The notes beneath the pieces are model-generated. The model searched no databases. It was not told where the DNA came from and worked only from the letters and a program-made list of their open reading frames with translations. The position numbers were made by a program, and so were the translations under genes. From assembly GCA_046290465.1 (NCBI GenBank), contig JBKAGP010000001.1, positions 4,704,001 through 4,768,000 of the forward strand: a DNA stretch of 64,000 bases, written 5' to 3'. Below, piece by piece: positions 1 to 64,000 of this stretch (the first letter of the stretch is position 1; every line of letters starts with the position of its first letter). The stretch comes from Planctomycetota bacterium (GTDB lineage Bacteria > Planctomycetota > UBA1135 > UBA2386).

Positions 1-8
1 TCGTCCTC

Positions 9-893
9 TTGCTCGGTGTCGCCCTGGTGCGGGCCCCGGCGGCCGTCGCCCAAGAGCCGCAGTCCGCCCCCGAGAAGCTCTGGCGCGACGACCCGGCCGC
101 CGTCATCGACCACTACCTGGCGCAGGCGAAGCTGAAGCCGATCGAGGTCGTGCTGGTCGGCACGTTCCACTTCGACGACCAGGGCCTCGACGAATACAAG
201 CCGACGCACCACTTCGACGCGCTCGCCGACGACCGCCAGCAGCAGATCGTGCGGGTCGTCGACGACCTCGCCGGCTGGAAGCCGGACCTCGTGTGCGTCG
301 AGCGGCGTCCGAGCGGCCAGGGCCGCGTCGACGCCGACTACGCGACGTTCCGCGACGGTGGCCTGCGCGACCGGAAGAACGAGGTCGTGCAGATCGGCTA
401 CCGCCTCGCCGATCGCCTCGGGCACCAGCGGGTGCACGCGATCGACGCCGGCGGCGCCTGGCTGCAGCCGCGCGTCGACCCGATCGCCTGGGCCAAGAAG
501 AACGGCCGCATCCGCCAGCTGATGACGCCGCTGCAGGCAGTGGGAGCCGCCTCGCGCGCCGACGAGGACCGCTTCATCGACCGCGAGGACCTCAGCACCA
601 TCTACCGCTTCATGAACCACCCGCGCGTGCACCAGGTCGCACACGCCGTCTACCTGATCGGCGCGTTCCACGCGGCCGACGGCGAGCAGTTTCCCGGCCC
701 CGACGGCTTCGTCACGCACTGGCACAACCGCAACCTGCGCATCTTCGCCAACCTGCGCCGGGTGGCGAAGCCGGGACAGAAGGTCGTGGTGCTGTTCGGC
801 AACGGCCACATGCCGATCCTGCGGCACTGCATCGCGTCGAGCCCCGAGTTCCGGTTGACGGAGCTGCGCGACGTGGTCGGCAAGACGCGCTGA
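9..893 (+). CDS. DUF5694-like secreted protein (true start may lie upstream of the window)
   Basis: Signal-peptide-like N-terminus; motifs VLVGTFHF, W..RNLRIFANL, VVVLFGNGH recalled for DUF5694. Confidence 0.7.
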   Translation: MLGVALVRAPAAVAQEPQSAPEKLWRDDPAAVIDHYLAQAKLKPIEVVLVGTFHFDDQGLDEYKPTHHFDALADDRQQQIVRVVDDLAGWKPDLVCVERRPSGQGRVDADYATFRDGGLRDRKNEVVQIGYRLADRLGHQRVHAIDAGGAWLQPRVDPIAWAKKNGRIRQLMTPLQAVGAASRADEDRFIDREDLSTIYRFMNHPRVHQVAHAVYLIGAFHAADGEQFPGPDGFVTHWHNRNLRIFANLRRVAKPGQKVVVLFGNGHMPILRHCIASSPEFRLTELRDVVGKTR

Positions 894-913
894 GCGCGCG
901 TCGGCTCGAGCGA

Positions 914-2095
914 CTAGTCGGCCAGCATGCGGCCGAGGATGGTCTTCTGGATCATCGACGTGCCCTCGTAGATGCGCAGCGCCTGGATGTCGCGCCACAG
1001 CCGTTCGACCGGGTAGGCCGAGGTGTAGCCGCGGCCGCCGTGCAGCAGCACGGCCTGCTCGGCGGCGGTCGCCGCGGCCTCGGTCGAGTACAGCTTGGCC
1101 ATCGCCAGATCGGCGTGTGTCTCCGAGCCGGCGTGCCGGCGGTTGGCGCAGCGGTGCACCAGCGCGCGGCTCGCGTGCAGTGACGTCAGCATGTCGGCGA
1201 GCCGCTCCTGCACCATCTGGAACCTGACGATCGGTTTGCCGAACTGCTGCCGCTCGCGAGCGAACGCCGTGGCTTCGGCGAGCGCGCGGCGGTGGATGCC
1301 GACGGCGCCGGCGGCGACCGACAGGCGGCCTTGGGCGAGGCCGTTCATCGCGATCGAGAAGCCCTTGCCGATCGGGCCGACGATCTCGCTCGCGGCCGCG
1401 CGCACGCCGTCGAGCGTGATCACGGCGTGGTCGCTGCCGCGGTGGCCGAGGTCGACGCCGGGCATCGGCTTGCGGTCGATGCCGTCGCGATCGGTGCTCA
1501 GCAGGAACGCGGTCAGGCCCTTGTGGCCGAGCGACGGGTCGACGGTCGCGAACAGCAGCATCACGTCGGCGACGCCACCGTTGGTGATCCAGTGCTTCTG
1601 GCCGGAGATGCGGTAGCTGCCGTCGGCCTGCTGTTCGGCGTGCGTCTGCAGCGACGCCACGTCGCTGCCGGCGTCCGGCTCGGTGAGCCCGAAGCAGCCG
1701 ATCGCCTCGCCGCGGATCAGCGGGCCGAGCCAGCGCTCGCGTTGTGCGTCGCTGCCGTTCTGGTGCAGGCACTGCGTGACCAGTCCGGTCTGCACCGCAC
1801 AGAACCCGCGCGCGTTGCCGCAGGCCGAGCCGAGCTCCTCGTGCGCGATCGCCAGCTGCAGCGGCGTCCAGCCGCCGCCGCCGGCCTCTGTCGGCAGCGG
1901 TCCGCCGAGGATGCCGGCGGCGCCGAGGTCGTCGACCATCTCGCGACGGAACGTGCAGGTCTCGTCGATCTCGCGCGCGTGCGGCGCGAGCTTGTGCTCG
2001 GCGAACGCGCGGATCTGCTGCGCGAACGCCCGCGCGTCCGCGTCGAGGTCGCTGTCGGGCAGGTAGAGGTCGCGGTAGTCGTGCTCGTTGCTCAT
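914..2095 (-). CDS. Acyl-CoA dehydrogenase
   Basis: CFGLTEPDAGSDV, GQKHWITNG, RQQFGKPI, IYEGTSMIQK; ATG at 2095 overlaps the upstream gene stop. Confidence 0.95.
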   Translation of the reverse strand: MSNEHDYRDLYLPDSDLDADARAFAQQIRAFAEHKLAPHAREIDETCTFRREMVDDLGAAGILGGPLPTEAGGGGWTPLQLAIAHEELGSACGNARGFCAVQTGLVTQCLHQNGSDAQRERWLGPLIRGEAIGCFGLTEPDAGSDVASLQTHAEQQADGSYRISGQKHWITNGGVADVMLLFATVDPSLGHKGLTAFLLSTDRDGIDRKPMPGVDLGHRGSDHAVITLDGVRAAASEIVGPIGKGFSIAMNGLAQGRLSVAAGAVGIHRRALAEATAFARERQQFGKPIVRFQMVQERLADMLTSLHASRALVHRCANRRHAGSETHADLAMAKLYSTEAAATAAEQAVLLHGGRGYTSAYPVERLWRDIQALRIYEGTSMIQKTILGRMLAD

Positions 2096-2889
2096 CGTCC
2101 CTCGAACTTCGGCTCCCGCTGCTCCATCCACGCGTCGTAGAACTCGCGGTGGTCGCGCGCGCGCAGCAGCAGCGCCTGTGCCTGCGCCTCCTGTTCGATC
2201 GCCGCGTCGAGGTCCATCGGCCACTCGTGCCAGACCATCTTCTTGGTCATGCCGATCGCGAGGCCTGGCCCGTTCGCCAGCCGGCGCGCGATCGCCATCG
2301 CCTCGTCGAGCACCTGCTCGGGTGCGACCACGCGGTTGGCGAGGCCGATGCGATGGCACTCGTCGGCCGGGATCTTGTCGCCGAGCGTCAGGTATTCCAT
2401 CGCGCGTCCGGTGCCGATGACCTTCGGCAGCAGCCAGGCCGCGCCCATGTCCGCGCCGGTCAGCCCGACCTTGGTGAACAAGAACGCGAACTTCGCCTTC
2501 TCGGACATCACGCGCAGGTCGCTGGCGAGCGCGAGCACCGAGCCGGCGCCGGCGGCCACGCCGTTGATCGCCGCGACGATCGGCTTGTCGAGGCGCAGCA
2601 TGTTGCGCACCACCGCGCCGGTCATGCGGGTGAACTGCAGCGTGCCGTCGAGGTCGCGGTCGAACAGCGGGCCGATGATCTCTTCGACGTTGCCGCCGCT
2701 GCAGAATCCCTTGCCCTTGCCGGTCAGCACGATCGCCTTGACGCGCTCGTCGCTGCGCAGGTCGACGAACAGCCGCTCGAGCTGGCCGTAGATCTCGAAC
2801 GTCAGCGAGTTGAGCGTGTCGGGTCGGTCGAGGGTCAGCACCGCGACGCCGTCGTCGTCGATGTCGAAGTGGAAGTCGTGGTCGCTCAT
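2092..2889 (-). CDS. Enoyl-CoA hydratase/isomerase (crotonase) family, AbmC-like subtype
   Basis: FCSGG, KPIVAAINGVAAGAG, FAFLFTKVGLTGADMGAAWLLP. Confidence 0.93.
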   Translation of the reverse strand: MSDHDFHFDIDDDGVAVLTLDRPDTLNSLTFEIYGQLERLFVDLRSDERVKAIVLTGKGKGFCSGGNVEEIIGPLFDRDLDGTLQFTRMTGAVVRNMLRLDKPIVAAINGVAAGAGSVLALASDLRVMSEKAKFAFLFTKVGLTGADMGAAWLLPKVIGTGRAMEYLTLGDKIPADECHRIGLANRVVAPEQVLDEAMAIARRLANGPGLAIGMTKKMVWHEWPMDLDAAIEQEAQAQALLLRARDHREFYDAWMEQREPKFEGR

Positions 2890-2904
2890 GGCATTCGCGC
2901 GGGA

Positions 2905-3681
2905 TCAGTCGAGGAACGCGGCGGGGTCGCGGTCGAGTTCGTAGACGCAGCCGTCGGGTCGTTCGCGCAGCAGCATCGCGACCGCGTCGGCGACCTCCTG
3001 GCAGGTGTGCATGCGCCCGATGCGATTCTGCTGGCCCATCCGGGCGAGCGCCTCATCGGCGGTCGAACTGCCCTTGCTCGCGACCGCGGCGGCCGCGTTG
3101 CGGGTGATGTCGCTGTCGACGAAGCCCGGACAGACGGCGTAGACGTGCAGGCCCTTCGGCGTCAGTTCGGCGTGCAGGGCGCGCGACAGCCCGACCATGC
3201 CGTGCTTGGCGGCGGTGTAGGCCGACGTGAACGGATAGCCGCGCAGGCCGGCGGTCGACGCCAGGTTGAGCAGGCAGCCGGAGCCGCGCTGCTTCATCGC
3301 GGCGGCGCAGGCTCGCGCGAACGCGAGCGGAGCCGCGACGTGCAGGTCGAAGGCCTCCTGCATCATCTCGGCGGTGGTGTTCTCGACCTTGTCGGACGGC
3401 GCCGTGCCGGCGTTGTTGACGACGTGGTCCGGCGTGCCGAAGTGTCGCTCGGTCGCCGTGATCACGTTGCCGGCGGCGTCCGGATCGCGCAGGTCGACCG
3501 CGAAGGTCGCGACGTCGCCGCCGGCGCCCTGCAGTTCGGCCGCGACCTCGTCGAGGCGGCCGCCGTCGCGCGCCACCAGCACGAGCCGGTGGCCATCGGC
3601 GGCGAGGGCGGTGGCGATCGCGCGGCCGATGCCGCGGCTGCTGCCGGTCACGATCGTCACGGGGGCTTCGGTCGACGCCAT
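2905..3681 (-). CDS. Short-chain dehydrogenase/reductase (SDR)
   Basis: [12 protein letters not shown], catalytic YTAAK, CPGFVDS; ATG at 3681 chosen. Confidence 0.93.
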
Positions 3682-3715
3682 CGTGCCATGCTCGCGCACC
3701 GGGCCCGCCCTTCGC

Positions 3716-3730
3716 AACGAACGTTTCGTT
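3716..3730. promoter_or_regulatory. Palindromic operator candidate AACGAA-CGT-TTCGTT
   Basis: AT-rich inverted repeat about 35 bp upstream of the SDR operon start. Confidence 0.45.
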
Positions 3731-3830
3731 CCTGGACCCGCGAGGAAGGGCTCAGGTCCGGCGGCCGCGCGCGCCGATAGGGCGTGTGGGACAGGGAAGC
3801 AGGGGCGTCGAGTTGCGGACGACCCTCAGG

Positions 3831-3863
3831 AAGGGCTCGGTGGGGACCGAGCCCTTTCTCTTT
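3831..3863 (+). terminator. Intrinsic terminator-like hairpin upstream of the CDS at 3972
   Basis: AAGGGCTCGGT-GGGG-ACCGAGCCCTT (11-bp perfect stem) followed by TCTCTTT. Confidence 0.65.
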
Positions 3864-3971
3864 GTACGGCGATCCTTCCGGGCGTGCCTGCCGGCTCGCA
3901 CACGGCCGCGCCGGATCGGCTTGGGTGCGAGGCGCCGAGCTGCCGATGGCAAGGGCTCCTGGAGGTAAAGG

Positions 3972-5093
3972 ATGCCCGAGAACGTGCTCGCGATGCTGTT
4001 GTTCGCCTGCCCCGCCGCGCTGGCCCAGAGCACGGCCACCGTGCCGCCGGTCTGCGAGACCCTGCCCGGCAATGCGGCGCTGGCGATGCCCCTGCGCTGG
4101 AGCGAGGGCCGGATGCAGGTGTTCGTCGACCCCGGCCTGCTGCCGCCGAACTTCGTCGGCGAGACCATCACTGGCCTCAAGCTGCGCCGTTCGGTGCTGC
4201 CGGGGGACGTCGCCTATCCGGCGATCTCGCGCACCCTGACCGTGCGCGGTGGCTTCCAGGGCCCGGCGGCGGCGCTGGTCAACGGCAGCTACACGCAGAA
4301 CCAGCCCGGCAGCATGCAGACGCTGTTCGGCCCCACGATGGTCAACGTGCCGGCGACGCCGGCGCCCGGGCCCGCCACGACCGTCGGCGAGTCGTTCGTC
4401 GACATCGTCTTCACGACGCCGCTGCCGGTGGTCGCCGGCACGCTGTTCCTCGAGTTCGAGGTCTCCAACCCGCCGCTGTCGATCAGCAGCGACCACTGGG
4501 TCGACGCGGTCTGGTTCGAGGACGGGGTCGACGAAGGGCTGGTGGTGCGCGTCGGCGACGGCGGCTGCACCACGCGGTCCGAACCGACGATGCTCGAATA
4601 CACCAGCAGCGATGCCCCGATCGCCGGCACGACGGTGGATCTGGAGGTCACCGGCGCACCGCCGACGATCAACGGCGCGTTCGGCTTCGTCGTCGTCTGG
4701 GCGGGCACCGACCCCGAAGGACGGGCTCCCGGCCCGACCTACGTCGGCTACGGCAACACGTTCGCCGCGGCGGATCCGCTGATGGCGAACTGCCACCAGT
4801 GGGCGCCGTTCGACTTCAGCTGGTTCGGACCGACCGACGGGGCCGGTCGCTTCGCGACCACGTTCGACATCCCTGGCAGCGCCGGGGTCGGCTTCCGGCT
4901 GGCGCTGCAGGCGGCCTGGCTGGACACCTCGCGGCCGGTGGTGCCGCTGTCGTTCAGCAACGGCCTGCAGCTCGTCTGCACCGGTGCCGGCGTCGGCAGC
5001 CGCTGCAACACGTTCTTCTTCCCGGGGCAGACCCAGGTCTCGCCGTGGGGGCCCCAGATCGGCCAGATGCCGGTGGTGCTGCTGGACTACTGA
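3972..5093 (+). CDS. Secreted hypothetical protein with planctomycete-type C-terminal module
   Basis: GGAGG RBS, signal peptide ending ALA-Q, GC3-rich codons, F.IP...G....LQA..LD......SNG module. Confidence 0.85.
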
Positions 5094-5212
5094 CGCAGGG
5101 TCGCGCCCGGGTGCCATCCGGGCCCGGGAAGCCCTTGCGATTTGCGGATCGATCGCTACTCTGCTCGGCCCTCCCAATCCGGCCTCCGCCTGAGGTCGGC
5201 ACCTTTCCAGCC

Positions 5213-5377
5213 ATGGCCAAGCCCAAGAAGAAAAGAGAAATCGTCTTCCTCGTCTGCGAGGAGAGCGGCGATCGCAACTACACGCTGCTGAAGAAGCCCG
5301 GCACGCCGAAGCTGGAGCTCAGCAAGTACTGCCCGCGCCTGCGGAAGCACACCAAGCACATCGAGAAGAAGAAGTAG
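5213..5377 (+). CDS. rpmG: 50S ribosomal protein L33
   Basis: 54 aa [23 protein letters not shown]...[21 protein letters not shown]. Confidence 0.95.
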
Positions 5378-5463
5378 TTGCAGGGAGGCCAGGGCCTCCC
5401 GCCCCGACGCGGTCGCAGACCGTCCGTCGGCACTTCTCCCCGATCTGCATGGCGGGCCGCCCT

Positions 5464-6942
5464 TCAGCGGCCGCCCCCGGGCACGCTCCGAGCCAGGATC
5501 TCGTCGAGCAGCTCGCGACTGCGTGGCGCCAGCGCCATGCTCTGCAGCCGCGTGCCGAGCCGCGCCAACGTGTTGGCGTCGCCGTGCTCGAGGTTCTGCA
5601 GCGCCAGCACCACCGCGGCGAGGTGCATCGGGTCACCGGCAACGGCCGGGTCGTCGAGCACCTGGTTGACCGCCGCCTCGGCCCCGGCGGCGTCGCCGTG
5701 CACCGTGTGCACGAACATCGCCTGGATGCGCACCTCGACCGACGGGTCGTTGTCGAGCGCCAGCTTCGCGATCGAGAGGCCGCGCTGGTCCGGCAGCATG
5801 CCGACGCCCATGACCAGCTCGCGGCGTAGCTGCGGGTGCGTGTCGGCGGCCAGGTGCTCGCGGTAGGCGTCGGCGACGACCTCGGGGGCGCGCACGCCGA
5901 TCGCCAGGAACGTGCCGCGCGTGTGCTGCAGCTGGGGCGACAGCTCGCGCAGGACCAGCAGCGCGTCGGCGGGCGCCAGTTCGCGGCCGGCCAGCTTCGC
6001 GATCGCCTGGGCCAGCGTCGGGTCGTCGCGTTCGCGCAGCCACGCGAGCGCCAGGCCGCGGTAGTGCGGGTCCGACAGCAGCTGCCGGCAGGCCGCGACG
6101 ACCTGACTCGGGTCGCTGTCGTCGAGCAGCACCAGCGCGAGCTGCGACAGTTCGGCCGAGCTGCGCGCGCCGGTCGCCTTCAGGTTGTCCCACAGGGTCA
6201 GCAGCATGCGGGTCGCGATCTCGCGCGAGAACGTGCCGTCGCTGGCCTGCTGCAGCAGGTGCAGGACCATCGGCTCGTGCGTCACCTGCAGGTAAGGGCG
6301 ATCGTGCAGCACGCGGTCGCCCATCTCCGCCGTGTTGGCCCCGATCGGCATCGAGTCGAGCACCGATCGGGTCAGCTCGTCGATCCGCGCCCGTTCGCCG
6401 AGTCGGGTGGCCTCGTCGTGGCGCCGCGCCAGCTCGGCCGCGAGCACCACCTGCAGCACGCCGAGCCGGATGTTCTCGCCGGGCAGCCGCCGCGCGCCCT
6501 CCGCGGCGTCGGGCATCGCGACCACCATCGCCAGCGCCCGGTCGCCGGCGTCGGCGAAGTCGCCGAGCAGCCGCTCGAGCACCTCACGGGCCTCGGCGTC
6601 CAGCTCGCGCGCCGCCTCGATCTCGTCGTCCTGCGCCAGCGCGGCGGTCCGGCCGCTGAGCACGCACAGCCGATCGACGACCTGCTCGAACGTCTGCTCC
6701 GGCGACCGCCCGGCTACCGGTCCGTCCGCAGGTCCTTGCAGCAACGCGGCTTCGCGCTGCGGCTGGTCGACCGCGGCAGGACCGGTCGGCCGTGGTGGCG
6801 GAGGCTCGCGCTGCTCGGCGGTCTCGGCAGCAGCCGGTGGCGTGGTCGTCGACCAGACGGCGACCCCGGCGATCACGCCCAGCAGCAGGGCGAACAACGA
6901 CAACAGGTGCGCGGTGCGCGACCCGGACTCTCTCTGCGACAT
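5464..6942 (-). CDS. Membrane-anchored hypothetical protein with HEAT/ARM-like helical C-terminus
   Basis: GAGGAG RBS before ATG 6942; N-terminal TM segment; D.HPQLRRE and DPSVEVRIQA HEAT-like motifs. Confidence 0.75.
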   Translation of the reverse strand: MSQRESGSRTAHLLSLFALLLGVIAGVAVWSTTTPPAAAETAEQREPPPPRPTGPAAVDQPQREAALLQGPADGPVAGRSPEQTFEQVVDRLCVLSGRTAALAQDDEIEAARELDAEAREVLERLLGDFADAGDRALAMVVAMPDAAEGARRLPGENIRLGVLQVVLAAELARRHDEATRLGERARIDELTRSVLDSMPIGANTAEMGDRVLHDRPYLQVTHEPMVLHLLQQASDGTFSREIATRMLLTLWDNLKATGARSSAELSQLALVLLDDSDPSQVVAACRQLLSDPHYRGLALAWLRERDDPTLAQAIAKLAGRELAPADALLVLRELSPQLQHTRGTFLAIGVRAPEVVADAYREHLAADTHPQLRRELVMGVGMLPDQRGLSIAKLALDNDPSVEVRIQAMFVHTVHGDAAGAEAAVNQVLDDPAVAGDPMHLAAVVLALQNLEHGDANTLARLGTRLQSMALAPRSRELLDEILARSVPGGGR

Positions 6943-7007
6943 CGACTCCTCCTCGAGGTGGACGCAGCGCCACCCCGGCGCCGCGTCCATCAGTGCGCGA
7001 CCGGGGG

Positions 7008-7454
7008 CTACGGCTCGACCGGCGTGGACGTCGGCGGCCACGGATCGCAGGCGACCGTCGTCATGCGCGGCAACGCCGCGCCCGCATGTCGGCGCTCGAG
7101 CGTGCAGGTCGAGTCCCACGGCACGAACAGCAGGTAGTCGCGCTCGCAGACGTAGTGGTAGACCTCGGTCGCGACCTGGCCCCAGATCCGCGTCTTGGTG
7201 CGGTTGCCGTTGGTCTGCGGCACCTCGACCTCGTGCGTCGGCACCTGGACCGCCAGCAGCGGGCAGCCCTGATTGGGGCCCGAGAACGTCGTGCCGCCGA
7301 TCGTGAAGCTGACCGAGCCGCACTTGACGAGGCCGAAGAACTGCACGTCGAGCGGCACGGTCTGCGCCTTCGTCTTGGGGCAGGTGTCCTGCGCGATCAC
7401 GGGGTTGGCGAACATCGCCGCGAGCGCGACGACACCGAAGAACATGTGCTTCAT
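7008..7454 (-). CDS. Small secreted Cys-rich hypothetical protein (148 aa)
   Basis: AAGGAGGAG RBS, signal peptide ending VIA-Q, six Cys in the mature part. Confidence 0.8.
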   Translation of the reverse strand: MKHMFFGVVALAAMFANPVIAQDTCPKTKAQTVPLDVQFFGLVKCGSVSFTIGGTTFSGPNQGCPLLAVQVPTHEVEVPQTNGNRTKTRIWGQVATEVYHYVCERDYLLFVPWDSTCTLERRHAGAALPRMTTVACDPWPPTSTPVEP

Positions 7455-7605
7455 CTCTCCTCCTTGCTGCGCGGAGCGGGTCGGGCCGCAGCCCGGCGGC
7501 GAAGGGCTCCGCTCCGACGCCGCCACCGTTACTGGGGCCCGCGATCGGCGGCGGTCGCAGCAAATCCGTCGAAACCGGTCGCCGCGCGGCCCGGCTGCCG
7601 GAGGA

Positions 7606-8580
7606 TCAGCCGGCCTGGATCTGCCGCCAGGCGGCTTCGATGCCCGGCGTCACGGGCCCGGCGCGCCAGTCCAGCTCGCGGTCGGCCTTGGCGCTCGAGT
7701 ACCACATGTGCCGCGCCGCGAGCTGCAGGATCTGGCTGGTGACCGGCGGTCGGCTGCCGAACATGCGTTCCTTCATGCGCAGCGCACGGGCTCCCGCCAG
7801 CACCATCGAACGCGGCGCGACGCGCCTCGGGGCCCTGCCGCCGACGACCGCAGCGATCCGTTCGAGCAGTTGCCGGCCGCTGAGGTTCTCGCCGCCGAGG
7901 ATGTAGCGTTCGCCGCTGCGGCCGCGCTCGAGCGCCGCGAGCATGCCGTCGCAGACGTCGTCGACGTTGGCGACGTTGGTGCCGCCCGGTGGCGCGATGC
8001 GCACGCGGCCCTGCATGACCGAGCCGAGCAGCGAGTCGTCGCCCTTGCGGCGGTCGCCGGCGCCGTACATCGACGGCGGGTTGACGATCACGACGTCGAG
8101 GCCGGTGCGGCACGCGTCGAGCGCGCGCTGCTCCGCCGCGAACTTGCTGTCGCTGTAGCCGATCCGCAGCGGGCCGAAGTTGAACGGCGTGCGTTCGTCG
8201 AGTTCGCGCGGTTCGTCGGTGAAGCCGACCGCCGAGATCGTCGAGACGTGCAGCAGGCGCCGGACGTCCGCCGCGCGGGCGAGCTGCGCCAGGCGCGCCG
8301 TGCCGTCGGCGTTGACCTCGAACATGCGCCGCCGGTCCTCGGGCCGGAACGACACGATCGCGGCGAGGTGCACGACGTGGTCGACCCCGCGCAGGCCGGC
8401 GGCGAGCGCGGCTTCGTCGTCGAGCCTTCCTTCGACGCGTTCGTGCGTAATGCTGGCGAACTGCGGCAGCTGCTGCCCCGGTCGCAACAGCAGGCGCAGA
8501 CGGTGCGTGCGCGCGAGGCGCGGCACCAGCGCGCGGGCGACGAAGCTGCTGGCGCCGGTCACGAAGCAGAGCGGGAGCAC
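7606..8580 (-). CDS. NAD-dependent epimerase/dehydratase (HpnA/dihydroflavonol reductase-like)
   Basis: VTGASSFVA, VHLAA, YSDSK, GERYILGGENL, YSSAKA. Confidence 0.88.
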   Translation of the reverse strand: MLPLCFVTGASSFVARALVPRLARTHRLRLLLRPGQQLPQFASITHERVEGRLDDEAALAAGLRGVDHVVHLAAIVSFRPEDRRRMFEVNADGTARLAQLARAADVRRLLHVSTISAVGFTDEPRELDERTPFNFGPLRIGYSDSKFAAEQRALDACRTGLDVVIVNPPSMYGAGDRRKGDDSLLGSVMQGRVRIAPPGGTNVANVDDVCDGMLAALERGRSGERYILGGENLSGRQLLERIAAVVGGRAPRRVAPRSMVLAGARALRMKERMFGSRPPVTSQILQLAARHMWYSSAKADRELDWRAGPVTPGIEAAWRQIQAG

Positions 8581-8633
8581 GCCGCGAAGATAGCGTCACG
8601 GCGGCCCGGACGTCATGCTGGATGCGGCGGCTG

Positions 8634-9929
8634 ATGCGGATCCTGCACACGGCAGACTGGCACCTGGGACACACGCTGCGCGACCACGCGCGCACGGCGG
8701 AGCACGCCCATTTCCTGTCGTGGCTCGTCGACACGGTGGTCGAGCGCCGCGTCGATGCAGTGCTGATCGCCGGCGACGTCTTCGACAGCGCCAACCCGCC
8801 GCCGGCGGCGTGGCGGATGTGGTTCGCGTTCCTCGGCGAGCTCAAGCAGAAGAAGCCCGACGTGCAGGTCGTCGTGATCGCCGGCAACCACGATTCGGCG
8901 GCGCGGCTCGAGGCCCCGCGCGAACTGCTGGCCGCGTTCGACGTGCGCGTCGTCGGCCGGCTCGGCCGCGCCGCCGACGGTGCGCTGAAGGTCGACGACG
9001 TGATCGTGCCGCTGCGGGACGCCAGCGGCGAGGTGGTGGCGCAGTGCGTCGCGATCCCGTTCTTGCGAGCCAGCGACGTGACCGGGCTGGCTCCGCGCGA
9101 CGACGAGCACGACGCCGAAGTGGTGCCGCGCCCGGTGGACCCCGGTCGCGACCCGTTGATCGACGGCATGCGCGCGCTGCACGAAGAGCTCTTCGCGGCG
9201 GCGCGGGACCGTCGCACGGACGGCCAGGCGCTGGTCGCGATGGCGCACGGCTACCTCGTCGGCGGCGCGCTCAGCGAACTCAGCGAGCGCAAGGTGCTCG
9301 GCGGCAACCAGCACGCGCTGCCGGTCGACCTGTTTCCGGACGATTGTGCCTACACGGCGCTCGGCCACCTGCACCGGCCGCAGGCGGTCGGCGGCGTGCA
9401 GCGCGACGAGGTGCGCTACTCCGGCTCGCCGATCCCGCTGTCGATGCCCGAACGGCTGCACGCGCACCACGTCGTGTTCTGCGACCTCGACGGCGCCGCC
9501 GTCGAGAAGATCTGGTCGCTGCGCACGCCGCGGCTGGTCGAGCTGGTCCGCCTGCCCGAGCGCGGCGAACTCGACCCCGACGCGGCGCTGCAGGCGGTCG
9601 AGGCGCTGCCGCCGCGCGACGACGAGATGGCCGACGACCTGCGGCCGTTGGTCGAGGTCGCGGTGCGGCTCGAGCAGCCGTCGCCGTCGGTTGCCGAGCG
9701 CATCGCGCGCGCGATCGCCGACCGCAACGCGCGGCTGGTGCGCGTCGAGGTGGTGCTCGCCGGCGGTCCGGACAGCGCCCCGGCGGCGCCGCGCGAACTG
9801 GCGTCGCTGCAGCCGGAGGAGGTGTTCGTGCGCCGCTACCGCAGGGACTTCGACGGCGACGTGCCGGCGCCGCTGCTGCGCGCGTTCCGCGAACTGCTCG
9901 ACGAGGTCGAGCACGGAGGCTCGGCGTGA
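8634..9929 (+). CDS. sbcD: Exonuclease SbcCD subunit D
   Basis: ILHTADWHLG, AGDVFD, GNHD, ALGHLH, YSGSP metallophosphoesterase motifs. Confidence 0.96.
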   Translation: MRILHTADWHLGHTLRDHARTAEHAHFLSWLVDTVVERRVDAVLIAGDVFDSANPPPAAWRMWFAFLGELKQKKPDVQVVVIAGNHDSAARLEAPRELLAAFDVRVVGRLGRAADGALKVDDVIVPLRDASGEVVAQCVAIPFLRASDVTGLAPRDDEHDAEVVPRPVDPGRDPLIDGMRALHEELFAAARDRRTDGQALVAMAHGYLVGGALSELSERKVLGGNQHALPVDLFPDDCAYTALGHLHRPQAVGGVQRDEVRYSGSPIPLSMPERLHAHHVVFCDLDGAAVEKIWSLRTPRLVELVRLPERGELDPDAALQAVEALPPRDDEMADDLRPLVEVAVRLEQPSPSVAERIARAIADRNARLVRVEVVLAGGPDSAPAAPRELASLQPEEVFVRRYRRDFDGDVPAPLLRAFRELLDEVEHGGSA

Positions 9930-12900
9930 GGATCCTCGCGATCCGGGGCGAGAACCTCGCCAGCCTGGCGCGCTCCTTCGCGGTCGAGATGGCCAGCGGT
10001 GAGCTGGCCGACGTCGGCCTGTTCGCGATCACCGGGCCGGTCGGCGCCGGCAAGAGCACGCTGCTCGACGCGCTGTGCCTGGCGCTGTTCGACCGCACGC
10101 CGCGGCTGAGCGGCCGCGGCGGCACGCTGATCGGCGACGACGGGCAGGACGAGAGCGACTGGCTGCGCGCCAACGACCCGCGCACGCTGCTGCGGCGCAA
10201 CGCGGTCGAAGGCCACGCCGAGGTCGACTTCGTCGGGCGCGACGGCGTCGTCTGCCGAGCGCGCTGGTCGGTGCGGCGCGCGCGGCGCAAGCCGGACGGG
10301 CGCCTGCAGGAGCAGGAGATGTCGCTGACCGACGTGCACCAGGACGTCGTCGTCGCCGGCGGCCGGCGCACCGAGGTGCTCGCGGCGATCCGCCAGCGGC
10401 TGGGACTGGAGTTCGGCCAGTTCTGTCGTTCGGTGCTGCTCGCACAGGGCGAGTTCCACGCGTTCCTGCACGCGCCGGCCCGCGAGCGCGCCCGGCTGCT
10501 CGAGACCCTGACCGGCGCGCAGATCTACCGGCGGCTGTCGCGCGCGGCGCACGAGAAGCGCGTCGAGCACGACAAGGCCGTCACCCGCATGCGCGGCCAG
10601 CTCGACCAGTGCGAGGTGCTCGAGGACGAGGCGCGGCAGCGGCTCGAACGCGACGTCGAGCGGCTCGACAAGCAGGTCGGCATCTGCGACGTCGGCATCA
10701 CGGTCGCGCGTCGCTACGTGCTGTGGCACCAGGACGCCGAGCAGCGGCGCGAGGCCGAGGACGAGGCCGCGCTGCGGTTGCGCGAGGCGATCGAACGCAA
10801 CGACGCGGCCGCCGAACGGCGCGAACTGCTGCGCACGCGGCAGCGCGCGATCGCCGCGGTGCCGCGCTTCGAGGTCGCCGAGCAGGCGCGTGCGCGGGTC
10901 GGCAAGCTCGACGGCGAGGTGCGGGCCTCGATCGCCGCACAGGATGCGGCCGAGGCGCGGGTCGCCGACGCCGAGCAGCAGCTGCGTTCGCTCGCCGAAC
11001 GGCACTTCGGGGCGGCGATCGCGATGCCGCGGCTCGTACGCGACCTCGGCCAGTGGGAGTCGTCGCTGCAGCGCTGGCACGCCAACGAACAGCGGCTGCG
11101 CGAGGCCGAGCAGGCGCTGCCGCAGCTGGCCGCGGAGGTGGCGACCTCGCAGCGCACGCTCGACGGGCTGCGCGACGGGGAGGCCGCGCTGCGCCAGGCG
11201 GCGCGCGAGGCCCAGGCCGCGGTCGAGCAGGCCGAACGGGCGCTCGGCGAAGCCGACTACGACCAGCTCGCCGAGCGGCGGCGTGCGCTGTCGACGCTGC
11301 GCGACGAACACCGCACGACCGAGGCGGCCCTGGTTGCCTGGCGGCAGGCCGATGCGGACTGCAGCGCGAAGCGCAAGGCCGCCGAGCAGGCTGCCGCCGC
11401 CCTCACGCAGCGCGAGCCCGAGCGCGCCGCGGCGCAGCAGGTCGTCGAGCGGTGTGCTGCCGAGCTCGCCGGACTGCGGCGCCGGATGCGCGCGGCCGAG
11501 CAGCAGCACGGTCTCGATGGCCTGCGGTCGCAGCTCGTCGACGGCGAGGCGTGTCCGCTCTGTGGATCGCCCGAGCATCCGGCCAAGGGCCATCGCCGCG
11601 ACGACGTCGACGAGCTGCGCGCGGCCCTCGAGGCCGCCGAGCAGGCTCACGACCGCGCCGTCGCCGACGCGGCGCGCGCCGAGAGCGAGTGGCAACGCGT
11701 CACCGCCGAGCGGGCACGGGCCGACGAGCACGCGCAGGCGGCGGCGGTGGCGCTGGCCGACCGGCGCGCCGCGTTCGCCCGGTTCGACGACCCGCTGCAG
11801 GCCACCGCCGACCTCGAGGCGCAGCTCGCTTCGTGGCAGCAGCAGGACCAGGAACTGGCCACCATCGAGGCCGACGCGCGCCGCCGTTCGCAGGTCGTGC
11901 GCGCCGCGCGGCAGCGGCGCAGCAAGGCCGAGCAGGAGCTGGCCACTCGCAGCGAGCAGCTGGCGGCGGCCGAGGCCGCGCTGCGCAAGCAGGTCGACGC
12001 CCACCGCGACGGCGAACGTCAGGTCGAGCGGCTGCGCGACGCGCTGGCCGAGCTGCGTCACGGCCTCTCGGCCGCGTGCGCGGGGCTGCCCGGCGGCGTG
12101 CAGGCGATCGAAGCGCTCGGGGCCGATCGGCTCGCGATCCTGCGCGTGCTGCACGAACGCGACCAGGCACACGTCGACGCCCTCGCCAAGGCGCGCGCCG
12201 CTGTGGCCGCCGTCGAGCAGGTGCGCGAGCGCGAGCAGCACGCGCGCGGCGAGCGCGAGCAGGCCGACGCGGCGCTGGCGACGGCCCTGTCGGTCAACTC
12301 GGTTAGCGAGCACGACGTCGCGGTGGCGCGGCGGCTCGGCGTCGATGCGCTGCGCGAAGAGGCGGACGCGCTCGAACAGCTCGCCGGCGACGTGCAGCGC
12401 TGCCGCACCGAGCTGGGCCTGCGGACCAGGCTGCGCCGCGAACACGAGGACCACCAGCGGCCGACGCTCGGCGCCGACGACGCGCTGCGTGCGCTCGACG
12501 ACGCGCAGAAGGACAAGGACCGCGTCGCGCGGCTGCTGCTCGACGCGCGCACGCGGCTGTCGTTCGACGACACGATGCGCAAGCGCCGCTCCGACCTGCT
12601 CCCCGGGCTGACGCGGGCCGAGCAGGAGTTCGAGACGTGGCGCGCGCTCGACGACCTGATCGGCAGCAGTGCCGGCGATGCGTTCGCGGTGTTCGCGCAG
12701 GCGCTGACGCTCGACCTGCTGCTGCTCGAGGCCAACCGCCGTCTCGAAGAACTGGCCCGCCGCTACCGGCTCGAGAAGAGCGTCGGTGGCGAGCTCGACT
12801 TCGTCGTCGTCGACCTCGACATGGGTGGCACGCGTCGCAGCCTGCACACGCTGTCCGGTGGCGAGACGTTCCTGGTGTCGCTGGCGCTGGCCCTGGCGCT

Positions 12901-13138
12901 GGCGACGCTGGCCGCGCCGCGCTCGCGGGTCGAGACGCTGTTCCTCGACGAGGGCTTTGGCACGCTCGACGCGCACAACCTCGAGATCGCGCTCGGTGCG
13001 CTCGACTCGCTGCAGGCGACCGGCTGCCAGGTCGGCATCATCAGCCACGTCGACGGCATCGCCGAGCGGATCGGCGCGGTGGTCGAGGTGCGGCCCGAGG
13101 GGTCGGGGCAGAGCCGGGTGGTTGCGCGAAGAGGCTGA
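9926..13138 (+). CDS. sbcC: Exonuclease SbcCD subunit C (SMC-like ATPase)
   Basis: GTG start overlapping the sbcD stop; GPVGAGKST, CPLCG zinc hook, LSGGE, LFLDEGFG. Confidence 0.96.
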   Translation: MRILAIRGENLASLARSFAVEMASGELADVGLFAITGPVGAGKSTLLDALCLALFDRTPRLSGRGGTLIGDDGQDESDWLRANDPRTLLRRNAVEGHAEVDFVGRDGVVCRARWSVRRARRKPDGRLQEQEMSLTDVHQDVVVAGGRRTEVLAAIRQRLGLEFGQFCRSVLLAQGEFHAFLHAPARERARLLETLTGAQIYRRLSRAAHEKRVEHDKAVTRMRGQLDQCEVLEDEARQRLERDVERLDKQVGICDVGITVARRYVLWHQDAEQRREAEDEAALRLREAIERNDAAAERRELLRTRQRAIAAVPRFEVAEQARARVGKLDGEVRASIAAQDAAEARVADAEQQLRSLAERHFGAAIAMPRLVRDLGQWESSLQRWHANEQRLREAEQALPQLAAEVATSQRTLDGLRDGEAALRQAAREAQAAVEQAERALGEADYDQLAERRRALSTLRDEHRTTEAALVAWRQADADCSAKRKAAEQAAAALTQREPERAAAQQVVERCAAELAGLRRRMRAAEQQHGLDGLRSQLVDGEACPLCGSPEHPAKGHRRDDVDELRAALEAAEQAHDRAVADAARAESEWQRVTAERARADEHAQAAAVALADRRAAFARFDDPLQATADLEAQLASWQQQDQELATIEADARRRSQVVRAARQRRSKAEQELATRSEQLAAAEAALRKQVDAHRDGERQVERLRDALAELRHGLSAACAGLPGGVQAIEALGADRLAILRVLHERDQAHVDALAKARAAVAAVEQVREREQHARGEREQADAALATALSVNSVSEHDVAVARRLGVDALREEADALEQLAGDVQRCRTELGLRTRLRREHEDHQRPTLGADDALRALDDAQKDKDRVARLLLDARTRLSFDDTMRKRRSDLLPGLTRAEQEFETWRALDDLIGSSAGDAFAVFAQALTLDLLLLEANRRLEELARRYRLEKSVGGELDFVVVDLDMGGTRRSLHTLSGGETFLVSLALALALATLAAPRSRVETLFLDEGFGTLDAHNLEIALGALDSLQATGCQVGIISHVDGIAERIGAVVEVRPEGSGQSRVVARRG

Positions 13139-13171
13139 CGCGGCATACGCGCGACTGGTGGACGGTTCGAG

Positions 13172-13774
13172 ATGTTGCTTGCGTTGCTGGGACGGGGGCG
13201 CACACCTGACGGAGATGGAGACGCTACGTGGGGCTACTGGCGCCTTGATGACGGCGCCACGACGTACAGGCTTCGGCAACGTGCAGCGCTCAGGTAGCGT
13301 GACGGTGACCTGCGGGGGGTGCGGTTGAGAGTCGTTGCGCTCGTCGCGGTCCTGTCTTCTCGCGGGCTTGGCTCTCGTGCTCCTGTGGCCCCAGCCCGAG
13401 GTCCCGACGTTCGTGGATCCGCCGGCCGCGCAGTCATGGCGTACCGATCCTCCATCGGTGCCGGCAACAGCCGATGTTCGTGAGCCGGCAATGGGCCACC
13501 AAGCGTCGGAGGCAGCGGATGCAGACGAGTCCTCCTCTGCTGAAGCAGTCGACCGATTCGGGCGGCCGCTGGATCCGATCGCCTTCCTGCATTCGATGAT
13601 CGGGACTATCCGGACAGCTTCGTCTTGCTGGATGAGTTGCGGGAGCTGCGTCTCGATGCACAGGAGGAGATGTGCAGGGTGGATCGGCGCGTCGTTGGCG
13701 GCTTGCGGGAAGGTCTGGTACTGGTGAAGCCCGCCGCGACGGTGCAGAGCCAGCGTGGCGCGGCTGGAGGCTGA
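13172..13774 (+). pseudogene. Decayed coding remnant(s) in a compositionally atypical segment
   Basis: Visibly lower GC3; protein-like fragments in different frames (WGYWRLDDG; LALVLLWPQPE...FLHSMI; DYPDSFVLLDELRELR). Confidence 0.35.
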
Positions 13775-13938
13775 AGCGGCGCGGGCTGGATCGCGTGGTT
13801 ACCGAACGGCTGTCCGGGGCTAGTCCGGGGTGCCGGTGGGACGTTCGTCCTCGGTGAGGAAGAAGGTCGCACCACGCCATTTGTCTGCCCCCGGCGAATG
13901 CTCTTCGAGGCTCCTTTCCCCAAGAAGGAGGCGCTCAA

Positions 13939-15303
13939 GTGCCCCGACCGATCCGTCTGTTGGCCGTCACCGCGCTTGCGGTGATCAGCGCGGAACTCTC
14001 CGCCCAGAACCGTTACCGCATCCGCAAACTGCGTTGCGAAGGGCTCGCCCACGGCGTGGCCTGGAGCATCGCCGACGACGGCACGGTCGTCGGCGAGATG
14101 CTCGACACAGCGGGGAGGCCGCATGCCGTGCGCTGGCGTGAAGGGGCCGGCGCGCAGTCGGCCGGCGAACAGCTGGCCGGCGCGGGCGGCAGCGAGGTCG
14201 GGGTCGCGTACTGGACAGGAACGGCCGGTGCGATCGCCGGCGCGACGGGCCTCGGCCTCTCGCGCACGTCGGCGACCGTCTGGCTGCCAGGAGATGGGGA
14301 AGGTCTGCGCGCGGTCGATCTCGGCGCGCTCACCGGTGCGTTCGGTTCGGCGGCGCTCGCCGTCGGCCACGATCGCGCGGTGGGCTTCGTCGACGACGGC
14401 CTGCAGGGCACGCCGATGCTGTGGCACGACCTGTCGTCGAAGCCCACGCCGATGGCGCTGCCGATGCCCGCATGGGCGTTCGCCGGGGAGGCGGTCGCGA
14501 TGCTGCACGCCGAGGCCGCGGTCGGCTTCGTCGCCGACTTCGGATCGGTGCAGCCGGTCGTCTGGCGGCTCGCCGGTCCCCAGCCGAAACTGCACGTGCT
14601 GCCGACGGCCGGCGGCCAGGGCATGGTCCAGGCCGCGCGGGGCGGCACCGCGGTCGGCGTGGTCTGGCCGCCGCTCTCGGGTCGGGCACACCTCGCGACG
14701 TGGGCCGACGGCGAACTCGACGACCTCGGCAACCTGCCGGGCACCGACTGCTACGGCCGCGCGGTCAACCGCCGCGGCGACGTCGTCGGCTACGCGCGCA
14801 CCTACTCGCTGCCGGCCTACGTCGGCGTGATGAAGCTGCGCGGCCAGCCGGTCGTCGACCTCAACGAACTGTTGCCGCCGAACTCCGGCTGGACGATCGC
14901 GCGCGCGCTCGACATCTCGGACGACGGCGTGATCGTCGGCACCGGCGTCTTCGACGGCTTCTACGAGCCGTTCGTGATGGTGCCCGAAGGCGTCGCGCTG
15001 GCCGCGCCCGCGCCAGGCATCGCCGGCGCCAACAACGAAATCACCGTGGACGGCGCCTCGCCGCTCGGGTCCGTGATCCATTGTGTTGCGCTCATGAGTG
15101 GGAACGCGCCGGTGCCCGGTTGCGATGCGAGGCTCGACCTCGACTCGCCGCTGGTGTTCGGCGTGATCGAGGCGGACACGAGTGGTCGGGCGTCGTTCCC
15201 GGTGTTCGTTCCGGCGGTGCTGCGCGGCATCCCGCTGCGGTTCCAGGCCTTCGACCATTCGATCTGCGAGCCGAGCAACGTGGTGCCGTTCGCGTTCCGG
15301 TGA
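13939..15303 (+). CDS. Secreted HAF-repeat/beta-propeller-like protein with planctomycete-type C-terminal module
   Basis: AAGGAGG RBS before GTG; repeats such as A.SIADDGTVVG, DLGNLPG...AVNRRGDVVG, DLNELLP..SGW.I..A.DISDDG.IVG. Confidence 0.85.
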   Translation: MPRPIRLLAVTALAVISAELSAQNRYRIRKLRCEGLAHGVAWSIADDGTVVGEMLDTAGRPHAVRWREGAGAQSAGEQLAGAGGSEVGVAYWTGTAGAIAGATGLGLSRTSATVWLPGDGEGLRAVDLGALTGAFGSAALAVGHDRAVGFVDDGLQGTPMLWHDLSSKPTPMALPMPAWAFAGEAVAMLHAEAAVGFVADFGSVQPVVWRLAGPQPKLHVLPTAGGQGMVQAARGGTAVGVVWPPLSGRAHLATWADGELDDLGNLPGTDCYGRAVNRRGDVVGYARTYSLPAYVGVMKLRGQPVVDLNELLPPNSGWTIARALDISDDGVIVGTGVFDGFYEPFVMVPEGVALAAPAPGIAGANNEITVDGASPLGSVIHCVALMSGNAPVPGCDARLDLDSPLVFGVIEADTSGRASFPVFVPAVLRGIPLRFQAFDHSICEPSNVVPFAFR

Positions 15304-15342
15304 GCAACGAGGACGCGACGCGGCGCGCGTCGTCGCGGTAGC

Positions 15343-17136
15343 ATGCGGCGCATGCTTGCCTCGCTCGCGTTCTGCATCGCCCTCGTCCCCCAGGGCGGCG
15401 TCAAGACGGCCGGCACGGTCGTCGACGTCGACGGTAGCCCGGTCGCCAACGCGCAGGTGACGTTCTTGTCGCGGCAGATCCCGCGCGCGCTGCATGGCGT
15501 CGAGGATCGGCGCGTCGCGACCACCGACGAACGCGGCCGCTACCGCGTCGAACTGGCGAAGGAGACCAGCTACAGCGCCTGGGCGACCTGGCCGGAGCGC
15601 GCGACCGACGTCGTCGAGGGCGTCATGGGCGGCTCGTTCCTCGGGCTGCGCGGGGTGCCGGGCACCGGCTCGTACGAGGTGCGCATCGACGGCATCGACG
15701 CGTGGCCGGACCACGCCGAGTTCACGGTGCGCGCGCTGGTCGGCGCCTCGAACGTCGACTTCGTGCCCTGCGAACGGGAGGGCGACGGCTTTCGCGTGCC
15801 GCCGCTGCCGCCGATGACGGTGCGTGCGATCGAGGTGCTGGACCCGCGCGGCGAGATCGTCGCGGTCGGCTCGGCGCAGAACACGCAGGACGGCTACACG
15901 TTCGCGATGTCGCCGCCGGTGGAGTTCCCGATCGAGGTCGTCGACGCGCAGGGGGCGCCCGTCGCCGGCGCCGAGGTGCGCTGGCACATCCGCAACTACT
16001 GGTACTCGGCCGACGACACGCTGGCGTTCATGCAGCGGTTCCGTTCGCCGTGTCCGGTGGTCGCGCGCACCGATGCGGACGGCGAGGCCGACGTGCGGGT
16101 GCCGGAGAAGGCGGTCGACGACCTCTGGCTGATCACGTCGAAGGACGGCTTCCGGATGTCGATCGACGGCTTCCACCGCGGCCAGGTCGTGCAGGGCGGC
16201 GTCGGCACCGGCGACGTGCCGAAGCCGCGGCAGCTGCGCGTGGTGCTGAAGCAGGCCGATGTCGAGCGCATCGACCTGACCGACCGCGGTCTGCCGCAGG
16301 CCGAGGGCTTCCTGCGCATGGGGCTGCGCATCTACGTCAAGAGCAAGAACTCGACGCGCGGCACGATCCTGCCGTTCAACGCGCCGATCGAGGACGGCAA
16401 GGCGGTGTTCCGTTCGCCGCTGCCGGCCAAGACCGAGGTCGAACTGCTGGAGGTGTCGCTGACCGACGTCGTGCGCGACAAGCTGCGCGAACGGTTCGGC
16501 TTCGCGCCGCGGTTCTGGCGGCTGGCCGAACCCGAGACGTTCGCGGTCGACAAGGTGGTCGAGGACCCGCTCGGGCTGCGCGACGCGCGCATGGTGCAGG
16601 TGACGGCCGCCGATGGCCGGCCCGCGGCGCACGTCGGCGTGCTCTATCGCGACGACCGCGGCTCGACCATGGGCGTGCGTGTCGACCGGCTCGGTCGCGC
16701 GCTGATCTCCGGCCACGTCGGTCGCGGCAGTCCGATCGGTTCGTGTTCGATGCGCGGCTTCGCTGCCCGCTCGATGCCCGAAGAGATCTCCGAACGGGTG
16801 TTGCTGCAGCTGCAGGAGATGGTGCCGCTGGCGGTGCGCGTCGAGGTCGACGGTGATCCGGTGGCGGAGCCGGTCCTGGTGCAGCCGACCGGCCTGCAGC
16901 CCGACGAAGCAGAAGGGGGCGACGGGGTCGGCGCGGCCGGAGCCTGGATCGTCGAGCAGGCGAGTTCGTTGTTGCCCGGCGTCTGGAGCGATGCGAGCGG
17001 TGTCGTGATGCTGCGGCTGCCGCCGATCGGCGGGCGGCTGAGTCTGCGCTCGTCGCGCAAGGTCGTCGACGGCGGCACGCTGGTCTGGGAGCCCGGGCGC
17101 ACCAAGGAGCACGTCGTGACGATCGAGTCGCGTTGA
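15343..17136 (+). CDS. Secreted protein with carboxypeptidase-regulatory-like (CarboxypepD_reg) beta domains
   Basis: Repeated G.VVD..G.PVA.A.V and TD..G motifs; signal peptide. Confidence 0.75.
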   Translation: MRRMLASLAFCIALVPQGGVKTAGTVVDVDGSPVANAQVTFLSRQIPRALHGVEDRRVATTDERGRYRVELAKETSYSAWATWPERATDVVEGVMGGSFLGLRGVPGTGSYEVRIDGIDAWPDHAEFTVRALVGASNVDFVPCEREGDGFRVPPLPPMTVRAIEVLDPRGEIVAVGSAQNTQDGYTFAMSPPVEFPIEVVDAQGAPVAGAEVRWHIRNYWYSADDTLAFMQRFRSPCPVVARTDADGEADVRVPEKAVDDLWLITSKDGFRMSIDGFHRGQVVQGGVGTGDVPKPRQLRVVLKQADVERIDLTDRGLPQAEGFLRMGLRIYVKSKNSTRGTILPFNAPIEDGKAVFRSPLPAKTEVELLEVSLTDVVRDKLRERFGFAPRFWRLAEPETFAVDKVVEDPLGLRDARMVQVTAADGRPAAHVGVLYRDDRGSTMGVRVDRLGRALISGHVGRGSPIGSCSMRGFAARSMPEEISERVLLQLQEMVPLAVRVEVDGDPVAEPVLVQPTGLQPDEAEGGDGVGAAGAWIVEQASSLLPGVWSDASGVVMLRLPPIGGRLSLRSSRKVVDGGTLVWEPGRTKEHVVTIESR

Positions 17137-17260
17137 GCGGCCTTGGCGCGAGCGGCCCATGCGATCGCGTCGTCGCCGGTTCGCGCGTCCGATCGGGACA
17201 ACCCCGCGACTTGTTGTGGCGGTCGGGTCGGACTACCTCGGGTAACCTCTCGACCCTTCG

Positions 17261-18331
17261 ATGCGCTCCTTCGTCGCCTACGTCCTGGCCCTGCTCGCCG
17301 TCTGTGCGGGTGTGTGGTTCGGCTTCTTCTCCAAGAACGACGTCGAGGGCAAGGAGTCCCGGCGCGCCGCCGGTGCGACTCCGGTGATCCTGGCGCCGGT
17401 TGTCGACGCTCCGTTCGCCGACAAGCTGGCCGCGCTCGGCACGGCGGTCGCCAACGAGTCGGTGACGCTGACCGCCAACCGCAGCGACCTCGTCAAGGCG
17501 ATCCACTTCGACGACGGCCAGCAGGTCGAGAAGGACCAGGTCCTGCTCGAGCTGCAGACGGCCGAAGAGCAGTCGATGCTCGCCGAGGCGAAGGCGCTGA
17601 TGGTCGAGCGTGAGGCCGCGCACGAGCGCGCCGTCGAACTCAACGGCCAGGGGATCTCGCCGAACAGCGAGGTGCAGACCACCGCCGCCCAGCTCAACGC
17701 CGCGCGCTCGCGCGTGCAGACCCTCGAGGCGACGATCCGTGACCACGTGGTGCGGGCGCCGTTCGCCGGCGTGCTCGGCCTGCGTCGCGTCAGCGTCGGC
17801 TCGCTGCTGCAGTCGTCGACGGTGATCACGACGCTCGACGATCTGTCGGTGGTCAAGGTCGACTTCACGCTGCCGGAGACCTGGCTCGCCGCGGTGCGGG
17901 TCGGCCAGCCGGTGCAGGCGCGCAGCGACGCGTGGCCCGAAGAGGTGTTCGTCGGCAAGGTCTCGGCGATCGACACGCGACTCGATCGGCGCACCCGTTC
18001 GGCGACGATCCGCGCGATCGTCGACAACAAGGACCTCAAGCTGCGTCCCGGCATGCTGATGAAGGTCGACGTCGACCGCGGTGAGGCGGCGTCGCGACAG
18101 GTGCCCGAGGAGGCGTTGATCCAGAAGGGCGAGCAGCACTTCGTCTACGTCGTCGGCGACGACACGGTCGCCAGGGAGGTCGTCATCGACGTCGGCCGCC
18201 GCCAGGTCGGCCGCGTCGAGGTGCTCGGTGGCCTCGAGGTCGGCCAGCGCGTCGTGGTCGAAGGGCTGGTGCGCGTGCGCGACGGCAGCAAGGTGCAGGT
18301 CGTCGCGGTGCGCGACGGAGACAAGCAGTGA
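17261..18331 (+). CDS. RND efflux periplasmic adaptor (membrane fusion protein)
   Basis: N-terminal anchor, FDDGQQVEKDQVL, RAPFAGVLG, LRPGML. Confidence 0.93.
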   Translation: MRSFVAYVLALLAVCAGVWFGFFSKNDVEGKESRRAAGATPVILAPVVDAPFADKLAALGTAVANESVTLTANRSDLVKAIHFDDGQQVEKDQVLLELQTAEEQSMLAEAKALMVEREAAHERAVELNGQGISPNSEVQTTAAQLNAARSRVQTLEATIRDHVVRAPFAGVLGLRRVSVGSLLQSSTVITTLDDLSVVKVDFTLPETWLAAVRVGQPVQARSDAWPEEVFVGKVSAIDTRLDRRTRSATIRAIVDNKDLKLRPGMLMKVDVDRGEAASRQVPEEALIQKGEQHFVYVVGDDTVAREVVIDVGRRQVGRVEVLGGLEVGQRVVVEGLVRVRDGSKVQVVAVRDGDKQ

Positions 18332-21300
18332 TCCTGTCCGACCTGTCGGTCCGGCGGCCGGTGCTCGCGTCGGTGCTGAGCCTGGTGCTGGTCACGCTCG
18401 GCATCGTCGGGCTGATGCGGCTGTCGATGCGCGAACTGCCCGACATCGATTCGCCGCGCGTCAGCATCAGCACCAACTACCCGGGGGCCGCGGCCGCGGT
18501 CGTCGAGACGCGCGTCACCCAGGTCATCGAGAACGAGATCAGCGGCATCGACGGGATCCGCACGATCTCGTCCAACACCTCGGACGGCCGTTCGTCGATC
18601 GACGTCGAGTTCGTGCTCGGTCGCGATCTCGACTCGGCCGCCAACGACGTGCGCGACCGCGTCGGCCGCGTGCTCGACCGGCTGCCCGAGGAGGTCGACC
18701 CGCCCGAGGTCGCCAAGGTGCAGTCCGGCTCCGACACGGTGTTCTGGATGAGTCTGGCCTCGCCGATCCGCGACGCGCTCGAGCTGACCGACTACGTCGA
18801 CCGCTACCTTGCGGACCAGTTCGCCAACGTCGAAGGGGTCGCGCAGGTGCGCTACGGCGGCGGCAGCCGCTACTCGATGCGGATCTGGCTCGATCGCGAG
18901 GCGCTGGCCGCGACCGGGGTGACCGCCGGCGACGTCGAGGCGGCGCTGCGGCGCGAGAACGTCGAGCTGCCGGCCGGTCGGGTCGAGTCGACCAGCCGCG
19001 AGTTCACCGTCCGGGTGGCGCGCCGCTACCAGACCGCCGAGCAGTTCGGCCGCCTGACCGTCGGTCGCGGCGACCAGGGCCACCTGCTGCGCCTGGAGGA
19101 CGTCGCGCGCATCGAGCTCGGCCCGTCCGACGACCGCAACGTGTTCCGTCGCAACGGCGAGGACATGGTCGGCATCGGCATCATCGCGCAGGCCAAGGCC
19201 AACGTGGTCTCGGTCGTCGACGGCGTGCGCAAGCGTATGGCCGAGATCAACGAGACGCTGCCGCAGGACATCCAGCTGTATCCGTCGAGCGACTCGTCGG
19301 TCTACATCCGCGCCGCGATCGACGAGGTCTACCGCACGCTGTTCATCACCGCGCTGGTGGTGATCGGCGTGATCTTCCTGTTCCTCGGCAGCGGGCTGGC
19401 GACGCTGATCCCGGCGCTGACGGTGCCGGTGTCGCTGGTCGGCACGTTCTTCGTGCTCGACCAGCTCGGCTTCTCGATCAACCTGCTGACGCTGCTCGGG
19501 CTGGTGCTGGCGATCGGCCTCGTCGTCGACGACGCGATCGTCGTGCTCGAGAACATCGCGCGCCGCATCCGCAACGGCGAGCCGCCGCTGCGCGCCGCGT
19601 TCGTCGGCACGCGCCAGGTCGGCTTCGCGGTGGTCGCGACCACCGTCGTGCTGGTGGCGGTGCTGGTGCCGGTCACGTTCGTCGAGGGCAACACCGGTCG
19701 CCTGTTCACCGAGTTCGCGCTGGCGCTCGCCGGTGCCGTGGTGCTGTCGACGGTCGTCGCGCTGACGTTGACCCCGGTGATGTGCTCGCTGCTGCTCAAG
19801 GGCGGCAAGCCGACGCCGCTGATCCGCGTGGTCGACTGGATGTTCGTGCCGGTGCAGCGCGGCTACCGCTGGCTGCTCGAAGGGCTGGTGTCGCAACCGC
19901 TCGCGGCGATCGCGATCGCCGGCGGCCTGGCGCTTTCGATCGGCGGCCTCTACCAGGGGCTGCCGCAGGAATACGCGCCGCAGGAGGACCGCGGTTCGTT
20001 CCGGATCAGCATGAAGGGTCCGGAGGGCGCGTCGTTCGAGCACGCGGTGCGCGCCGGCGGCGAGGGCGAGAAGGTGATGATGGCGCTGATCGAGTCCGGC
20101 GAGGCGCAGCGGGTGCTGCTGCGGGTGCCGGGCTCGTGGTCGTCGTCGGGCAGCGTCAACTCGGCGTTCGGCACCGTGCTGCTGCAGCTGTGGGGCGAAC
20201 GCGAGCGCACCACCAGGGAGATCATGGCCGACGTCGATCGGCAGCTCAGTGCGATCCCGGGCTACCGCGCGTTCTGCATCGCGGAGTCGGGCCTGCTGCG
20301 CCGATCGGGGCAGCCGGTGCAGTTCGTGCTGACCGGTTCGACCTACGAGGAGCTGGCCGGCTGGCGCGACGTGGTGGTGGCCGAGGCGCGCCGCAACCCG
20401 GGCCTGGTCGCGGTCAACAGCGACTACGAGGAGACCAAGCCGCAGCTCGAGGTGATCGTCGACGACGATCGCGCCGCCGACCTGGGCGTGTCGTCGGTCG
20501 AGGTCGGGCGCACGCTCGAGACCATGATGGGCTCGCGCCGCGTGACGACGTTCGTCGAGCGCGGTGAGGAATACGACGTCGTGCTCGAAGCCGAGGACAG
20601 CGACAAGCGGTCGCCGACCGACCTCGAGCAGATCTACGTGCGCTCGCAGACGACCGGCGAACTGGTGCGGCTCGCCAACGTGGTCTCGGTGCGCGAACTC
20701 GCCGACTCGGCGACGCGCAACCGCTACGACCGCCTGCGTTCGATCACCATCAACGCCAACCTCGCCGAGGGCTACACGCTCGGCGAAGCGCTGACGTTCT
20801 TGCGCGGGGTGGTGCGCGACAAGCTGGGCGGCCAGCCCGGCATCGCCTACGGCGGCCAGAGCCGCGAGTTCGTCGAGTCGTCGGACGCCCTGCTGCTGAC
20901 GTTCCTGGTGTCGCTGCTGCTGGTCTACCTGGTGCTGGCGGCGCAGTTCGAGTCGTTCGTGCAGCCGCTGGTGATCCTGCTGACGGTGCCGTTGGCGGTG
21001 TTCGGCGGCCTGCTCGGTCTCGAGCTCGGCGGTGGCACGATCAACATCTACAGCCAGATCGGCATGGTCATCCTGATCGGCCTCGCGGCGAAGAACGGCA
21101 TCCTGATCGTCGAGTTCGCCAACCAGCTACGCGACGAAGGCAAGCACTGGCGCGACGCCGTGATCGACGCCAGCGTGCTGCGCCTGCGGCCGATCCTGAT
21201 GACCGGCCTGTCGACGTCGCTCGGCGCGCTGCCGCTGGTGCTCGCCAGCGGCGCCGGTGCCGAGGGCCGCGCGGCGATCGGGCTGGTGGTGCTGTTCGGC

Positions 21301-21462
21301 GTCACGATCGCGACGCTGACGACGCTGCTGGTGGTGCCGGGCACCTACGGCCTGATTGCGCGGTTCAGCGGTTCGCCACAGGCGCGCGCGCGCGAGCTCG
21401 AGTCGCAGCTGGCGGACGGCGTCGAGAGCAAGCAGCCGGCCACCGCCAGCGCCGTCGGCTAG
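18328..21462 (+). CDS. RND efflux permease (AcrB/AcrD/AcrF family)
   Basis: 1044 aa; RRPVLA, AIGLVVDDAIVVLENI, AKNGILIVEFA, RLRPILMT. Confidence 0.96.
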   Translation: MILSDLSVRRPVLASVLSLVLVTLGIVGLMRLSMRELPDIDSPRVSISTNYPGAAAAVVETRVTQVIENEISGIDGIRTISSNTSDGRSSIDVEFVLGRDLDSAANDVRDRVGRVLDRLPEEVDPPEVAKVQSGSDTVFWMSLASPIRDALELTDYVDRYLADQFANVEGVAQVRYGGGSRYSMRIWLDREALAATGVTAGDVEAALRRENVELPAGRVESTSREFTVRVARRYQTAEQFGRLTVGRGDQGHLLRLEDVARIELGPSDDRNVFRRNGEDMVGIGIIAQAKANVVSVVDGVRKRMAEINETLPQDIQLYPSSDSSVYIRAAIDEVYRTLFITALVVIGVIFLFLGSGLATLIPALTVPVSLVGTFFVLDQLGFSINLLTLLGLVLAIGLVVDDAIVVLENIARRIRNGEPPLRAAFVGTRQVGFAVVATTVVLVAVLVPVTFVEGNTGRLFTEFALALAGAVVLSTVVALTLTPVMCSLLLKGGKPTPLIRVVDWMFVPVQRGYRWLLEGLVSQPLAAIAIAGGLALSIGGLYQGLPQEYAPQEDRGSFRISMKGPEGASFEHAVRAGGEGEKVMMALIESGEAQRVLLRVPGSWSSSGSVNSAFGTVLLQLWGERERTTREIMADVDRQLSAIPGYRAFCIAESGLLRRSGQPVQFVLTGSTYEELAGWRDVVVAEARRNPGLVAVNSDYEETKPQLEVIVDDDRAADLGVSSVEVGRTLETMMGSRRVTTFVERGEEYDVVLEAEDSDKRSPTDLEQIYVRSQTTGELVRLANVVSVRELADSATRNRYDRLRSITINANLAEGYTLGEALTFLRGVVRDKLGGQPGIAYGGQSREFVESSDALLLTFLVSLLLVYLVLAAQFESFVQPLVILLTVPLAVFGGLLGLELGGGTINIYSQIGMVILIGLAAKNGILIVEFANQLRDEGKHWRDAVIDASVLRLRPILMTGLSTSLGALPLVLASGAGAEGRAAIGLVVLFGVTIATLTTLLVVPGTYGLIARFSGSPQARARELESQLADGVESKQPATASAVG

Positions 21463-21490
21463 GAAGCGCGTCCACTACATGGACGCGCTC

Positions 21491-22621
21491 CTAGCGGATG
21501 CGCAGCACGTCGACGTTGGTCGTCGACAGGCCGCCATCGATGGCCAGCGCCTGGGTCAGGTAGACCTGTCCCTGTAGCGCCGGCTGCGCCGGGATCGCGA
21601 CGCTGGCCGTCGTGACCGCGCCGCTCGTCGGAAAGCAGCCGATCAGTGCAGAGAATGCCGGCGCCACGAACAGGTCGCCGATGCCCGGCGCCGCCGCCGA
21701 CTGGGTCGGCAGCGTCAGGAACGGGCACACGAAGCTCGGGTTGGTCGCGAATCGCATCGAGAACACCGCGCTGCTGCCGATCGTCGGGGACGATACGCGC
21801 AGTCCGGCTTGGTCGACGGCGACCACCGAGGTCGCCGTCGTCGGGAAGACCGTGGGTGCGCCGGTCACGAACGACACGCCCGGGTCGAACTGAACGTTCG
21901 AACTGCTGTCGACGAAGAAGTCGAACAGCCCGAACGAGCTCTGTGTGAATTGCAGCCCCAGCACGCTGCGCAGGCGCGCGGTGCTGTTGGTCAGTTCCAC
22001 GCCGAACGCGAACGCGCCGAAGCCGAAGTTCATGCGGATTTCGCCGTCGGTCATGTCGAGCTGCGCGTCGAGGAGGTTGATGATCGATCCGGACGAGCTC
22101 GATGCGGGGCCGGCAACCGTTCCGTCGAGCCACAGCCGGCCGGCCGTCACCGTGGTCGGGCCGATGTAGGAGTCGCGGATCACGAGGTCCTGGATCGTCG
22201 CGACGCTGATGCGCGGCTCGAGCGAGCCCTGCTCCGGGAACACCTCGTCCAGCAGCACCGCGCTGAGGCAGTTCACGATGCGGATCGACGGCTCGCAGAT
22301 GCACGGGGTCTGCGGGCTGCGCAGATCGACGTCGTGGATCGAGCACGACATGCCGGCCGGGATGCCGTCCACCTCGATCGTCTCGGTCTGGAACGTCGAC
22401 GTGATGACGACGCCTGCCTCGCCGAAGATGTGTACTGCCCGATCCACGACGAACGGGCTGTAGGCGCCAGGACGAATCTCGATGCGGTCGCCCGCGTTGG
22501 CTGCCGTGATCGCGGCCTGGACCTGCTGGTAGGGCGTGCCGCCGGCGATGTCGACGACCAGCGTCTGCTGCGCGGACAGGCTCGATACGAGGCATCCGGC
22601 GAGGGTGAAACGGGAGAGCAT
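21491..22621 (-). CDS. Secreted hypothetical protein (beta-helix-like N-terminus) with planctomycete-type C-terminal module
   Basis: Signal peptide ending LSA-Q; VQAAI.AA..GD.I.IRPG.Y cap typical of beta-helix proteins; IP..PALQG...LTQA...D...STTN. Confidence 0.8.
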   Translation of the reverse strand: MLSRFTLAGCLVSSLSAQQTLVVDIAGGTPYQQVQAAITAANAGDRIEIRPGAYSPFVVDRAVHIFGEAGVVITSTFQTETIEVDGIPAGMSCSIHDVDLRSPQTPCICEPSIRIVNCLSAVLLDEVFPEQGSLEPRISVATIQDLVIRDSYIGPTTVTAGRLWLDGTVAGPASSSSGSIINLLDAQLDMTDGEIRMNFGFGAFAFGVELTNSTARLRSVLGLQFTQSSFGLFDFFVDSSSNVQFDPGVSFVTGAPTVFPTTATSVVAVDQAGLRVSSPTIGSSAVFSMRFATNPSFVCPFLTLPTQSAAAPGIGDLFVAPAFSALIGCFPTSGAVTTASVAIPAQPALQGQVYLTQALAIDGGLSTTNVDVLRIR

Positions 22622-22741
22622 GTGCAGATGGTAGCGCCGGTGGGCATGCAGGGAGACATTCGTCACGGAGGTGCTGCCAACCTGGATTAGCGGGAAGTTC
22701 CGTGACGCCGGGCCGTCCAGGACGCCCCAGGAAGAAGCCGC

Positions 22742-23698
22742 ATGAAGATCCACAGCCTGCTCTGTTCCTTGCTCCTGTCGGTAGCGGTCCTTGCCCAGGA
22801 GGACGCCGCCGCGACCAAGGCCGCTCCAGCGAGCGACCTGCAGAAGGTGCTGCGCGCCGCTGCGCTCGGCGACGGGGCCGTGTTCGACGTCACCTGGTCG
22901 TGGCCGATCACCTTCGTGGGCTCGGCGACGACGTCGCGGTCGGGAGGCTCCGGCAAGGAGCAACTGGGCGGTCGCTTCGATCGGGACGCGATTGCCGTCG
23001 ACTACGACGCGGGCCGTCTGGGCAAGATCTCGATCGTGCAGGTCGGTCGGCACACGATGTTGCGCGACGGCGACGGCCCGTGGCGGCTCGACAACCTGTC
23101 CGGGGCGCGCGCGCTCGGCCTCTCGTTCCTGCCGGATCCGCAGCGCATGCTGCTGTCGCTGGCTGCAGCCGCCCCGAGGCCGACGATCCGCGAGATCGTC
23201 GAGGTCGATGATCGGGCGGTCGAGCGCGTCGGCATGACGCTCGACAAGGAGCAGTTGACCACGTTGGTGCGCGCCGGCGCGATCCACGACCCAAGCCCCG
23301 GCGGGGCGGTGCAGCAGGCCCTCCGCATGGCTGGGCGGGGTCGTCCGCGCGGCAACGCGGAGGTCGTTCCGGTCGACGTGGTCGTCGACATCGACGTCGA
23401 GACTCGCAACGTCACGCGGGTCGCCTTCCGTGCGATCACCAAGGAACGGGACTTCCGGGCCGCGATGCGCCGCATGCGCCAGCGCGGCGGTGGCGTGGTG
23501 CAGGAGCAGGGGCGCGCCGACGAGCCCGAGCAGCCGCAGGAAGAACGGAAGCAGGGCCCGATGAAGTACGAGGGCGGCATGCCGGTCCGTGCGAAGGACG
23601 GCAAGACGGTCTACTCGATCGAGCTGAAGTTCAGCCAACACGGCAAGCAGTCGGCGGTCCGCCTCGGCGACGCGCAGCAGCGACTGCTGGGCCGCTAG
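22742..23698 (+). CDS. Secreted hypothetical protein
   Basis: Signal peptide ending VLA-Q, coding-like codon bias. Confidence 0.75.
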   Translation: MKIHSLLCSLLLSVAVLAQEDAAATKAAPASDLQKVLRAAALGDGAVFDVTWSWPITFVGSATTSRSGGSGKEQLGGRFDRDAIAVDYDAGRLGKISIVQVGRHTMLRDGDGPWRLDNLSGARALGLSFLPDPQRMLLSLAAAAPRPTIREIVEVDDRAVERVGMTLDKEQLTTLVRAGAIHDPSPGGAVQQALRMAGRGRPRGNAEVVPVDVVVDIDVETRNVTRVAFRAITKERDFRAAMRRMRQRGGGVVQEQGRADEPEQPQEERKQGPMKYEGGMPVRAKDGKTVYSIELKFSQHGKQSAVRLGDAQQRLLGR

Positions 23699-23726
23699 CC
23701 GACTCGCTGCTACGTTGCGTCGTGCC

Positions 23727-25055
23727 ATGCACGACCCCTCCGACTCCGGCGCTCCGCGCCGCGGCATGTCGCTGCCGACGAGGATCTTGATCGGGCTCGT
23801 CGTCGGCGCGGCGGCCGGCGTCACGCTCAACCTGCTGTACGCACCCGAGCTGGGCGCGGCCAAGTCGGACGCCTACGTCGAGGTCGAATGGTGGGCGGAC
23901 CAGGTCGTCAAGCCGTTCGGCGACCTGTTCCTGCGGCTGCTGTTCATGGTGGTCGTGCCGATCGTGTTCTGTTCGCTGTTCCTCGGTGTCTCCGGCCTCG
24001 GCAGCGTGCAGAAGATCGGCTCGCTCGGTTCGCGCACGTTGATGTGGTTCCTCGGCACGACCACGGTGGCGGGCGTGCTGGGCATCACGCTGGTGCGCCT
24101 GATCGCGCCCGGCGAGAACGTCGCCGACGAGACCGTCGCCGCGATCAAGGAGCAGTACGGCGCGGTCGCCCAGGCCAAGATCGACCAGTCGGTGCAGGCC
24201 AAGGGCTGGCTGCAGATGGTCGTCGACTTCGTGCCGACCAACATCGTCGGCGCCGCTGGCGACAACAAGAGCATCCTCGGCCTGATCATCTTCGCGCTGA
24301 TCCTCGGCGCGGCGGCGACGCGGGTGCCCGCCGATCGCACGCGCATCCTGCGCGAACTGCTCGAGGGCCTCTACGAGCTGTGCCTGAAGGTGCTGTCGTG
24401 GGTGATGGAGTTCGCGCCGATCGGCGTCGCGTGCCTGATCTTCCATGCGACCGCCATGCTCGGCGTCGACGTGATGCGGCTGGTGGGCTGGTACTTCGTC
24501 ACCGCGATGGGCGGGCTGGTCTTCTACCAGCTGGTCGTCGTGACGCTGCTGGCGCGCGTGTTCGCGGGGCTGTCGCCGCGGCGCTTCTACCAGGGCATCC
24601 GCACGCTGCTGGTCACCGCGTTCTCGACGTCGTCGTCCAACGCGACGATGCCGACGACGATCCGGACCGCGACCGACGAGTTCGGTGCGCCCAAGGAGAT
24701 CGCCGGCTTCGTGATGCCGCTGGGTGCGACCATGAACATGAACGGCACCGCGCTGTTCGAAGGTGTCTCGGTGCTGTTCCTGGCGCAGGTCTACGGCGCC
24801 GATCTCGGCCTCGGCCAGCAGGCGCTGATCGTCGGCTTCGCGGTGCTGATCGCGATCGGCGCCGCCGGCGTGCCCGGCGGTTCGATCCCGCTGCTCGCGA
24901 TCGTGCTGACCCAGGTCGGGGTGCCGCCGGAGTTCCTCGCGCTGATCCTCGGCGTCGACCGTCTCGTCGACATGACCCGTACGCTGCCCAATGTCAGCAG
25001 CGACCTCGTGTGCAGCCTGTGGTTGTCGCGGCGAGAAGGGCACGCGATCCGGTGA
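23727..25055 (+). CDS. Dicarboxylate/amino acid:cation symporter (DAACS, GltP-like)
   Basis: AFSTSSSNATMP, PLGATMNMNG, AAGVPGGS, GVDRLVDMTRT. Confidence 0.95.
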   Translation: MHDPSDSGAPRRGMSLPTRILIGLVVGAAAGVTLNLLYAPELGAAKSDAYVEVEWWADQVVKPFGDLFLRLLFMVVVPIVFCSLFLGVSGLGSVQKIGSLGSRTLMWFLGTTTVAGVLGITLVRLIAPGENVADETVAAIKEQYGAVAQAKIDQSVQAKGWLQMVVDFVPTNIVGAAGDNKSILGLIIFALILGAAATRVPADRTRILRELLEGLYELCLKVLSWVMEFAPIGVACLIFHATAMLGVDVMRLVGWYFVTAMGGLVFYQLVVVTLLARVFAGLSPRRFYQGIRTLLVTAFSTSSSNATMPTTIRTATDEFGAPKEIAGFVMPLGATMNMNGTALFEGVSVLFLAQVYGADLGLGQQALIVGFAVLIAIGAAGVPGGSIPLLAIVLTQVGVPPEFLALILGVDRLVDMTRTLPNVSSDLVCSLWLSRREGHAIR

Positions 25056-25076
25056 GCGGCGTCTGCGGGCGGGCTA

Positions 25077-25436
25077 TCACGTGCACGGCTCCTCCGCCAT
25101 GTCCACGACGTACCCCATCCCGCGCACGCGCTCCATCACCACCGGGGCGAACAGCAGGCCGGTGCAGCGATACGGTACCAGCAGCGCGCGCAGCTGGCGA
25201 ACGGTGGTCGGCCGGTAGCCAGGGTGCGGCGTCGGAGCGCGGTGCGGTGGCGTGTAGAGATGCCACTGCGGCCAGTTGGGCGCACCTTGGCAGCCGAGCA
25301 GCACCGGCGCGGCGGTCCAGGTGGCCCGCATCGGCGTCGATCCGAAGTCGACGCACTGCTGCGCGCGGGGCGCGCAGACGGTGAGGCCGAGGGCGAGCGG
25401 CAGCAGCGCCAGCAGGCGCGATCGGTGGACGTTCAT
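25077..25436 (-). CDS. Small secreted Cys-containing hypothetical protein (119 aa)
   Basis: Signal peptide MNVHRSRLLALLPLALGL...RA-Q; four Cys in the mature part; resembles 7008-7454. Confidence 0.7.
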   Translation of the reverse strand: MNVHRSRLLALLPLALGLTVCAPRAQQCVDFGSTPMRATWTAAPVLLGCQGAPNWPQWHLYTPPHRAPTPHPGYRPTTVRQLRALLVPYRCTGLLFAPVVMERVRGMGYVVDMAEEPCT

Positions 25437-25483
25437 GCAGGCAGTGGCACGGCGCGCTGCATTCCGGTCCGCGGGTCGCCGGA

Positions 25484-25726
25484 CTATCCGGGCAGCTGCG
25501 CGTGGGCGCCGTCGCAGAACGGGCCGTTCTTGCTGTGCTTGCAGCCGCACCAGGCGACCTTCTTCGCCTCGGTGAGCTCCTCGACGATCGGCACCATGCC
25601 GGTGCCCTTGTGCTGGCCGTCGCAGAACGGCTGGTTGCTGCTCTTGCCGCACGAGCACCAGGCGTACTTGCCCGGCTGGCAGTCCATCACGAACGGAGCA
25701 CGCTGCGGGACGTCGGGTTCGGTCAT
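25484..25726 (-). CDS. CDGSH iron-sulfur domain protein with two motifs (CISD3/MiNT-like)
   Basis: WCSCGKSSNQPFCDGQH and WCGCKHSKNGPFCDGAH; AGGAGG RBS. Confidence 0.95.
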   Translation of the reverse strand: MTEPDVPQRAPFVMDCQPGKYAWCSCGKSSNQPFCDGQHKGTGMVPIVEELTEAKKVAWCGCKHSKNGPFCDGAHAQLPG

Positions 25727-25735
25727 GGTCGCCTC

Positions 25736-25996
25736 CTAGTCCTGTTGCCCGTCCTTCATGTCGGCGATCAGCTGGCGCTTCTCGTCGTCGCTCTTCTTCT
25801 CCCACTTGCGCGCACAGCTGGCGCAGCAGAAGTAGACGGTCTCGCCGTCGAACTCGGCCGAGCGGCTGTCGCCGTAGACCGGCTCGCCCGGCATCATCAC
25901 GCAGGTCTGGTCGGCGAGTCGTTCGCCGGTTGCCGCGCAGCCGCACAGCAGGAACGCGCCGAGCACGGGCGCGACGAGACGCTTGAGGTGGATCAT
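25736..25996 (-). CDS. YHS/TRASH-like metal-binding lipoprotein
   Basis: Lipobox LCG-C; CVMMPGE...FDGETVYFCCASC. Confidence 0.8.
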   Translation of the reverse strand: MIHLKRLVAPVLGAFLLCGCAATGERLADQTCVMMPGEPVYGDSRSAEFDGETVYFCCASCARKWEKKSDDEKRQLIADMKDGQQD

Positions 25997-26174
25997 GTGC
26001 GGATTGTCGAATCGGCCTGTTGGATCCGCCAGCCAGAATGCCACCCCCGACGGATTCGCTGGCCCGGCGCAATGCCGGCAAGGGCCGCGGCCCCCGGCCG
26101 CTCGGCGCTGCCCGCAGGCAAGGGGAGCAAACTGTCGGTGGCGCCGAACCACCGGCGGTGCTCCACTACCGCGC

Positions 26175-26504
26175 ATGGAACTTTCGCCCTCCGAGCGCCT
26201 GAACCTGATGAAGTTCGTGTGCTCGTTCGCGTGGACCGACCTCGTCGTGTCGCAGTCCGAACGGGACCTCGTCATGCGCATGTGCGGCAGCCTCAAGCTG
26301 ACCGAGGACGAGACCGCCAAGGTCAAGCAGTGGCTCGATCTGCCGCCGCCGATCGAGGAGGTCGATCCGACCGCCGTGCCGCGTGAGCACCGTCAGATGT
26401 TCCTGACGACGCTCGAGATGGTGGTCAAGGCCGACGGCAAGATCGTGCCGGCCGAGTCGGAGTCGCTGCAGTTGTTCAAGGACCTGATGTCCGGCGGCGA
26501 GTAG
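26175..26504 (+). CDS. TerB-like (tellurite resistance family) protein
   Basis: FAWTDLVVSQSER and VKADGKIVPAESE tandem TerB-like motifs. Confidence 0.8.
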   Translation: MELSPSERLNLMKFVCSFAWTDLVVSQSERDLVMRMCGSLKLTEDETAKVKQWLDLPPPIEEVDPTAVPREHRQMFLTTLEMVVKADGKIVPAESESLQLFKDLMSGGE

Positions 26505-26522
26505 CCGCGACGGACCGCCGCT

Positions 26523-28226
26523 TCAGAAGTCGCGGCGGTAGCGGTCCCACATCCGTTCGCAGAACGGGCTGTAGCCGCGCATCCAGTGGCCCTGCTGCTC
26601 GACCTGCATGTAGCGGTCGACGTAGTCGAACAGCGGCGCATGGTCCCACGCCTCGCGCATGCCGAGGATGCGCGCCGCCAGCACGAAGCCGTGCCAGACG
26701 TTGGCGGTGCAGCAGCGTCGGTAGGGATCGGCGGTCCACGCCTTGCGGTCGAGGCTCGGGTCGTCGGCGTGGCGGTTGCCCCATTCGGGCAGGCCCAGGT
26801 CGTCGCTGCCGTAGCCGCCGTGGCCGCCGTTGACCACGCCGGGCGAGGTCCGCTCGACGTAGAACGTCTGCGCATCCTCGCCGAACGCGAACTTGCGTTC
26901 GGCCGCGAGCTTCAGCATGTGCTCGTCGTCGAGCACGGTGCCGGCGAGCATCAGCGGAAACTTGCGGCCGCTGCCGCTGCCGCCGTCGGCGACGAAGCGG
27001 CCGCCGTTGTCGACGATGCCGTAGACGTCGATGCCGACCTGCACCATCGCGATCAGCAGTGCGCGCTTGTCGTCGGACGGCAGTTCGAGGTGCAGCGCCA
27101 GCGCGCCGGTGCTGACCAGGTCGGCGATGTCGCGACCGTAGTCGGGCATGTTCTCGCGCGGGTGCAGGTAGCGGCCGGTGAAGCCCGGCAGGTGGTCGAG
27201 CCAGGTCTGCTCGAAGCGTGCCACCAGTTCGCCGATCGACGGCGCGCCGGGGACCGGTTCGAGTCGCGCGAAGCGGGTCAGGTCGAGGGCGTCCGCGGAC
27301 CAGCGCGCGCGCTTGTCGGTGCCGCAGTACGGCGGCCGGAACGCGTCGGCCGACGGCGGCTCGTCGACCACCGTCAGCACGGCGCAGCGGTCCAGCTGCG
27401 GCAGCTGTCCGGCGGTGGGATGGCTGACCGTCGACACCAGCGACGATCCGGGCCGCAGCGACAGCGGCTGCTGGCGCGAGACGCCGAGCGCGGCGTTGGC
27501 GGCGTCGCTGTAGCGGCCACCGGCGCCGTCGCCGAACATCGCGTTGTCGTAGCCCTGCGTCAGCGCGGCGGGCGACGGGTTGACCATCGAGCCGTGGCGC
27601 ACCCGGCTGCCGTCGCGCAGGCTCTCCGGCTTGATCGCGACCACGTCCACGGGCCCGACGACCCACCAGTCGCCGTTGACGTAGCGGCCGCAGCGCGCCG
27701 GCCTGGCGAACGTCCACGAGATGCCGTTGCGGTCGAGGCCGCCGAAGTGTCCGGGGCGCGCTTCGATGCCGGGCTGCGGCCGGACGGCGGCCGTGCGGTC
27801 GACGGTCTCACCGACCACGACGCCGTCGCTGCTGGCGACCGCGCTGCGGTTGCCGGCGACGTCGCGGGCGCGCACGTTGACATGCAGCATGACGCCGATC
27901 GGCAGCTGGATGTCGCCGATCGCGGCGCGCTGGGCGCCGGCGGCCTCGCGCCAGTCGAGCACGTCGGTCGCGCCCGGCTGCGTGCCGACGCTCCACTCGT
28001 AGACGACCGGTTGGCCTTCCGGGTCGACGAACGCGTCCCAGTTGGCGAACAGCGACGTGCGTCGCTGCTGCGTGTCCACGTCGGGACCGAGGCCGTCGCG
28101 AACCTGGGCAGTCTGGGGCGGGCTGTTCTGGTTCGCGACAGGAGCCGGCGGCGCGCTGCACGCGGCGGCCAGCAGCAGCGCGCAGCAGGCGGTGGCAGCG
28201 GTGCTCGTTTCCCGGGTGGAGCTCAT
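26523..28226 (-). CDS. Lipoprotein with FN3-like domain and an uncharacterised C-terminal domain
   Basis: Lipobox LAAA-C; WDAFVDPE...YEWSVGT...VRARDVAGNRS FN3-like segment; GISWTF...NGDWWVVGP. Confidence 0.8.
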   Translation of the reverse strand: MSSTRETSTAATACCALLLAAACSAPPAPVANQNSPPQTAQVRDGLGPDVDTQQRRTSLFANWDAFVDPEGQPVVYEWSVGTQPGATDVLDWREAAGAQRAAIGDIQLPIGVMLHVNVRARDVAGNRSAVASSDGVVVGETVDRTAAVRPQPGIEARPGHFGGLDRNGISWTFARPARCGRYVNGDWWVVGPVDVVAIKPESLRDGSRVRHGSMVNPSPAALTQGYDNAMFGDGAGGRYSDAANAALGVSRQQPLSLRPGSSLVSTVSHPTAGQLPQLDRCAVLTVVDEPPSADAFRPPYCGTDKRARWSADALDLTRFARLEPVPGAPSIGELVARFEQTWLDHLPGFTGRYLHPRENMPDYGRDIADLVSTGALALHLELPSDDKRALLIAMVQVGIDVYGIVDNGGRFVADGGSGSGRKFPLMLAGTVLDDEHMLKLAAERKFAFGEDAQTFYVERTSPGVVNGGHGGYGSDDLGLPEWGNRHADDPSLDRKAWTADPYRRCCTANVWHGFVLAARILGMREAWDHAPLFDYVDRYMQVEQQGHWMRGYSPFCERMWDRYRRDF

Positions 28227-28360
28227 CGCCAGGAACGCTACCGAGCGGCCGCGGCGGTTTCTCGTGCGCGCCGGAGCCGGGGGTCAGTTCGGGCTGCCCG
28301 AATGTCGAAAGAACCACGGATCCGCACCCTTCATGCCGTGCCAACGGGGCGTGGTGTAGG

Positions 28361-30037
28361 ATGCCGCCGGCCGACGAGACGCCGACCGACATGACGAAGA
28401 ACCTCTCCGAAGAGATGCAGCGCAACGCTCGCCAGGCGCTGGCCGGACTCCAGCCCGTCGAACAGGGCGAGGAGGTCGGCGGCCTGCCGGTGAGCAAGCT
28501 GCTCAGCGCCTTCTTCCGCGCACGCTACCTGGTGATCGGGACCACGCTGTTCGGCGTGCTGATCGGCACGTTCATGGCGATCACGACGCCCAACAGCTAC
28601 ATCAGCACGGGCAAATTCCTGTTCACCTCTTCGGGCGCCGAGAGCCGCGTGCTCGACCCGACGCAGGCGAAGGAGACCAGCCAGGAGACGATCGCGACCG
28701 GCGCGGCCTACATCCTCAACTCCGACGACCTGCTGATGCGCGTCGTCGAGCGGCTGACTCCGGAACGCATCCTGCAGCCCTACCAGCCGAGCGGCACCGG
28801 CGAGAACGCGGCCAAGGACCTGTTCTTCAAGATCCAGCGCGACTGGAACGCCGTCGACGAGGCCAACATGTCGACGGAGGAGGCGTTGAAGCGGCTCCAG
28901 AAGACGATCTTCGTCGAGCGCCCGCGCTTCACCGACGTGCTGATCGCGACCTGCGCGGCCAACAACAACGAACTCGCTCGCGACATCCTTGCCGCCTACA
29001 TGGACGAGGCGGTCAAGTGGCACATCGAGAAGTACGACGACCAGAAGGCGTACGAGGCCGCGAAGGAGGCGTACGAGCAGTCGGTGACGGACCTGCAGGG
29101 CGTGCAGCGCTCGATGCGCGACTTCCTCGACCGCAAGGCGCAGGTGCCGTCGTTCGACGAGCACATGCGGGCGGTCGTGCTGGCCGAGACCGAGGCGAAG
29201 ACGCGCCTGGACAGCCGCAACGACGACCTCGTGATCAAGCGTGAGCAGAAGAAGCGCACCGACGCGCAGCTCGCCGATCCGGAGCAGCTGCCGCCGACCA
29301 AGACGCGCAAGGTTCGTCAGAGTCTGCAGAGCGAGACCGGTGCCGAACTGCGGGGCAAGCTCGCCGACGCGATGGTCGAGCTGAGCCGGCTGAAGCGCCA
29401 GTTCGTCAATCCGGAGGCGCTGGAGATCAAGGCGCAGGAGAGCAAGATCGAGGACATCCGCGGCGCCATCAAGGCGCTGTCCGGCACCGGCGACGAGTCG
29501 ACGCTGGTCGAGGAGGTCTACGACAACCCGCAGTACCTCGCGGCCGTCGAGGACGCGGACCAGCTGCGACGCGACATCTGGGAGCTCGAGGCGCAGGTCA
29601 AGCAGGCCAAGTCGCTGCACGACGACAAGGCCAAGGAGCTGAAGCGTCTGGTCGACCTCGAGCCCGAGTACGAGACGCTGCGCGCAGCGCTGCTGCGGGC
29701 CGAGGACGCCAAGAAGACCTCGGCGCTCAACTGGGAGCTCGCGCAGCAGAAGCGCACGCTCGGCATCGGCAACTTCAGCTCGCTGAAGCCGATCCAGGCG
29801 GCGTCGCTGCCACTCGAGAAGGAAGGCCCCAACCGCGGCAAGCTGCTGATGGGCGGCCTGTTCGTCGGCCTGTTCCTCGGCCTCGGCCTGGTGGTGCTGC
29901 GTGCGCTGCCCGACCGCGTCGTGCGCACGCGCGACGACCTGGAAGAGATCGAGGGGCTGTCGGTGATCGGCGTGATGCCGCGCCTCGACCGGACGAACCT
30001 GCGTCGCCACATGGCGAGGCGCGAACAGGGCTGGTAG
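28361..30037 (+). CDS. Polysaccharide chain-length determinant (Wzz/GumC/Wzc N-terminal-like)
   Basis: Two TM helices flanking a long coiled coil; A.LP...GPNR..L; D...RT.DDLE....L.VIG..P. Confidence 0.85.
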   Translation: MPPADETPTDMTKNLSEEMQRNARQALAGLQPVEQGEEVGGLPVSKLLSAFFRARYLVIGTTLFGVLIGTFMAITTPNSYISTGKFLFTSSGAESRVLDPTQAKETSQETIATGAAYILNSDDLLMRVVERLTPERILQPYQPSGTGENAAKDLFFKIQRDWNAVDEANMSTEEALKRLQKTIFVERPRFTDVLIATCAANNNELARDILAAYMDEAVKWHIEKYDDQKAYEAAKEAYEQSVTDLQGVQRSMRDFLDRKAQVPSFDEHMRAVVLAETEAKTRLDSRNDDLVIKREQKKRTDAQLADPEQLPPTKTRKVRQSLQSETGAELRGKLADAMVELSRLKRQFVNPEALEIKAQESKIEDIRGAIKALSGTGDESTLVEEVYDNPQYLAAVEDADQLRRDIWELEAQVKQAKSLHDDKAKELKRLVDLEPEYETLRAALLRAEDAKKTSALNWELAQQKRTLGIGNFSSLKPIQAASLPLEKEGPNRGKLLMGGLFVGLFLGLGLVVLRALPDRVVRTRDDLEEIEGLSVIGVMPRLDRTNLRRHMARREQGW

Positions 30038-30049
30038 CGGGAGGATTCG

Positions 30050-30715
30050 ATGCGCAACCTGATCAAGAAGGCCGACTCGAAGAGCCGCCGTGCCGACGTC
30101 ATCGCGACCGAGCTCGGCTACCTGTGGTCCAACCTGCTGCAGCGCGGCGCGGGCGACTCGCACCGTTCGATCGGCTTCGTCGCGATCGGCGACGACGAGG
30201 GCTCCAACACGCTCGCGGCCAACATGGCGCTGTTCCTCGGCAGCAAGGGGCTGCAGGTCGCGCTGGTCGAGGCGTCGCTGCGCAGCCGCGCGCTGGCCTC
30301 GGTGTTCGACGCGACGCCGATGCCGGGCCTCGCCGAGGTGCTGACCGGCCAGGGCGTGATGCGCGATGCGCTGCGCCAGGAGGTCGCCGCCGGCGTCGAC
30401 CTGCTGCCGGCGGGCGAGACGCCCGACCCGTTCTGGGCGTTCACCGGCGACAACCTGCGCAACATCCTCAAGGAGGCGCTCGAGGGCCGGGACCTGTGCC
30501 TGGTCGACGTGCCGCCGCTCAACCGCGCGCCGGAGGCGAGCTTCGTGGTGCGGTCGCTCGACGCGATCGTGCTCGTGGTCGAGGCGAACCGCCACGGTCG
30601 CGAGGTCGTGCAGCGCAACCTCAAGATGCTGCGTTCGCTCGGCACGCCGGTGCTCGGCTCGGTCGTCAACGAGCTGGTGCACGAGGTGCCGACGCTGGTC
30701 AACAAGATGGTCTGA
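30050..30715 (+). CDS. CpsD/CapB-like tyrosine kinase homologue with degenerate Walker A
   Basis: EGSNTLAANMA, VALVEASLR, LVDVPP, LDAIVLVVEA, VLGSVVN. Confidence 0.8.
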   Translation: MRNLIKKADSKSRRADVIATELGYLWSNLLQRGAGDSHRSIGFVAIGDDEGSNTLAANMALFLGSKGLQVALVEASLRSRALASVFDATPMPGLAEVLTGQGVMRDALRQEVAAGVDLLPAGETPDPFWAFTGDNLRNILKEALEGRDLCLVDVPPLNRAPEASFVVRSLDAIVLVVEANRHGREVVQRNLKMLRSLGTPVLGSVVNELVHEVPTLVNKMV

Positions 30716-30773
30716 GGGCGGTTGCCTGAGGCGCGGTTGGTTTGCGGCCCGCGTGGGCGTTACAAAGCCCCCC

Positions 30774-32237
30774 GTGAGCAGACCCGAACCCGCCCTCGCG
30801 ATCGACGCCAGCGAGTGGTTCGTCGACGAAGCGTGGCGGGAGCACGTGGCGCGACGACACTGGCGTCGCCTGCCGGCGCGCGCCGACGTGGCGTTGCGGC
30901 TGGCGTTCGCGAAGCTCGAACAGCTGGGCGCGAAGGCGACGTTCTTCGTGCCGGCGAGCATCGCGGACCGCGCCTCGGAGCTGCTGGCGGAGATCCTCCA
31001 GGCCGGCCACGAGGTCGGGCTGTCGGTGCGCACGCCGGTGCCGCTCGACGAGGTCGCCGAACGGGATCGAGAGGCCTACCGACGTGCCTGGCACGAGGAG
31101 CGCTGTGTGCTCGAGGCGACGCTCGGCCAGGGGGTGCACGGCTTCGCCGCGGCGTGGTCGGTGGCCGAGCGCAAGGGCGACGGCTGGTGGCACCCGGTGC
31201 TGCGCGAGCTGGGCTTTGCCTACGACGCGACGCCGGTGCGCGAACCGGAGGCGTTGGCGAGGGCACTCGACGGCAGCGTGCTCGAACTCGAACGGTTCGC
31301 CGCGTGGCAGCTCGACGACGAGCAGCCGCGCCTGATGGGCCTGCCGCAGGACGTGCGCGAGGCGCACAACCAGCGCCTGCTCGGCGCCGCCGAACGGCTG
31401 GCGCAGAAGGCGGGCGTCGCGAAGACGGCGATCGCCGAGCGCATGGGGCTCGCAACGCGGCCGGTCGGTCCGCTGCCGGAGCGGGCGCCGTCCGGCGGGG
31501 ACCAGGGCTGCCGGATCGCCCCGGACGTGCCGCGGCTCGCGGTGATCGTGCCGCTCAAGGACGAGGCCGAGGGCGTGCCGTCGCTGTTCGTCGAGCTCGA
31601 GGTGCTGTCGCGCGCGATCGCCGACGTCGCCGACTGCGAGTTCGTATTGGTCGACGACGGCAGCACCGACCAGACCTGGCCGCTGCTCGAACGGCTGGCG
31701 CGCAACCGGCGGCGCGTGCGGCTGGTCCGTCACGACGTCAACCGCGGCGTCGCCGCCGCGATCCGCACTGGCATGCAGGCGACCGAGGCCGAGCTGGTCG
31801 CGTCGATCGACGGCGACCTGTCGTACGACCCGATGGAGCTGCGCCACATGGTGCCGATGATCGATTCCGCCGACGTGGTCACGTCGTCGCCGTACCACCC
31901 GGACGGCAGCGTGCGCAACGTGCCGGACTGGCGCCTGTTCCTGTCGCGCACGCTGTCGCGCGCCTACCGGATCCTGCTCGGCAGCAAGGTGCGCACGTGG
32001 ACCAGCTGCTTCCGCGTCTACCGCCGCAATGCGGTGCTGCACCTGCCGCTGAAGAACCCGGGCTTCCTCGGCACCGCCGAGCTGCTGGTGCGCGTGCTGC
32101 GCCGCGGCGGGGTGGTCGCCGAGCACCCGTGCACGCTCGAGGCGCGCCTGCTCGGGTTCTCGAAGATGCGCGTGCTCAACGTCGTGCTCGACCACCTGCG
32201 GCTGCTGCTGCTGGTGGCGCTGCGCGTCGTCAAGTGA
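30774..32237 (+). CDS. Fusion of a degenerate polysaccharide deacetylase (NodB-like) and a GT2 glycosyltransferase
   Basis: N-terminal KATFFV, AGHEV, ELGFAYD; C-terminal VDDGSTD, NRGVAAAI, IDGDLSY; GTG start at 30774 chosen. Confidence 0.8.
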   Translation: MSRPEPALAIDASEWFVDEAWREHVARRHWRRLPARADVALRLAFAKLEQLGAKATFFVPASIADRASELLAEILQAGHEVGLSVRTPVPLDEVAERDREAYRRAWHEERCVLEATLGQGVHGFAAAWSVAERKGDGWWHPVLRELGFAYDATPVREPEALARALDGSVLELERFAAWQLDDEQPRLMGLPQDVREAHNQRLLGAAERLAQKAGVAKTAIAERMGLATRPVGPLPERAPSGGDQGCRIAPDVPRLAVIVPLKDEAEGVPSLFVELEVLSRAIADVADCEFVLVDDGSTDQTWPLLERLARNRRRVRLVRHDVNRGVAAAIRTGMQATEAELVASIDGDLSYDPMELRHMVPMIDSADVVTSSPYHPDGSVRNVPDWRLFLSRTLSRAYRILLGSKVRTWTSCFRVYRRNAVLHLPLKNPGFLGTAELLVRVLRRGGVVAEHPCTLEARLLGFSKMRVLNVVLDHLRLLLLVALRVVK

Positions 32238-32255
32238 GCCCTGCGAGCGCGCCGA

Positions 32256-33206
32256 TCAGGAGAGCTCTGGCACCTGGCGCGGTCGCCGCGAAAGCTCGCC
32301 GACGTAGCCCGGCCGCAGCAGCTGCCGCAGCGCCGCGGCGTAGAGGCCGGCCCGGCCGCCCTTGCCGGCGAGCGCCAGCAGCAGCCAGACCAGCAGCCGC
32401 AGCGTGTGCCCGAGCACCAGGCAGGCGCGCACGTACTCGCTCCAGAACCTGCCGTGCCACTGCACGTGGTAGAGCAGCGTGCTCTCGCGGAACGCGACGA
32501 ACGTGCGCTCCGCCGACTGCGCCGCGCTGAGGCCGCCGACGTGCACGAAGCTCGCGTCGGGCAGGTAGCGGATGGCGAAGCCGCCCTTGCGCACGCGGGC
32601 GCAGAAGTCGGCCTCCTCGAAGTACATGAAGAACCGTTCGTCGAAGCCGCCGGTGCTCGCCAGCACGTCGCGCCGGATCAGGAACACGCAGCCGCTGACG
32701 CAGTCGACGTCGCCGCGGTCGGTGCGCGGCGCTGGCTCGGCGAAGCGGCCGAGGAACAGCGCGTTGGGCAGGTAGTGGCGCGGCAGGTGGTGTCGCCACG
32801 TGCTGCGCTGGGTGTTGCCATGCTCGTCGACGATGCGCGGGCCGAGCACGCCGGCGTCGGGCTCGTTCTCGGCGCTGGCGACGAACCGCTCGAGCTGTTC
32901 CCAGTCGGCGTCGGCGTCGGTGTTGAGCAGCAGGATCCACCGGCCGCGCGCGACCTCGAGGCCGCGGTTGACGCCGTAGGCGAAGCCGCCGTTCTCCGGT
33001 TGCGGCATCACCACCGCGTCGGGAAACCGTTCGCGCGCGACGGCGACGCTGTCGTCGCTGCTCCGGTTGTCGACGACCAGCACCTCGAACGGCAGCCGGG
33101 GCGCGTCGAACAGCTGGCCGAGCACGCGCAGCAACAGGTCGCGCGTGTTCCAGTTGACGATGACGATCGACAGGGTGGGGGAGGTCTCGCTCATCGCCGC
33201 GGGCAT
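32256..33206 (-). CDS. GT2 family glycosyltransferase (WbbL-like)
   Basis: IVIVNWNT, VVDNRSSD, LLLNTD, GGFDERFFMYFEEADFC. Confidence 0.92.
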   Translation of the reverse strand: MPAAMSETSPTLSIVIVNWNTRDLLLRVLGQLFDAPRLPFEVLVVDNRSSDDSVAVARERFPDAVVMPQPENGGFAYGVNRGLEVARGRWILLLNTDADADWEQLERFVASAENEPDAGVLGPRIVDEHGNTQRSTWRHHLPRHYLPNALFLGRFAEPAPRTDRGDVDCVSGCVFLIRRDVLASTGGFDERFFMYFEEADFCARVRKGGFAIRYLPDASFVHVGGLSAAQSAERTFVAFRESTLLYHVQWHGRFWSEYVRACLVLGHTLRLLVWLLLALAGKGGRAGLYAAALRQLLRPGYVGELSRRPRQVPELS

Positions 33207-33323
33207 GATGCAAGCGGGCCGCCGCGTTGTCCAATCGATGGCATCGGCCCGTGGGCGTCATCGGCCGTCGCGGCGTGCGGGCATGAGGTAGCCTTCTGCC
33301 GCGGGAGCGCCCGCGAGGGGAAC

Positions 33324-34280
33324 ATGCGAACGACTCTGCTGCAATCGTGTCTGCCGGTTCTGTGTCTGCTGTGCGTGCAGGCGGCGGCGCAGGTGACGCC
33401 CAGCGCGGTGCTGGTCGGCGCGCAGGCGGTGGCCGGTGCGACCGTCGCGCCGGTGCCGCCGTCCCAGACGCCGATCTGGCCCGGTCTGTCGCGCGTCGCG
33501 GCCGGCGCGGCCGGCGCCTCGTCCTTCCTCGTCGAGCACCACGCCGACGACCTCGGCATCGAGCTCGAGTGGCAGCTGGCGACGCAGGCGTGGCAGACCG
33601 GCACGACGGTGTCGCGCGTCGAGGTGCGCTACGTGTTCTCGTCGCCGGTGACGCAGTTGGGCGACCTGTCGATCGAATGGGCGCCGCAGCAGACCGGCAC
33701 CGGCAACTCGGTGCTGTCGGTCGACGTGTTCGACGACGGCTACGTCGATGCCAACGGCGCCTATACGACGCCGGTCGCGTTCCACACGTTCCCGCTGGTG
33801 TTGCGCGTGGTCGCCGAGGTGCGCGCCGACGCCGGCACGATCCAGGGGCCGTGGGGCAGCTCGTGGAGTTGGAGCGGTGGCGCGGTCGCCAGCCTGCGCA
33901 TCCGCTTCACGCCGACGCACGCCAGCGCCGCGGTCGTCTCGCCGTCGACCTGCTTGCACGCGCCGGTGCTGACCGCGCGGCCGGACCTCGACGGTGGCGT
34001 GCGCCTCGACGCGCAGGCGCCGCTCGGGGACGACCTGCTGGTGTTCGCGCTCGGGTTCGCACCGAGCAACCTGCCGCTGCCGTGGTCGGCGGGCTGCACG
34101 CTGCTGGTGGATCCGGTGGTGACGTCGACCAGCGCGTTGCTCGGCGGGCCCTCGGCGTCGCTGTCGGTGCCGGTGCCGCCGGCGTTCCGGCCGGCGGCCT
34201 TCCTCACGCAGGCGGTGTCGCTGGATGCGCAGCCGCTGCGCCTGACGGCCGGCGACGTCGTGCAGGTCGACGTGCGCTGA
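33324..34280 (+). CDS. Secreted hypothetical protein with planctomycete-type C-terminal module
   Basis: Signal peptide ending AAA-Q; GCTLLVDP, VPVPP...FLTQAVSLD. Confidence 0.8.
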   Translation: MRTTLLQSCLPVLCLLCVQAAAQVTPSAVLVGAQAVAGATVAPVPPSQTPIWPGLSRVAAGAAGASSFLVEHHADDLGIELEWQLATQAWQTGTTVSRVEVRYVFSSPVTQLGDLSIEWAPQQTGTGNSVLSVDVFDDGYVDANGAYTTPVAFHTFPLVLRVVAEVRADAGTIQGPWGSSWSWSGGAVASLRIRFTPTHASAAVVSPSTCLHAPVLTARPDLDGGVRLDAQAPLGDDLLVFALGFAPSNLPLPWSAGCTLLVDPVVTSTSALLGGPSASLSVPVPPAFRPAAFLTQAVSLDAQPLRLTAGDVVQVDVR

Positions 34281-34308
34281 CCAGGACGCCGACCGCGAAG
34301 CCCGCGAC

Positions 34309-34581
34309 GTGCGCGAGCTGGAGCAGTGCCTGCGCAACTTCGTGCTGCGGCGCCGCTACACGCCGCGAGCGCGGCGGCGCGGCCGTGACGAACTGCCCGA
34401 GGCGGTGGCGCGTGGCGACCTGACCGCGGCCGAGCTGCTGCGCCGCTACGTCAGCCAGGTGTTCGTCGCCGAGGGCTGCAACCTCGAGGCGGCGGCGCGC
34501 CGTCTGGAGCTCGACCGGCGCACGGTCCGGCGGCACGTCGATCCGGATCTGCTGCAGCGGTCGCGCAGCGAGCGGGGCTGA
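34309..34581 (+). pseudogene. C-terminal fragment of a sigma-54-dependent (NtrC/Fis) activator
   Basis: Begins at VRELEQ (tail of the WPGNVREL motif) and ends with a Fis HTH, NLEAAARRLELDRRTVRR; AAA+ domain absent. Confidence 0.7.
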
Positions 34582-34644
34582 ACCCCACCTCGCGCTGGGC
34601 TTCCGGGCCGCGACGGCTATCTTGTTCGCCCTGGAATCCGCCCG

Positions 34645-36255
<1,611 letters not shown>

Positions 36256-36257
36256 CC

Positions 36258-36728
36258 ATGCGAGAGATCACCGACGACCTGACCGACGCCGGCCGCGAGG
36301 TCCTGCAGAACATCGCCGAGCACAAGGTGCACGTCATGCACGTGACCAGCGACGACGGCGTGCCGAAGTTCGCCTACACCGTCGGCCTGTGGCACCACTT
36401 CCAGCAGCCGGAGGTGATCGTGTTCGGGCTCGACGTCGAAGCGGCCGACGGCCTGCTGCACGACGTCGCCGACCGCTGCATCGAGGGGGCGAGGTTCGCG
36501 CACGGCGAGAAGCACGACGGCCTGCTGGTCGGCTTCGCGGTGCGCTTCCTCGAGGTCGCGCGCGACGCCGCCAGCGAACACCTCGGCGCCGCCGCCTGGG
36601 CCTACCAGGACGAGCCGTTCGCTTGCGTGCAGCTGGTCTGGCCCGACAAGGAGAAGCGCTGGCCGTGGCAGGAAGGCGTGCGTCAGGGCTTCCGCGACGT
36701 GCAGCCGCTGCTCGGCCCGCACGAGTGA
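36258..36728 (+). CDS. DUF4262 domain protein
   Basis: PKFAYTVGLW...PEVIVFGL, QLVWPD...WPW. Confidence 0.85.
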   Translation: MREITDDLTDAGREVLQNIAEHKVHVMHVTSDDGVPKFAYTVGLWHHFQQPEVIVFGLDVEAADGLLHDVADRCIEGARFAHGEKHDGLLVGFAVRFLEVARDAASEHLGAAAWAYQDEPFACVQLVWPDKEKRWPWQEGVRQGFRDVQPLLGPHE

Positions 36729-36919
36729 GCGCCGCGCCCGACAAGCGCTCGGCGCGCAGCATTGGCAGCGCCTACTTCCTCGGCGTGGTGTTCGTCGGCT
36801 TCCTCATCCTGCTGTGGATGCGTGGCCTGGGCCGGCTGATGATCCCGCTGCTGCTGATCGGCGCCGTCTGCTACGCCCTCTACCGCTTCGTCAAGCTGAT
36901 CCGAGCCCCCGTCGATTGA
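36725..36919 (+). CDS. Small membrane protein (64 aa, two hydrophobic segments)
   Basis: GTG overlapping the upstream TGA; YFLGVVFVGFLILLW and LMIPLLLIGAVCYALY. Confidence 0.7.
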   Translation: MSAAPDKRSARSIGSAYFLGVVFVGFLILLWMRGLGRLMIPLLLIGAVCYALYRFVKLIRAPVD

Positions 36920-36920
36920 A

Positions 36921-37010
36921 AGTAGCGGTACGGTACGCGGTTCATCCTGCAACGTTCGCGGCGACGCCGCCGCGAACGTTGCAGGATGAACCGCGTACCG
37001 TACCGCTACT
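36921..37010. repeat. Perfect 43-bp inverted repeat with 4-nt loop (REPIN/MITE-like)
   Basis: 36921-36963 is the exact reverse complement of 36968-37010; ends AGTAG...CTACT. Confidence 0.95.
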
Positions 37011-37062
37011 CTCACACGCGCGCTATCGACCCATGCCAAGGCCGGCTGGCTAGACTGTTGGC

Positions 37063-38190
37063 ATGAAGTCCCTGCTTGCGATCGCGTTCTTCGGAGTCGC
37101 CATGGCACCGTGCCTGTGGGACCGGGACACGCTGGCGACCGAGCTGCGCGGGTTGCCGAAGGCGCTCGACGTCGTGATCGGCAAGTGGCATCGCCACAGC
37201 GAGGCCTACTACCGCGAGCGCATCGAGCGACTGGCCGGCAAGGAACCGCTGACGCTGGCCGAGTGCGACGACCTCGCGGTCGCCTACGAGCGCGTGCACG
37301 ACCGCAAGAAGGCGATCGCGGTGATGGCGAAGAAGGCCGAGCTGCTCGCGGCGACGCCGGACGGCGAACACCAGTACCGCTACCACGCCAACCTCGGCAC
37401 GTTCTACGCGCACACGGGCCGCTTCGACGAGGCGCTGGTCGAGCTGCGCAAGGCGGTCGCGATCAACCCGGACGCGCACTTCGGTCGCGAGATCTTCCAG
37501 ATCGAGCTGATCGAATACATCGCGGCCTGCAAGCAGGACCCGGAGCTGTGGCAGCGCTTCAGCTTCATGCGCCACGCCGGCTACCGGATCGACGCGCACG
37601 TCGGCTCCGGCGGGCTGGTGTACTACCCCGACAACTCGCGCGACTGGGGCAAGGACTGGCGGGGCACGCGCAAGCTCGACCTCGACAAGGCCTGGCAGGG
37701 CATCGTCGGCATGCTGCGCTTCGGCGGGCTCGAAGGTCCCGAGCTCTACCGTTCGCTGGCCGAGTGGTTCCTCGCCAAGGAGCACCTCAACCTCGCGTGG
37801 TGGGCGCTCGAGCGTGCGATCGAACGCGGTCACCCGGCGGCGGACCAGCTGCGCAAGGGACAGAAGGGCATCGAGGCGCACTGGCAGGAGGCCGGCGGCA
37901 GCGCGCCGAAGGCACCGTCGCGCGCCGAGATCGACGCGCGCTGCGCGTGGGCCGATGCCTGGGTTGCGGCGTTCCAGCGGGCCGAGGCGGCCGCGATCGC
38001 GCGTGGTGAGGACGTGCGCAGCGATGCGGCGTTGCAGAAGCTGCTGGCGATCGCGGACGAGGCGCGTCCGGGCGAGGGCGACGATCGGGGCGACGGGGTC
38101 GCCTGGCGTCCGGTGGTGCTCTGGTCCGTCGTCGCCGGTGCTGGTCTACTGGCGGCGATCCTGCTGCTGCAGCGCGCCCGCACGCGATGA
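37063..38190 (+). CDS. Exported TPR-containing protein with C-terminal membrane anchor
   Basis: Signal peptide, CLWDRDTL motif, YHANLGTF...AINPDAHFGRE TPR, C-terminal TM followed by basic residues. Confidence 0.82.
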   Translation: MKSLLAIAFFGVAMAPCLWDRDTLATELRGLPKALDVVIGKWHRHSEAYYRERIERLAGKEPLTLAECDDLAVAYERVHDRKKAIAVMAKKAELLAATPDGEHQYRYHANLGTFYAHTGRFDEALVELRKAVAINPDAHFGREIFQIELIEYIAACKQDPELWQRFSFMRHAGYRIDAHVGSGGLVYYPDNSRDWGKDWRGTRKLDLDKAWQGIVGMLRFGGLEGPELYRSLAEWFLAKEHLNLAWWALERAIERGHPAADQLRKGQKGIEAHWQEAGGSAPKAPSRAEIDARCAWADAWVAAFQRAEAAAIARGEDVRSDAALQKLLAIADEARPGEGDDRGDGVAWRPVVLWSVVAGAGLLAAILLLQRARTR

Positions 38191-38645
38191 CCGAAGAACG
38201 CTACCCCCGCGACCTGCCGCCGTTCTGGTTCTTGATCGGCGTCGGCGCGATGTTCGCGCTGCACCACCTCGTGCCGATCGCGGTGGTGCTGCCGACGCCG
38301 TGGAACAAGCTCGGCTGGGCGCTGATCACGGTCGGCGGGGTGATCGCCCTGCCGAGCCTGCTCGGCTTCCGACGGGCCGGCACGTCGATCAAGCCGTTCC
38401 GGCCGGTGCGCGCGCTGGTCGCCGAGGGCCCGTATCGCTTCACGCGCAATCCGATGTACCTGGCGCTGGTCGTGATGGCGTTCGGCGTCGCGCTGCGGCT
38501 CGGCACGCTTTCCCCGCTGATCGTGCCCCCGGCATTGTTCCTGATCCTCGACCGGCGCTTCGTCCGCCGCGAAGAACGATTCCTACGTGCCAATCTGGGA
38601 ACGGCTTACGACGACTACTGCGGGCGCGTGCGGCGCTGGTTGTGA
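38187..38645 (+). CDS. Isoprenylcysteine carboxylmethyltransferase (ICMT/PEMT) family protein
   Basis: LVAEGPYRFTRNPMYL, EERFL, YDDYCGRVRRWL. Confidence 0.92.
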   Translation: MTEERYPRDLPPFWFLIGVGAMFALHHLVPIAVVLPTPWNKLGWALITVGGVIALPSLLGFRRAGTSIKPFRPVRALVAEGPYRFTRNPMYLALVVMAFGVALRLGTLSPLIVPPALFLILDRRFVRREERFLRANLGTAYDDYCGRVRRWL

Positions 38646-38742
38646 CGCGACGGCGGATTGCCCCCTGACAGCCTCGGCCGAGCCGGGTCCAATGGCCGTT
38701 CGCCTTGCCCTTTGGCGACGCTTCTACAGGAGACCCCTCGCA

Positions 38743-39903
38743 ATGATGAAGCTCTCGTCCTCAACGACGCTCTTCGCAGCCGGCCTGTTGCTCGCCGGCT
38801 CGCTCTCCGCGCAGCGACCGCCGCTGCCAGGCATCCCGATCGTGTCGCCGCCGGTGCCGCACCCGGCGCTCGCCGGACAGCCGCTGATCGGCAACGACAA
38901 CGCCGAGACGGCGACCAGGCGCCCCGGCGTGCGGGTCAAGACCGACCACAAGCCGATGAAGCCGGATCCGGCGACGCGCGGCGTCAAGATCCAGGGCAAG
39001 GACCTCAAGAAGGCGGTCAAGAAGGTCGCCGAGCTGCCGTGGCTCAAGCTCGACAAGGCCAAGGCCGTGTCGAAGAAGACCGGTCGCCCGATCCTGCTGC
39101 TGCAGACGCTCGGCGACATCGACGGCTTTGCTTGAAGCGCTCTCCAGAGCCTGCGGGGCGTGACCCTGCCGAACGACGACATCATCCAGTTCCTCGACGG
39201 CCGCTTCGTGCTGTGCCACCGGAACATCGAGAAGGAAGAGCACGTGGGCATGTCCCACGGCTACAAGAGCAACCAGTCCGCGGTCGGCACGACCAACGGC
39301 GCCGGACCGCGCAACGTGCAGTTCATGGTGCTGGCGGACGACGAGACGGTGCTGCACGCGATGCCGGGGTTCTGGCACGCACAGGACCTGATCAAGGAGC
39401 TGACGCTCGGCCTCGAGATCCAGCGCCTCTACCAGGACGAGCGCCTCGAGGGCGATCGCAAGCAGCAGATGTTCTCGATGCTGCACAAGTCGTTCCTGCG
39501 CCGTCACGGCAAGGACATGGAGCGCCGTAGCCAGTGGCAGGGCTTCGACCGCTGGCACGAGATCCACCGCGTGCAGACCGAGGAGCGCGACACCTTCGTC
39601 AAGAACGGCAAGGGTGAGTACGAGATCAAGACCGTGCCGGAGGTCATCCACGACCGCATGGTGGCGCGGCCGTTCCAGAAGCTGGACGACTTCGATCTCG
39701 AGGCGTTCGTCGACTACGGCCGCCCGTTCTACGACAACAACCACGGCGACCGCGGCAAGCCGTTCAGCAAGGCCGAGCGGGCCAACCGCAAGCGCGAGCA
39801 GGCGCTCGCCGAGGAGCGCCAGGAGCTGGCCCGGCAGCGCGCCAAGGAAGAGCGCGAGCGCAAGCGCCAGGAGCGCAAGAACCGGCGCAAGCAGTCCAAG
39901 TAG
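38743..39903 (+). CDS. Exported thioredoxin-fold SelN-like selenoprotein candidate (in-frame UGA at 39133-39135)
   Basis: Two track ORFs are in frame across one TGA; the joined sequence W.....AKA.SKKTGRPILLLQTLGDIDGFA-U-SALQSLRGVTLPNDDIIQFLDGRFVL is a continuous Trx-like fold; signal peptide. Confidence 0.78.
39153..39169 (+). promoter_or_regulatory. Bacterial SECIS-like hairpin
   Basis: GCGGGG-CGUGA-CCCUGC; 23 nt lie between the UGA and the loop; GU at loop positions 2-3. Confidence 0.55.
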
Positions 39904-39925
39904 CGTCGAATCCCGCCGGCGCGAG

Positions 39926-39963
39926 AACGGTCCTGCCCCGCGAGGGTCAGGACCGTTTTTGTT
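39926..39963 (+). terminator. Rho-independent terminator
   Basis: AACGGTCCTG...CAGGACCGTT stem followed by TTTGTT, directly after the stop at 39903. Confidence 0.85.
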
Positions 39964-39994
39964 GGCGGCGGGCGCTCCGCGTAGGCTGTGGGGG

Positions 39995-40777
39995 ATGAGC
40001 TACGAGACCCTCGAGATCGCGATGGACGGCCCGGTGCGGCACGTCCGCCTCAACCGCCCCGACGTGCGCAACGCCTTCAACGGGGTCGTCGTCGACGAGC
40101 TGACCAGGGCGTTCGCCGAGGCCGACGCCGACGATGCGACGCGCGTCGTGGTGCTGAGCGGCAACGGCAAGAGCTTCTCGGCCGGCGCCGACCTTGCGTG
40201 GATGAAGGAGCAGGCCGGCCTGCCGCACGCCGAGAACCAGAGCAGCGCCGACTACATGGCGCGCATGTTCCTGGCGATCGCGCGCTGCAAGAAGCCGGTG
40301 GTCGGCCGCATCCACGGCCACGCGCTCGGCGGTGGTTCGGGTCTGACCGCTGCGGTCGATCTCGCGGTCTGCACCGAGGATTGCCTGTTCGGGCTGACCG
40401 AGGTCAAGCTCGGCATCGTGCCGGCGGTGATCTCGCCGTTCGTGCTGCAGAAGATCGGCGCCGGGCGCGCGCGCACGCTGTTCTTGACCGGCGAGCGCTT
40501 CGACGGTCGCGAGGCGCAGCGCATCGGCCTGGTGCACCGCGCGGTGCCCGAGGCCGAACTCGATGCGGCGGTGCAGCGCTCGGTCGACGAACTGCTGTCG
40601 GCCGGTCCGGCGGCGGTCGCCAGCGCCAAGGAGCTGATCCGCAGCGTCGCGCACCTGTCGCTCGAGGACGCGATCCCGGTCACCTCCAAGTGGATCGCCG
40701 ACCTGCGCGCGACCGACGAGGCCAAGGAGGGCTTCACCGCGTTCCTCGACAAGCGCAAGCCTGGCTGGATGAACTGA
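39995..40777 (+). CDS. Enoyl-CoA hydratase, methylglutaconyl-CoA hydratase (LiuC)-like
   Basis: LNRPDVRNAF, FSAGADLAWM, LTEVKLGIVPAVISPFV, EAKEGFTAFLDKRKP.W. Confidence 0.9.
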   Translation: MSYETLEIAMDGPVRHVRLNRPDVRNAFNGVVVDELTRAFAEADADDATRVVVLSGNGKSFSAGADLAWMKEQAGLPHAENQSSADYMARMFLAIARCKKPVVGRIHGHALGGGSGLTAAVDLAVCTEDCLFGLTEVKLGIVPAVISPFVLQKIGAGRARTLFLTGERFDGREAQRIGLVHRAVPEAELDAAVQRSVDELLSAGPAAVASAKELIRSVAHLSLEDAIPVTSKWIADLRATDEAKEGFTAFLDKRKPGWMN

Positions 40778-42691
40778 TCAGCCGCGATAGCGCGCCCGTT
40801 CGTGTTCGATCGCGGCCGCCCGGATCGCATCGAGCCGCTGCGGATCGAGCTGCGCGGCGGTCGCGCGGGCCAGCAGTTCGCGCGGGGTCTCGCCCGGCCG
40901 CAGCGCGAGCCGGGCGCCGGCGACGGCCCGTTCGAACGCGACGATCGCCCGAGGCCGTGTCGCGCGCCGCCGCCGCCGCAGCCACCAGCCGCCGCCGATC
41001 GCGACCAGCACCAGGCCGCAGGTCCACGGCCGCCGCAGCGGCAGCGTGCAGGCGGCGTCCAGCCAGCGCGCGCGCGCCTCGTCGTCGAAGCCGGTGACCT
41101 CGGCCCACACCGACTCGAGCCAGCGCGACGTCTCGCTCCAGAAGCCACCGTCGTCGTCGCGGCGGCGCCGCACGTCGGCGGGCGGCGTCGCGTCGAACGT
41201 GTGCCACGAGCCGTCCGGGGCCAGCACCTCGACCCACGCGTGCGCGTCGCGCGACCGCGCGATCATCGCGTCGCCCTGCTCACTGCGTTCGTGCACCAGG
41301 TAGCCTCCGACCAGGCGGCACGGCACGTCCTGCGAGCGCAGCAGCAGGGCCAGCGCGGTGGCGAAGTACTCGCAGTGGCCCGCGGCGCTGCCGAGCAGGA
41401 ACTCACCGAGGTTGCCGGCGAAGCCGGGGCCACCGGGCAGTTCGTAGCGTCGGTTCTCCTGCAGCCAGGCGGCGGCCGCCCGCGCGAACGTCAGGGCGTC
41501 GGCATCGGGTGCCTGCTGGCGCAGGCGCGCGGCGAGGTCGCGCGCGAGCCTCGGCATGCCGTCGCTCGGCAGCGCCGTGAAGTGCCGCCGGGTGCGCGCA
41601 TCGATGCGCGGTGCGGCCTTCGGCTGGGCGAGGCCGACCGTGTAGGTCAGCGGTCCGGCCGGCGCGCCGTCGACCTGCACCACCGCGAAGCCCGCGAACG
41701 ACTTGGGGTCGAGGATCGCGCCGGCCATGCCCTGCGGCGTCACCTGCACCGCGACGAGCGGGGTGGCCAGCCGTTCGGAGGCCTTGTCGTACTGCTTGAC
41801 GGTCAGCGTCGTGTGCACGTCGCCGCGGCTCGGCCGCCACCACGAGCCGTCGCGGTGCCGGTCCCACGGCGAGTCGCTGGCGAACCGCGAGCCGAGCCTG
41901 CCGGCCTCCTGCGGATACCAGGTGCGCCCGTCGAACTCCGAGAACGCGATCGCGCGCCAGTGCGTCGGCACCGCGCCGAGCAGGTGTTGCGGCGCCTCGA
42001 TGCGCAGCGCGATCTCCTCGCCGAGGTGGGCCGCGGTCTCGTTGTCGAGGTCGATGCGCTCGGTCATGCCGGACTGCAGCTGCTGGCCGAACGCGAGATG
42101 GTCCTCGAGCCAGCCGGCCCGCTGGAAGTCGCGCGGCCACAGCACGAACACGGCGCCGGTCAGCGCCGCGATCGCGACCGTGCGCGGCGCGCTGTCGCGC
42201 AGCACCGCCCGCATCGTCGCCGCGTCGACGGCGCGGCTGCGCGCGGTCAGCACGTAGACCTGCAGCGCCGGCACGAACACCAGCGTGTGGCCGGCGAACA
42301 GCAGCGACCACCAGACGTCCGGCGCGAAGAAGCTGGTGACGAACGCGATCAGGAACGAGTTGAAGAACGTCAGGTCGGGCCGCTGTCGGTCGCCGATGTT
42401 GTTGAGCAGGTGCACCTGGCACAGCACCGCCAGCACCAGCCCGTCCTCGAGCATGTGCAGCAGGCCGGTGGTGGTCGCGTGGTGGACCAGCAGCGCGAAC
42501 ACGATCAACACGCCGACGTTCCAGCCGGCGCGGTAGGTCGCCAGGCGCTGCAGGCGCCGCAGCCGCGGCGACGCCAGCGCCAGCGCCCACAGCGGCAGCA
42601 GCAGCGTGGCGGAGACCGCGCCGGTCGCGTGCACGAAGCCGAGGTCGAACAGCGTCAACAGCAGCAGCAGCGGATGCAGGCGGTCGCTCAC
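40778..42691 (-). CDS. Transglutaminase-like membrane protein (DUF3488/TgpA-like)
   Basis: N-terminal TM helices; GHCEYFATALALLLR, HAWVEV, FDATP triad; GTG start overlaps the DUF58 stop. Confidence 0.9.
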   Translation of the reverse strand: MSDRLHPLLLLLTLFDLGFVHATGAVSATLLLPLWALALASPRLRRLQRLATYRAGWNVGVLIVFALLVHHATTTGLLHMLEDGLVLAVLCQVHLLNNIGDRQRPDLTFFNSFLIAFVTSFFAPDVWWSLLFAGHTLVFVPALQVYVLTARSRAVDAATMRAVLRDSAPRTVAIAALTGAVFVLWPRDFQRAGWLEDHLAFGQQLQSGMTERIDLDNETAAHLGEEIALRIEAPQHLLGAVPTHWRAIAFSEFDGRTWYPQEAGRLGSRFASDSPWDRHRDGSWWRPSRGDVHTTLTVKQYDKASERLATPLVAVQVTPQGMAGAILDPKSFAGFAVVQVDGAPAGPLTYTVGLAQPKAAPRIDARTRRHFTALPSDGMPRLARDLAARLRQQAPDADALTFARAAAAWLQENRRYELPGGPGFAGNLGEFLLGSAAGHCEYFATALALLLRSQDVPCRLVGGYLVHERSEQGDAMIARSRDAHAWVEVLAPDGSWHTFDATPPADVRRRRDDDGGFWSETSRWLESVWAEVTGFDDEARARWLDAACTLPLRRPWTCGLVLVAIGGGWWLRRRRRATRPRAIVAFERAVAGARLALRPGETPRELLARATAAQLDPQRLDAIRAAAIEHERARYRG

Positions 42692-43650
42692 GGCGCGCTC
42701 CAGCTGCGCTCGGGCAGCGTGATCGCGTCGCGGCTGCGCGGCGGCGGGGCCGCCGCGGCGGCCAGTGGGGTCGCCTCGGCCAGCCAGCGCAGCGCGGCTT
42801 CGGTGCCGCCGCGTTCGGGGTCGACCAGCAGCTCCGCGTCCTGGCTGCGCAGGCGCACCGGGGCGCCGTGCCGCGCCGCCAGCACCAGCGTGGTCGCGTG
42901 CGACAGCGCGCGTTCGAACGTCGCCTCGTCGCAGCGTCGATCGAGCACGACGTCGACCAACGGCCGGCTGTCGCGTTCGCGCTCCTTGATCACCGCCGTG
43001 CCGCGGCGCGCCGTCGCCTTCCAGTGCACGTCGGCGAGCGCGTCGCCGGTGCGGAACGGACGCAGGCCGGCGAGGCCGGTGCCGCGACCGGGACTCTGGG
43101 CGCCGTCGTCGCCCTCGCCGTTGCCGCGGCCGGTGCCGCTGCCGGGGATCGCGAGCGGCTCGGGGTGGGTGACCAGCTCGCATGCCAGGGGCGTGCGGCA
43201 CGTCGTCACGAAGAAGCCGAACGGGAACTTCGACGTCACCAACGCCTGCTCGAGGCGGCGCACGCCGCGCGGCTGGGGCGCCAGCTGGCCGCGCAGTTCG
43301 GCGTCGCCGACGAGCACCGGGGCGTAGGCGATCTCGGCCCGTTCGCGCGCGAGCGGCAGTTCGATCGCGACGTCGAAACGCGGCCGGCGTCCGCCGTGCA
43401 CGCGCACGGAGACGTCGCGCTGGCCGCCCTCGGCGGCGAGGCCGACGTCGACGGCCGTGACCTGCACGCCGCGCAGGTTGCGCCACGACCACCACGCGCC
43501 GAGCAGCCCGAGCACCGCGCTGAACGCCAGCAGCAGGAAGAACAGGTTGCTGTAGTTGGTCGCCAGGAACGCCAGCTCCAGCGCCGCGAACAGCAGCAGC
43601 CCCTTGGAGCCGAGCGCGCTCGGCCGGATCGCTACGCGCGGTGCGGGCAT
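42688..43650 (-). CDS. DUF58 domain protein
   Basis: SKFPFG, GLRPFRTGD..ADVHWKATAR, VIKE.E. Confidence 0.88.
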   Translation of the reverse strand: MPAPRVAIRPSALGSKGLLLFAALELAFLATNYSNLFFLLLAFSAVLGLLGAWWSWRNLRGVQVTAVDVGLAAEGGQRDVSVRVHGGRRPRFDVAIELPLARERAEIAYAPVLVGDAELRGQLAPQPRGVRRLEQALVTSKFPFGFFVTTCRTPLACELVTHPEPLAIPGSGTGRGNGEGDDGAQSPGRGTGLAGLRPFRTGDALADVHWKATARRGTAVIKERERDSRPLVDVVLDRRCDEATFERALSHATTLVLAARHGAPVRLRSQDAELLVDPERGGTEAALRWLAEATPLAAAAAPPPRSRDAITLPERSWSAP

Positions 43651-43655
43651 CGGGC

Positions 43656-44594
43656 CTAGAGCGGCACCGGCACGTTGGCGAGCACGTCGCGCAGCATCGG
43701 TGCGGCGTCGTCTCCCTGGTGCAGGAACAGGCGGTGCGCGAGCGTCGGCACCGCGAGCGCCTTGAGGTCGTCGGGCAGCACGTAGTCGCGTTCGTCGAGC
43801 AGCGCGCGCGCCTTGGCGGCCTTGATCCAGGCGAGCGCGGCGCGAGGGCTGGCGCCGAGCTGCACGTCCGGATGGCCGCGGGTCGCCTGCACGACGCGCA
43901 GCGCATACTCGGCGACCGGGGTCTGCACCTGGACGCGTTCGCAGCGCAGCTGCAGGTCGCGCAGCTGCTCGGGGTTCATCACCGGTTCGACCTCGCGCAG
44001 CCGCGCCTCGGCGTCGCTGCCGGTGTAGAGCTCGAGCTCGAACTCCGGCGTCGGATAGCCGAGCTCGACGCGGACCAGGAAGCGATCGAGCGCGGCCTCC
44101 GGCACCGGAAACGTGCCGTGGAACTCGATCGGGTTGCGTGTCGCCAGCACCGTGAACGGCTCGCCGAGCCGCTCGGTGCGGCCGTCGATCGACACGTGGC
44201 CGTTCTCCATCGCCTCGAGCAGGCACGACAGCGTGCGCGGGCTGGTGCGGTTGATCTCGTCGGCGAGCACCAGGTTGGCGAACAGCGGGCCGGGCACGAA
44301 CGTGAAGGTGCCCGAGTCCTGCTGCCAGACCGAGGTGCCGATCACGTCGCTCGGCATCAGGTCGTTGGTGAACTGCACGCGGCGGAAGCTGCCGTCGATG
44401 CAGGCCGCCAGCGTGCGGGCCAGCAGCGTCTTGCCGATGCCCGGGATGCCCTCGACCAGCACATGGCCGCCGGCGACCAGCGCGCACAGCAGTGGCTCGA
44501 TCGCAGGATCCGGCAGCTTGACCACGTGGGTCAGGTTGCGAACCAGAAGATCGCGCGCAGAACGCGCGCCCGTCGTTGCAGTGGTGGCCGGCAC
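43656..44594 (-). CDS. moxR: MoxR family AAA+ ATPase
   Basis: GHVLVEGIPGIGKT, RVQFTNDLMPSD, LADEINRTSP, GTFPVPEAALDRF; GTG at 44594 with GGAG RBS chosen. Confidence 0.93.
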   Translation of the reverse strand: MPATTATTGARSARDLLVRNLTHVVKLPDPAIEPLLCALVAGGHVLVEGIPGIGKTLLARTLAACIDGSFRRVQFTNDLMPSDVIGTSVWQQDSGTFTFVPGPLFANLVLADEINRTSPRTLSCLLEAMENGHVSIDGRTERLGEPFTVLATRNPIEFHGTFPVPEAALDRFLVRVELGYPTPEFELELYTGSDAEARLREVEPVMNPEQLRDLQLRCERVQVQTPVAEYALRVVQATRGHPDVQLGASPRAALAWIKAAKARALLDERDYVLPDDLKALAVPTLAHRLFLHQGDDAAPMLRDVLANVPVPL

Positions 44595-44695
44595 AGGTGC
44601 TCCCGTGACGGTTTTCGGCCAGCTGCGACGGCGCGGTGAGCGGCGGGTCCGCAGCCGCCATGCCATCGGTCTCAGGTCGGGCCTTTCGGGTCCGG

Positions 44696-45217
44696 TCAGC
44701 CCTGGCTCGGTGGGCGGATCAGCTGGCGGAAGCGTTCGTCGGTGCGCAGGCCGTCGAGATCCGGCTCGTCGAGCGCGTAGGAGCGGTTGTCCGGGTTGAG
44801 GCCGCAGGCGAGGCTCAGCGCGTCGATCGCGCGGTCGGTCTGCTGCGCCAGCGCCAGGTAGCACGCGAGGTTGAAGTGCGCGACGTCGTGGCGGTGGTTG
44901 CGTTCGATCAGCTGCTCCGCGCAGCGGATCGCGCCGTCGAGATCGTCGTTGCGGCGCCGGCACCACGCTTCGGTCAGGTCGACCCAGTCGTCGTCGGGGT
45001 GCATGCTGCGCAATTCCTGCAGGTCGCGCAGGGCGTCGCCGAACGCGCCGAGGCGAGCGTGGGCGCGGACCCGCAGCGACAGGCCGCAGGCGCGCGCGGC
45101 CGGGTCCCCGAGCAGCGGGCCGACGAGCTCGAGCGCGCGTTCGGGGCAGCGCAGCTCGAGCCAGCCGTCGACCTGGTCGACGAGTCGCTCGAGCGACTTG
45201 GGCACCGGATAGATCAT
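44696..45217 (-). CDS. TPR-repeat protein
   Basis: AHFNLACYLAL...A...LS.A..LNP...DEPDLDGLR TPR-end motif; ATG overlaps the upstream stop. Confidence 0.8.
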   Translation of the reverse strand: MIYPVPKSLERLVDQVDGWLELRCPERALELVGPLLGDPAARACGLSLRVRAHARLGAFGDALRDLQELRSMHPDDDWVDLTEAWCRRRNDDLDGAIRCAEQLIERNHRHDVAHFNLACYLALAQQTDRAIDALSLACGLNPDNRSYALDEPDLDGLRTDERFRQLIRPPSQG

Positions 45218-45924
45218 GCGTCCTCGGGCATCGGTAGGCGGTCGAAGCGCTGCCAGATCTCGGTTGCGACGGTGTTGAGCCGGTGGTCGCCGCCGTCGAC
45301 CAGCCACAGCTGCTTGTGGCGGCTCTGCATCGACGCGAAGAACCACTCGCTGACCTGCTGCGGGATGATGTCGTCGGCGGTGCCGTGCACGACCAGCGTC
45401 GGCGACGTCACGCGCCGAGGCAGGCCGCGCTCGTCGAGCCGTTCGGCGTCGTCGCGAACGCCGGGCTCGACGAAGAACGACGGGCCCTCGGCGGTGTGCA
45501 GGAAGCCCTCTTTGTCGATATGGTCGCGGATGCGCGGCATCAGGCCGAACGCGGGCGCGAGCAGCGCCAGCCGCCGCACCAGGTCGGGGCGTTCGCCGGC
45601 GGCGTGCGCCGCGACCAGGCCGCCGAGGCTCGAGCCGATCACGTAGGCCGGGCCGGTGCGTTCGAGGATCCGGATCGCGTCGGCGATCAGCGCGCTGACG
45701 GCGACGCGGCCGATCTCGCCGGACGACTCGCCGTGGCCGCGCATGTCGAACCGCAGGAAGCCGTGGTCGCGCGCGATCGCGTGTTCGAGCAGCGACGCGC
45801 TCTTCTCGCCGACGCGCACCGAGCCGAGCCCGTGCAGGAACACGTAGCAGGGGCCGTCACCGGCGCGTTCGTCGCCGACCACGAAGTGGCCTCCCTCCAG
45901 CTCGATGCGGAACGGCGTCGTCAC
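45214..45924 (-). CDS. Alpha/beta hydrolase
   Basis: FLHGLGS, RFDMRGHGES, GSSLGG nucleophile elbow, HGTADD, GGDHRL. Confidence 0.92.
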   Translation of the reverse strand: MTTPFRIELEGGHFVVGDERAGDGPCYVFLHGLGSVRVGEKSASLLEHAIARDHGFLRFDMRGHGESSGEIGRVAVSALIADAIRILERTGPAYVIGSSLGGLVAAHAAGERPDLVRRLALLAPAFGLMPRIRDHIDKEGFLHTAEGPSFFVEPGVRDDAERLDERGLPRRVTSPTLVVHGTADDIIPQQVSEWFFASMQSRHKQLWLVDGGDHRLNTVATEIWQRFDRLPMPEDA

Positions 45925-45960
45925 GGACGTGCGGTCTCCCCGGGAACCGGGAGGTCGAGT

Positions 45961-46028
45961 GGGCGCGCGGGAGACAGTGGCGCGGGAGAAAACGGGGCGC
46001 GCCAAAACCGGGCGCGCCAAAAAGGGGG
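45961..46028. repeat. Degenerate approximately 15-bp tandem repeat between greA and the hydrolase gene
   Basis: GCGCGGGAGA twice, then GGGCGCGCCAAAA twice. Confidence 0.55.
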
Positions 46029-46051
46029 CAGGAGAAGGGAATGCGAGCGGA

Positions 46052-48250
46052 TCAGACGATCCGCTCGATCGCCTCGATCTTGACCTTGATCGGGCCCGAC
46101 GGCGATGGCATCTCGCCGACCTCGCCGAGCTCCTTGCCGAGCAGGCCCTTGGCCAGCGGGGCGCGGTAGTTGATCGTCTGCTCGTCGGTGGAGTCCCACG
46201 GGCCGAGCAGGCGGTATTCCAGCTTCTTGCCGGTGCCTTCCTCGCTCAGCGTGATCTTCTGACCCGGCGCGACCGTGCCCTCGGGGATCTCCTGGTCCTC
46301 GATCAGCTTGGCGCTGCTGATCTCGCCGTCCATCTCCTGCGCGCGACCCGTCAGGTTGCGCTGCTCCTCCATCGCGGACTCCCACTCGGAGTTCTCGGAG
46401 AGGTCGCCGAGCGACGCGGCGGCGCCGATGGCCTGGGCGTTCTCGGGGATCTTCACGTCGACGAGGACGCGGTACTCCTCCTTGATCTTCTTCAGGCCGT
46501 CCTGCGTCGTGAAGATGTACTCGTCGCGATCCCACCACGGGACGTCCGGTTCGGCCAGGATGTCCGGGTAGAGGCGGGCGACGGTGCGGTCGAGGTAGGC
46601 CTCGAGCTCGGTCGGGAAGTCGTCGCCGGCGCGGGCGACGATGCCGACGTACTGCGCGAGGTCCTCACGCGAGATGCCCTCACAGGCCTTGTCGAGCAGG
46701 CCGCGCTTGCCGGTCAGCAGGCTGAGCAGGCGGTTGAGCAGGCGGCCGTGCAGCGCGTTGGACTTGCGGTCCTCGTTGAGCACGCGGCCGAGGTGCAGCA
46801 GCACGCGCACCATGGTGACCGCGTCGGGGCACTTGTCCTGGCCGTCGAAGACGCCGTCGCTGTAGTACTTGCCGAGCAGGTACGTCATCAGCGGGTGGCG
46901 CTTGGGGTACGGCGCGACGCGGTTCCACAGCGACAGGATCTCGGGGCCGTGCTTGGTCTCGACCAGCTTGTCGGCGACCTTCTCGACGACCGTCGCCGGC
47001 CAGTCGGTCAGCGTCGACACGCACTGTTCGGCCCAGTCGCCGCCGAGCGCCTGCGGCAGCAGGCTGACGGCGTGCTCGCGCGAGGCCTGCGTCGCGAGCA
47101 GGTCGATGCGCGTCGGCTCGAGCTTGCCGCCTTCTTCGAGCAGCAGTTCGCGCAGCTCTTCGGCCGCGCTGACCGACGCCGTGCGGCCGTGCTCCTCGAG
47201 GAACAGGATGCCGTCGAGGATGTGCGCGTGGCTGGCGCCGGCTTCGGGGTTGTTCTTCTTCTCCTCGAGCGCCTGCTCCAGCGTGGTGCTGGCGAGTTCG
47301 AGGATCTGCGTGCGCACCTCTTCGTCCTCGGAGCGCTTGAGGTACTCGCGCAGCACGACGACGCGTTCGCCGAGGTCGTTCTGGTGCTTGAGCGTCATGC
47401 TCGCCTCGTCGACGAGGCTGACCGGCTTCTTGCGCAGCACGAACACCGGACGCGTCGGGGTGCCCTCGACCTTGAGCCACGGGTCCTTGGTCGCGGCCGT
47501 CTTGGCCTTCTTCCACCACGAGGCCCACTTCTTGGTCTCGATGACCGAGCCGGCGAGCTCCTTCTTGACCTGCGTGCTGGTGATCGTGCCGCGGTAGAGG
47601 CTCGCGGCGCGACGGATCAGCGCGGCGGGCGTGTTGGCCGCCTCGTCCTGCAGCTTCTCCATGCGCAGCAGCTTCATCGCGCGCAGGTCGTCGTTGTCGA
47701 GCGGCTTGAAGCTGTCGAGCAGCGTGTCCAGCGGGAACGGCGAACGCCGTCCGGTGCTGAAGTTCACGGTGATCTCCTGCGTCGCCGCGTCGAAGCCTTC
47801 GACGATGCCTTCGCCCCAGCCGGCGGCGTGGTAGACGACATGGCCTTCGGTGTAGCGGCGCAGCTGGTCGAACTCGAGCACCGCACCGACGGTCGCCGTG
47901 CTGAGGCTCGAGCGCTGCTTGAGCACCGGCAGCCAGGCGGCGTCGCCGTAGTGGTCGTCGATCAGGTCGATCAGCTTGTTGACCAGCTCGTCGTTGTGGG
48001 CGCTGCTCTGCATGGCGCGGAAGCCGAGCTCCATCGCCGAGCGCTTGTCGCCCTTGCCGACCAGGCTGTCGACCATCGCGGAGGCCATGCCGATCGCCTT
48101 GCTGGCCATGTCCTGTTCACACAGGACATCGAGCGTATCGGCGTATTGGGGGACGTGATCGGCGTCGGGCGCGCCGACCGCCTGGCTCCAGGCGGCCTCG
48201 AGCTCGTCGAGATTCTGGGAGCGGGCGAGATGGACCAGTTCGTGCGTCAA
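46052..48250 (-). CDS. greA: GreA/GreB transcription elongation factor with a long N-terminal extension (start uncertain)
   Basis: C-terminal GDLSENSEW, YRLLGPWDS, YRAPLAKGLLGK; about 570 extra N-terminal residues including W..WWKKAK. Confidence 0.88.
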   Translation of the reverse strand: MTHELVHLARSQNLDELEAAWSQAVGAPDADHVPQYADTLDVLCEQDMASKAIGMASAMVDSLVGKGDKRSAMELGFRAMQSSAHNDELVNKLIDLIDDHYGDAAWLPVLKQRSSLSTATVGAVLEFDQLRRYTEGHVVYHAAGWGEGIVEGFDAATQEITVNFSTGRRSPFPLDTLLDSFKPLDNDDLRAMKLLRMEKLQDEAANTPAALIRRAASLYRGTITSTQVKKELAGSVIETKKWASWWKKAKTAATKDPWLKVEGTPTRPVFVLRKKPVSLVDEASMTLKHQNDLGERVVVLREYLKRSEDEEVRTQILELASTTLEQALEEKKNNPEAGASHAHILDGILFLEEHGRTASVSAAEELRELLLEEGGKLEPTRIDLLATQASREHAVSLLPQALGGDWAEQCVSTLTDWPATVVEKVADKLVETKHGPEILSLWNRVAPYPKRHPLMTYLLGKYYSDGVFDGQDKCPDAVTMVRVLLHLGRVLNEDRKSNALHGRLLNRLLSLLTGKRGLLDKACEGISREDLAQYVGIVARAGDDFPTELEAYLDRTVARLYPDILAEPDVPWWDRDEYIFTTQDGLKKIKEEYRVLVDVKIPENAQAIGAAASLGDLSENSEWESAMEEQRNLTGRAQEMDGEISSAKLIEDQEIPEGTVAPGQKITLSEEGTGKKLEYRLLGPWDSTDEQTINYRAPLAKGLLGKELGEVGEMPSPSGPIKVKIEAIERIV

Positions 48251-48367
48251 CTTCGGACCCGTAGGGTGGCGTAAGCAGCGGAAATCGGGGGGGGGACGAT
48301 ACCTGTTCGTCGCCGCGGTCGCCACCGTGCAGTGTGCGAACGGGGCCAAACTGGCCGCGCCGTTTGC

Positions 48368-48414
48368 ATCTGCCCCGCGAATCTGCCCCGCGAGCCCGCC
48401 AATCTGCCCCGCGA
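48368..48414. repeat. Three direct copies of the 13-mer ATCTGCCCCGCGA
   Basis: Copies at 48368-48380, 48381-48393 and 48402-48414, upstream of greA. Confidence 0.85.
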
Positions 48415-48449
48415 GATCAGGGCGGGGGGCCCGGAACCGGGCCGCGCGC

Positions 48450-49130
48450 CTACTCGGCGAGGCGCGCGATCAGCGTGTGCACGCTGCTCGACGAGCAGGA
48501 CTCGTCGTAGGCCGACAGCGGGATCTCGTCGAGCGAGTCCTCGTCGGCGACCAGGATCACGTAGAACTCCTGTCCGTACTGGGCGCGGAACGCCTGGATC
48601 TTGGTGAGGATCGGGGCCTTCGGGTCCTCGACGGCCTCGATCACGACGCCCTTGCCCTCGCGGCCGCGGCCGCGCAGCACGATCATCGGCGCGTAGGCGG
48701 CGACCTTGTTATCGTCGAAGCGGATCTCGTAGTGGCGCGGGCTGTGGCTGTGCACGACGCCGGCGATGCCGAGGCGGTTGCAGAGCTGCTGCTCCAGGCG
48801 GTTGGACAGCAGACGGCCACCGCAGCGACCGAAGCCGCCGCCACCGCCGCCGTGCGCCATCAGCGGATTGTCGTCATCGACGCTGGCAACCGCGCGCGGC
48901 AGGAAGACCGAACGTTCTTGAGCAGGCTTGCGCACGGACTTACGCGCGGCCGGCGGCGTTGCGACGGCGGCCGAGGCCTTCTTCGCGGCCTTCTTCGGGG
49001 GGGCCTTCCGGGTCGCCTTCTTGGCGGTCGTCTTGCTGGCGGCCTTGCTCTTCGTCGCGGCAGCCTTGCTCGTCTTGGCCTTTTTGGCGGCCTTCTTCTT
49101 GGGAGAGGCGGTGGTGGTCTTCGCTGCCAT
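48450..49130 (-). CDS. Protein with histone H1-like K/A-rich N-terminus and a degenerate restriction-endonuclease-like C-domain
   Basis: MAAKTTTASPKKKAAKKAKTSKAAATKSK...; SNRLEQQLCNRL..AGV...YAPMIVL...VVIEAV. Confidence 0.72.
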   Translation of the reverse strand: MAAKTTTASPKKKAAKKAKTSKAAATKSKAASKTTAKKATRKAPPKKAAKKASAAVATPPAARKSVRKPAQERSVFLPRAVASVDDDNPLMAHGGGGGGFGRCGGRLLSNRLEQQLCNRLGIAGVVHSHSPRHYEIRFDDNKVAAYAPMIVLRGRGREGKGVVIEAVEDPKAPILTKIQAFRAQYGQEFYVILVADEDSLDEIPLSAYDESCSSSSVHTLIARLAE

Positions 49131-49171
49131 GGGCGCTTGGTGGCAACCGGCTCGCCGGTCTCCCTGACGTC

Positions 49172-49187
49172 TTGCGTTCGAACGCAA
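49172..49187. promoter_or_regulatory. Perfect 16-bp palindrome TTGCGTTCGAACGCAA (operator candidate)
   Basis: Self-complementary; lies in the divergent intergenic region about 40 bp upstream of the H1-like gene. Confidence 0.5.
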
Positions 49188-49337
49188 TACTGGCATCTGC
49201 GTCGGGGAGGTCGGCCCTCTATGGGCAGGCGGCTCGGTTGCCGAATTCGAAGCGGAGATCCTAGCAGATTTCAGCGGTCTCGTAACCCCCGCAGGCTCGC
49301 CTTGGAGGCGCCCGTACGGTAGCCCAGGGGGCCCAAC

Positions 49338-49841
49338 ATGGCCGATCCCGCCCGCGAACGACTGCTGCCTCCAGCCTTGTTGCTGTTCCTGCTTGGGGTT
49401 GCGCTCGTGTTGGGGTGGTCGGTGGCGACCCGGCACCCGAGCCCGGATCTGGACGGCTGCATCGAACTGCTCGGCGACGGCGACCTCGACCGGGACGAAC
49501 GCGAGCGCATGCTGCTGCGGACCATCGATCTGGCCCTGCAGGACGAGACCGCGCGCGGCCGCATGGCGGGTCGCCTCGCGGCCCTGGCGCTGCAGGAGCG
49601 CGTGCCGTTCGCCAGGCTGGCGTCGGCGGTGGACGGGCTCGAGCTGTCCCCCGAACAGCGGCGCTGGCTCGACCTCGGCGATCCGCTGCTCGCGAACGTA
49701 CTCGAGGCCCGGCTGCTCGAGGGCGCCGGCGACCAGGCACGCGCCCGCACCAAATGGGCGCAGGTGGCGGCGCAGGCCCGCATGGTCGGCAACGGGCTGG
49801 CGACCGAGCAGGCCGCCGCGGCGGTCGAACGCCTGCGCTGA
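49338..49841 (+). CDS. Hypothetical membrane-anchored helical protein
   Basis: N-terminal TM segment, coding-like codon bias, upstream of the PilT-like pair. Confidence 0.7.
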   Translation: MADPARERLLPPALLLFLLGVALVLGWSVATRHPSPDLDGCIELLGDGDLDRDERERMLLRTIDLALQDETARGRMAGRLAALALQERVPFARLASAVDGLELSPEQRRWLDLGDPLLANVLEARLLEGAGDQARARTKWAQVAAQARMVGNGLATEQAAAAVERLR

Positions 49842-49913
49842 CGCCCGCCCTGGTCGGGCCGTCTCAAGCCCAACCGCCGATGCGACCGATCAACCGGACG
49901 CGGAGGCAAAGGT

Positions 49914-51271
<1,358 letters not shown>

Positions 51272-51272
<1 letters not shown>

Positions 51273-52339
51273 TGGACTCCAAGCGATTGGACTCGCTGCT
51301 CGCGTCGACGACGCGTCTCGGCGCCTCGGCGCTCCACCTGATCCCCGGCCGCGCGCCGGCGCTGCGCGTGCAGCGTCGCTTCGTCGAAGGCGACGAGACC
51401 GTGGTGCAGCCCGAGGACATCGAAGAACTGACGCGCGACATGATGTTCTCGGACCACCGGGAGCAGCTGTCGCGGTTCGGCTTCGTCGAGGTGCTCTACG
51501 TCTCCCGCGGCGGCGACCGCTACCGCGCGACCATCGCGCAGGCGCACGGCCTGCGCACGCTGGTGATGCGCCCGGTGCCGGCCGAGTCGCCGCAGCTCGA
51601 GCAGCTCGAACTGCCCGAGCAGATCGCCGGCTTCGCGCGGTGCCGTCAGGGCTTCGTCGCCGTCGCCGGCTTCTTCGGCAGCGGCAAGAGCACGACGCTG
51701 GCGGCGATCGTCGACGCGTGCAACGAGGACGCCTCGCGGCACATCGTGTCGATCGAGGACTCGATCGAGGTCGTGCACGACAACGGCGCGGCGCTGCTGC
51801 ACCAACGTGAGGTCGGCACGCACGTCGCGTCGGCGGCGGAAGGCGTGCGGCAGGCGGTGGCCTCGGGGGCCGACGTGATCGTCGTCTCCGAGGTGCACGA
51901 CGAGGCGACCCTCGACGCCGCGCTCGGCGCGGCCGAATCCGGCTGCCTGGTGTTCGTCGGCGTCGAGGCCGGTTCGATCGTCGGCGCGCTCGCCGAAATG
52001 ACTTCATTGACGGCGGTCGAGCACCGCCCGCGGCTGCGCACGCGCATCGCGCGCTCGCTGCGCGGCATCACCGCGCAGAGCCTGCTGCACCGTTCGCACA
52101 AGGGTGGCCGGGTGCCGGTCGTCGAAGTGGCGGTCGGCAGTCCCGCGGTGCGAACGGCGATTCGCGGCGGCAGGCTGCAGGACCTCGGCGGCATCATGAA
52201 GCGCTGTCGCGGCCTGGGCATGCAGACGATCGACGCCGCGCTGCGCGGTCTGCTCGGGCGCCATCTGGTGACCGAGGAAGAGGCCCTGCTGCACGCGGGC
52301 AATCGCGAGGAAGTGCTCGCGCGGCTGCCGGGCCGCTAG
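51272..52339 (+). CDS. pilT: PilT/PilU family type IV pilus retraction ATPase homologue
   Basis: GFFGSGKSTTLAA, HIVSIEDSIE, QREVG, GRVPVVEV, GMQTID. Confidence 0.8.
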
Positions 52340-52388
52340 GCGATCGCGGGTGATCGCGCTGGCATCGATGTTTTCTGATGCCGGCCGC

Positions 52389-52415
52389 TAAAGCCCGCGC
52401 GCGTCGTTCCGACCA
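52389..52415 (+). promoter_or_regulatory. Sigma-28 (FliA)-type promoter candidate for flagellin
   Basis: TAAA-N15-TCCGACCA versus consensus TAAA-N15-GCCGATAA. Confidence 0.6.
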
Positions 52416-52484
52416 TCATTGTGAGCCGCTCGATCGAAGGCGGCTTCGCCTTACGGCGAATCAGGCACAGGCAAAGGAAGAGTC

Positions 52485-53315
52485 ATGGGACTGAGAGTCA
52501 ACACCAACATTGCGTCGATCAATGCCCAGCGAAACACCTCGCAGGTCACCGGTCGACTCGCGCGCAACTACCAGCGTCTGTCGACGGGTCTGCGCATCTC
52601 GACGGCCGCGGACGACGCGGCCGGCCTCGCGATCTCGGAGCGTCTGCGTTCGCAGGTCCGCTCACTGTCGCAGGCATCGCGGAACGCCAACGACGGCATC
52701 TCGCTGGTGCAGGTCGGAGAAGGTGCGCTCAACGAAGTGAGCAACATCCTCGTCCGTCTGCGCGAACTCGCGATCCAGTCGGCCAACGGTTCGTCGTCGA
52801 CGGCGGACAAGAACACGATCAAGGAAGAGTTCGACAGCCTCGTCAACGAGATCAACCGGATCGCCCAGTCGACCGAGTTCAACGGCATCAAGCTGCTGGA
52901 CGGTTCGGCGAGCTCGGTGCAGTTCCAGGTCGGCATCAACACGACGGCGGGCATCGACCAGCTCAACGTGTCGTTGACGCCGGCGCTGACCACCACGCTC
53001 GGTCTGTCGACGGTCGACGTCGGCTCGGGTGGCGACACCAGCTACGCGATCACCCAGATCGACACCGCGATCAACGACGTCTCGCAGCTGCGCGGTCGCT
53101 TCGGCTCGCTGCAGAACCGACTGCAGTCGACGATCGCCAACCTCGGCGTCGCCGCCGAATCGCTGTCGGCCGCGGAGAGCCGCATCCGCGACGTCGACGT
53201 GGCCTACGAGACCGCACAGCTGACGCGGAACAACATCCTGCAGCAGGCGTCGATCTCGATCTTGTCGCAGGCCAACTCCCAGCCGCAGGCCGCCCTGCAG
53301 CTGCTGCAGGGCTAA
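52485..53315 (+). CDS. fliC: Flagellin (short, 276 aa)
   Basis: RVNTNIAS, RLSTGLRI..AADDAAGLAI, NANDGISL.Q, FNGIKLLDG, AESRIRDVD, QANSQPQ..LQLL. Confidence 0.97.
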   Translation: MGLRVNTNIASINAQRNTSQVTGRLARNYQRLSTGLRISTAADDAAGLAISERLRSQVRSLSQASRNANDGISLVQVGEGALNEVSNILVRLRELAIQSANGSSSTADKNTIKEEFDSLVNEINRIAQSTEFNGIKLLDGSASSVQFQVGINTTAGIDQLNVSLTPALTTTLGLSTVDVGSGGDTSYAITQIDTAINDVSQLRGRFGSLQNRLQSTIANLGVAAESLSAAESRIRDVDVAYETAQLTRNNILQQASISILSQANSQPQAALQLLQG

Positions 53316-53445
53316 GCCCGGCAGGCGGCGCCGTGATCGGCGCCGCGGCATGAACGATCAAGCCAGCACCCTTGCTGGCGCCCGCGGGCCGCAGACCCGC
53401 GGGAACAGAGCGGTTCCTTTGCCGCAGCGGGGGTCACTCCGCTTT

Positions 53446-53479
53446 GGAATCAGCCGGGTTCTCCCGGCTGATTCCTTGT
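53446..53479. terminator. Hairpin terminator between convergent fliC and lptB
   Basis: GGAATCAGCCGGG-TTCT-CCCGGCTGATTCC, 13-bp perfect stem. Confidence 0.7.
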
Positions 53480-53500
53480 ACCGAGCGCTTCTCGGACGCG

Positions 53501-54325
53501 TCAGTCGTCGAGCTCGAGGCCGCGCTCTTCCTCTTCGGTGATGCCTTCGCCGAACGAGCTGCCGAGGTAGACGCGCCGGACCTGCTCGTCGGCGACGATC
53601 GACTGCGCGTCGCCGTTGGCGATCACCTTGCCGGCGTTGATGATGTAGGCGCGGTGGGTGATGCGCAGCGTCGCGATCACGTTGTGCTCGGTGATCAGGA
53701 TCGCGATGCCGGACCGGGCCAGCGCCGCCAGGATCTGCTGGATCTCCTCGACGGTGATCGGGTCGACGCCGGCGAACGGCTCGTCGAGCAGCAGCAGCCG
53801 CGGTTCGGTTGCCAGCGCGCGCGCGATCTCGAGGCGGCGCTTCTCGCCGCCGGACATGGTCTCGGCGATCGAGTCGGCGACGTGCATCAGCTGCAGGTCC
53901 TGCATCAGCTCGCGGGCGCGGTCCTCGCGCTCGGACCGCTTCATCCCGCGCGCCTCGAGCACGCAGCGGATGTTGTCGATCGCCGACATCTTCTTGAACA
54001 CCGACTCCTGCTGCGCGAGGTAGCCGAGGCCGCGGCGGGCGCGTCGGTACATCGGCTGCTTGGTCACGTCCTCGCCGTTGAGCATGACGCGACCCTGGTC
54101 GGGCGTGACCATGCCGACGACCATGCGGAACGTCGTGGTCTTGCCGGCGCCGTTGGGACCGAGCAGGCCGACGATCTCGCCCTCGCGCACGCTCAGGCTG
54201 ACCTGGTCGACGACGCGGCGGCCGCGGTACGCCTTGACCAGCTTCTCGGTGTGCAGGATCTCCTCGGCTTCCTGCCCGTCCGGCACCGCGAGGTCCGGAG
54301 CTGCGTCGAGGTCGTCGAGGCTCAT
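53501..54325 (-). CDS. lptB: LPS export ABC transporter ATP-binding protein
   Basis: GLLGPNGAGKTTTF, MYRRARRGLGYL, SGGEKRRLEIARAL, LDEPFAGVDP, ITEHNV, VRRVYLG. Confidence 0.93.
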   Translation of the reverse strand: MSLDDLDAAPDLAVPDGQEAEEILHTEKLVKAYRGRRVVDQVSLSVREGEIVGLLGPNGAGKTTTFRMVVGMVTPDQGRVMLNGEDVTKQPMYRRARRGLGYLAQQESVFKKMSAIDNIRCVLEARGMKRSEREDRARELMQDLQLMHVADSIAETMSGGEKRRLEIARALATEPRLLLLDEPFAGVDPITVEEIQQILAALARSGIAILITEHNVIATLRITHRAYIINAGKVIANGDAQSIVADEQVRRVYLGSSFGEGITEEEERGLELDD

Positions 54326-55962
54326 CGCACGAAGCCGCCGCGGTCCGGCCACTCGTTGCCGAACAGCCAGCTGAACGGGCGGATCGGGTAGAAGACCATC
54401 AGCGCGCGGCCCTCGATGTCCTCGCGCGCCACGAACGAGATGCCCTTGGCGTTGATCGTGTCGACCGCCGAGAACACGCCCTCGGGATCGCCGTCCTGCG
54501 CATTGCTGTGGCGGAACGTCACTTCCGGTCCCCAGTCGGGCCCGAGCTTGGCGTTGAGCCGCAGGATCTCGCCGAACTCGTCGATCATCACGATCGCGTT
54601 CTCCTTCGGCAGGCCGATCGGCGTCTCGTCGCGGTCCGGCGGGTTGTCGAGGTCCATCGCGCGCTTGTTGCCGCGGATCTTGCGCACCGCCTTCGGGCTG
54701 TCGACCGGCACGACGTTGTCGTTCTCGTCGACCGCGATCGTGATCGCCGTCCAGCCGCGCGAGTCGATCGACTGGCGCACGTTGTCGCCGAGCATGTAGT
54801 AGTGACCCTCGGGCACCTCGATGATGTCGGGGTTCTTGTCGTTGGCGTAGTGCTGGTCGCGGTCGATGCGCACGTTGCCGAACGACACCGTGCCCTTGCC
54901 GCTGCAGACGAACTGCGGGATTACCTTGCGGTTGGATGCCGGCTTCGAACCTTCGAGGATGCAGCCCTCTCTAACGGCCCATTGCTCGCTGTCCCAGCGG
55001 ACCAGCTCGCTGCCGTCCTGCCACGCGATCAGGCGGTCGTCGACGTGGGCGAACGACAGGTTGCTCGCCGCGCCGGCGGTGATGGCGACGTCGAAGGACT
55101 CCGACTTGCCGAGCACCTTGCTGGCGTCCCGCACCTCGACGCGGCCCTTGCCACCCTCCACGACGAACGCGTAGACGACCCGGTCGTGGTTCGGCCGGAT
55201 CACCTCGATCTCGATCGCGAACGACTGCTGCACCTGCGTCATGGTCACGTCGGCCGACAGGCGGACGTCGGGGCAGATCTCGAGCGGCATGTAGCCGGCC
55301 TGGTAGCTGGGCAGCGTGGCTTCCCGGATGTTCGCGGCGACGTTGGCGGGGTAGCCGTCCCAGACTCGTTCGACCATGCCGCCGTCGGCCTCGTCGCGGA
55401 AGTAGAGGCGCACCTGCTTGCCGTCGGGCTCCAGCGTGAACCCGTCCTCGGTCTCCGACGCCGCCCGGCTCGGCGACGCCCCCCAGATCTGGCCGAGCGC
55501 CTTCGTCTCCGAGCGCGCATCGCGACGCAGCGGGTAGACGTTCTTCCACATCAGCTCCTGCAGGTCGTCCGGCTTGCGCAGGATCGTGTACTTCGCCGAC
55601 GCGCCGTCGCCCTCGACCTGGTCGACGTTGCCGCCCCCGATCGACAGGCGGTCGTTCGGCATGCCGACGATGCGCTTGACGTAGTTCTGGTTCTTCTGCA
55701 GCGGGTACTTGAACACCGTGATGTCCCAACGCTGCGGCTCGCGGAAGGTCTGGATCAGCTTGTTGACCAGGATGCGGTCGTAGACGCCCGCCTCGTTGCT
55801 GCCCATCAGGGTGGGCTGCATCGACGACGTCGGGATCTGGTAGGCCTCGATGCAGAACCACTTCAGCAGCACGGCGGCGAGGATCGCGACGCCGAACGCC
55901 TCGAGGTTGTGGCGGATCGGTCCGACCAGGATCGGCTTCTTGGCCTTCTTGTCTTTGCTCAT
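54322..55962 (-). CDS. lepB: Signal peptidase I with a large inserted domain
   Basis: IPTSSMQPTL (Ser), NYVKRIVG (Lys), GDNVRQSIDSR. Confidence 0.92.
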   Translation of the reverse strand: MSKDKKAKKPILVGPIRHNLEAFGVAILAAVLLKWFCIEAYQIPTSSMQPTLMGSNEAGVYDRILVNKLIQTFREPQRWDITVFKYPLQKNQNYVKRIVGMPNDRLSIGGGNVDQVEGDGASAKYTILRKPDDLQELMWKNVYPLRRDARSETKALGQIWGASPSRAASETEDGFTLEPDGKQVRLYFRDEADGGMVERVWDGYPANVAANIREATLPSYQAGYMPLEICPDVRLSADVTMTQVQQSFAIEIEVIRPNHDRVVYAFVVEGGKGRVEVRDASKVLGKSESFDVAITAGAASNLSFAHVDDRLIAWQDGSELVRWDSEQWAVREGCILEGSKPASNRKVIPQFVCSGKGTVSFGNVRIDRDQHYANDKNPDIIEVPEGHYYMLGDNVRQSIDSRGWTAITIAVDENDNVVPVDSPKAVRKIRGNKRAMDLDNPPDRDETPIGLPKENAIVMIDEFGEILRLNAKLGPDWGPEVTFRHSNAQDGDPEGVFSAVDTINAKGISFVAREDIEGRALMVFYPIRPFSWLFGNEWPDRGGFVR

Positions 55963-56068
55963 GACGGGAGGTCCGGCAGGCGCCGGCGCGCGCGAATGGT
56001 AGGCGGGCACCGCTGTGGCGCAAAGGTGGTTCGGGTCTGGCGCGCGGTTCGTCCGTAGACTGACGAAC

Positions 56069-57451
56069 ATGAGGGTCTCCACGCTCCCGATCTTCGCGCT
56101 CCTGGTGGCCGGCTGCGCCACCGCCCCGTCGCCGCTGGGCGAAGTGGGGCGGATCCTGGCGGCCCATGACGACCATCCGGTGCAGGTCTGCGCACTGGTC
56201 GTCGATCTCGACACCGGTGAGACCGTGCTGTCGCGCGAGGCGCAGCGGCTGTGCCGGCCGGCGTCGACGATGAAGCTGCTGACGACTTCGTCGATCTGCC
56301 GCCGCGATGTCGACCGGCCGTTCGTGACCCAGGCGATCTGCGACGGCACGCCCGCGGGAGAACTGGTGCTGATCGGCGACGGCGATCCGTTCTTGAGCAC
56401 GGCCAACTTGCGCTGGATGGCCGACAACCTGGCCGCGCAGGGGGTCGAGAAGATCGATGGCTGGGTGCGCGTGATGGACCCGCTGTCCGGCGCGCCGCGC
56501 TGGGGTGAGGGCTGGATGTGGGACGACGAACCGTCGACGTTCCAGCCGCTGTTCTCGGGCATCCCGGTCGACCGCGGCTGCGTCACGGTCGCGCTGTCGG
56601 GCGAGGCCGACTCGTTCGCCGCCGAACTGCTGCCGGTGGCCGGCGATCTGCGCACCGAGGTTGCGAGCTTCGGCGGCGGTCTGCGCGTGTCGCGCGGGCG
56701 CTACCGCGAGCCGGACGTGGTCCGGGTGACCGGCGGCCTGCCCGACGGCGAGCCGACCACGCGTCGCATCAGCGTGCCGGATCCGGCGCGGTTCACCGGC
56801 AAGGTGTTCGCCGACGCGCTGCGGCGCGCGGGCATCGACTGCCAGGACGGCGTCGAGGTCGAGGCGCGTCGCGAGGTCGCCGCCGGCATCACCACGCAGT
56901 TCGAACGTTCGCTCGCGGACGTCGTCGTCGAGACCAACAAGGTCAGCGACAACCTCGGCGCCGAACTGTTGCTGCGCCGCCTCGCCTCGATGAGCGAGCT
57001 GCACGCGGTCGACCTCGGGCCGGAGTCGGAGACGATCGGATGCATGACGGTCGCCGCCGACCTCGAGGACCTCGGCGTCGCGGTCGACGGCTTTCGCATC
57101 GCCGACGGCAGCGGCGTGTCGCACTACAACCTGGTCAGCGCCGACCTGTTGGTGCGCATCCTCGTCGACATGGACCGGCGCGACGACGCCGGCGGGCGCC
57201 TGTTCCGCCGCAGTCTGCCGATCGCCGGTGTCGACGGCACCCTGAAGAACCGCATGAAGGGCTCCGCCGCCGAGCGTCGCGTTTCGGCCAAGACCGGCAC
57301 GATCTCGGCGGTCAGCAACCTCGCCGGCTACGTCGAGACCCGCTCCGGCCGGCGGCTCGCGTTCGCGATCCTCTGCCAGAACTTCGTCGGCTCGGCGCGG
57401 CCGTGGCGTCAGCTGCAGGATCGCATCTGCGCCGAGCTGGCGGAGCTGTGA
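56069..57451 (+). CDS. dacB: D-alanyl-D-alanine carboxypeptidase/endopeptidase (PBP4, peptidase S13), lipoprotein
   Basis: Lipobox VAG-C; PASTMK (SxxK), SDN, DGSGVS, KTGT. Confidence 0.93.
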   Translation: MRVSTLPIFALLVAGCATAPSPLGEVGRILAAHDDHPVQVCALVVDLDTGETVLSREAQRLCRPASTMKLLTTSSICRRDVDRPFVTQAICDGTPAGELVLIGDGDPFLSTANLRWMADNLAAQGVEKIDGWVRVMDPLSGAPRWGEGWMWDDEPSTFQPLFSGIPVDRGCVTVALSGEADSFAAELLPVAGDLRTEVASFGGGLRVSRGRYREPDVVRVTGGLPDGEPTTRRISVPDPARFTGKVFADALRRAGIDCQDGVEVEARREVAAGITTQFERSLADVVVETNKVSDNLGAELLLRRLASMSELHAVDLGPESETIGCMTVAADLEDLGVAVDGFRIADGSGVSHYNLVSADLLVRILVDMDRRDDAGGRLFRRSLPIAGVDGTLKNRMKGSAAERRVSAKTGTISAVSNLAGYVETRSGRRLAFAILCQNFVGSARPWRQLQDRICAELAEL

Positions 57452-57556
57452 GGGTCAGAGGCTGCGCACTGCACGGGGTTATCGTTTAGCAGTGCGTATT
57501 GAAATGTAAGGCAGCATTGCCCCCAGGAAATCGACGCATTCGGCGATGGTAGCGGC

Positions 57557-57867
57557 ATGGAAACGACCCGCGCCGCAGTCCCCGTTCGCCTGTGGAGCCG
57601 CTTCGCCGACGGCGTGCTTGCCGCCGCCATCGGGCACGGCCTGATGGTCACCTACGGCATCTGCACCGCCGGGCTCGAGGCGGCGGTGCCTTGGGCGTGG
57701 CTGCTCTTCGGCGTCGTGCAGCTCGTCTAGTCGTGCCGCTGCTGCTGGCGTTCGCGATCACCGGGCGGCCGGCGGCGGTGCTCGGCGTCGCCGCCGCGGC
57801 AGCCGCGACCGCCGCGCCGCTGTTCGTGATCAGGCTGACGGGTGGCCTGAACGTGCTGCCGTTCTGA
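57557..57867 (+). pseudogene. Small membrane protein gene interrupted by an apparent 1-nt deletion
   Basis: ATG 57557 reads ...LLFGVVQLV then TAG at 57728-57730; the hydrophobic continuation VVPLLLAFAI... resumes at 57730 in the -1 frame. Confidence 0.6.
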
Positions 57868-57919
57868 GCGTGCCGCTCGAGCGGAGGAGCCGTCGGTCCC
57901 GCGCGCAGGCGCCTGCGCC

Positions 57920-59731
<1,812 letters not shown>

Positions 59732-59959
59732 GTGGGTTGTCGCTCGCAGCGGGCGGTTTCGGGGCTCAGTGTCCGATCCGGCGCGGGCGCGCGCCAGCGA
59801 GATCGGGGCGAAGCATGGTAGGGCGGGGCGCGGGACGGGCAAGCGGGTTCGGCGTCCAGGCAGCTCCGGAATGCGCTCCGACGGCTCGGAGCCGCCGTCC
59901 GGACGGCCGATGCGTCACGCTCGGGCCAATTCGGCCAGCGCCGGCGGGCGCGGGCGCGG

Positions 59960-61180
59960 CTACGGACCGCGCTTGCGGGTGGCGCGGACCTCGCGCAGCA
60001 CGAGCGCGAGGAACAGCAGGCACACCCAGACCTTGAGCATGCCGATCGGCGTGCCGGGGAACGCCCGCGACAGCACGGAGCTCAGCGTCAGCGTGGCGAA
60101 GGCCATCGCGCCGAGCAGCCAGGCGAGCCCGCGTTCGCCGCGATCGATGGCAAGGGCCAGCAGCAGGCCGAGCGGCGGCACCATCAGCGAGTAGGTGTTG
60201 CGTTCGGTCCCCGAGCCGAACAGCAGGATGTAGCCCATCGTGAAGCTGATCAGGAAGAAGCCCTGCCGGCTGTTCTCGACGCGGCGGTGGACCAGCACGC
60301 AGAGCGCCAGCGTCGCGACGGCGAACCCCGCGCGCAGCGCGAACCGCGCCGGGATCCCGACCGGGACGCCGAGCGACTGCAGCAGCGCCGGGAGGTGGTA
60401 GAAGAGCTCGGTCTGCTCGCGGTTGGACGCCGTGCGCAGCATCTCCGGGACCGCGGCGTACTGCGACCAGACGTAGTCGAAGCTCTGGAACGCGAACGGC
60501 AGCGCGAAGAACAGCACCGACGCGACCGCGAGGCGCCACGTGACCCGCGGACAGAGGAACGGCGCGATCAGCAGCAGCACTACCGCCAGCGGCTTGAGCG
60601 CCACCGCGCCTGCCAGCGCCAGCGCCGCCGGCCACCAGCGTTCGCGCTGCAGCCACGCGACGGCGAGCATCATCACGCCGCCCATCGCCAGCGTCATCTG
60701 CCCGTGCCGCGCGCAGCTCCACGTCAGCGCCGCGACGACCAGGCTGACGAGCGGGAACCACCGCCGGGCCGACCGGGTCGCCCCGCAGTCGCGCAGCAGC
60801 CGCCACGTTCCGAGGACGAACACCATCAGCGTCACGACGCGCCAGATCGCGCCGCCGATCGCGAACGGCAGCTCTGCCAGCGGCACGAACGGCAGCGCCG
60901 CCCCCGGCAGGTAGTAGAAGCCGCTCTGGTCGTAGAGCGGGCCGCCGTCGAGCCACTGCTGGCCGGCGACCCGGTAGATGTTGTAGACGCTGCCGCGGGT
61001 CGGATCGGCGGTGAGCCGCGCGAGCACGACCGCGAGCGTGTAGACCGTCCACAGCGGCCAGGCGCGCGTCGTGACGTAGGCCCAGAACCTCGCCAGCGGC
61101 GCGCGCGCCGGCTCCGGCTGCTGGCCGTTGCGCTGCTGGCCGGTGCGCTGCTGGGCGATGGGCTGCTCGGAGGTGGTCAG
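59960..61180 (-). CDS. Glycosyltransferase family 87 (DUF2029) membrane protein (start uncertain)
   Basis: Multi-TM; YNIYR..G..WL.G.PLY....FYYLP, HGQMT, ALKPL, TERNTY. Confidence 0.8.
   Translation of the reverse strand: MTTSEQPIAQQRTGQQRNGQQPEPARAPLARFWAYVTTRAWPLWTVYTLAVVLARLTADPTRGSVYNIYRVAGQQWLDGGPLYDQSGFYYLPGAALPFVPLAELPFAIGGAIWRVVTLMVFVLGTWRLLRDCGATRSARRWFPLVSLVVAALTWSCARHGQMTLAMGGVMMLAVAWLQRERWWPAALALAGAVALKPLAVVLLLIAPFLCPRVTWRLAVASVLFFALPFAFQSFDYVWSQYAAVPEMLRTASNREQTELFYHLPALLQSLGVPVGIPARFALRAGFAVATLALCVLVHRRVENSRQGFFLISFTMGYILLFGSGTERNTYSLMVPPLGLLLALAIDRGERGLAWLLGAMAFATLTLSSVLSRAFPGTPIGMLKVWVCLLFLALVLREVRATRKRGP
61118..61170. repeat. Degenerate 15-bp tandem repeat encoding QQR(T/N)G in the GT87 N-terminus
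   Basis: CTGCTGGCCGTTGCG / CTGCTGGCCGGTGCG / CTGCTGGGCGATGGG. Confidence 0.6.
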
Positions 61181-61378
61181 AGGGGGCTCGCGGGTGCCGC
61201 GCGGGATGGCGCGGTGGGTGGATGATGAGGTTCGGCGAGGGGGTGCGTCCACCACGTTGGACGATCTGTTGGCGAGCACCGTGTCGGGTGGCGACCGAAC
61301 GGCGTCGGCCGCGGGCGCTGCAACGTGCCGGGCTTCGGGCCGTTGTCCAGCGGGCGCCCGCAGCCGGGCGAACACGAC

Positions 61379-62698
61379 ATGAGCCACGCCGACCCTGTTG
61401 CCTCTCCGTTCTTGCACGCCCGCCCGCTTGCGGTGGTCGCGTTGTGCTGCCTCGCCGCCGCCTGCGGAGGGGGTGCTGGCGCCGGTGCCACCGGGACGAC
61501 GCCGGAGGCGGTTGCGGCGCGGACCCACGGCTCGGGGCTGGTGTCGCTCGACCTCGATGTGCTGCGGGCCGCGGGCCGGCGCGTTGCCGAGGGGGTCGGG
61601 CTGCGCGGCGATGGGGGGACGGGGTGGGACTCGCCTCCTTCGGTGTCGATGCGGCCGGCGTCGACGGGGCTGGCACCGACCGAGTCGGCACCGACGAGGC
61701 CGCTGCGGCTCTTCGAGGTCCGCGACGCCAGCGGCCAGGTCTGCAGCCGCCTGCCGCTGCCCGACGACTGGCAGCTGCACCAGCTCGCGGGCGGCCGCTA
61801 CGAGTTGACCGCGCCGGGCGGTGTCAAGGCCAACGCGACCGAGAGCGCCAGCTACGGTTGGTCGGACGACCCGTTCTGTCGGGAGACGATCCAGCGCACC
61901 GGCACCCAGCTGGCGCCGGTGCTGCCGTTGCGGCAGATCGTGAGCGAACGCCTCGAACCCGAGGCGGCGCGCCAGGGCTACCGCCTGACCGACACGTTCG
62001 AACTGCCCGAGCTGCAGGCGCTCTGGCGGGCGTGCGCGGCGGCGATGCCGGCGACCAGCAGCCGCCGCAGCGTGGCCGTGCTGGGCACCGACTGGCAGGG
62101 GCCCGACGGCGCGAGGTCGTGCATCGTCGTGCTGCAGACCGTGGTCGCGTCGCCGCAGTCGTTGAGCTGGACCGTGCAGACGACCGAACTGGAGGCACCG
62201 GCCGAACGGTTCGACGAGGCGCGGCGGACCTGGCTCGACGGGCTGGCGCATGCGCGGATCGACGAACGGTGGCAGCGCGCCAAGGGCATGGAGCTGACGG
62301 CGTCGCTTCGGCAGATCGAGGACCAGGGCCGCCGCTGGATGGAGATCGGTGCCGCGCAGCACCGGCAGCGCATGGCCGACATCGCCGCGGCCGGGCAGGC
62401 GGCGCTGCAGGCCGGACGGGAGTCGAGCGCGCTGCTCGACCGGAGCCACGAGTCGTTCCGCCGGCGTTCGGCCGCCGGTGACGTCGGCCAGGCGCGCGCC
62501 GTCGACGGCATCCACGAGCGTGCCGTCGTGGTCGACCCGCAGAGCGGCCAGCGCTACGAGGTCGAGGCCGGCCACCGCTACTACTGGAGCGACGGTCGCG
62601 GCGGCTACTTCGGCACCGACGACCCCAACCTCGACCCCCGGCTCGATCCGGCGCTGCGCCACCTGCCGTGGGGGCGGATGGACGTGCAGGGGCGCTGA
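61379..62698 (+). CDS. Hypothetical lipoprotein
   Basis: Lipobox LAAA-C; C-terminal VVDPQSGQRYEV...YYWSD..G.YFGTDDPN.DP. Confidence 0.75.
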   Translation: MSHADPVASPFLHARPLAVVALCCLAAACGGGAGAGATGTTPEAVAARTHGSGLVSLDLDVLRAAGRRVAEGVGLRGDGGTGWDSPPSVSMRPASTGLAPTESAPTRPLRLFEVRDASGQVCSRLPLPDDWQLHQLAGGRYELTAPGGVKANATESASYGWSDDPFCRETIQRTGTQLAPVLPLRQIVSERLEPEAARQGYRLTDTFELPELQALWRACAAAMPATSSRRSVAVLGTDWQGPDGARSCIVVLQTVVASPQSLSWTVQTTELEAPAERFDEARRTWLDGLAHARIDERWQRAKGMELTASLRQIEDQGRRWMEIGAAQHRQRMADIAAAGQAALQAGRESSALLDRSHESFRRRSAAGDVGQARAVDGIHERAVVVDPQSGQRYEVEAGHRYYWSDGRGGYFGTDDPNLDPRLDPALRHLPWGRMDVQGR

Positions 62699-62759
62699 GT
62701 CGCTCCGGCGAAGCTCCGTATGGTGCGGCGAGGGCTGCGTCGCTACCGTTCCGGCCCCG

Positions 62760-63311
62760 ATGTCCCACCAGCAAGCCCTCGACCTCCGCCCCGGCACCCT
62801 CATCCGCTACGAAGGCGACATGTGCGTCGTCACGTGGTGGAACATCCTCCGCAACGATCGCCGCCTGTTTGTGCAGATGCGCATCAAGGACGTGCAGACC
62901 GGCCGCGTGCAGGAGTTGAAGGAGCACGGCGACACCAAGTTCGAGATCCTCGACAAGGAGGAGCGCGAGATGTCGTACTCGTACCGCGACGGCGAGACCG
63001 AGGTGTTCTTCACGCCGGACGGCGACGAGTTCCGCTGCAGTGTGCCGGCTGCCGAGGACGCGCTGAAGTGGCCGTCGGACGTCTACACAGCCGTGTTCGT
63101 CGACGCGGAGCTGGTCTCCGTGCAGCCGCCGAAGTACTCGCTGCTGGAGGTCACCGAGACCGCGCCGCCGATCAAGGGGGCAGGCTCGGGTAGCAAGGAC
63201 GCGGTGCTCGAGAACGGCATGACCATCAAGGTCAACCAGCTCTGCGACGTCGGCGACCAGGTCAAGGTCGACACCGAGACCGGCGAGTTCAAGGAACGCA
63301 TCGCCAGGTAG
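62760..63311 (+). CDS. efp: Elongation factor P-like protein with an atypical tip loop
   Basis: DLRPG.LI, YSYRDG....F, LEVTETAPPIKG, KDAVLENG..IKV, GDQVKVDTETGEF.ER. Confidence 0.85.
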   Translation: MSHQQALDLRPGTLIRYEGDMCVVTWWNILRNDRRLFVQMRIKDVQTGRVQELKEHGDTKFEILDKEEREMSYSYRDGETEVFFTPDGDEFRCSVPAAEDALKWPSDVYTAVFVDAELVSVQPPKYSLLEVTETAPPIKGAGSGSKDAVLENGMTIKVNQLCDVGDQVKVDTETGEFKERIAR

Positions 63312-63346
63312 GTGGTCGGGGTTCGTTCCGACGGAGGGCGGTCGCG

Positions 63347-64000
63347 ATGAGCATCTTCGAGAAGTACCTGACCGTCTGGGTCGCCGCCGCGATCGGGCTC
63401 GGGCTGGTGGTCGGCAACCTGGTGCCGGGGTGGTTCGAGACGCTCGCCGGCTACGAGGTCGCCAGCATCAACCTGCCGATCGCCGTGCTGATCTGGCTGA
63501 TGATCTACCCGATGATGCTCGGCGTGGACTTCGGTTCGGTCGCCAAGGTCCACGAACGGCCGCGCGGGCTGATCGTCACGCTGGCGGTCAACTGGTTGAT
63601 CAAGCCGCTGACGATGGCCGGCATCGCGGTCGTCTGCATGCGCTACCTGTTCGGCGGCATGATCGAGCCGGCGGCGGCCGACGAGTACATCGCCGGCATG
63701 ATCCTGCTCGGCGTCGCGCCGTGCACGGCGATGGTGTTCGTGTGGAGCCGGCTGACCGACGGCGATCCCAACTACACCCTGGTGCAGGTGGCGGTCAACG
63801 ATCTGATCATGGTGTTCGCGTTTGCGCCGATCGCGGCGCTGCTGCTCGGGGTCACCGACGTCACGGTGCCGTGGGACACGCTGATCCTGTCGGTGGTGCT
63901 GTTCGTCGTGGTGCCGCTGGTCGCCGGTTGGGTGACGCGCGCCGCGGTGCGCGGGGCCGATCGGATCGCGCGCATCGACCGTGCGATGAAGCCGTTCTCG
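63347..64000 (+). CDS. acr3: Acr3 family arsenite efflux transporter (runs off the window end)
   Basis: MSIFEKYLTVWV, PIAVLIWLMIYPMM, NWLIKP, GVAPCTAMVFVW; absent from the ORF track because there is no stop in the window. Confidence 0.93.
   Translation, partial: MSIFEKYLTVWVAAAIGLGLVVGNLVPGWFETLAGYEVASINLPIAVLIWLMIYPMMLGVDFGSVAKVHERPRGLIVTLAVNWLIKPLTMAGIAVVCMRYLFGGMIEPAAADEYIAGMILLGVAPCTAMVFVWSRLTDGDPNYTLVQVAVNDLIMVFAFAPIAALLLGVTDVTVPWDTLILSVVLFVVVPLVAGWVTRAAVRGADRIARIDRAMKPFS

Follow-up and report, generated by a model that had tools for sequence, protein, structure and literature searches.

Two adjacent reading frames joined by an in-frame UGA: a probable selenoprotein gene of a thioredoxin-like family widespread in Planctomycetota

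Two neighbouring 'genes' on the forward strand of the window (the whole stretch of 64,000 nucleotides of Planctomycetota DNA that was analysed) are, with strong support from sequence comparison, a single gene for a probably secreted thioredoxin-like protein, split by gene callers. Homologue conservation, Cys counterparts and a fold model indicate that the internal TGA (39133-39135) almost certainly encodes selenocysteine (Sec). It is very highly probable that positions 38743 to 39903 hold a genuine selenoprotein gene. The fuller explanation, a single Sec gene whose exported thioredoxin-fold product would use single-Sec chemistry, is itself considered highly probable. The family is widespread among Planctomycetota and was not found in the selenoprotein lists compared.

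The first open reading frame (ORF) extends from an ATG at 38743 to the TGA at 39135, and the second, listed from a GTG at 39160, ends with the stop codon at 39901-39903. Both lie in a common frame and, as a preliminary description of this DNA had claimed, the TGA is the sole stop between them; its translation as U generates a complete gene of 386 codons plus stop, whose 386-aa product carries Sec at residue 131 (...LGDIDGFA-U-SALQSLRGVTLPNDD...). A genome search showed that the gene is present in one copy, with one internal TGA. The start codon is preceded at 9 nt by a Shine-Dalgarno-like AGGAGA (38728-38733). By eye, the N-terminus, MMKLSSSTTLFAAGLLLAGSLSA-Q, is charged, has a hydrophobic core and carries small residues as signal peptides do, which agrees with the signal-peptide-like start proposed earlier (residues 1-24, ...SLSA-Q, 38743-38814), and comparable hydrophobic N-termini with an AQ end were aligned in the full-length homologues P0037, P0048, P0122 and P0123. 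Because of this signal peptide, the 386-aa product is probably exported across the cytoplasmic membrane. Downstream come a Pro-rich linker with a conserved start, RPPLPGIP...PPV.HP (residues 25-85, 38815-38997), a modelled thioredoxin-fold domain (residues 86-212, 38998-39378) with an insertion bearing the conserved HVGxSHGY...AVGTTNGAGxRN, a conserved C-terminal helical domain with invariant R262, D269 and R305 (residues 213-345, 39379-39777), and a Lys/Arg/Glu-rich tail varying between homologues (residues 346-386, 39778-39900). The terminator that had been noticed after the second half was recovered as a hairpin at 39921-39965, followed by UUUUUGUU; its folding energy was -30.9 kcal/mol (z -4.98), with none of 200 shuffles equally stable. 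A promoter/terminator consensus scan yielded no promoter, and this terminator was absent from its output.

TGA occupied the aligned codon in all 95 homologous DNA stretches covering the site and in 58 of 60 homologous loci from species-representative genomes; among the latter, L037 had TCG (Ser) at the Sec codon and L061 was missing the protein region that contains the site. A second subfamily, known from metagenome loci, has the same codon wherever the site is covered (37/37). In a sample of the phylum, the family was detected in 50 of 401 Planctomycetota genomes (38 of 288 genera) and the 58 matches all displayed TGA. Five full-length database proteins (P0037, P0048, P0122, P0123 and P0125) had Cys at the Sec position (...AC-S-[AGT]...). 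Likewise, locus L029 contained a TGC copy 1.2 kb downstream of its own TGA copy, the only tandem Cys paralogue among the loci compared. UGA or Cys dominate in the tabulation of homologues at this position, where Trp or variable residues would have contradicted the preliminary description. Four distant full-length relatives (29-34% identity) carried Ser, Ala, Ala and Pro at the Sec position, and these residues, together with the Ser of L037, imply that the scaffold can exist without the redox residue. The Sec motif of the family, U-S-A-[L/A/G]-[Q/N]-S-L-R, contains no partner Cys. Residue +3 from Sec was L, A, G or M and never Cys in 95 of 95 sequences, and neither a CxxC-type redox pair nor a second invariant Cys was found in the family alignments, so that the lone Sec without a CxxU or UxxC partner, as initially described, is strongly supported.

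The hairpin GCGGGG-CGUGA-CCCUGC starts 17 nt past the TGA (39153-39169) and consists of a 6-bp stem (39153-39158 with 39164-39169) and the loop CGUGA (39159-39163). The A of the UGA is separated from the first loop base by 23 nt, and the GUG of the loop accounts for the spurious 'start' of the second ORF. In the window sequence alone the stability of this hairpin is not above chance (-9.9 kcal/mol, z -1.61; 18 of 200 shuffles fold equally well); it is held to be more than chance because of the comparative data, namely its fixed position, pairing and covariation. At its fixed place 94.3% of cells were paired, versus 48.8-67.0% when the partner columns were slid, and the covariation score was 0.194 versus 0.057 in shuffles, a value reached by none of 500 shuffles. 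Pair 30-46 was GC in 52 sequences, CG in 5 and other in 1, and pair 31-45 was CG in 43, AU in 14 and other in 1; the sole exception to the covarying pairs, L051, has its own shifted hairpin. In the second subfamily a different stem occupies the same place (GAGAGC-CGUGUC-GCUCUC). No such hairpin was present in the Cys and Ser forms of the family. An Rfam scan of positions 38000-40500 at E<=10 gave chance-level miRNA and snoRNA matches only, with nothing SECIS-like among them. Located within the coding sequence, the hairpin would recruit SelB with Sec-tRNA(Sec) while the UGA occupies the A site, following the standard mechanism of bacterial SECIS (bSECIS) elements.

According to PMC13188914 (section 5, Fig 2 legend), bSECIS rules include a stem of at least 5 bp, a loop of 3-9 nt, a spacing of 16-37 nt, a G within the first two loop bases and a minimum free energy of -7.5 kcal/mol or lower. 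These rules were satisfied by 93 of 96 sequences, which, added to the compensatory changes, upholds the SECIS-like hairpin first seen in the single sequence. Compared with the consensus of the bSECISearch model described there, the window hairpin is similar in its 6-bp stem, 5-nt loop and energy of -9.9 kcal/mol, as well as in the GU at loop positions 2 and 3 and in the UGA-loop spacing of 23 nt, but it is short and minimal, and a conserved lower stem was not found. The comparative sequence data strongly support 39153-39169 as a candidate SelB-dependent bSECIS conserved as a structure. Such a compact hairpin, with its natural compensatory variants, represents a ready test set for SelB recognition in Planctomycetota.

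The search for selA, selB, selC and selD suggested in the preliminary description found all of them in the source genome: a SelA match (E 1e-109), SelB (353.7 bits, above the cut-off), SelD (352.1 bits, its gene with an in-frame TGA of its own) and a tRNA-SeC with anticodon tca. Of the 50 genomes with the family, 49 have a SelA match, versus 290 of 401 in the whole Planctomycetota sample; G230, which is 83% complete, has the family and no SelA match.

An AF2 model of the thioredoxin-fold domain, from which the Pro-rich linker (residues 25-85) was excluded, reached a pLDDT of 92.7 and a pTM of 0.91. Sec is residue 46 of this model, between a strand (32-37) and a helix (47-56); Sec131 is thus predicted to follow strand 1 and to stand at the N-terminus of helix 1, the site of the nucleophilic Cys of the thioredoxin CxxC. 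The redox residue had been expected to follow the first beta-strand, and both the model and the AGR2 alignment place it there. The best VIA-align match was 3f9u_B (Z 10.3, rmsd 2.7, 109 aligned), followed by 2lst (Z 9.3), DsbH 2ju5 (Z 8.0), AGR3 3ph9 (Z 7.8) and DsbD-gamma 1vrs (Z 7.3). The top 50 VIA matches all fell on the thioredoxin-fold region and nearly all were thioredoxin-fold proteins. Foldseek against the PDB gave no match at E<=0.001, the best E-value being 1.3e-3. Pfam Thioredoxin_7 (PF13899) aligned to the window protein with an E-value of 0.035 (14.7 bits versus a cut-off of 27) and matched 13 of 62 family members at E<=0.01 (best 9.3e-6); on these sequence scores the family is classed as a distant relative of Thioredoxin_7, below formal membership. 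In a family profile, the Sec/Cys column coincided with the Cys in the CPHS motif of AGR2 (E 0.058). The profile and structure matches to thioredoxin folds are modest. A protein atlas query with the Cys homologue P0037 recovered nothing but unnamed 'hypothetical' clusters apart from one of Planctomycetota, ranked 24th, in which 43% of the members carry Thioredoxin_7. A profile search for longer fused relatives, restricted to 775-2210 aa, found none. The C-terminal helical domain modelled alone had a pLDDT of 87.4; no new fold is claimed for it, since the matches were generic helical hairpins, the best of them covering 54 residues with a Z of 7.2.

Among the relatives found, the nearest belong to the Thioredoxin_7/DsbD-gamma/AGR type. 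The window protein resembles this group (DsbD-gamma, DsbH, AGR2/AGR3 and 3f9u, the C-terminal domain of an exported cytochrome c biogenesis-related protein) in its fold, its probable export and the redox residue of helix 1. It differs by Sec in place of Cys, the lack of a second Cys, a conserved insertion of about 30 residues (HVGxSHGY...AVGTTNGAG) in place of helix 2, and an added helical domain of 130 residues with no informative fold match. AGR2 is a single-Cys CxxS member of the protein disulfide isomerase family and acts via mixed disulfides. Like the window protein, for which secretion is likely, it is secreted and has a single redox residue; the Sec column falls on the Cys of CPHS and the next Gln is aligned too. 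However, AGR2 is a eukaryotic protein that relies on Cys and lacks the extra helical domain, and the match to it is weak (E 0.058). Selenoprotein N (SelN), to which the protein had been likened, is also a selenoprotein with a thioredoxin-like region outside the cytosol. Unlike in SelN, the Sec of the window protein lies outside any C-U pair; the name SelN did not occur among the homologue matches, nor a SelN structure among the fold matches, and the comparisons made lend the SelN-like label no support.

Bacterial thioredoxin-fold selenoproteins catalogued in the part of Table 1 of PMC13188914 consulted include GPx-like (UxxT), Prx (TxxU), arsenate reductase (UxxS) and TsoY (UxxV) proteins and a Trx7/PDZ protein (CxxU, NF041199). 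They have in common with the window protein an active-site Sec and a bSECIS inside the ORF, and several are also lone-Sec proteins, but the motif U-S-A-x-[Q/N]-S-L-R is absent from that part of the table. The Pfam families taken from it did not match, except for the sub-threshold Thioredoxin_7, and an NCBIfam scan of P0001 and P0037 returned no family at E<=1. This comparison covers families with NCBIfam, TIGRFAM or Pfam models and excludes GOS_A, the 'Unknown' family of the Global Ocean Sampling (GOS) paper and one 'hypothetical' entry without a model (S9 of PMC4807772). Glutathione peroxidase (PF00255) and peroxiredoxin (PF00578) had no match at E<=1 in the Pfam scan; a single-residue chemistry like that of GPx or Prx may nonetheless apply.

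The product would consist of a Thioredoxin_7/DsbD-gamma/AGR-type core packed against the family-specific helical domain. The selenolate of Sec131 may attack a disulfide, a sulfenate or a peroxide as its oxidised substrate, yielding a selenenylsulfide or a selenenic acid that an external thiol would resolve, in a single-residue mechanism resembling that of CxxS proteins such as AGR2, or of GPx and 1-Cys Prx. Judging from the secondary-structure order, the substrate site may be shaped by the conserved loop TTNGAGxRN, which precedes strand 3, and by the helical domain. Catalysis and substrate, like export, are what we infer for the family protein, and a single-Sec thiol oxidoreductase or peroxidase is put forward tentatively, with somewhat less than even confidence. 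Sec is retained in about 150 independent genes from many Planctomycetota genera, and the Cys forms are a handful. A prediction to be held as doubtful is that of an obligately selenium-dependent family of exported enzymes with a reaction new to selenoproteins. If true, this chemistry would be one not well done with sulfur, at an active site formed by the thioredoxin scaffold together with the helical domain, for which no fold was recognised; candidate reactions would be the periplasmic detoxification of a peroxide, organic hydroperoxide or metalloid, or the mending of envelope proteins damaged by oxidation. With its marked preference for Sec over Cys and its lone-Sec site, the family is well suited to the question of what selenium offers over sulfur outside the cytoplasm.

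Another possible explanation, considered unlikely, is that the gene does encode a selenoprotein whose Sec131 binds or carries a metal, a metalloid (Cu, Hg, As), selenium or sulfur, as part of a periplasmic binding or transfer protein. A Sec that stands alone without a resolving Cys would fit this role, as would the conserved His and acidic residues H205, H303, D269 and E273 spread across both domains; the overwhelming use of Sec over Cys would suit a need for selenium affinity, and several Sec-containing metal-handling families figure in Table 1 of PMC13188914. However, neither Pfam nor NCBIfam gave a match to a metal-binding family, the model places Sec at the classic nucleophile position of the thioredoxin fold, and no transporter or metal-resistance genes were conserved as neighbours. 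The genes flanking the window gene encode a TPR protein, a PEMT-like methyltransferase, an enoyl-CoA hydratase and a transglutaminase, and were shared by few of the 60 family loci (TPR in 6, PEMT-like upstream in 13, hydratase in 15 and transglutaminase in 2). Four of the 15 hydratase matches were weak (30-34% identity), upstream and on the opposite strand. No conserved redox partner gene was found beside the family gene in the 60 loci, and functional inference from an operon was rejected because the flanking genes are common to so few of them.

Two separate genes, with the TGA as a true stop and a second protein starting at GTG 39160, are what standard gene calling produces, and most database entries of the family correspond to the 240-aa C-terminal part. 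Of 150 representatives listed, 42 stop at query residue 129 or 130; only the C-terminal 51-66% of the query is spanned by 118 of 120 matches listed. These fragment ends at residues 129/130 imply that gene callers split the family exactly at the UGA, and a two-gene arrangement is regarded as very improbable. It would sever strand 1 of the thioredoxin fold from helix 1 and leave the second ORF without a signal peptide; moreover, its GTG belongs to the conserved hairpin loop. The eight codons that separate the TGA from the GTG evolve as coding sequence in the 95 aligned stretches, being conserved as protein through synonymous changes: Ser+1 is encoded by AGC (69), AGT (21), TCA (3), TCC (1) and TCG (1), Ala+2 by four different codons, Ser+5 by AGC, AGT, TCG or TCT, and Arg+7 by CGG (44), AGA (27), AGG (23) and CGA (1). 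On the other side of the site, the codon preceding the UGA was T-ending in 67 of 95 homologues (GCT 38, ACT 25, TGT 2, GTT 2). The occurrence of the halves as independent genes, which the preliminary description had opposed to its own reading, was examined and not observed, the Cys forms being single ORFs.

It is equally hard to believe that the UGA is read as Trp, Gly or Cys through a changed genetic code or stop read-through. W does stand at the site in the database homologues P0132 and P0134. However, the cluster mates of P0132 are 237-aa calls starting just past the site and TGA was found in all 37 related loci covering it, so that W is best explained as a gene call under translation table 4. 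In about two dozen of the listed loci the family gene itself terminates in TGA, which these organisms therefore use as a stop. Homologues with a true sense codon carry Cys rather than Trp or Gly, and both the SECIS and the Sec machinery are present, in agreement with decoding as Sec. A nonsense mutation, pseudogene or assembly error in the source genome has nothing in its favour beyond the stop itself and its probability is negligible, given the TGA in 95 of 95 stretches from independent assemblies, its retention in DNA contigs of two other studies and the purifying selection on both halves. The sense codon that raw reads might have revealed, according to the preliminary description, was thus not encountered in independent assemblies. 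An additional contig from an RNA library (39020-39177) spans the TGA and the hairpin with zero differences, its origin not amounting to proof of transcription.

In the literature on selenoproteins in Planctomycetes/Planctomycetota and in Global Ocean Sampling data, no description of this family was found, and the string 'Planctomyc' is absent from the main texts of BSepDB, deep-Sep and the GOS paper. Among the matches listed, database entries of the family named by source are called 'hypothetical protein' and most represent the C-terminal part only; in a few database proteins the Sec site is occupied by a Trp that is most probably false. Recognition of the gene adds a selenoprotein family in those 50 of the 401 Planctomycetota genomes sampled.

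The stretch 38743-39903 (+) is, with very little doubt, a genuine selenoprotein gene that has been mis-annotated. Its first ORF opens at ATG 38743 and closes at TGA 39133-39135, and the ORF assigned by a standard scan to GTG 39160-39903 lies in the same frame, with no further stop in between. Translation with this TGA as U gives 386 residues, U131 standing in the context ...LLLQTLGDIDGFA-U-SALQSLRGVTLPNDD..., so that the sequence agrees with the preliminary description of two ORFs sharing one frame and interrupted by a single TGA. The sequence AGGAGA is found 9 nt 5' of the ATG, residues 1-24 look like a signal peptide and a strong terminator (-30.9 kcal/mol, z -4.98) is located 3' of the gene.

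Codon usage across the junction was tabulated for 95 stretches, 91 of them distinct. The UGA codon was TGA in all 95, and the amino acids of the next eight codons were kept while their codons varied. Position +1 was always Ser (AGC 69, AGT 21, TCA 3, TCC 1, TCG 1), +2 was Ala by four codons, +5 was Ser by AGC, AGT, TCG or TCT, and +7 was Arg (CGG 44, AGA 27, AGG 23, CGA 1). Switches between AGY and TCN serine codons require selection on protein between the TGA and the supposed second ORF. The presumed start of the latter, GTG 39160-39162, is the GUG within the hairpin loop CGUGA (39159-39163), and its retention as a 'start codon' throughout the family comes as a side effect of the RNA element and Val140. 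The codon preceding the UGA (39130-39132 and homologues) ended in T in 67 of 95 stretches (GCT 38, ACT 25, TGT 2, GTT 2), in contrast with the G+C-rich third positions elsewhere; such a bias may mean that codon context influences Sec insertion.

A word-indexed search that used the read-through protein as query recovered 140 relatives. Of these, 120 were listed, and in 118 the match is confined to the C-terminal 51-66% of the query, so that they represent calls of the 'second ORF', whereas the two full-length proteins, P0037 (375 aa) and P0048 (442 aa), align Cys to U131. An exhaustive HMMER search gave 227 matches at E<=0.001; among the 150 listed, 42 stop at query residue 129 or 130, and the site is spanned by just nine. 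In the alignment of these nine with P0037 and P0048, the site is occupied by Cys in five proteins (P0037, P0048, P0122, P0123 and P0125), by Trp in two (P0132 and P0134) and, in four distant proteins (29-34% identity), by Ser (P0139), Ala (P0138, P0188) or Pro (P0152).

Tryptophan at this position had been named beforehand as an observation that would speak against selenocysteine. The Trp of P0132 is best explained as the product of code-4 translation at a TGA, because all 37 loci covering the site among 41 related metagenome loci carry TGA, in the context ...GAT-U-SAGNSLRAVSLS, and because its 90% cluster includes 237-aa members beginning at a GTG just past the site. The Sec TGA is read as Trp in the public gene calls of P0132 and P0273 (332 aa), while their cluster mates on longer contigs are 237 aa long and are called from the GTG further downstream; table-4 calling on short low-GC contigs seems to be the cause.

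The same codon was followed in 60 loci from species-representative genomes, 54 labelled with a Planctomycetota lineage and six only as 'bacterium'. TGA was present at the aligned codon in 58 of them. Locus L037 has TCG (Ser), and a paralogue at L061 is devoid of the N-terminal part, its own signal peptide being joined straight to the NGAGARNVQ part (L061:2900-3500), without strand 1 and the Sec helix. Locus L029 harbors the sole tandem Sec/Cys pair of the 60, the second copy, with TGC, lying 1.2 kb downstream. This tandem (L029:2776-5165) combines a Sec copy, whose TGA is at 3187, with a Cys copy that has its TGC at 4428 and is 82% identical to P0037; the two may form a selenium-replete/selenium-poor pair. 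In an evenly drawn phylum sample of 401 genomes, relatives were found in 50 genomes and in 38 of 288 genera, and a TGA lay within all 58 matches, at identities down to 26%. Matches in two of these genomes (G038 and G200) contained two TGA codons; either a second Sec or an artefact of the alignment may account for this.

The hairpin GCGGGG-CGUGA-CCCUGC reported 3' of the UGA is present at 39153-39169 (+). Taken as a single sequence, its stability was not above that of shuffles of the same G+C-rich composition (-9.9 kcal/mol, z -1.61, 18 of 200 as good), and the case was therefore built on comparison with relatives. RNAalifold, applied to 58 sequences aligned without gaps, returned only a 6-bp stem (columns 30-35 and 41-46). 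Pair 30-46 was GC in 52 sequences, CG in five and other in one, and pair 31-45 was CG in 43, AU in 14 and other in one, the lone exception in both being L051, with a shifted hairpin of its own. In the CG to AU change, CGG to AGG (Arg) goes together with CTG to CTT (Leu), both synonymous, and in the GC to CG change a Leu/Phe third position is linked to replacement of a Pro codon by Ala, Gly or Val; such coupling across codons points to constraints at the RNA level. Paired cells amounted to 94.3%, versus 48.8-67.0% with the partner slid by 1-3 columns, and the covariation score of 0.194 was equalled in none of 500 shuffles; relatedness, as the tool itself warns, inflates figures of this kind. 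A second subfamily, comprising the loci related to P0132, has a different stem at that location (GAGAGC-CGUGUC-GCUCUC; variants are GCGAGC/GCUCGC and ACGGGC/GCCUGU). The bSECIS model, as set out in PMC13188914, asks for an upper stem 4-16 bp long that closes a loop of 3-9 nt, for G among the first two loop bases (G or U often coming next), for a UGA-loop distance of 16-37 nt and for an MFE <= -7.5 kcal/mol. With a stem minimum of 5 bp, stricter than the published 4 bp, 93 of 96 sequences satisfied these rules, the loop always containing GU and lying 23-24 nt past the UGA. Neither the Cys copy in L029 nor the Ser form in L037 makes such a hairpin; both have CGC GGC in place of the CGG GGC of Sec forms.

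All four components of the Sec machinery were found in the genome itself, a single contig of 6.59 Mb (94% complete): SelA (E 1e-109), SelB (353.7 bits, above cut-off), SelD (352.1 bits) and a tRNA-SeC with anticodon tca. The selD gene adjoins selA and has its own in-frame TGA in SSAG-U-AAK. At C1:1309619-1311717, outside the window, SSAG-U-AAKLPPG is followed by a hairpin with loop CGGGC; at C1:4452296-4452383, likewise outside, ARAGORN reported a 'tRNA-???' with the four-base anticodon string gatc. SelA was detected in 290 of the 401 sampled genomes and in 49 of the 50 holding the family, relatives not being independent; the remaining one (G230) is 83% complete. The TGA is also retained in contigs of two other DNA studies that extend across the site (X7, 38651-39990; X14, 38954-39990). 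A seawater RNA-library contig covers 39020-39177, TGA and hairpin included, with zero differences, which documents presence in the library and is not proof of transcription.

Pfam gave only a sub-threshold Thioredoxin_7 match (E 0.035, 14.7 bits versus 27) and NCBIfam none, while 13 of 62 relatives matched Thioredoxin_7 at E<=0.01. An AlphaFold2 model of residues 86-345, based on a 62-sequence alignment (pLDDT 92.7, pTM 0.91), places Sec (model residue 46) directly after strand 32-37, at the start of helix 47-56. Foldseek against PDB returned 3f9u as best match (E 1.3e-3), and thioredoxin folds ranked top among 48,161 chains in VIA-align, in line with the fold suspected beforehand: 3f9u_B, C-terminal domain of an exported cytochrome c biogenesis-related protein (Z 10.3, rmsd 2.7, 109 aligned), thioredoxin 2lst (Z 9.3), 3ira, domain of a conserved protein of Methanosarcina mazei (Z 8.2), DsbH 2ju5 (Z 8.0), AGR3 3ph9 (Z 7.8) and DsbD-gamma 1vrs (Z 7.3). 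The family profile also aligns weakly with AGR2 (E 0.058), the Sec/Cys column being placed opposite the single Cys in CPHS, with a match at the next Gln as well. A conserved insertion, HVGxSHGY...AVGTTNGAGxRN, separates strands 2 and 3; judging from the order of secondary-structure elements in the model, it would end where thioredoxins have the cis-Pro loop by the active site. Residues 213-345 form a conserved helical domain with invariant R262, D269 and R305, which, modelled alone (pLDDT 87.4), retrieved only generic helical hairpins (best Z 7.2). The rest of the protein has no invariant Cys, and the third residue after Sec is L, A, G or M.

Bacterial Sec insertion relies on SelB, Sec-tRNA and a hairpin within the ORF, and all the prerequisites that can be read from sequence are present for 38743-39903. 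The UGA would be recoded to Sec by these three elements. The target of a selenolate at the N-terminus of helix 1 could then be a disulfide, a sulfenate or a peroxide, and the selenenylsulfide or selenenic acid so formed would be resolved by an external thiol, in the manner of CxxS proteins or GPx/1-Cys Prx. This single-Sec redox mechanism, drawn by analogy, is put forward tentatively, its chances being somewhat below even. The main rival, that the protein binds or transfers a metal, a metalloid or selenium, is considered unlikely.

Nearly every one of the 119 prokaryotic selenoprotein families and subfamilies tabulated in the accessible part of the 2026 review PMC13188914 is tied to a model in NCBIfam, TIGRFAM or Pfam; these libraries gave no match to the protein, and the motif U-S-A-x-Q/N-S-L-R is absent from that table. 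The accessible part of the Planctomycetes selenoprotein paper (PMC4807772) has other families and one 'hypothetical' (S9 Table), and that of the GOS paper an unnamed 'Unknown' family and GOS_A, both without models. As far as these sources extend, the gene is a new selenoprotein family of a well-known kind, for which GOS_A, the GOS 'Unknown' and the S9 'hypothetical', model-less or not comparable, are possible earlier sightings. The family is unusual in that Sec forms strongly dominate over Cys forms and in that the Sec stands alone.

The neighbouring genes give no clue to protein function. Of 60 loci, 13 have a PEMT-like gene upstream and 15 share an enoyl-CoA hydratase gene, four of the latter being weak matches on the other strand. 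In the window, genes for a TPR protein and a PEMT/ICMT-type membrane methyltransferase (37063-38645) overlap by 4 nt; the pair ends 98 nt upstream of the selenoprotein gene. Two genes downstream lies a large TgpA-like transglutaminase gene (Transglut_core, TgpA_N; 40778-43906, - strand). The Porphyra planctomycete paper, in its accessible part, places a transglut_core gene within a Sec-insertion operon; the resemblance is probably a coincidence, since the transglutaminase gene is common to only two of 60 loci.
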